DNA of 63,863 nt, filler included, from Neoconidiobolus thromboides FSU 785 (GCA_025603075.1; 4 parts of 4 records of this genome joined end to end with filler, not necessarily neighbours in it), one strand, 5' to 3'; shown: positions 1-63,863, counted from the whole stretch's first letter. The notes: a model not told the origin generated them from the letters alone. Numbers and translations: made by a program.

Positions 1-4
1 ATAT

Positions 5-102
5 GGGGATGTTTTTTTTGGCTTCATTATTTTTTCCATCTTTAAGCGTTATTTGGGTAGAAGAATTGTTAGTAAAATTCTCAAATACAAAAATACATCC
101 CC
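5..102 (+). mobile_element. MITE family 1 (GGGGATG...CATCCCC), full copy
   Basis: TIRs ggggatgt/acatcccc flanked by ATAT (1-4, 103-106); core ttcattattttttccat..aagcg.tatttg..tagtaaaattc. Confidence 0.9.
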
Positions 103-106
103 ATAT

Positions 107-196
107 GTTTTTTTGTTCAAAAATTTTACCAACAATCTTTCCACCCAAATGATGCTTAAAAAAATGGAAAAAGTAATGAAATAAAAAAACATCCTT
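107..196 (-). mobile_element. MITE family 1, inverted partner of the 5-102 copy (one terminus eroded)
   Basis: Reverse-complement core starts directly after the shared ATAT; ends aaaacatcctt. Confidence 0.8.
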
Positions 197-613
197 ATAC
201 CTATATTATCAGCTTTATATTTAAATAATTAATATAAAAACCAAATAAAAGCTTTTGTTTTATAGCTTATCAAATATGTGTTATTTGTTCAAGTAATTTC
301 TTATATAAAGAGTTCTCAATTTAAATCTTTACAATAGATAAAAAAACTAATAGTAAATAAAGTCAAAAAACTTATTTTTATTACCAAAAAAAGATAAAAA
401 TAAGTAGGAATTCAATATAAATGTACGCTTATTATAATAAAATTTAAACTAAAATACCACTCATCAATTTTATTTATAATATACTGTTAAAAACTTTAAT
501 ATAATTAAATTAAACCAATATATACAACTTCAAAAATAACTATTTATATTTTAAAAATTAAATAGAGCCTTAGTATAATAATACAATACGGTAGAAAAGG
601 CCTTGAAGTATAT

Positions 614-709
614 GGGGGTGTATTTTTGTATTTAAGAATTTTACCAAAAATCTTTCCACTCAGATAGCGCTTAAAAATGGAAAAAATAATGAAACTAAAA
701 AACATCCCC
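614..709 (-). mobile_element. MITE family 1
   Basis: atat-gggggtgta...aacatcccc-atat. Confidence 0.9.
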
Positions 710-1065
710 ATATATTGATATTGTTTTTTATTAAAATATTTAAAGAAGTTTTTTTAATAATTAACTAGAAAATTGACTAAAACTCTGGAAAATTATTTTT
801 TTCAAACATATAGTTAAAAACCAATAACATTGTCTTTTATAAAGATATTAATATAAGATTTAAAAACATTAGTCTATAAGTTGTTTCTAACTATAGTTAT
901 AAATCTTATTACTTTTTTTGCTTCCTTTGAAATATTATAATTAAAAAATGCTTATATAAAATGTCAACACTTTGTAAATTGTTATTTCATATGCTATAAA
1001 AAAATTGTTTTGTCTAATATAAGTAAAAATATGCTAGAATTTTAAATAGCAATTAAATTTTTTTT

Positions 1066-1440
1066 TGGAAATGTTAGAATTAGTTTCATCTTCTCGTCCA
1101 ATTTTTAAATACTTTATGTTTCAAAAACTTTGCTTAAAATTCTGAAAATAAATTTTATTAAAAAGCAAAAATATCTAACACAGTTCCAAATTATTTTGTC
1201 ATAACTTATATCATAAGTTAACAGAATTTTTATTAAATTTAATAGAAATTACCAGATTAGCGAGGATTTTAGTAATATAACCTATATTTCAATATTAATC
1301 AAAGTTGTAGTATGCAAATAAATACATCTTATAAAACTTCATTGAGAAATATTTATTATTGACTGCTTTATAGCCAACATTTCAGGTTCTCTATTAAATA
1401 AATAATTTTAATGCTATAACTGCACTATTAAAATATCCCT
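1066..1440 (+). repeat. Dispersed repeat family 2 (~370 bp), degenerate copy
   Basis: Collinear similarity with 56856-57206 (e.g. tttattattgactgctttata, gtagtatg.aaataaatacat); right end aatatccct resembles the MITE TIR; boundaries approximate. Confidence 0.6.
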
Positions 1441-2143
1441 AAGTTAATAAATAGCTGTATGGGAGAGAGCGGTTACGTCCAAGACTGTAATTAATTATTT
1501 CTATGTAATACAAGCAATATGGTAATAGTTTTTACTTACCATTACAACTACTTGCTCTTTAACTATTGATTAACTTAGTTATTAATTATTTAAGTAATAC
1601 TAACATTTCACGATTGATTTTTATCATTCAATGAACTACTTACTTGCTTATTGAATGCTGAAACTTAAATTCTCTGTTATTTTCATACGATAAGCTGGGG
1701 TTGATCTTTTAATTTTTGTATTTCCTATAGACTTTATAACTTTAATTATAATTATGTCTTTTTTCTAATCTATTAGATATTGGATAGCGATGTAGTTTAT
1801 TATTGCTTTCAATAAAATGTAAACACTTTTTGATATCGTGCTTTTTTCATACTCTTAAAAATTACATTTGTTTTTCTACTATTAACAGTTGAGTTATTAA
1901 TTTTAAAATTTAAAATTAGCTAATATTTTTATTCTACTTAGTGCTTCAGAACTATTTTTCCATTATGAAAGATTCCTAAAATACTTATCAGCTATACTTT
2001 TTCTATAATCCTTGGGAAAAAAATTAAGCTCAATATTTGAACTACTATTTATTTTATAAATTTTTTTAGATATGCAATGTAAAAACTCTTAAAATTTAAA
2101 ACAGTTTTCTGTATCTGTCTATACATTAATTTTCATAAACTTT

Positions 2144-2605
2144 TGTGAAATATCGCTTTGTCAGCTCTATAATTGATTATAATATAATAATCACTTAAGT
2201 TGTGTTCTTGAGTTCGGAGACAATCAATCCCAAACTCTTATTTTGATTTGCTATCCATGAGGATTTCTGCTATATGATTCTGAAGGACATTATCCTCTAG
2301 TTTTGATATTCATGCTTGTTCGAGTATAAAAGAGATCCTTCAAAATAATAACCCCAGACTTTTTAATTGAACTGTTCCTTGCTATCGTACCTTTAATAAA
2401 GCCACCAAATCTTTCTGATAGTATTTTGGATAGATTTTACTGTAGCATTGTCTATTCTATTTGTCTTATATAGTCTGTACATATTATGTACTATTCTCTA
2501 TAATCCAAGTCCACCTTAGTTGCATAAATTAAGACCTTTAACTTACGGCTAGTCAACCAAGCAAAAGCTACTTTTGGCCCCAACCACTGAGTACCAGATT
2601 TCACA
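2144..2605 (-). mobile_element. Solo-LTR-like element (TGTGAAAT...ATTTCACA, 462 bp)
   Basis: TG..CA termini with 8-bp inverted repeat; 4-bp TSD CTTT (2140-2143, 2606-2609); reverse-complement homologue of 21285-21857 and 62548-63011. Confidence 0.75.
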
Positions 2606-2909
2606 CTTTCCTACTTAAAAATGGAAAAAATGATAAAACTAAAAAAATACCCCTAATAATAAAATGATCAATTTATAAAATTTTAAATAAAAATTCTATG
2701 TAATTAAATTAAATAAAATTATCAAATATAAAAGGGCAAAATAGCCAATTCAATTGCAGTATCTAAAATATAATAACTATAAATAAATTGAGATTATTAA
2801 TAGTGAAATCTAACACAATATTGGGTTTTTTATACTATTTAGCTTTTTGCAAGATTTAAAAGTTAAATATTTTTACTAAAATAATCACACAACAAATATA
2901 ATAACAGCT

Positions 2910-2982
2910 GCTCCGTTAGCTCAGTTGGCAGAGCGTGGTGCTAATAACGCTAAGGTCATAGGTTCAAGCCCTATACGGAGCA
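2910..2982 (+). tRNA. tRNA-Ile(AAT): tRNA-Ile, anticodon AAT (IAU after editing)
   Basis: Cloverleaf GCTCCGT/ACGGAGC acceptor, GCTC/GAGC D-stem, TGGTG-CTAATAA-CGCTA anticodon arm, ATAGG-TTCAAGC-CCTAT T-arm; no encoded CCA; T5 Pol III terminator 2983-2987. Confidence 0.97.
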
Positions 2983-3309
2983 TTTTTCCAATTTAACTTT
3001 TAAGTATTTTACTATAATTCTTACATATGTAAAATAATAATATATTGGTATCAAAATATAATATGTTTCTAGCAAAGTTTTTTTATTACATTATTTATTT
3101 TAATAACATTGTTTTATAAATAGTTAAATTCCTAAATCAAGAATTAATTTCGGTTTCAGAATACTGCTCTATAAGTAGAATTAAATTGTAGAAATTTATG
3201 ACACCGCAATCAATAAGAATGTTAACAATTAAAAAATTAATGCAAAAAATTTATGAACTTGTAAAGATAATATTATAGTAATATATTAAAACAAAAATAA
3301 TAAATCGAA

Positions 3310-5652
3310 CTAGGGGGATGGAGGGAAGTTAACATTATCTGGCTTTAAATTTTCCCTCACTTTACTTATAGCACCGCTTAAAGTGATATGAATATACTTC
3401 GATGAATTTAATAATATAGGTTCCATTTCTTCACCTTCTTCTAATAAAGACATAGCCAATTCATTGTTATTAATATTTGAAAAATAGTTGTTATTCTCAA
3501 TATTGACATCGATATCACCTTCTATTACACTAGCTAAACTTTTAATAGTAAATTTATTGCTATGGTGTTCACTCATATTACAAGTTTTATCTTTCAAGTC
3601 ATGTTTTGGCTCTGGCTTATAGGTTAATGGTGATGGTAATCCAGATATCATTAAACTGCGTAATACTTTCATATGGATAGAAACAAAATGTAATTCAAAT
3701 GTTGGTACTAAGCTTATGTCACTCATCTCAAACATATCTTCTGGATTAGCAGTAGAAAATTGAGAATTTAATTGACTTGGATGAGCACCTGCATATAAAT
3801 AAAGTTGATCCCTCAATTCTTTTAAACCTTGAATACCAGATGCATCAATATAATTCACTGCTCCTAAATCCAATATAACTGCTTTCAAATAAGGTAAATC
3901 ATCTTCATTAGGTACACTAGTATTATTTCTTTTTGCTCTTATTCTTCTTAATGAGGTAGAACGATCATGTAAATCACTTGACCATAGTTTGTCTTTTGAT
4001 AATGTTGGAGGTGCTCCTGACTTAGTATATTCCAAAACATAATCCATAAGCTGATCTTTCAAAAAAGAAATATTTGGAAAAATAACAGACTCTTGAATCC
4101 TAAAAACAATTACCCCAGGTTCTGGATCTTCTGCTTTATATGCTGGATGATATTTATCAACAAATACCCCATCCCTACCTTCAATTTCTCCTAACACATA
4201 AAATTTAGGTCTTGCAATACGTAATAATAAATACAAGAAAGAAATAGCAACAGCACTGCCAATTCCGTATTGTACACCGAGTAAAAAGGTAACAACTGAT
4301 GCAACGATGAAAACGAAGAAATCGATTTTAGAAGTGACATATAATTCTTTGACAGTTGCAAAAGTCGGGATCAAAGATATACCAGCACGCATAATGATGG
4401 CACCTAAAGTAGCAGTTGGGATGTAATAGAATGCAGGTGTTAAAAAGAGTAAAGCAGCTAGTAAAACAATAGCAATAAAGATGCCAACCATTGGAGTTCT
4501 TACACCGGATTTTGATAAAACAGCACCACGAGATAAAGAACCAGCTACTGGAAAACTAGAGAAAAAGGAACCAAGTAAGTTAGCTGCACCTACAGCGAAA
4601 AACTCTTGAGATGTAGATACTTGATAACCAATTTTAGTAGAAAAGTTTTTACATACTGCAGTATGTTCTAGAATTGCTACCAAAAAGATTGCTGGGGAAT
4701 AGGATATAATATTTTGCCATAAATCTATACCCAAAGGAGGTGCTCCTATATATCCAAACCCTTGTGGTACATCTCCTACGATAGTGAGCTCTAAAGTTGG
4801 ATTTGAGGATTTTACACCAAATGATACTAGTGTAAACAATACCACTGCAAGAGCATTTGCCCCAACAACGAGGTAGGACAAAAACGGGTAGCGCTTAATA
4901 CCAAAGGAGACCAGATATGGCATCAAGAATAGAAACGCCAAGGAGAATATACCAAATAGTAAACTAACATATTTTATCTTTGGTATATTCATTACTATAT
5001 CAGCTATAATTTCCCAAGTTGGCTTGCTATTAACTACATTAGGAATTCCTAACATTGAAGGCAGTTGACTTAACATAATAGTAGAAGCAGCACCAGTAGT
5101 AAATCCAACAATAACAGGGTTAGGAATTAAGTCAAGAATTAAACCTAATTTTAATACACCCAATCCCATAGATATGAAAGCAAACATGGTGGCTAATGCC
5201 GAACCTATTTGTGCAGCAGTATATTGATTACCAGGTATCGAGCTTATTGAGTTAACGGCGCTTCCAATTAACAAACTTAGTACAGCATTTGGACCAGCAG
5301 CTATTTCTCTTGAGCCACCAAAAATAGCATAAACTAAGTTACCAATGAAAGAAGAGTATAAGCCGTGCTGTACAGGAATTTGAGCTAATTTAGAATAAGC
5401 TATTGATTGAGGTACCAACATAATGCCTACTGTGAACCCAGAGATAATATCCCCTAACAACCAAATCTTATTATATTTTGGTAACCAGGTTATAATCGGT
5501 ATAAAAGACTTTAAAAAGTTGGGTAAATCGGAGTAAGCTCGATCTAACCATCTATCCATCACCTCAGAAGCCGTCTCTTGCTTATGGTATTTTCTTAAAG
5601 TATAATCGTTGTCTAAAATTTCATTTTGGTTATCCCTATTGCCTTCATTCAT
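3310..5652 (-). CDS. SulP/SLC26 sulfate transporter with C-terminal STAS domain (780 aa, intronless)
   Basis: GDIISGFTVGIMLVPQSIAY, GLYSSF, GGSREIAAGP, GSLSRGAV..KSG motifs; STAS VILDLGAVNYIDASG. Confidence 0.95.
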   Translation of the reverse strand: MNEGNRDNQNEILDNDYTLRKYHKQETASEVMDRWLDRAYSDLPNFLKSFIPIITWLPKYNKIWLLGDIISGFTVGIMLVPQSIAYSKLAQIPVQHGLYSSFIGNLVYAIFGGSREIAAGPNAVLSLLIGSAVNSISSIPGNQYTAAQIGSALATMFAFISMGLGVLKLGLILDLIPNPVIVGFTTGAASTIMLSQLPSMLGIPNVVNSKPTWEIIADIVMNIPKIKYVSLLFGIFSLAFLFLMPYLVSFGIKRYPFLSYLVVGANALAVVLFTLVSFGVKSSNPTLELTIVGDVPQGFGYIGAPPLGIDLWQNIISYSPAIFLVAILEHTAVCKNFSTKIGYQVSTSQEFFAVGAANLLGSFFSSFPVAGSLSRGAVLSKSGVRTPMVGIFIAIVLLAALLFLTPAFYYIPTATLGAIIMRAGISLIPTFATVKELYVTSKIDFFVFIVASVVTFLLGVQYGIGSAVAISFLYLLLRIARPKFYVLGEIEGRDGVFVDKYHPAYKAEDPEPGVIVFRIQESVIFPNISFLKDQLMDYVLEYTKSGAPPTLSKDKLWSSDLHDRSTSLRRIRAKRNNTSVPNEDDLPYLKAVILDLGAVNYIDASGIQGLKELRDQLYLYAGAHPSQLNSQFSTANPEDMFEMSDISLVPTFELHFVSIHMKVLRSLMISGLPSPLTYKPEPKHDLKDKTCNMSEHHSNKFTIKSLASVIEGDIDVNIENNNYFSNINNNELAMSLLEEGEEMEPILLNSSKYIHITLSGAISKVRENLKPDNVNFPPSP

Positions 5653-8380
5653 TTTATTTTACTAATGGTTATAAAATTAACAAAAGAAAGAAGCTGAAAA
5701 TTTGAGTGACAGTTTATTAGTAAGGAACCCAACCACTAATTATATTCACTAATTCATTAGTAAATTATACTCTTTTTATTATGTAATTTTTTGAATTCTA
5801 TTCAATCTTATTTAAATATAGCCTTGATATTTTTCATTTTTTACTTAAAGAATTCATCTTCTCAAATTTTGCATAACTTTATTAGCCTGACTTCAGCTAA
5901 GTTTGGTAGAAAATCAATTTAACCTCTTATCCTTCCTTAATTTAGAATATTCTCGCTCTCATCTCAATAATTTATTTTTTAGTTATAACGTGGGGTAAAC
6001 AACAATTTCTAATTATTTGGCTTGTTCTTACTAAATTACCCTATTTAAATATCCTTACCTTAATATGATTCCTTTACTAACACCTGTGGCCCTTCCTATT
6101 GAATATCTTTACATTTTATTCTTATAATTCTCAATCAAATAAAGGCTTTTAATGTTTCAGTTTTAATGTTTTAATTTTGTAAGACATTAATCTTTTCTTT
6201 TTTAACCAATCCAGCATTAGCCTTTTAAAGTAACATCACACTCTTCTGTGTTATGAAATATGGACTAAACGATGTACATTTTCCGATATATTTCAAACAA
6301 AAGTTAAAATTTTTTTAACATAAAAAATAAATAAATTAACAAATTTGAAACTATACAAGTTTATCGCTTTACTTTCTATAGCGATTTAGTAGCTGAATTT
6401 GTAACTACTTTTCTTTTCATGTTTAAAAACGGTTATGTTTTGTTAAAAAAATTTCTCAGAAAAGATTCTGCTTTGACATAATAAAGATATTAGAAAAAAG
6501 TTGATAAACAAAATACTATAATGTTGGCTTGTTTTCTATATTTCTAAAATACTCTATCTTTTTATTACTTCAAAGCCGATAGAATTTTTTACTTATTTTT
6601 TAAATTAGTTTTAACCTATTTAAAGTAAAGAATTCTTTCTAAGGAATCAACTACATATGAAGATGTTTTTCCTCAGGGAATTTAACTAATAATTTTTTTA
6701 AATTCTAAGTTAGCAAAAGAGTGGGCAAAATTCCGGATGACGGCTAAAGGTATCCAAGAGGAGTCCAAGAATAATTATGAACTAATAAATATCTATTTAA
6801 TTTGCTAAAAAAACAAAACATCATTATTTTATCATAAAACTATCGCAGATCAAATAAACTATAGATCTTATCTTATTTTACTTTTTGGACTAGAAATTGT
6901 ATTTATACAGTATAAACCTTACCCTAGCCTAATCTCAATATTAATTCTAGCATGATGCTGATTCCAGTGCTTAGGCCATTTTTACTATATTTCATTATAA
7001 TTTTAGCAGTCTTTTTAATAAAACAATGATAATTTTAAAAGTGAACAAATAGTTTTTTTAACAAATTTGACCAAACTTTTAAATTTCTTGCTTACTCATA
7101 TATTGCAACCATAATATTCAACCTTCACCTATATATTAGATCTATTTTTATGTGTCCTCTTTTCGTCTTAAACAACGATAAGAATGATGGTAGTTATACT
7201 AAAATTACAGATTTCTAATTGTAAATAATTATTACAAAACTATTTATATCATGTCAAATATTAGCTATATAGGTAACATTCCATAATTAAGGTAATGATC
7301 AGTTTAAAGCTACAATTCTAAAATCAATAACGGACTGCTTTTGGACTATGGTATCATTATAGCTTATAACCTGTTGTTACAATTTTTTACATAATAGCTT
7401 TTAATTTTGGTATAAGAATATCTATATCAAAAATATAAATGGTATATGAATCAAAGCCTTAATTAGTATAGTAAGCTGATTATGACTTGTTTCAGCCTGC
7501 TTTTAATATCAAGTTGTTACTGTTGAATACAAGGTAATTTTTGCATCAAACATTCAAAGTTGATATTAAATGTATTCATCAACTTTAAACAAATTAAGAT
7601 TAATTGGGTTTTAATTAAAATAAAAAATTTGAGCAATAAAAGATGCTATTGAGGTCATACTTTTAAAAGGCCTTGTAAATATTTGACATCGTTAAGCTAT
7701 GATAAAGACTGTAAAGCTCTTCTTAAATAAGCTATTTAAAAAAAATAATTGGTAATTTAACTTGTTCAAAAGGGTTTGAAAATTAAAATATCAAAGGAGT
7801 TAATTAGCTTCAAATTATCCCTAAGAAAAATAATTTAATATTAAAATAAAGCTAATTGAAGAAAAAGTAAAAAAATCAAAAGAAACATCACCACATATTA
7901 GTTTTATTTAAAATTTAGATATTACTTATCACCCAAACAGTGTAAAACTTTGTTTAATTATACAATACTAATTTTTTTTAGTCATAAATAATGATAGACA
8001 TAAATTTTCTAAAATGTATGCGAATGTTTTTTACTTAAGGATTTTATCTACTATTAGAATCAAAATCTAAAAATACTAGCTTAATTCCTAAACAAATAAA
8101 AACATCTGTCATAATTTTAACGGTCATTATATCTTTATAGCATTATACAAGTTAGTTATGCTTTGCTTTTTTTTGCTTTTTACTTTTTTAACTTACAAGA
8201 ATGCTTAACTACAAAATATACTGCAATCCTTAAATAAGGCGGATTTAATTAAGTGGGAAAGTATGATGGCACCTAATATTTCCCCAATCGCTAAAACTCT
8301 ATAGCTGTTAATGATTGGGCAAATATACCCCGTCACCACCTTTGCAACTTTAATATTGTTTGAATTTTAATTATATATAT

Positions 8381-8473
8381 GGGGATGTGTTTTTTTTAAG
8401 AATTTTACTACAATCTTTCCACTCAAATAGCGCTTAAAAAATGGAAAAATGATGAAACTAAAAAAACAGCCCC
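8381..8473 (-). mobile_element. MITE family 1
   Basis: atat-ggggatgtg...aacagcccc-atat. Confidence 0.88.
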
Positions 8474-8848
8474 ATATTATGCTTTCAGCTGTCTTTTTCA
8501 TTAAGCTTTATTTACTAGTATCAAAACTACTTACGTTTAATAAACTGTATTAAAAATATTTTTTGTTAATTTCATTCGAGACTTTTGGTAATAGCTTATT
8601 TAAAATAATAATTATTAACAAATTTAAGTTTTATATTTAAGTTGTGCCATATTAATTTTAAATTAATTTTGTGAAAGAAATAATTGGGTCAACGGAGCAA
8701 CAACAATCCGAGTTTTTAAATTTATAGCCTTATAATTTTCTTTAAAAGACTAATAAAAACAAATTAAAAAATAAGCTATATAATGAAAGTAGCGCTATCC
8801 TTTCAAAGTATAAAAGAAAAAGAAAAAAAAAAGAAAGTAAAAACTAAA

Positions 8849-10421
8849 ATGATTTTATACATATTATTGTTTAGTATACCTTTAACTGTCTATTTTTACT
8901 TTAAACTCCAACCTACTAAAAGTGTATCGCATCTCCCTAGTGTGAGTACACTTTTAATGCTTTACCACATAATAATTGGAACTTCTGGACAGATACGTGA
9001 CGATTTTCTGATGACTTCCTTATTTTCAGAAAATCGGTTCATAACTGTGTTTTTAGGCAGATGGTTTATTTCAGTAAAAGACATTGAAATCATTAAGAAA
9101 ATATTTCTTGATGATGATACCTATATCAAGATTAAACAAAGTGAAATGATGAACGATTTTGGTTTAATAAGAAAAAACATCGCCGAGTTAGATAAAAAAG
9201 AATGGAAGATACATAAGAAGGTAATAAATGGAGCATTTAAAAAAGGATGGGATATAGATATTTTTGTAAACGTTGCGAAGAAAATGAACAACAAAATCCA
9301 AAACAGCTTTGACAAAGAAGTCAAAGTTTTAGAAATTTTTAAAGTAGCTACCTTAGATAGTTTAGGGTTAGCTGTTTTTAATATCGATTTTAATACTGTT
9401 AATAATCAGGATAATGAAATGGCCTACTTATATAATAACCTATTGAATGAAATTTTGAACCCTTTATTCCTTATGCTACCATTTTTAGATTACTTTCCTT
9501 TTCCGTCAAGAAAAAGATTATATAGTGATTCAACTAAATTCCGTAACTATGTAAAAGAATTGATTGAAAGCGAAAGAAAGAAACTGAATTCGTTTGACAA
9601 GGAGGGAAGGCGCTCCAACCTATTGTCCTTAATGATAGAATCCTCTGATAGTGAATCTGAAGGACTTACTGATGAGTTGATTATTGTAATATTTATTGAT
9701 TATTGTTGGTTTTATCTTTAAGTTTTTTATTTTAGAATAATACTATTGTATTTTTTATCGCAGGCCATGATTCAACTGCCCACACATTAACGTCAGCTAT
9801 ATATTATCTAGCAAGATATCCGGTAAGAATAGTTATATACAAATAATTACAGTACTAATTAATAAATAGGGAATCCAAGAAAGGCTAAGAAAAGAGATAA
9901 AAGATATATTAGGAGACAATGATCCATTAAAAGCGCTAAGCTCAAATCAAAATATTTTAAACGAGATGATATATTTGGATGCTGTAATTTATGAAACTTT
10001 AAGATCAATACCTGTGGCGCCTACAATTACTCGTAAGACAAGTCGACCTGTCACCTTAGATAATGGACTAACTCTTAATACTAATCAATCAATAATGTTA
10101 CATGTAGGGCTAGCAATGAAAGACCCGGCTTTATTTAAAAACCCTGAGGAATTCCAGCCCGAACGATTTTTAATAGTTGAAAATGACAAGGTCAAAATAG
10201 ACAAAAAAATGACAAATATGTTACTTACATTTGGGTATGGGTCTAGGATGTGTTTAGGAAATCAATTTTCCATATTAGAACAAAAAATATTTTTGATCTC
10301 TTTATTATTAGAATATAGCATCACCTTACCAAGAAACTCGCCACATGATAACTATCCTAAATTACCACCCTTAGGGTTGTTTAGTCCTAAAAACTTAAAA
10401 GTCACCTTCACTAAGATCTAG
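8849..10421 (+). CDS. Cytochrome P450 (491 aa, 3 exons)
   Basis: Exons 8849-9685, 9736-9822, 9870-10421 splice in frame; N-terminal TM anchor, I-helix FIAGHDST, ETLR (EXXR), PERF, heme FGYGSRMCLG. Confidence 0.95.
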
Positions 10422-10801
10422 CTATAGTAAGTGGGTCATATATCATTTCTTTGTTTAGTTGTTTTTTATAAAATGCTTGAATAAATGATTATAATAAAGT
10501 TTTAGCTTTCAAAAATACAAATGTTATTATAAAATTTAACTTTAAAAGTGAGTCAATATTCGTTCTATAAGTATCATCAAGTGCTACGAAATGATATAGA
10601 TAAAACTTTCTATTTTTGCAATATTCTATTATTATTATCACTTTATATGCTTGATTGTATTAGTATATACTTTTATCATAATAGCATTATTAAATGTCAA
10701 ATTATGAATAATAGCAAATGGCTAGGGGCTTTATTCATGAAACTTAAGCATACAAATACACAGATAATAACACAAATTTGCAAAGTAATACGACATAATA
10801 C

Positions 10802-10898
10802 GGGGGTATTTTTTGGCTTCATTATTTTTTCCATCTTTTAGGCACTATTTGGGCGGAAAATTTATTAATAAAATTCTTAAACGCAAAAAAACATTCCC
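10802..10898 (+). mobile_element. MITE family 1
   Basis: atac-gggggtatt...acattccc-atat. Confidence 0.85.
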
Positions 10899-11615
10899 AT
10901 ATGGATCCAAATCAATTGATAGTTAAAAATCAGCAGCTTTAGTAAAGTTAATGGGGGTAAATACATTCTCGAAAATCAGGCAATTTAAAATTATTAATTT
11001 TCATTGGTTTTTTATTAACACCTTTGTTACTTCAAACTTGTATAATACCGTATGTCCTACTTGGTTTATTGTTTTAAGAGACATTAACTCACAAAAATAA
11101 GATATGAAAATTCAGTGAATAATTTTTAATTTTTAGTTAAATACATTTTTCAATACAATATTTATGTTTTCTAGCCAATGGTTTTTTATAATATAGTGCT
11201 TACTTAGGAAAAAGCATTATTATTAAAATATTTTACCTACGATTCAAATAAATCGCGGCTATAATTTAAAGCTCTTTTAATACACAAAACTATTATCAAT
11301 AAATACTTGACAGATAACTTTGGCCAATATTTTAAAATAGCCTTTTTAAACCTGTTTTTATTTCAAATTGACTATTTTAAGCTATCAATTAATAAATTTG
11401 TGACGTTTTTTCAATCCAAAGCTTAATAGTTTCTTGATGGGATTTATTTTCCTAATAGCCGCTTCTTCCCCAACTAAATTTAAATCAAATGGGAGAATTA
11501 CATTTCAGTCATCAAATCCAATCACTTTTGGCTTCCTATCTTCATGTTTAAAAAACCTTGGATGATCTGGATTTAATTTGTCAGTTTCAATAAGTTGTAT
11601 AACACTTCAATCCTT

Positions 11616-11755
11616 ATTGGGCCAATAAGAACTACTCATAAAACTTAGAACTTTTATTGGATGAATGGGGAAAATAAAAATCTCCTGTTCTGGTTGAATG
11701 GTCAAGTATGATTGGCCATATCCCAATTCCATAAAGCAATAGTTGATTGGATTGG
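11616..11755. promoter_or_regulatory. Cluster of seven CCAAT/ATTGG boxes upstream of beta-tubulin
   Basis: ATTGG at 11616, 11656, 11711, 11746, 11751; CCAAT at 11622, 11723; function inferred. Confidence 0.45.
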
Positions 11756-11849
11756 TTGGTTTTAATACATCACCCTTAATAAAACAAATAAATTGAGAAT
11801 TTTACACAATACCTACCTCCTTTAATAAGTTTAATACTAATATTATAAA

Positions 11850-25188: not shown

Positions 25189-26082
25189 ATGTTAGCAAAT
25201 ATACTATTATTATTATTAACCCATTTCATCAGTATTACTAATGCTCAAGGCGGTATGGGAAGAGTAGTAAATGGGGTCAATGTAAGACCAGCATTTAAAT
25301 ATAATTTTATGGTTGCTATATTCAATAATGGCAATTTTATATGTGGAGGTAGTTTAATAACGCCCTATCATGTATTAACAGCAGCGCATTGTTTTCCCTA
25401 TGATAACTATGATCGTAAAGTTTTAGATAGTTATGAGATACAATATCATCGTCATGATATTGGTCAAAGTATTGAAAAAGAAAACGGAGTTGCCTTTAAA
25501 GTACAGAAAGTTTTCAATCATCCTAAGTTCGAGCCCGTGAATTTATATTATGATAGTATAATTATTTTGGTTTTTTATTGTTTATTTATATTTATTTATT
25601 ATTTAGTTTCGATTGTCAAATTAAATAAAAAAGCCCCCGAAAATCCACGTGTAGTGTTAGACAGCAATACGATGTATAAAGAACAACAATTATTTTTAGT
25701 TACTGGATGGGGATCATCAGAGGTAGGTGGAGGGGCTACAGCAATTTTACAAGAAGCTATAATGCCAGTTTATAATCGACAATATTGTATAGATACGTAT
25801 CAAAACATTTTAAAATATAAAGTTATGGAAAATCAATTATGTGTTGGTTATCGTGGTGGTGATAAAGACACTTGTCAAGGGGATTCTGGTGGTCCTTTAT
25901 TTGGGTTTAGAAACGGTATTCCTGTTATTGTAGGGATTACTTCAAACGGTATTTCTTGTGCTAGACCTAATACACCTGGGGTAATATTTTTGTAATTTTT
26001 ATAGTTTGTTTTTAATTTTTTTTAGTTGTATACTACTGTATCTTTGTATCGTGACTGGATAAAATCCATCTTAGTAAGATAA
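25189..26082 (+). CDS. Secreted trypsin-like serine protease (S1A), 265 aa
   Basis: Signal peptide, R/VVNG activation site, CGGSL, LTAAHC, YDISIVKL after splicing 25556-25606, DTCQGDSGGP (Asp S1 pocket); second intron 25981-26025. Confidence 0.95.
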
Positions 26083-26168
26083 GGTTAATATAGTAAATAA
26101 ACAAGTAAATGAACAAATAAATAAAAATATTCATATTATTAAAACTGTTTAATGATTATTACAATAAC

Positions 26169-28060
26169 TCAAATAAGTTTTTTCTTTGAAAGTATTTTTT
26201 GAGTATTGGATTTAAGAGAATTAAAACATTTTTCTAATTCTTTAGTAGTGAGGGCAATTGAAACATTAAATCGAATTGATGGCTGGATAGTTTTGATTTC
26301 CTGAGTAGGGTGATATTTAGCTCTTGATGTCATTACTCCATCTTTTAAGCACTAAAGTACAATTTGAATATATTAACTTTATAAATAAATATCTATTTAC
26401 CTCGTCAACAATTTCTTGAAGTAATTTTGATTCTTCTAATATAGAATAGTTAGCGATTAAATGTTTTTGAATTCTAATGTGAAGTAATGGAGAGTTCATA
26501 AACTCAGTGCCATCTAATGGCACAAAATGTGGGCAATTATTTAACAATTTCTTAATGATTGAAATATTTTCTCTCAATTTGAGCAATTTGGCTGGCCCTT
26601 CCTCAGTTAATTCTTTAATTCCTTCAATATCAGTTACTGTTAATGCTGCTGGTAATGAGGCTGAGAATACATAACTCTGTCCTGCTAAACGCTATTTAAA
26701 TTGATGAATAAATAATTATATGGACAAAATGCTACTATTCTTACTTGTCTTTCAACAATATCTGCTGTAGAAGCTGCAAACCCACCAGATCCAGAAACTG
26801 AATTAGTAAGTGAACCAGAAATGATATCAATATCCGTAATCTAATTATGAAATTAATTCCATACAGTTTTAAATTGATTCATTATACTTACAGGTAAACC
26901 GAAATGTTCAGAAATCCCCTTACCTCTTGAACCAAGAATACCAAAAGAAATAGATTCGTCTATAATTAAACGATACTTATATTCGTATTTTAATTTGACT
27001 AATTCTGGAAGCGGACAAAGATCACCAGTATTATAGAAGATTCCTTCAGTTATTAAAAATCTTCTTGATACTAATCTTCCAGGTTTCTTTTTATCCTCTA
27101 AACGTACTTCTTCCATAATTCTTTTTAAATCTTCCATATCATTATGTTTAAAATAACGCACATTTGAGCGTGAAATTTGTACTCCTTTTTGGATTGAAAA
27201 GTTTACCCCATCATCACTATATCTAAATTAATAAAGTCATTTTTATAAAAAAATTATATTACCAAATAATAAAATCCCCTCTTTTAGAGAAACATGGAAT
27301 AACAGAAGATAATGTCGAAAAACCTTGGCTGTATAAAATAGCACCTTCAGTGCCTAGAAAGTTAGCAATATCTTGTTCCAATTGTACATGAAGGTCTTAA
27401 TAAATTAATAAAAGCTATATTATGTTTTTTAAATAAAATTACCTAATGTTCCATAAAAACCAGTTGGGCCACAGGTACCTACACCATATTCTTGTACTGT
27501 CTCAATAGCTTTAGTCTAAAATAATAAATAAAGTATACCATAGTGTTATTGTAAAGGTTACTTTAATTTTATCCGAGTTTAGCATATTTAAAAAGTTGAA
27601 ATTAGCAATGTTTAAATAAGTTTTTCCATCTTTTGATTTTTGTTTAGAAGAAAAAGGGCTAAAAATGAAGTTAAAGCATTAACAAAGAATTACAAAAGAC
27701 AAACACCTACCCAGTAACAACAGGAATAGAGTTTAACTCAAATTTTTCCATCTCACTTAACTCTTCACTTAAAGGTTCTGGTTGCCAATCTGTGACAAGT
27801 TCGTCAATTTCTCCTTCAGTTAATTTGATTTCATTAGAATTAATACGATATGCTTTAGCAAATACATAATGTAAAGCAAAGAAAATTAAAAATAATTCTA
27901 AAATGGTAGGGATAGGATCATTCTGATGACTATCATATAAATATTTCCAAAATCTTTTAGAAAATGGAATACTTTCAGTAAGATAAGCTAAATAAGTAAT
28001 TACTCGATAAAAAATCGATTCTTGGCCCGGAATCTGACTGCTGTCCTGTAATAAATCCAT
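26169..28060 (-). CDS. LCB1: Serine palmitoyltransferase subunit 1 (multi-exon)
   Basis: [37 protein letters not shown]; [13 protein letters not shown] lacks the PLP lysine, as in LCB1 and unlike LCB2. Confidence 0.93.
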
Positions 28061-28502
28061 AGTTATTTTTTAATTAAGTTAAAAAATATTAATTAAAATC
28101 TAAAGTTAATCCAACTTTATAATCTTGAGGTTGGCTTCGTTTTTTGAAACCAATTAAATGGTTCGACTTCCCCACTTTTATTCCCGGTTTTTAAGGTGAT
28201 TTGCTTGAACTATTTTGTACTTTAACTTCTACATGACAATAAGTTCTGATTTAAAGTGTTCATTTTATAATTAGCATAAAATATAGAAAAAGTCATTAAC
28301 TAAATAGCGTTTTTTGTTAACAATGATTACTAAATTGATCAAAAGTTAATAAAAACCATAAAGTAGATAGAGATACAAAAATTACATCACTATATTATTT
28401 AAAATGTTAACTACATTTATTAACATTTAAACTTGTATTAAAGATTTTCATAAAAACACGTTAATAATTTAAAATTCTAAGTTTATTTAAAAGATTATTA
28501 AT

Positions 28503-29626
28503 CTATAGCATCTTTTTAACAGATTTGATAATATCACTGAAATTGTCTTTAATATAGCTCTTTGCAAGCTTACTACTTTCATCTAAAACTTGATCCTGAA
28601 TCCCTTTAAGAGCAACTAGTTTTGCATTAAATTCTTCACCATTATACTCATTAAGGATCATTTCATCAGCAGTAGGGCCTAAAATGACATTACTAGTAGC
28701 AGCCAAAATTTTCCCGGCATATGGAATAGCATCAAGACCTTTAACTAGAGCTTCTCTCATAATTTCTAATGCTCTGTTGTTGTAAGCCATTTTGGATGTA
28801 TTGATCATCGGTAAATTCCTAAGACATGAATCTAAAGTAGAGGCTTTGTTGGAATCCATGTTTGCTCTACAGAAATAGCCACGGCCAGTATCAAACCCAT
28901 TGCCCGCAAGCCCACAAATAGATCGAGTTTCCATGTTTGGTATTAATTTAAAGCAATTACTAAAATCGTATTCCTTGGCAGTAGTCCGTAATACATCATT
29001 AGCCAAAAGACAAATCTTATCAACGCTTAATACATGATTATTGGATTGGATTGGATTGGATTGTTTGAGCATTTTTATTGTAAAGATTAGTGTTGTTTAA
29101 GATCTTAGCAACTATACTTTCAGTCATTTTGATTTGGAATACTTGCCGATAATTTTGATCATCGGGGTGTAAGTTATTCATAGGAACAATAATGGATCTT
29201 AAACCTTGCCTTAAATCCACCGAGAGATAATTCGAAGCACCAATATTAGGACCAATAAATAAATAATCTCTCTCTTTATGTGTCGAAGTAAGATCCATAG
29301 CAATCAAATTTTTTGTTTCACTAATTGAATCGGTAGTCTTTACTCGAAATTCGTCAGTACAACATTGACGACATGTTACACAGCATTTTTCTGAATCTCG
29401 AAGACAGCTTTTTCCGTCATACCATTTCTCGGATACTCCATCTTTTCCTACTCTTGGTAACCAATGATGTAATGGCTGTCAATTACGTTGATATTTTGGT
29501 GATATATCAACTTCAAACCATACACTATCAGAGTCAATTTTATAGCAATTTTTATCTAAGTTAACCCAAGCGGATCTTGGCTTAAAGTAGTAGTAACAAA
29601 AAAAAGAATGATAAAGTAGTAAACAT
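28503..29626 (-). pseudogene. Disrupted Cys-rich orphan gene (~370 aa if repaired)
   Basis: ATG 29626 with hydrophobic N-terminus; frameshift near A8 tract 29598-29605; in-frame TGA 29479-29481; frameshift at (TTGGA)4 29041-29063 between ORFs 29038-29307 and 28503-29072. Confidence 0.6.
29041..29063. repeat. Pentanucleotide microsatellite (TTGGA)4 inside a coding frame
   Basis: ttggattggattggattggattg. Confidence 0.95.
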
Positions 29627-30566
29627 TTGATCTTTTTAAATATTTTCGATACATCTCAGTTTCGTATATATAGTATTTTTGTATATTCTGAATACTATAT
29701 ATAAAATAAATGTCAAGTATAACTCAGGATCCTAGTTTAATAATAAAAGCTAACAATAGGTTAAATAAGCATCGGATAGATAAACAAAGTCCTTCTGAAA
29801 TAGCCAAGGCTCTAAAATGAGCATAAAAATAAAAAAGTAGTACAGGTACTTTTACATTTTAAATATTACGATCTAAAATATAATGGTACTTTTGTTTTTT
29901 TCACCGTGTGGAAAATTCAATTCTTAATAAAATGAGTATTAATAAATTTTTCAAAAGCCATGCAAAATTACCCTAGTGCTTTACCTATATGCATTATCCG
30001 ATTTACTACTATTGAAAAATATTACAATATTTTATTTTTGATCCCAAATTGATATTACTTATTAGATCTATTAGCAATTACTCTGTTCACTATGACTGCT
30101 TACCTTATATTTGTATCAATAAAGTACTTGGGATTTATAACTCTTCCAGATTTCATAAGTAATAACGTTGTTAGACTTAGGTCAATACCAATTATTAAAG
30201 CACACAGCTTATTTTAATATTATTATTAAATTTCAAACCTTTGCTATTTATAGTCAATTGATTATAAAACTGGATCGGAATTCTAACTCATGTTTTCAAA
30301 CTAAAATAATATTGTTAGTATTTTAATTATACGAAATCCGTAAATATAGATTGTATGATGTATATTTTTCAGTGCTCTATTTTAGTCTAAAAGGTGCTAT
30401 GGTATAATTAAAATTGCATGAATTTAATTTAAAATATTTAAAGACCAGAAATCAAGAGCAATGTTTTTATATTTAGTAAAAATAGATTAAAAGTTTACTA
30501 ATTTAATAATAAGATTTATTAAATCATAAGGAAAAGCTAGCCTTGAATATCATTTTAAATTCATAT

Positions 30567-30659
30567 GAGGGTGTTTTTTTGACTTTATTACTCTTCTATT
30601 TTTTAAGTGCTACTTGAGTAAAAAGATTACCAGCAAAATTCTTAAAAAAGTACATCCTT
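30567..30659 (+). mobile_element. MITE family 1 (older copy)
   Basis: atat-gagggtg...tacatcctt; central AGTGCT. Confidence 0.8.
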
Positions 30660-30754
30660 ATTTGATTTCTATTTTTTTCCTATAGTTATAAAAAGTTAAA
30701 AATAATATAGAGTAAGCCAAATTAAACTGTTTTTGTTGTAAAACTTGACAATAT

Positions 30755-30953
30755 GGGAATGTTTTTTTGACTTCATTATTTTTTCCATTTTTTGAGCGCT
30801 GTTTAAGCGGAAAAGTTATTAGTAAAATTCTTAAATGGGGATGTTTTTTTTGGTTTCGTTATTTTTCCATTTTTTAAGCGCTATTTGAGTGAAAAGATGT
30901 TGGTAAAATTCTTAAACAAAAAAATACATCCCCAAATACAAAAATACATCCCC
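30755..30953 (+). mobile_element. MITE family 1 host copy containing a nested copy
   Basis: ATAT TSDs 30751-30754 and 30954-30957; interrupted at aaat in its 3' part. Confidence 0.9.
30837..30933 (+). mobile_element. MITE family 1 nested copy, TSD AAAT
   Basis: aaat(30833-30836)-ggggatg...catcccc-aaat(30934-30937). Confidence 0.93.
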
Positions 30954-31145
30954 ATATTCTAAAAGTTTGATATGAACATGATTTAAGTCTTATTTTTATT
31001 CTTTACTTGAATTGATAACAAAAATTAGTAGATTAGGTCCATATTTTCATATAACCCTTAAAGTATCATATTTAATTTTTCACTATAGAATTCTAAGTTG
31101 AGTTTTATTAACTAATTTCAATATTCAAAAACTGATGTATTAAGT

Positions 31146-31243
31146 GGGGATGTATTTTTGTATTCAAGAATTTTACTAACAATTTTTTCACTCAGGTAGT
31201 ACTTAAAAGATGGAAAAAGTAACAAAGTTAAAAAAACATTCCT
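31146..31243 (-). mobile_element. MITE family 1, TSD AAGT
   Basis: aagt-ggggatgta...acattcct-aagt. Confidence 0.88.
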
Positions 31244-31366
31244 AAGTACTAAAAAGCTTATCTCAAATCAAATAAAGCTTCAATAAGTTCAAAACTCATT
31301 TTCAAAATCTTTATTTAAAGATTCATTAGATATAGTTCAATTGAGCTTTTATTTGAAATTTCCCCT

Positions 31367-33147
<1,781 letters not shown>

Positions 33148-33615
33148 TGAGATAATAGAATATTAATAATAAAGAGTATTTAAAATTAATTATAGTTGAT
33201 TATTTTATTTTGACATTTTATTATTATTTTTATTTAAAGTTAATTGGTTTTATTTCACTTTTTTTTTGATTTCGTAAACGGATGACCAAATGGTTAATAA
33301 TGATTGGTGTTCCTAATTTGTTAATTTACTTAATATTTTTAGTAAGTTGAAAATAAATCCAGTTTAGTTAAGTAAATGGCATTCACTTCCTTTTTTGTTA
33401 TTTAAGTAGACTATTTTATTTAAATTGGGCTTAGAATATTATTTTAACAGTTAAATTCTATTTAAAGTTGAAAATTTATACAATACCATTTGTTATTGTT
33501 AAAATATAACAAGGTTTATATATTATGATAATTTAGTACTTTAAATAAAATGACTAAAAATCATTTAATGTTAATAAAATTTATTATAGAAAAAACAAAG
33601 CATTATAAAGCATAT

Positions 33616-33714
33616 GGGGATGTTTTTTTTGGCTTCATTATTTTTTCCATCTTTTGAGCGCTATTTGAGTGGAAAAATTGTTAGTAAAATTCTTAAATAC
33701 AAAAACACATCCCC
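33616..33714 (+). mobile_element. MITE family 1, near-consensus copy
   Basis: atat-ggggatgtttt...acacatcccc-atat. Confidence 0.93.
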
Positions 33715-33994
33715 ATATACTAAATTAATATCAATTAATAGAAATTTCTTTATAATATATATCATTGATCCTTTTAAAGTAAGATATAATATAAATACAA
33801 AATAAAAGTTTAATTGAAAATTAAGTTTTTTAATATTATTCACTTTATTAAATTTAAAGACAAATTAAAATAAAGAATTCTTATCTAACAAGGACAATAA
33901 TATTTTGATTAATATATTTTAATAAAACCTAAGTTCAATTAATCCTTTCACTTTACTAATCTCATTTAACTTTTAACTTTAACTATCCCAGCTT

Positions 33995-35920
33995 CTACTC
34001 CTCACTCTTTTTCTTCCCTTCCAAATACTTTTCTAATGCATTATCTACTTCTTCTTTTGAAATTTTCAATTGATTTATATTAACAAAGTATTTTTTTAGT
34101 TGTTGATTCCAATTAACGTTCAAGAATTGTGGTATCACCTCTTGAACCAAATAAATTCGATCTTTAACTTCTTGAAAAGACAATTTCCATTGCTGTTTTG
34201 TATTGATTTTTCCCACAACTTCATCTAACTCCAACGACCTCAATCCTTGTTTCAATATAAAAATAACCCGAATAGATTGTATAATATCGGGTAATTGGGA
34301 GATTTTTACCATTATTTTCTCATATTCCTGTTGTTTTTCTTGAGATACTTTTAATTTCTTTTTTTCTTCCTTTTTTTGGGATAGCTCAGCTTCAAATTCT
34401 TTTCGAATTCGTTCAATTTCTAATCGATTTCTTTCATATGCTGCTTTGGATCTTTTGTTTGCTTCATCTAAAGCAGTACCTTTTGATTTAATTTCATCTG
34501 AATCTGTTGTTTGTTTCTAATATAATAAATAAAATAAAGTAAAATTTATTAATTGCAATTACCTTTTCCATAGTATTTTGTTTAAACTTTTGATACATTT
34601 TATCATAAATACTTAATTTGTTATTATTGTTATTTGATTTTACACTAGAAAACATATTTCTCTAAAAAAACGTAACAAATTAATATTAAATAAATGACTA
34701 TTTCCACTTACTGTTCTATCCGTAAAAGATAATTTAGCTTTAATTGGAGGTAAAGTTCTATTAATAGTTTTTCTGGCTGGAAGTGATTTTATAGGTATAT
34801 TTTCAATTTGATCTAAATCAAATTCAATATACCATTGCTTTGGTAATCCATCCTCAACAGGGATATTAATATTTTTTAAATATTCCTAATAATAATTAAT
34901 ATTGTTATTTTATTAATCTAATTGATTATCATATTTACATTGTGTTCTTTTTTGACATAAAATAATAATTTAAGATGCAATAATCGACTTAAAACATCTA
35001 CTTTATCTGCTGGAAATATAATTGTATTTTCCTTTTTTTGAGAGCCAATATTTAAACTTGGTACTTTAATAATATAAGAATAAATCACTTTTTGATGAAT
35101 TAAAGTTTCAATAGGTTCAAATTTAAATAACTTAGGAAACAAATAATTCATTCTTTCTAATTGAACTAAATCAAAACTCCTGAGAAAAACAGAATTAATT
35201 ATTATTATTGAGCTATGAAAATTTCTAAAAAAACTTTACCTCCTGCTTATATCTTCTACTGCTTTCTGACAAGTTGCAAAATTAAATACACTACCAATAC
35301 CATGATTATATAATATTACTGTAAACATAGCTCGAAAATTTTTTAATAATCCTTCCAGTGAATAAGGTAATTTTAAGTTATCAATTAGTGATAAATCTAT
35401 TTTTTTAATATATTCATTTAACTCTTGTTCATACTTTACAAAATCAAGATCAATGTTTTCTTCTTCTTGTTTTAACCTTAAAATCGTAAAATTATATTTT
35501 TGAAATTTGACTAAAAGCGATACGACTTACTCTTCTACTTTATCTATGAATATTTTTTCTTCATCTAAAGGTAATGAGATGGGTGTTTCTAATTCATTTA
35601 ATGGTTTATTATCTTCCTTTCCTATTTTTAACGTTTCATTAATAGTAGAATTTGACTCGATACTTGAGATTATATCCAACTAACAAAATAATGTTAAATA
35701 AGTTGAATTAACTATACAACTTCTAAACTGTTTTTACTTACCTCTTCTTTTTTAATGACTTGTTTTTTAACATTGATGGCTTTTTCATCTAATTTATCAT
35801 TCGCTCGTTTCTTTTTATTTACCTAATGAATTTTATAAGCTAAAATCAAAAACATGGTGCTCTTATTACATCTTTAGTTTCCATTAAAACAATCTGCTCC
35901 TTTACTACTTCATCTTTCAT
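33995..35920 (-). CDS. CDT1: DNA replication licensing factor Cdt1-like (multi-exon)
   Basis: LPYSLEGLLKNFRAM..QKAVEDISRR-SFDLVQLERMNYLFP (middle winged-helix domain); C-terminal QLPDIIQSIRVIF..LELDEVVGKI; N-terminal exons less certain. Confidence 0.7.
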
Positions 35921-36747
35921 TTTTTTTAAAAGTGTTAAAGATTAATTTCTAATTTGATTTTTTAAGCTAATTAAATTGAAAAGATAAAGAATTCCAATTA
36001 GTAATTTAAAAAAATTGCAGTATTTAGGAATTAACTTAAATTATAAGCAAAAAGTTATATGAAAAGTTAGAATATAATAAATAAATAATGAATAATAAAT
36101 AGCCATAAAACATAATTCAAAAGCTGAGTTTTTAGAACTGATTAGAAATTATTCAAAAAATTCAAAGTTTTTAATATTTTTATTACATTGCAACTATAAT
36201 AAGGAAAAAATTTCAACAAACTGAGATAAAAAAGCGAGCAAAAATTGAAAACAGAAAATAAGATTTTTAATTTTATTTGCTTTTATAAAAATCATTATCT
36301 AATTAGTTCATTTTAATTTAGTCTTATTTTTCCCAAGCTATAATTGGAATGTAATAAAAATACGGTAAATTGAACTAAAGTGATATTTTTGATATTTTGA
36401 TGCTTAAAAATAAATCTTAGATTAAAATACAAGTTTTAATGCATTATATTATGTTTAGGCTAATTTATTTGTCAAAATAAAATGAAAACAATCTTCAATT
36501 GTTTAAACTTTTGTTGCCATTAAATAATATCCATTTTTAATAAAACTAGACTAAATATTCAACTTAAAAGCTTACTACTTCATTTTAATGATCTAATGTA
36601 TAAAAATTTGACTATAAATGGTAAATCTCTAACTACTGCTTTACTATATTCTTGAACTACCAATCCAATTGCTTATAATATTTAGTAGATTTTGTAAAAA
36701 TATTGACATTGAGTTAAAAATAAAGAATCACCTTTTTAAAATTTAAA

Positions 36748-39700
36748 ATGGAAAAATATCGAGAATTAATTGAGGGATTAACGGTACCTACACCAGCAGC
36801 TTTAAATGAGTTAGATCGTCTTCAATACTTAAAAGAAGGCTGGGAATTAGGGGAAATTTTATTAAATGTGGAGGTAAGTGAAAATGGAATGGAATGGAAT
36901 TAAAATATGTAAATTTAAATGAAATTCACTTTAATAGAATGATACCTGTCGATTTTATGGTGCATTAGTTTTATTAACAAAATTAAAAGGGAATTGGTAA
37001 TTATAAGATTATTATTGAATAGAGACCAAAATAAAATGGATTTATTTTATTCAGGAAAGATATCCGTACTTCTGAGAAGAAAGATAATTTAAAACGATTG
37101 TTACTTGATAAAATTCGAGAGTTTTCTTTAAGTGAACAAGTATCTGATATGGTGTTAATTAAATTACTATCCACGGTAACTAGAACAATTATTAGAATTA
37201 ACTTCTCAATTAATAATAAATTTTAACCTCAATTTAGACAATAGCCTTAATATTTCAATACAATGGGGATGAATTGTTGAGTAATTTATTGGAAATCATA
37301 GCATTATTTGATTCATTATCAATGGAAAACCCATTAAGAATTGAATTAATCAAATTAAAATATTTAACAATATTACCTGAAGATTATGCTAAAGATTTAA
37401 TTATTAGTGCTCAAAAGTAAGCCACTTATTTTAATTTTCATAGGCTTATATTCTTATAATTGTATAAAATTAGAAATAAATTACAAATTGCTTTAGCTCA
37501 AGGCGGAAGAGATATTGCACTTAAATTAATTGAAAAATATATCAAAGTCAATAATCAACAATTAGAACCAGCTTATGAACAACTTCGAATTAGTTCTCTA
37601 GATTGCTTATTTAGTTGGGTAGAATATGGGGTACCATCATTGTAAGTTCAACTAATTTTATTTAACTTATAATTATTAAAACAAGAGAATTCAAATAAAA
37701 TTAATATAGACTATTACCAGGAATTGTTGATAGTATAATGGAAAACTTTGCTTATGAAAATACATTTACTAAATGTATTAATATATTACAAGAAACATTG
37801 GGACATCGTAATGCTAATCAAGTTCAAGATACTTTATACAAAAAAATGAAACATATATTATATTCCAGTTTTTTAAAAAATAATGTTCATGAGGCCTTAA
37901 ATAGTAAATAAGTCAATCAAATCCCCAAATTTAAATAATAAAATAATATTAATTTTTATTTTTATAGATCAAAATGAATCCAAATGTCAATCCTTGTTAA
38001 GGTTATATTCCTTCTTTGGGGAATCGTATATACGTAAAATACTTCATGAGATGGAAAAAGTGGAAGTCAGTGTTGAATCCGAGCATCTTCAATTATTTGA
38101 GATTATATTGACTTTGATGAATTTTCCAGGTAGTTGTGGGGTAGACCAAAATATAACCCAAGAGGCCTTTGACTTTTGGAAATTATTTTTAGATGAATGT
38201 TTAGATTACACAAATATTGATGAACATGAAGACGAGAATGAAGATATTAAAGAAGGGAATCATAGTATTAAAAAAGAAATATTAAAAATTTCATTTCAAT
38301 TAGATCATATTTTATTGTTAAAAGTAAAATATCCAGAAGAAGATAATTTATTGAATTGGTCTGATGGTAATTTTTTTGTTTTATATGTATAAAATAATTG
38401 ATATTAATAAATTATTAGATGAATATAGGGAATTTGCTATGTTTCGGAATGAATGTGGGGACTTAGCTTCTGATCTACATTTTATATTAAAAGCACCTCA
38501 TGCTTATAATTACTTTAATCATTCAGCTACATTGATCAACACATTAATTAAAAATGAATTTAATACTCCCAATGCTTGGCAGGTAAATTCAAACATAGTA
38601 GCTCTACTTTATCATAATAATAATAGTTATTATTATTATAGTTATAATATAATACAATTTTAATATTTTATAAATTTAGGAATTAGAAGCTACCTTTTAT
38701 TTATTAAGAAAAATAGCTAGCGGTAGTTTAGATTTAGAAATAATACCAACAATTGAATTATTTTTTTCAACTGAATGTTGGGGTTTAGTATTTAATTCTA
38801 ATTCACCATTAGCATTTCAAAATAAATTTATAAAAAAACAAGCTTTATATTTAGCATGTAAGTAGAGTTTAATAATATTATTTATTTATTAAATCATTAT
38901 TAATATTTATTCTTTTTATAGCTTCTTATATATTTTATTATAAACATAATATACAAATCTTACGAAATGTAGTTGAAAAAGTGATCTCGTGTGCTAATCA
39001 TTTTGATACTGTGGATGCTGCTACCACTTCTTTCAGAGATATTTGTAATACAGCGGATACAGAACTATCTCAAGATTCTGAAATGTTAGTGAGTATGTTA
39101 GCTAATAGTTTAAATAACCTAAAAGTAAAATAGTTATATATATTTAATAAAAAATTAATACTTAGATTTATTTTAGTATAGAGATATGGAACGTATTATT
39201 CAATCTCTTTCGTCTATTATTGCTTCAGCTAAAGATGATCCAATGGCTATTTGTTTAAGATTAGAAGTAAGATTATATCATTTAATTATGATTTAATTAT
39301 AATTAATTAATAAAATTAATATTAGAAACTAACCAATTTCATATTGGAAAAAATTATTGAATTATTAGATATTTATATTAAAGTAAATTATTATTAAAAT
39401 TTGATTATTAAATTAATCAATTAATTAACTTAATAATTAGACTCAAAATCCAGAAACTAGTGAACAAATTGCAAGGAATTTTGGATATTTGCATTATTCT
39501 TGTAAAGGAATACGTACTGCTTCGTATATCGTTGCTGTGGATGTACCTTTATTACCAATACCAGCCGCTATTCCATATACAGAAAAAGTATTTTTAATTA
39601 CTTCCAAAGTATTAGAACTAGCAGGGAATGTAAATTCTATTGCTATGGTAAGAATTTATTTATTTTAGTTAAAATTCATATTAATAATTTTACTTTAATT

Positions 39701-40968
39701 TAATCTTTCAAAAAATAAAATAGGAAATTTCATCATTTGTAATGGAAGGTTTATTAACATTACAAATACCTACACCATTTTGTTTCCCATTAGGACCATT
39801 AACTCAACTAATATTATCAGCAATTGAAGCTTTTCCTAATTTATCTTATCTTAATGTAGCTGCACAAATTGTTTCTACTTATGGTAATAATAAGCCATCT
39901 GAAGATCATCCATTAAATATGGAACATATTAATCTTATTACTCAATTTTCAATCAAAATATTACCAATTATGTTCAACACATTGAGTAAATTGGAAAGTA
40001 AAAAAAGTAAAAAAACCCAATTCGAATATTAAATATTATTTTATTTAGATGAGGATGAATATGAAGATATTACTATTGGAATTAGTACATTCATACAAAA
40101 GGTAAAAATAATCTATTTATTTATTAATATTGATACTATTGTACCATTTTTAGTTATTAAGTAGTTCCCCCCATTCATTTTATTTATTACCTGAAGATAT
40201 AATGAAATTAATCATAAAATATATTGGTGATCATATGCAAACTCAATATCGACCAGTATTACAATCCTTAGCGAAAACAATGGTAATTTAAAAGAACAAC
40301 AATAATTATTGTTATAATTTGATGTTTTGTAAATGTTTTATAAACTTAACTACTATTTTTTAGCTTGAGTTATTTTTATTTGAAATGCGAGAAAAAATAT
40401 ATACTAAAGAATTGAATATGGAATTTTATCCCAAAATGAGAACCATTATGCAAAATGGTTATGGTTTTTTTATATTAGAAAAAATATTATTAGTAAGTCT
40501 TTAGTTATAAAAATCTTTTATATAATTTTAATTTGATAATTAATTATCTTTTACTTTTTATAAAGTGTATTGGTGGACAGATATCACGAAGCTATTTAAA
40601 ACATTTATCTGAGCCATTTAGAAAATTCTTAACTACTCATAAAGAAGAATGTAAACCTTGGTTTACTGAATTAATGGCAAGAGTAAGCTTTAATAAGTTT
40701 ATTAATTGTTATTATTAATTGTTATTATTAACCTAGGAAAATTTCCCAACCAATTTTATTACATTAGAAGCTAAAAACAAATTTATGGTCGAATTTGTAA
40801 AGTAAGTTAGTTAAACAGCCTTTATTTTTAATAATAACTTTTAAAATTATTTTTTATTACAATAGGGGTTCAATTAATTCAATGAAGTTTAAAACAATCG
40901 TTGAATATTTTTTTGCCGTTTGTGCTAATTTAGCTCAAGGAGATTATACTGAATCAATATTTCATTAA
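36748..40968 (+). CDS. Importin-beta family karyopherin, importin-13/transportin-SR-like (many introns)
   Basis: GWELGEILL..CRFYGALVLLTKLKGNW; AFDFWKLFLD; EFAMFRNECGDL; ELEATFYLLRKI; C-terminal FKTIVEYFFAVC; not every exon traced. Confidence 0.75.
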
Positions 40969-41457
40969 ATAATAGTTAAAGTAAATAAAAAGCTTATGAT
41001 ATTGGAGAGCTTCTATTGGATTATTCAAGCTGAAATTGATAAACTTTTTACTAATCTTCTTTTTGAGGTAAATGATATTGGGGTAAGGTCACTAAAAAGT
41101 GGAATAAAAATTTTAATAAAACATTATCATATATAGCATAATATAAGGATTTGTTTAAAATTTAAAATAGACTTGAAAAAATTCGATTACATTTTATTAA
41201 ATAGATTAATTGAATTGATGTTAGTTTAAGTTTAAGGTTAAGATTAAGTTCTTTAAATGTAACTTCATTTTTTAATTTAGTTGCCATTTTTCTGGACCAA
41301 AAGGCTAATTCTTTGACTTTTTCGATTACTTACCGTACTATAATACCATAACCTATACCTACACTCTTTATTAGCAAAGAAATTAATAAGTAGTGAATAA
41401 ATTGATACTACAACTTGTCTAACATATACATATAAGTTACTTTATGAAGCTTCATAT

Positions 41458-41551
41458 AGAGATACATTTTTGTATTTAGAATTTTACTAACAATTTTTCG
41501 ACTCCAAATAGCGCTTGAAAGATAGAAAAAGTGATGAAGCTAAAAAATATC
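41458..41551 (-). mobile_element. MITE family 1 (first of inverted dimer)
   Basis: ATAT 41454-41457; shares ATAT 41552-41555 with next copy. Confidence 0.82.
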
Positions 41552-41555
41552 ATAT

Positions 41556-41653
41556 GGTGATGTTTTTTCTGGTTTCATTGCTTTTTCCATTTTTTTAAGC
41601 CCTATTTGAGTGGAAAAATTGTTAGTAAAATTCTTACACAAGGATATATTCCC
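41556..41653 (+). mobile_element. MITE family 1 (second of inverted dimer)
   Basis: atat-ggtgatg...atattccc-atat. Confidence 0.85.
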
Positions 41654-42057
41654 ATATTATAAAATGATCAAAGTATAAAAATTTACATTCCTTTGATATT
41701 TTAATAACATCAAAATTTTATTTCTATTTGAAACTAGAAATTCAATTATGTACTTTAGATAATTGGAGTAGCTTTTAAGAAATTAATTAAAAGATAGAAC
41801 ATTATCGGATGTTTGCTTTTTTACTTTAGAATAGAAAATGAATTGATTTTTACTCTTAGCGCAAACTATATAAATTTAAAGGTATTGTATCCTTCAATAG
41901 TTTATTTCGTATAAAATGAAGTAAATGCCCCTGGTACATAAACGACTATATACTTCCATTTAATAATGCTAAGCTTTTAAGAGGTTACTTTATTCTACTT
42001 TTAAAGTATCATTTTTATTCTTAGTTTTATTTACTACTACACTACAAATGTAATTAT

Positions 42058-42157
42058 AGGGAGTGTTTATTTTTTTGGTTTCATTACTTTTCTTATTTTT
42101 AAGTACTATTGAGTGCAAAAAATGTTGGTAAATTTCCAATACAAAAAATATATCTCC
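42058..42157 (+). mobile_element. MITE family 1 (older copy)
   Basis: agggagtg...tatctcc-atat; central AGTACT. Confidence 0.78.
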
Positions 42158-42440
42158 ATATACTATATCAATAATCGTGTAACAAATAATTATAGCTCAT
42201 ATAGCTTTTATAAATGATTAAAGTATATTGAGCAAATTTAAGAGCTAGTATAATAGTTTATAAGTATAGCGATTTACATAATAAAACAAAGTAAATACAT
42301 TTTTAATATTATTTGCTTTAAGCTTTATAATTTTATAATTTAAACAAATAATTAAATTAACATATACAATATTTATTATATTGAGTCTAAACCTTATAGG
42401 AAATACAGATAATGAATAAATTCATTAGATACAGATAAAA

Positions 42441-43334
42441 TTAAATTAGTTTTGGTTTAAGTTTAGCAACAAAGGTAATAAATGTAGCAACTTGTTGAAT
42501 AACACTCAAATTATTAGAGATAGCGTAATGATCACCGAATTCGCCATTGACTAGAGTAGTATTAAAACCAATTTCATTTAGTTTGTCCTGGAAATGAATG
42601 GATTGATTTTGATGTACTAAAGGATCTTGAATAGAGTTTATTAATAGTACTTGTGGCAATGGTGAATAATGAATAGTATCAATTGCCTTTTTTGAAACAA
42701 ACTGAGGTGATGCTTGTTTCCAGATAGTTGTATTGCTTTTATTAGAGTTATCATCATTAAAAGCAATATTTAGAAACTTTTTACCATAATTATAATCCTG
42801 TTTATATAATAATGGTAAATCAAAGATACCACCTAATGAAATAACTCCTTTAATTTTAGATACAGAATCTAATATATGATTATTTTTAGGCAAATAGTGA
42901 TTAGCATTAAGTGCCATCATACTTGAAATTTGACTACCAGCAGAATGTCCACCTAAGAATATTAAATCTGGGTTGATATTGAGCTGTTTTTTGTTATTTA
43001 GAACATGCGAAAACCCTTTGAAACAATCAAGGATATGATCTGGATATTTGATGGAATTGCTTGAAGAACTCAGACGATAATTTAATACAACAGTAGCAAT
43101 ACCAAGGTCGGCTAATTTGGAAGCAAACTCACTATCATCTCTTTTGTCCCCTGACACCCATGCTCCACCATGAATCCATATCAATAAGGGAGTATTGATG
43201 CTTTGATCTTTTGGCAAATATACATCATAGCTATTAATCCAATTTGATGTATCGCCAGTATACGTTATATTCTGAAGATTATTGATTGGTAATAAAAGTT
43301 TACTTTTAAGTGGGATATGTGGCCAAACAATCAT
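42441..43334 (-). CDS. Alpha/beta-hydrolase, HSL/kynurenine-formamidase-like (297 aa, intronless)
   Basis: IWIHGGAW oxyanion motif, GHSAG nucleophile elbow, QDPLV Asp, GDHY His. Confidence 0.9.
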   Translation of the reverse strand: MIVWPHIPLKSKLLLPINNLQNITYTGDTSNWINSYDVYLPKDQSINTPLLIWIHGGAWVSGDKRDDSEFASKLADLGIATVVLNYRLSSSSNSIKYPDHILDCFKGFSHVLNNKKQLNINPDLIFLGGHSAGSQISSMMALNANHYLPKNNHILDSVSKIKGVISLGGIFDLPLLYKQDYNYGKKFLNIAFNDDNSNKSNTTIWKQASPQFVSKKAIDTIHYSPLPQVLLINSIQDPLVHQNQSIHFQDKLNEIGFNTTLVNGEFGDHYAISNNLSVIQQVATFITFVAKLKPKLI

Positions 43335-43980
43335 ATTTATTCAATTTTTTATCCTTTTTGTCATTGCTTTCTTAATTTATTTATATTTAAAACTGTTATC
43401 TGGTTACTACAACGTTAGCTTGTGATTCAATGAAAGCGGTACAAATGTTATTACTTTGACAGTTTAATGCATAAAATTTAATCTACAAAACTGCAAATTG
43501 TTTTCATGTTCTATTATATGAGGTAATTCTAATTTATATGACTTTTTTTGCTTTTAATCACTTCAATTGTTATACTTAAGTTTAAAACCTTAAATAACTT
43601 GGCAAATTTTTTAGTTGATTGTTAATAGATCTAAGTGACTTTAAAAAATATGCTGCGCCAGAATCAAATGTTCTATTACTGTGCTTTAATCTACTACAAT
43701 TTTTTTTTGTAATATGAACAATTTGATTTTGTTTTTATCATGTTCTTATAAATGATAGGCGTAATTAAATGAAGTAAAAGCTTCTGATGCTCAAATAAGA
43801 TAACGTTGACTTAGTCATATTAGATCGATTTTTTATCTTTTTTGATTTATTAAAACATTTACAGTTATTTGCTTAACTCTTATTTATTAAAATAAAATTA
43901 ATATTTAATATATTAGTAATGGATACTTTTTACTGCCATGAAAAACATTATAAATATTCTATAATATCAAAAAATAATAT

Positions 43981-44078
43981 GAGGATGTTTTTTCTGTCTT
44001 CATTACTTTTTCCATTTTTAAGCGCTATTTTAGTGGAAAGATTATTAGCAAAATTCCTAAACGAAAAAATATATCGCC
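43981..44078 (+). mobile_element. MITE family 1
   Basis: atat-gaggatg...atatcgcc-ttat. Confidence 0.85.
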
Positions 44079-44394
44079 TTATGCATAATACTATTAACTC
44101 ATTTTAATAGTAACAAATAAATCTGGTTCTATATTAAGATGCGAATTTTTAGTGACTTTACTTTCAGTATAAATCCAGAAATTCATACAAGTAATATTCG
44201 AAAGTGAAAATAAAATCAAGCATTTGACTGGTTAGTATTTAGTATTTTTAATTATTTGAGATTGCTAATTTTTGTTATAATATATGTTATATTAAAACTT
44301 AGCCTTAATTTGATAATAGATAAATAGTTATTTAAATTAATAAGCGGTAATGTATTTTATGTTTATTTTTACCAAATATTTTTATTACTTAATG

Positions 44395-44480
44395 TTTTTT
44401 TATGTTTTTTTATATTTTTTTATATTTTTTTATATTTTTTTATATTTTTTTATATTTTTTTATATTTTTTTAATATTTTT
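44395..44480. repeat. 10-bp tandem repeat (TATATTTTTT)n
   Basis: About 7-8 units at 44401-44480. Confidence 0.9.
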
Positions 44481-44679
44481 TTTTATCACATCTTAATATT
44501 TTGTATTATAGCATTATATAGTATTATTGCATTTCAAAGATAGCTTTTCTAATTATATTCATCTAAAATATATACTGGCTTTTCAATGGTCACAGATTAC
44601 TTGAAGACTTCTTTCTTAAAGCTTTCGTGTTAATTATGTTTAGCTATTTATAAAAGTATTAGTTTCAGATTCTTCCTCA

Positions 44680-44779
44680 NNNNNNNNNNNNNNNNNNNNN
44701 NNNNNNNNNNNNNNNNNNNNNNNTTAATTAATTAANNNNNNNNNNNNNNNNNNNNNNNNNNNNNNNNNNNNNNNNNNNN
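44680..44779. other. Artificial gap/linker N44-TTAATTAATTAA-N44
   Basis: Same 100-nt layout. Confidence 0.97.
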
Positions 44780-44890
44780 TTTATATCTTGAAAAAATTAT
44801 ATTTATTTTATTACTATTAGTAATTAAATTGTTAATTTTATTCATTTGTAAATAAAAATCTCAAATTTTAAAATCAACCAATTAATATTT

Positions 44891-44984
44891 GGGGATGTTT
44901 TTTTTGATTTCATTATTTTTCCATTTTTTAAGCGCTATTTGAGTGGAAAGATCGTTAGTAAAATTCTTAAAAAAAAACATCCTC
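44891..44984 (+). mobile_element. MITE family 1, TSD ATTT
   Basis: attt-ggggatg...acatcctc-attt. Confidence 0.9.
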
Positions 44985-45668
44985 ATTTCCTATTTTACTT
45001 AATACTTTAAAGCTGTTTTTCTGATATAGAAGATTTTTAAAATGTTTATTGGTTACATTTTTTCATAATGCTCAGTGAAAAAAATTAGTTGATATTTGAA
45101 ATATTATTTATAAATTTTTTTGAACATATAATATGAAAAGTTTTAGAATTTAAAGAAATTAGCCATGTCTGTTTATGTATTAATTTTTATAAATTTTTTA
45201 AACGAAAGCTTTAAGTATTAAACCAATTAAAGAGTTTTTTATATAATAAATCATATTTTATTATTTTATTATTTTATTATTTTTTAAATATAAGACACCA
45301 AACTATATCAATAAAGTTTATTTATTATAATAGATTAGATTTAATAAATCTAGCTTTATTTTTATTTTTATAAGGTTTGAAATTATTATATAGCTTCTAT
45401 TGTTTAATTTTTAATAGCTTTATTAAATATGGGGATATATTTTTTTGTTTAAGGATTTTATTAATTATTTTTGAACAACTATATTAAATTATGTTTATAT
45501 TAAATTCAGAATTTCTATATCTATTATAAGAAAAAGTTATAGCTGATAATAATGCTACTTGTTAGTTTTTATTTTTTATTTTTTATTTTTTATTTTTTTT
45601 GAAGTATTAATTTTACATATTATTTGGTTGAGTTTATTATTATCAATAATAAACTTTAATATATATAT

Positions 45669-45768
45669 GGGGATGTTTTTTTTGGCTTCATCATTTTTTA
45701 TATCTTTTAAGCACTGCTTTAAGCGGAAAAATTATTAATAAAACTATTAAACATAAAAATACATCACT
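45669..45768 (+). mobile_element. MITE family 1
   Basis: atat-ggggatg...acatcact-atat; central AGCACT. Confidence 0.85.
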
Positions 45769-45927
45769 ATATATTATATCTACTAAACACTTGATAAGAT
45801 TATTTTAAACATTTAATAGAAATAACGTAAAGCATATAATTAAAAAAATTAGTTATCTAGAAAAATAAGTCTTTTAAATTAAATTTTCTATTTAATTTCA
45901 AGCTTTTTTAAATTTAACTAATTATAT

Positions 45928-46023
45928 GGGGGTGTTTTTTTAGTTTCATCACTTTTTCTGTCTTCTAAGCGCCATTTGAGTCGAAAAGTTATTGCAAAAT
46001 TCTTAAATACAAAATACATCCCC
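45928..46023 (+). mobile_element. MITE family 1
   Basis: atat-gggggtg...acatcccc-atat. Confidence 0.9.
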
Positions 46024-46289
46024 ATATATTAAAGGCTTGTAGATGTAAAAACTTGAAATTTAGATCAATTTTTAATTAAGTTCTGATATTAATTTAGACA
46101 TCTCTATATACCTATGTTATAAAATAATTAAGCAAATAATAAATAAACTTTAACAAAAATACCTCATGAAATGCATATACCTTTGAATAGATTTTCATCT
46201 ATTAAAGTAATAATACTAGGATAATTTTTAGATCATATTTTTTAAAGTCAAGGGTATCAAATATTTGTTAATAAATAAAATCTACTATT

Positions 46290-46350
46290 GGGGATGTATT
46301 TTTATGTTTAAAATTGGTAGTAAAACCCTCAAACAAAAAAATACATCCTC
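46290..46350. mobile_element. MITE family 1 internally deleted derivative with two right-type ends
   Basis: ggggatgtattttt...aaaatacatcctc-atat, 61 bp. Confidence 0.65.
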
Positions 46351-47164
46351 ATATGTTATTATTATTTTACTGTTGTTTTCGTTATTAAGTAAACATGATT
46401 ACTTTACTTCATTCATTACAAAATAAAGTTCACTATTGCTATCTAAGATTCAAATTGCCTTATTGACTTAGATTTATATTAAATATTATAAACCCAGACT
46501 CACCTTGATATAATCTTTAATTGACTGTTAATCAAGTTAACAATAATATCAATATAAACTACCTTTGGATTAATTTCAGCACAAATATTATCATAATTTG
46601 AAAAGCATAGAACACTAGTTAATTGAGAATTTGGTTATAGCATCTATAATAATATAATTATATAATTACAGGGTTACTAAATATTCAAATTCAAATTTTT
46701 TATAAAATTCCCGAATTTGATTAAGTTCTTTAACCTTACAACTTGAATGCATTTTATCCCTTATCTAACTAAATAGTGAAATTTGATTGGCTTCATTTTC
46801 TCATTTTTGTAAATAGATTTTTTAGGGATAATGATGAAGTTTTTATTCTTTTCATAATTTAATATACTGAATAAATATATAAATTTTTTTAAAATTCAAG
46901 AATGGTCTATATTGTATTATATTGTATTATAATAACATGTCTATAACTTAAGATAAGTTAACCTAAATAAAATTTATATTGCCGAGAACAGTATAGAATT
47001 TGTTGAAAAAAAACGCAAAACAAGCAACTTAGTATAATTAACTTGCTACTTTATTCAAGTTAAAAAGCAATTGAAAATTATAATATTTTCAAATTAAATA
47101 TATATATTTTAAACTAAAGCATTGAATTATAATATTAAAATTAGCATCACACTACTACATGTAA

Positions 47165-49627
47165 TCAAAACTGATATTCTCTTTCGTATTCGACCCCATA
47201 AAAGACGAATAATTCTTGACCTTTGAATACATCACATTCAGTAATACACTCCACTTGATTTAATTCAGAACCCTCATTAAATCTCACATTAGTAAAATCG
47301 GGATGTTCATTCATAAAATGAAAGGGGCATAGTATACCTCCATCTTTATCTTTATATAATTCATTGTTATTATCAGTAGCATCTAATATAAAATCATAGT
47401 ATTTTATGGAGTAACTACTAACATACTTATTTAACCCTTTATGCTTATCAAAATCGTATTCTGTAGTAGGAACCCCAAAATAATACCCTATGACTGTATC
47501 TTTGGGTACAAATCTTTTTGCAAATAAGCCTAGGTTAGCTCCTTTAATGGTTGAGGGTCCAACATAAAACAAATCTTTCCAATTTGTTGGTATTGGAAGC
47601 TGTTCACGATGGTGCTTTCTACTTTTAATTACAGTTTCAGCGGACGAAGTAGAAGTGAGTTGAATATCATCAATAACTTCAATTTCTGAATTGTTGAGAG
47701 AATTTACGGTCCTAATAGCTGAGTCAGAAGTGGGTTGAATATCGTTAATAGCCTTAGTCTCTTGATTATCATTATTAGAATGAATGGAATTATAAACTAG
47801 GGTAGCACTGCTTGAATGGTCTATAACTTCAAATTTAGCTGAAAAAGTAGAATTATTTATATTTAAGGTATTGACAGTTGAGGATTGTATATTAACTTGA
47901 TTTAGATTGGTTGCATTATTTATAGAAGATATAATAGGTGAGTTGTTATTATTGTTAGTTAAAGCTGAAGATTCTTCAGTTAATGGTAACGAATTAGGAA
48001 TATCATTCATAATAGATGGGCTAGTAGAAATAGGCGGATTGTTATTAAGTTGATTAGCAGCATTGTCTTCCGAAATAATAGGAGATATAACTAAAGGAGA
48101 AGGATTTGAATCTACAGCAATATTATTTATAAGAGAAGGATTGGACTCTATTGTTAAATTTTTCAAAAGTGAATTATAACTCTGTTGATAAGTTTGATTT
48201 TCCAATTTTACTTTTTTACACCTTAAATCTAAAATGATTCTATGTGGGTATTTATATTGGTTTTGTTTTAATAATTTTTTTTTCTCTTTAATTAAAAAAT
48301 TGGGTGCATTACAAGTTAAAAAATTAGGGTTTTCATCATCTGGATTTTTTCTAAAGGCTAATTTTAAACTCTTTTTTGTCTTTTTATAAATTTGTTGATA
48401 ATTTTCAGGTTCATATATTTTACCTAATACTTTAGAATATAATTGTTCATTCCATTCTTGATGTTTTTTATAAGCAAATTCAAAATTATCTAATGGAAAT
48501 ACGGGTTTAAAATGCTCAATTGGGTTACCAGGTACATTGAACTTTTCAAAAATTCCTTTGGTATTATTTGTTAAGGCACTTGAATAACTATTCTTGGGTG
48601 TCTATAAAATAATTATCAATATCTTCTATATTTTTAAATATAATAAGAGTAAATCATTTACCTTACTATTACATATCTTTATAGAACTATTTTCTTTGTT
48701 CAGTTGCTTTAAAAAACTATCAGCTGCTGCAAAGATTTGACTTCGAGTACCTTGGTTTTCAGGTATCATACTTAAGGCTTTAACTAAGAGAAAGTCGATT
48801 TTGGCCCATCTCTTTTTTTTACCCAATACACTTTTTTTACCTTTACTTTCTTCAGCTGGTTTGATACTGCCGTTATTATCTATTTCTGAGCTTTCCCTGC
48901 TATCTTCAATTAGTTTGGTATTACTACTATTGTCTGTTTCTGAAGCTTCCTTGCTTATATCACAGCCAATTAAGCCTTCAACTTCTTCTTGAATCTCTTT
49001 CTCATCTGTTTTTTCACCTTGCTTTGAAGAGGTTGAAGAAGTAGTAAGACTACCCTTTTTCTTAGATTTGGGTGAACGTTTCTTTTTTATTGGAGTTTTA
49101 GACTTAGTTTTTGAAGGAGTTACGAACGGCGTGGAATTGATTGCATTATCTATTAACATAGTTTGTTCTTGAATATTAATATTGTCATTTGATAGTATCT
49201 CAATGGTAGAAGACTGGTCCACTTTAATCGATAAAGTAGAATTGGAATCTTCACTTGATGTTTGTTTAACAGGAGATAAAAGTAACTCTTGAGATAAATT
49301 ATGATTATTTTCTGATCTAAAATTACTAATATCCGAAAAATTGACAGTTACTTCAGAACTTTTATCAGGTAATAGATTAGATGAGTTTCGAGTTGGATAT
49401 TCCACTTTAGCATCATGATAAATTTCAATAATTTCTTTTTTACTACGACCTTCAGCTAAGGAAACAGCAGCATGAGCTAACATATCTAATGGAGTGGCAA
49501 AGAACTTACTATTAAATGAAGTATTTAAACTTTTAGACATTTGGTTTATTTGGTATGGAGAGTCTGGGGATTTAGGTGGTTCGGAAGGGTTCTTATTTTT
49601 TAATACGGGTGGTGATAAATTCTGCAT
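47165..49627 (-). CDS. 800-aa protein: low-complexity N-terminus, winged-helix (HARE-HTH/H15-like) segment, C-terminal minimal SET domain
   Basis: ORFs 48626-49627 and 47165-48205 join via a 60-nt intron 48602-48661; exon 2 is open 48601-47165; SET motifs STIKGANLGLFA, HFMNEH, ELFVFYGVEY. Confidence 0.85.
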
Positions 49628-49899
49628 TTTCTTATATTACTTTCCTTTTACCTTAGTAAAAATGCAGATACAGATTAGTTTTGTTTGTTCAATTCAGAAT
49701 ATTGACCTTGTTATATTAAGGTTGGAATTCAACGTGTTGAAAAGTTTAAGTTAGAAATTTTTTTCAAATATTTTTATTAATATTTAATTAAGATAAACTT
49801 TCAAATAATCTAATCCAATCAAAAAGAAATTTTATAAACAATAATTGATTAAATAAACATTGTATTTAATAAAATACTATTAATATTATTAAGTTTGAA

Positions 49900-51558
49900 A
49901 TGTATTTAAAGACGATAAAATCATCTGTTTACCAAAATATTCGATGTTATTCAATTCAAAAGAAAAATATCAATAAGATTTGGATATTAAGTGATGGTAT
50001 TCAAGGTAACGAAAATAGAAGTATGGCTTTAGCAAATACATTTAACGCATCTACTGAGATAAACTATATAAAAACAAAACCAAGTAAGTTTATTATTACA
50101 TTATTATATTATTATTAGCAATACTGATACTATTTTTAAAAGTATTGAATAGTTTTCCTATGTTTTTAAAGAGATATTTAGTTGATTGGATTAAGTATAA
50201 TAAAAATAACCAATTTATAGGTAAATATAATGTATTAAAAATAGGGGATAAGGAATTAATTTCTTTTAGATAAATTACCATTTTATTTAGAAAACACCAA
50301 CAATATAAAACTAAACATATCCAACCAACCTGATTTAGTTATATCTTCTGGAATAGATACTGTTTTACCAAGTCTATTTTTAAGAAAAGTATTAGGACCA
50401 GCCACTTTCTTTAGTAATATAACTCTATATTAACTACAACTTGGTTAAATTAATTCTTTTTTTAGCTCATATAGGCTACCCCAATCTACCATTTAAAAAC
50501 TTTGATGGTGTAATCTTAATGAAACATGAATTACTTAAGTTAGGTAATACAGGCCATAACTATCAAATAATATAATTAATTAACAAACTAAAAAATAGCT
50601 CACCTTGGTCCTGCTTTATCCCAACAAAAAAACAGGATGACAATACCAGTAATAGTTTGCCGCAATATCACTTATTGTTTTACTAATCGCTATATTTTAG
50701 CTTGCTTTAAATAATATTCGAAATGAATTAAAATTGGAATATACCCAAATTACTAAATACTTAGATCAACGATTTATTGATAAAAAAGAAAATTCTCCAA
50801 TTGTTGCTTTTCTTATGGGAGATATACCAGCTAATTTTTCATTCTTAAATCAACATGCGGTAGAATTAGCTGAATCAATTGAAGTAATTGTTATTTTCAG
50901 ATTTTAGTTTTGGTTTAATCTCCTTTTTAGTTATTGGTAAAAAAATTCAATGCTAGAATATTGATTACTCATTCTAAAAGATCACCAGATTTTGTAATTT
51001 CATTTTTAATTTTAACTTGTATTTTGCTTACTTTATAATAACCTAGGTTAAATTACATCTTAAAACTAAATTACAAAAGTAACAATATTTAATACATCTA
51101 GAAATAAATTTAACCTATTATAGATTGATAACTGATGGTTACCCAATTTACTCATGGGAAGATGAAAAAGATGGTAAAAATCCCTATACCAGTATATTAT
51201 CCACAGCCACACATTTTGTTGTACCAGCAGGCAGTGTGAATTTAATATCTGAAGCAATCACAACAAGGTAATTGTTGAATATTTTATTAAGCTATAAAAA
51301 ATCAATTTATACTTGGTTCATAGAAAACCTGTTTATTTAGTAGGAATAGATCGTTGTAAAAATGAGCTAGCTACCTTAAGTCAACGCTTAATTTACGAAA
51401 GGTATGCACGTGCTTATAGAGTTAGTAAAAATTACAAATCTCCAGGAGATCCTTTATCTTATATTGGTGAACATCCACCATTTAATTGTTTTGATCAAGA
51501 TATTCCATCTTTAGCAAAACAACAGTTAATGGAATTAATTAATGAAAAATATACTTAA
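49900..51558 (+). CDS. ELM1: Mitochondrial fission ELM1-family protein (multi-exon)
   Basis: IWILSDGIQGNENRSMALA, PDLVISSG, FDGVILMKHE, ILITHSKRSP, NPYTSIL..GSVNLISEA..KPVY; presequence-like N-terminus. Confidence 0.85.
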
Positions 51559-51697
51559 TAGAATGATAATAAAATATAAAAGTTAAATTTAAAAAACAAA
51601 AATAAAAGACTAGTTAAATTATTATTGCTATTATTATTATCTTTATACAAAATAGGAAATTAATATTATTATATCATTAAATATAATATATTATGGT

Positions 51698-54842
<3,145 letters not shown>

Positions 54843-55181
54843 TATGTTTATTAAAACTATTGAAACGTCACTCCTTTTTTTTCTCCACTTATTTAATAAA
54901 CCCTTAAAATTGCAATTTTATTTTTGCAATTTTGAAGATGCAAAATTTACTACTTTACTATGTTGTAAAAATTTATGTACATGTGATATTAAAGTAGAAT
55001 AATATGTAAGAAAATAATAAAAGCTTCAAGTTGTATAATATCATCTAACTTTATTGAAATTGGCCCTTAAATATAACGCCTTCTGCTTCAATAACTTTTA
55101 CCAATTTAAATCACTAATTTAAACAAATAAATAATAATAAAACATCATTTTATTTTTTATTAATTCACTCATCAATTCCAA

Positions 55182-55961
55182 TTAATAAGCAAAACTAGCC
55201 TTCCATAAACCATCATTAAGATAATGAACTAAATCAACACCATTGCCTTTATTAATTTTCTTACTAAAAATAGATTTCATTAACTTTATATATATAAATT
55301 TTATATAAAAAAACTTACATATCCTCTGTTGACATTTTCGTAATACCAATAGCTAATGGATGTTTTTTGCCTTCTGCAAAGATAGCCACAATACTTTCTT
55401 CTGGTAAAGAAACTGGCATATCAGCTCCTTTGGAAGTTAAACCTGGACACATGATATTCGCTCCTGATAGTATAAATTTTATAGCTCCTTTGTCTACTTG
55501 TAACTTGGGTAGTATACTTGGGTCTGGAGTAAAAATTTAATATTAATATATATATAATGCATTTTGGTTACATTGTAATAATAATTTCATTGTTGGATAA
55601 TAAGGACCATCGTGATGATTGAAAAATTTAGCTTCGCCATTAACAGTTACAAACTCAACGTTTTCTAAAGAGCTAAAGCATAAGATGAGTAACCATTTTT
55701 TAAAATCATAAGTGGTAAAAAAAAACAAAACTTACTATTTTTGTATAATAATGGGAGCTTTTTTGGGTAAAATTTCTTCTAAGTTACCTTCAATATGTGG
55801 ATATTGTTGAATGATTTTATTACGAATAGCTCGTTGTACCGAAGATTTTACTTGGGTACGATTCTTAATATCTTCTTGGACGTCAAATCTAATGATAGAA
55901 TGTTAGAATTACTCGGTTTATTCTTCGTCATTATTGCTTTTTTTAATTACCTTTTAAACAT
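55182..55961 (-). CDS. TMA20: MCT-1/Tma20 PUA-domain translation re-initiation factor
   Basis: [45 protein letters not shown]. Confidence 0.95.
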
Positions 55962-56683
55962 TGGATAAAGTACAAGTAAGCATTTTAAATTAATTTATTT
56001 TGGTGTTTTGACAAAAAGTAAACTTAATTGCAAAAATTGAAATCATTTTTGAGCTGAGTTGCTTAATTCAAAATTTAAAGTTTGACATTGATTTAGGGAA
56101 CTGATAAAATCATAATACTTCTTGAATTCAATTATTTAATCTGCTGAATCAAGTTGCTTAATTTGAATTGGATTAATACATTACTTGTTCTTAGTTGAGT
56201 CTATTTAGTTTTGACGGAGTTTAATTTTTTTAAGATCCTTCACTTATTATTTCACTCAAATAGTACTTGAAAAATGAAAAAAGTAATAAAACTAAAACAC
56301 CTTTTAATTAAAACTAAAAAACTAACTTAATTTATTTAATATTTAACATGAGAGTTTTATTTTTTTTGTGGTTTTAATAATTGATATTAGATAAATTATC
56401 AGAATTATATAAAAAAGCAAACGTTTCTGTAATACCTAATACTTAATTTGCAATTTTTGCTAAAAAAAAAACAAGATTAAATAAAATTCAAATTAAGTTT
56501 TTAAACTTATATAGCATTGCTTTACTAGCTTTATAATTAACCATAATATAATAATCATTTAAATTGTTTATAAAATTAATTGTAGTTTTATGGTTAATTC
56601 AATTATAATTTATATAATAAATTTGACTAGTTTCAGATAAATTTATTATTGAAAGTTATTATATTTTTAAACAAAATAAATAT

Positions 56684-56778
56684 GAAGATGTTTTTTTTGA
56701 TTTTATTACTTTTTCTATTTTTTAAGTACTATTTAAATGGAAAGGTTATTAGTAAAATTCTTAAAGAAATAGATCCGC
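56684..56778 (+). mobile_element. MITE family 1 (older copy)
   Basis: atat-gaagatg...gatccgc-atat; central AGTACT. Confidence 0.78.
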
Positions 56779-56855
56779 ATATTATTAATTATAAATATAT
56801 TAAATATTTTTAGTTGGATCTTTTAATATAAATAAAGATTTTAATAAATACATAT

Positions 56856-57206
56856 AGGGATGTCCGAATTTCATTTTTTTATTCAATTTTCAAATATTTT
56901 ACATCTTAAAAACTTTACTTGAAATTCTATAAAAATAAATTCCTTATTAAAAATCGAAAGTATCCGATACAGTTTTAACTTATGTTGTTACAATTTAGCG
57001 GATTTTTTATTGAACTTAATAGAAATTCCTGGATTAGTAAAGCTTTTACTAATGTAGCCTATATATTGATATTGATTAAAGCTGTAGTATGTAAATAAAT
57101 ACATATAAAACTTTATTAAGAAAATTTTATTATTGACTGCTTTATAACTAACATTGCAAATTTACCATCAAATAAATAAATAACTTTAATGTTATAATTA
57201 TAGTAT
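56856..57206 (+). repeat. Dispersed repeat family 2, truncated by gap
   Basis: Starts atat-agggatgtccgaatt; collinear with 1066-1440. Confidence 0.6.
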
Positions 57207-57306
57207 NNNNNNNNNNNNNNNNNNNNNNNNNNNNNNNNNNNNNNNNNNNNTTAATTAATTAANNNNNNNNNNNNNNNNNNNNNNNNNNNNNNNNNNNNNN
57301 NNNNNN
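57207..57306. other. Artificial gap/linker N44-TTAATTAATTAA-N44
   Basis: Same 100-nt layout. Confidence 0.97.

Positions 57307-63863: not shown

Follow-up and report, generated by a model that had tools for sequence, protein, structure and literature searches.

A winged-helix and SET domain protein of early-diverging fungi that probably places a methyl mark on chromatin

One spliced gene of 800 residues

The stretch of DNA analysed in this study, hereafter the window, is 63,863 nt long, and its positions 44780-57206 correspond to one contig, of 12,427 bp, from Neoconidiobolus thromboides FSU 785. This insect-pathogenic, entomophthoralean fungus has a very AT-rich genome. On the minus strand of the contig lie two open reading frames, 48626-49627(-) and 47165-48205(-), in a region where the GC content is 26-33% across the gene and 16-23% in its flanks. 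We found that both reading frames are exons of one expressed gene of 800 aa (Table 1), as had been proposed from the sequence alone.

The joint between the two exons is seen in contigs of three runs (X1, X2 and X3, from two studies), all of which omit exactly positions 48602-48661 (CT..AC on the plus strand). The RNA nature of these runs is only guessed, and it is the deletion bounded by GT..AG that shows spliced transcripts to be the source of the contigs. Record 1 of X1 (2629 nt, 0 mismatches) spans 47100-48601 and 48662-49721 with no further gap, and the transcript contig extends 5' to at least 49721 and 3' past 47100. In the 94 nt upstream of the ATG at 49627 there is no other ATG, which makes 49627 the first, and there is an in-frame stop, so the transcript encodes 800 residues. 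That the reading frames could be separate genes, or their fusion an artefact of gene modelling, is suggested by the stop codons within the 60-nt gap and by nothing more. This explanation is refuted by the spliced contigs from three runs and two studies, by the same junction in the deposited gene model, and by the domain that spans the junction and is continuous in all homologues; we consider its probability negligible.

The product is 100% identical to the database protein P0001 (K502DRAFT_345001, hypothetical protein, N. thromboides FSU 785), and either this protein or each exon separately was used as the query in our searches. The deposited model has the same junction between exon 1 and exon 2 and comes to 763 aa, because translation is set to begin at the second ATG and a further 24 bases are taken out as an intron. 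We rejected both features because the RNA-derived contig is colinear there. Exon 2 starts with TPKNSYSSALTNN (TPKNSYSS...), which forms the recognition helix. Umbelopsis isabellina has a 75-nt intron at the equivalent place, between GK and TP (L001 895-969), and about one third of the listed family representatives break at profile positions 55-58 in the profile search. The position of the intron is old.

Table 1. Features of the gene in the window (all on the minus strand)
Feature	Position	Strand	Residues	Remarks
Whole coding region	47165..49627	-	800 aa	Two exons, one intron; stop TGA 47165-47167
Exon 1	48662..49627	-	aa 1-322	322 codons, ends ...CNSK; low-complexity N-terminal region, then helices 1 and 2, which make up the winged helix's first half
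LDMLAHAA motif	49466..49489	-	aa 47-54	Resembles the Sin3-interaction pattern; in the mRNA, the RNA contig being colinear here
Lys-rich basic tract	49052..49114	-	aa 172-192	SKTKSKTPIKKKRSPKSKKKG
Winged-helix domain, probably HARE-HTH-type	48392..48820	-	aa 270-392	Interrupted by the intron; KKRWAKIDF at aa 271-279
Intron	48602..48661	-		60 nt, phase 0, GT..AG; GTAAAT...TATAG on the minus strand; immediately before the recognition helix
Recognition helix of the winged helix	48563-48601	-		TPKNSYSSALTNN
Exon 2	47165..48601	-	aa 323-800 and stop	478 codons and TGA; recognition helix, wing, C-terminal helix, Asn/Ser-rich linker and SET domain
Asn/Ser-rich low-complexity linker	47594..48202	-	aa 456-658	203 aa, with 36 N and 34 S
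SET domain with short flanks	47168..47593	-	aa 659-800	Pfam SET, profile against PDB, AlphaFold and Foldseek, family alignment

The motifs quoted in the sequence-only reading (LDMLAHAA, the basic tract, KKRWAKIDF, CPFHFMNEH, ...CNSK and the Asn/Ser linker) are all present in the protein. The basic tract SKTKSKTPIKKKRSPKSKKKG resembles a nuclear localisation signal and may act as one. The linker between the two domains ranges from 13 to 407 aa across the family. The same reading had suggested a repressor motif of the Sin3 type. The Sin3-interaction (SID) pattern is an amphipathic hydrophobic-x-x-hydrophobic-hydrophobic-x-A-A-x-x-hydrophobic, and LDMLAHAAVSL agrees with it. Only one of the 177 other family proteins compared (P0110) contains the pattern, and there it is well inside the protein and does not match the N-terminal position; we have thus dropped the Sin3-type motif as a feature of the family.

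Contigs of a second strain or a close relative provided 29 coding differences (codons numbered on the concatenated exons), of which 17 are synonymous and 12 are nonsynonymous. Ten of the 12 amino-acid changes are located at codons 82-184, in the low-complexity N-terminus. At codons 380-444, a segment that begins 13 codons before the winged helix ends and runs on into the stretch beyond it, eight differences result in no amino-acid change, and there is none among the strain differences in the SET domain. Small as this sample is, it fits with constraint acting on the structured, C-terminal portion of the protein.

A winged helix and a minimal SET domain

A conserved domain of ~120 residues is located upstream of the SET domain in all 24 homologues of the first search round. 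The AlphaFold model of this domain, built with the alignment of homologues, has a pLDDT of 83 and the topology H1-b-H2-H3-hairpin (helices 13-22, 31-48 and 60-70, hairpin 76-80/87-91); beyond this winged-helix core it has a long C-terminal helix that is specific to the family. When the model was compared with 48,161 PDB representatives, the globular domain of histone H5 ranked at the top (Z 9.1, rmsd 2.6 over 71 residues) and forkhead domains came next (Z 8.0-8.6, and up to 8.9 when Foldseek matches were re-examined, with FOXM1, FOXO1 and FOXP4 at 8.4-8.9). Z values of this size are close to the limit of a mere common arrangement of helices and strands, so they settle which fold class the domain has but not which family it belongs to. 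The likeness to forkhead and H1/H5 domains, the closest solved winged helices, is structural only. A cullin WHB domain is also found among the structural neighbours. Foldseek of the winged-helix model returned generic winged helices only, with no match at E <= 0.001, and searching the PDB sequences with the winged-helix profile gave chance matches only (e.g. an ephrin receptor, E 0.08).

The affiliation of the winged helix was judged by Pfam scans of 85 family members. HARE-HTH (PF05066) was matched in 12 of the 85, and no other Pfam family in more than two. Neither Forkhead (PF00250) nor Linker_histone H15 (PF00538) was matched in any of the 85 at E <= 10, and membership of either family was rejected at the sequence level. 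The only member above the curated HARE-HTH cut-off of 25.9 bits is P0082 from the chytrid Clydaea vesicula (28.2 bits), followed below it by P0087 (23.2 bits) and P0084 (19.9 bits) of Piptocephalis and P0012 of Nowakowskiella (18.1). The matches of these four proteins lie at model positions 2-64 of 71 and share one register, and the winged helix of the window is related to that of P0082 by BLASTP at 7e-13. The window's own domain (P0001:228-360, 230-358) was unmatched by Pfam HARE-HTH even at E 10. It is the most divergent member of the family, with many consensus residues replaced and the DWPxCFG motif lost. A language-model search ranked an NFRKB winged-helix cluster first (0.85) and the ASXL1 HARE-HTH cluster second (0.82), scores that by the tool's own calibration are leads only. 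Taken together, we consider it very probable that the domain is a divergent HARE-HTH.

HARE-HTH domains occur in ASXL1-3, plant HB1, the RNA polymerase delta subunit and restriction enzymes, and their winged-helix fold matches that of the family described here. The family differs from them in having the extra conserved C-terminal helix, of ~30 residues, and in joining its winged helix to a SET domain instead of DEUBAD/PHD, homeodomain or nuclease modules. The core of the winged helix is strongly basic, with a pI of 9.9 and a net charge of +8 in the window protein and a median pI of 9.9 and net charge of +7 in the family.

A genuine SET domain forms the C-terminus. Pfam SET (PF00856, cut-off 22.4 bits) matches aa 679-791 with 28.6 bits when exon 2 is the query and 30.4 bits with P0001. 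The motifs of the fold are GANLGLFA (aa 676-683), CPFHFMNEH (aa 747-755), GYYFG and QELFVFYG (aa 784-791, with Tyr790). The exon translations contain no cysteine cluster upstream of the SET domain and no post-SET, and the protein stops 9 residues after YG; the cysteine-rich pre-SET (or AWS) and post-SET of SUV39-, Set2- and Ash1-type enzymes are thus lacking. Neither MORN repeats nor any other domain besides SET was found by Pfam in exon 1 and P0001. The window protein was also unmatched by the PR domain (PRDM2_PR, PF21549). Several family members have matches to PRDM2_PR below threshold, the best of which is 22 bits (P0002) against a cut-off of 27.

The profile of 21 aligned family SET domains (alignment A2) was searched against the PDB. 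The best match was the LegAS4/RomA-type SET of Legionella (1.3e-10; PDB 5czy, 8sr6), followed by SETD7 (~1e-6), KMT2C (~1e-4) and Set7 of S. pombe (0.002), while SETD2 and PRDM proteins matched only at E > 0.05. The AlphaFold model of the SET domain is of moderate confidence (pLDDT 74). Foldseek of this model gave 235 PDB matches at E <= 0.001 with SET7/9 on top (E 1.5e-7, 24% identity), and the best 50 of the 235 are all SET or PR domains, including SET7/9, MLL1/3/4, LegAS4, S. pombe Set7, PRDM3 and PRC2-EZH1.

Conserved in the SET domains of the family are the GxG-like motif, the NHS Asn, the CPFHFM block, which is invariant, and the ELFVxYG Tyr; the window protein keeps them all. CPFHFMN and the acidic residue that follows are invariant or nearly so across phyla. 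In the alignment to H293/N296/H297 of SETD7, the Asn of NHS is kept (N753) and its His is replaced by Glu (E754), so that the motif reads N-E-H. Across the family this position is E or D, or R or Q in one subgroup. In canonical SET domains the His contacts the cofactor. PRDM9 and LegAS4 are also without it and yet are active, which makes its absence a weak argument against activity; it is a departure from the canonical motif all the same. In a Mucoralean subgroup (Absidia, Halteromyces and Chlamydoabsidia) the catalytic Tyr is lost, suggesting that activity is dispensable in some paralogues.

Human SETD7 (SET7/9) is matched by the family profile over the whole domain. SETD7 and the window protein are both without pre-SET and post-SET cysteine clusters, and their GxG-like motif, Tyr of FYxG and Tyr of ELxVxYG correspond. 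SETD7 differs in having N-terminal MORN repeats in place of a winged helix, N-H-S instead of N-E-H, and a longer C-terminal flank. LegAS4, whose aligned sequence also lacks the His of NHS, aligns in the SET core alone; it is a secreted bacterial protein that has ankyrin repeats but lacks a winged helix.

Most of what the sequence-only reading had said of the two domains is borne out: a winged-helix fold, its kinship to HARE-HTH (established through other family members), and a minimal SET with HFMNEH and no cysteine clusters that falls outside the canonical fungal classes, with LegAS4 and SETD7 ahead of KMT2C and SETD2 in the profile search. It had named HARE-HTH, H15 and SET as the Pfam families to look for, and of these SET was found, H15 was not, and HARE-HTH was found in relatives and not in the window's own domain. 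AlphaFold models, which it had called for, show both folds.

A family of early-diverging fungi

Searching 1.84 billion representatives exhaustively with a profile yielded a family of only 175 proteins, which provides the survey of the architecture that had been suggested. Among the 43 members with an organism name, 42 are from early-diverging fungi and none is from Dikarya. The sole non-fungal name is a transcriptome of Euglena mutabilis. Members are found in Entomophthoromycotina (Neoconidiobolus, Massospora) and other zoopagomycetes (Dimargaris, Dispira, Coemansia, Smittium, Syncephalis, Piptocephalis), in Mortierellomycota, in Mucoromycota (including Mucor, Umbelopsis, Absidia, Hesseltinella, Gongronella and Bifiguratus), in Glomeromycota (Ambispora, Geosiphon, Entrophospora), in Chytridiomycota (Nowakowskiella, Spizellomyces, Powellomyces, Clydaea, Terramyces and others) and in Gonapodya of the Monoblepharidomycota.

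The order of the domains is fixed, with the winged helix always N-terminal to SET. The SET domain is present in 82 of the 93 proteins that have a complete winged helix, and 10 of the remaining 11 are truncated models. In members from Glomeromycota, a Zn2Cys6-like cluster is located between the two domains. All members examined are annotated only as hypothetical or SET domain-containing proteins, and a survey of histone methyltransferases in Mucoromycota covers the canonical KMT1-6 classes only (PMC9963178). The pairing of the two domains defines a compact family, found in early-diverging fungal lineages.

Tethering a SET domain through a DNA-directed module is a known design. SETDB1 with its MBD and PRDM proteins with their zinc fingers are held to chromatin in this way. 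The window protein would follow the same tethering logic, but both its targeting module and its SET subfamily are different. The pairing of HARE-HTH with a SET domain like those of SET7/9 and LegAS4 is uncharacterised, although the architecture may already appear in an earlier figure.

Proposed function and its alternatives

We argue that this winged-helix and SET protein probably places a methyl mark on chromatin. The basic winged helix, of probable HARE-HTH type, most likely binds DNA via the recognition helix TPKNSYSSALTNN and the wing, and would anchor the enzyme to DNA or nucleosomes. The Asn/Ser-rich linker, which is long, disordered and flexible, could give the SET domain the reach to a nearby lysine, which it would methylate, most likely on a histone tail. 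H3K4 as the target is only guessed, from what is known of the solved enzymes that come closest. What we show is the structure of the gene and its transcription, the two folds, the family and its fixed domain order; DNA binding, catalysis and substrate we infer. On balance we regard the mechanism as a whole, that of a chromatin-directed SET lysine methyltransferase held on DNA or nucleosomes and acting on a histone tail as the likeliest target, as somewhat likely to be right.

This proposal is favoured by the single spliced transcript; by a SET domain that scores above the Pfam cut-off, whose fold model matches SET7/9, MLL3 and LegAS4 and in which the GxG-like motif, the Asn of NHS, CPFHFM and the Tyr of ELFVxYG are kept; and by a confidently modelled winged helix whose nearest solved structures, H5 and forkhead, are DNA-binding. 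It is favoured also by the HARE-HTH matches in the family, one of them above the cut-off, by the basic core, the widespread SET domain and the N-terminal winged helix of the family, and by strain differences that change amino acids mostly at the N-terminus and never in SET. It is weakened by the divergence of the window's own winged helix, which has no Pfam match and has lost DWPxCFG, by the Glu in place of the His of NHS and by the lower pLDDT of the SET model. It is also weakened in that HARE-HTH domains are not always DNA binders, since the delta subunit of bacterial RNA polymerase contacts the polymerase through its HARE-HTH.

The delta subunit is also a precedent for a different explanation, in which the enzyme methylates non-histone proteins and the winged helix is a module for protein docking and not a DNA binder. 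SETD7, the next-closest solved enzyme by profile after LegAS4, is a broad non-histone methylase, and the cullin WHB neighbour of the winged helix would fit as well. These points are countered by the strongly basic winged-helix core across the family, by best structural matches that are DNA-bound forkhead and linker-histone domains, and by the Zn2Cys6-like DNA-binding cluster of the Glomeromycota members, which fits a DNA-associated role; we consider a non-histone enzyme unlikely, though it is the strongest of the alternatives. Less likely still is a catalytically dead SET domain, with the protein serving as a scaffold or as a lysine or chromatin reader. The Glu at the His position of NHS, the end of the protein so soon after YG without a post-SET, and the loss of the catalytic Tyr in Absidia, Halteromyces and Chlamydoabsidia would be consistent with it, but it does not account well for the near-invariance of CPFHFMN and its acidic residue across phyla, nor for the Tyr of ELFVxYG and of GxYFG that are kept in the window protein, and PRDM9 and LegAS4 are active though they lack the His.

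The winged helix could also read a base modification, the obvious candidate being N6-methyladenine (6mA), with the SET domain writing a histone mark there, such as H3K4 methylation. To our knowledge, no HARE-HTH domain has been experimentally shown to read 6mA. From prokaryotic contexts, HARE-HTH domains have been predicted to tell modified DNA from unmodified, m6A among the modifications (PMC4738411). The family occurs in lineages that keep the AMT1 6mA pathway, which is lost in Dikarya (PMC12695648), and Rhizopus has less H3K4me3 once its 6mA clusters are lost (PMC12019607). On the other hand, some members belong to Chytridiomycota, Monoblepharidomycota and Glomeromycota, for which 6mA levels below 0.3%, much like those of Dikarya, are reported (PMC11258239). 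These phyla weaken the link to DNA modification, and for the same reason a simple match between the distribution of the family and high 6mA was rejected (PMC11258239). We give this coupling of modified bases to a histone mark a slim chance, the slimmest of the three functional alternatives.

Early-diverging fungi and Dikarya have different DNA-modification and chromatin marks, and recent work singles out finding 6mA readers as the main step still to be taken (PMC12695648). Should the winged helix turn out to read 6mA and so guide the SET domain, the family would supply the reader-writer link that is missing between 6mA clusters and the active chromatin of these fungi. Even without such reading, it would represent an additional, lineage-specific methyltransferase of histones or other proteins. 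The family is a cloneable candidate for the coupling of 6mA to histone marks, and it has orthologues in genetically tractable Mucorales.

Gene model at the 5' end

The deposited protein model of the gene (P0001, 763 aa) takes the second ATG, at 49539, as its start codon and treats 24 bases (GTAAGT...TTAG) as an intron, so that the residues SKFFATPL are lost and the residue that follows is altered. The RNA-derived contig, in contrast, shows no gap across positions 49466-49539 of the window and extends 94 nt upstream of the ATG at 49627. Since the transcript is colinear in this region and reaches beyond the upstream ATG, the 800-aa reading of the gene is better supported than the 763-aa model.

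The intron of the gene is in phase 0 and separates the codons for (G/S)K from those for TP, just ahead of the recognition helix, and the family member of Umbelopsis isabellina has an intron of 75 nt at the same site (positions 895-969 of its locus, L001). About a third of the representatives listed match the winged-helix profile of the family only at positions 2-55 or only at positions 58-124, and the intron at this site is probably the explanation for these partial matches.

Features in and near the gene (window positions)
Feature	Position	Strand	Remark
Phase-0 intron	48602-48661		Between (G/S)K and TP
Multi-exon cullin gene	51698-54116	-	Cullin and Cullin_Nedd8 domains
Exon with Pre-PUA domain	55543-55728	-	MCTS1/Tma20-like

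The SET domain and variant family members

When the alignment of 21 family SET domains (A2) was used as a profile against the PDB, the top sequence match was the SET domain of Legionella LegAS4/RomA (1.3e-10), which outranks all eukaryotic SET domains there. This match may bear on the eukaryotic origin of that bacterial domain.

In the Glomeromycota members from Ambispora and Geosiphon (P0006, P0007 and P0008), a Zn2Cys6-like cluster of cysteines lies after the winged helix and before the SET domain; it scores 17.2 bits with Pfam Zn_clus, under the threshold of 21. These proteins are also conserved among themselves over an N-terminal region of ∼270 residues, which the protein encoded in the window lacks. 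In a Mucoralean subgroup from Halteromyces, Chlamydoabsidia and Absidia (P0020, P0021, P0023 and P0024), R or Q replaces N and the acidic residue after FHFM(R), and the Tyr of the ELFVxYG motif is missing; these proteins are probably inactive or truncated paralogues. P0036 of Bifiguratus (1741 aa) combines the winged helix with a Pex2/Pex12 RING protein and probably results from the merging of gene models. P0145, from a transcriptome assembly labelled Euglena mutabilis, is either a contaminant or the sole non-fungal member among those seen.

Genomic neighbourhood and occurrence

From position 44780 up to the gene edge at 47165, the window holds no ORF of at least 60 aa, and GC is 16-23% over 44780-47100. 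A 263-nt contig from a fish-gut metatranscriptome (public run X9) is identical to the gene at 48302-48563, which suggests that the sample contained N. thromboides or a very close relative.
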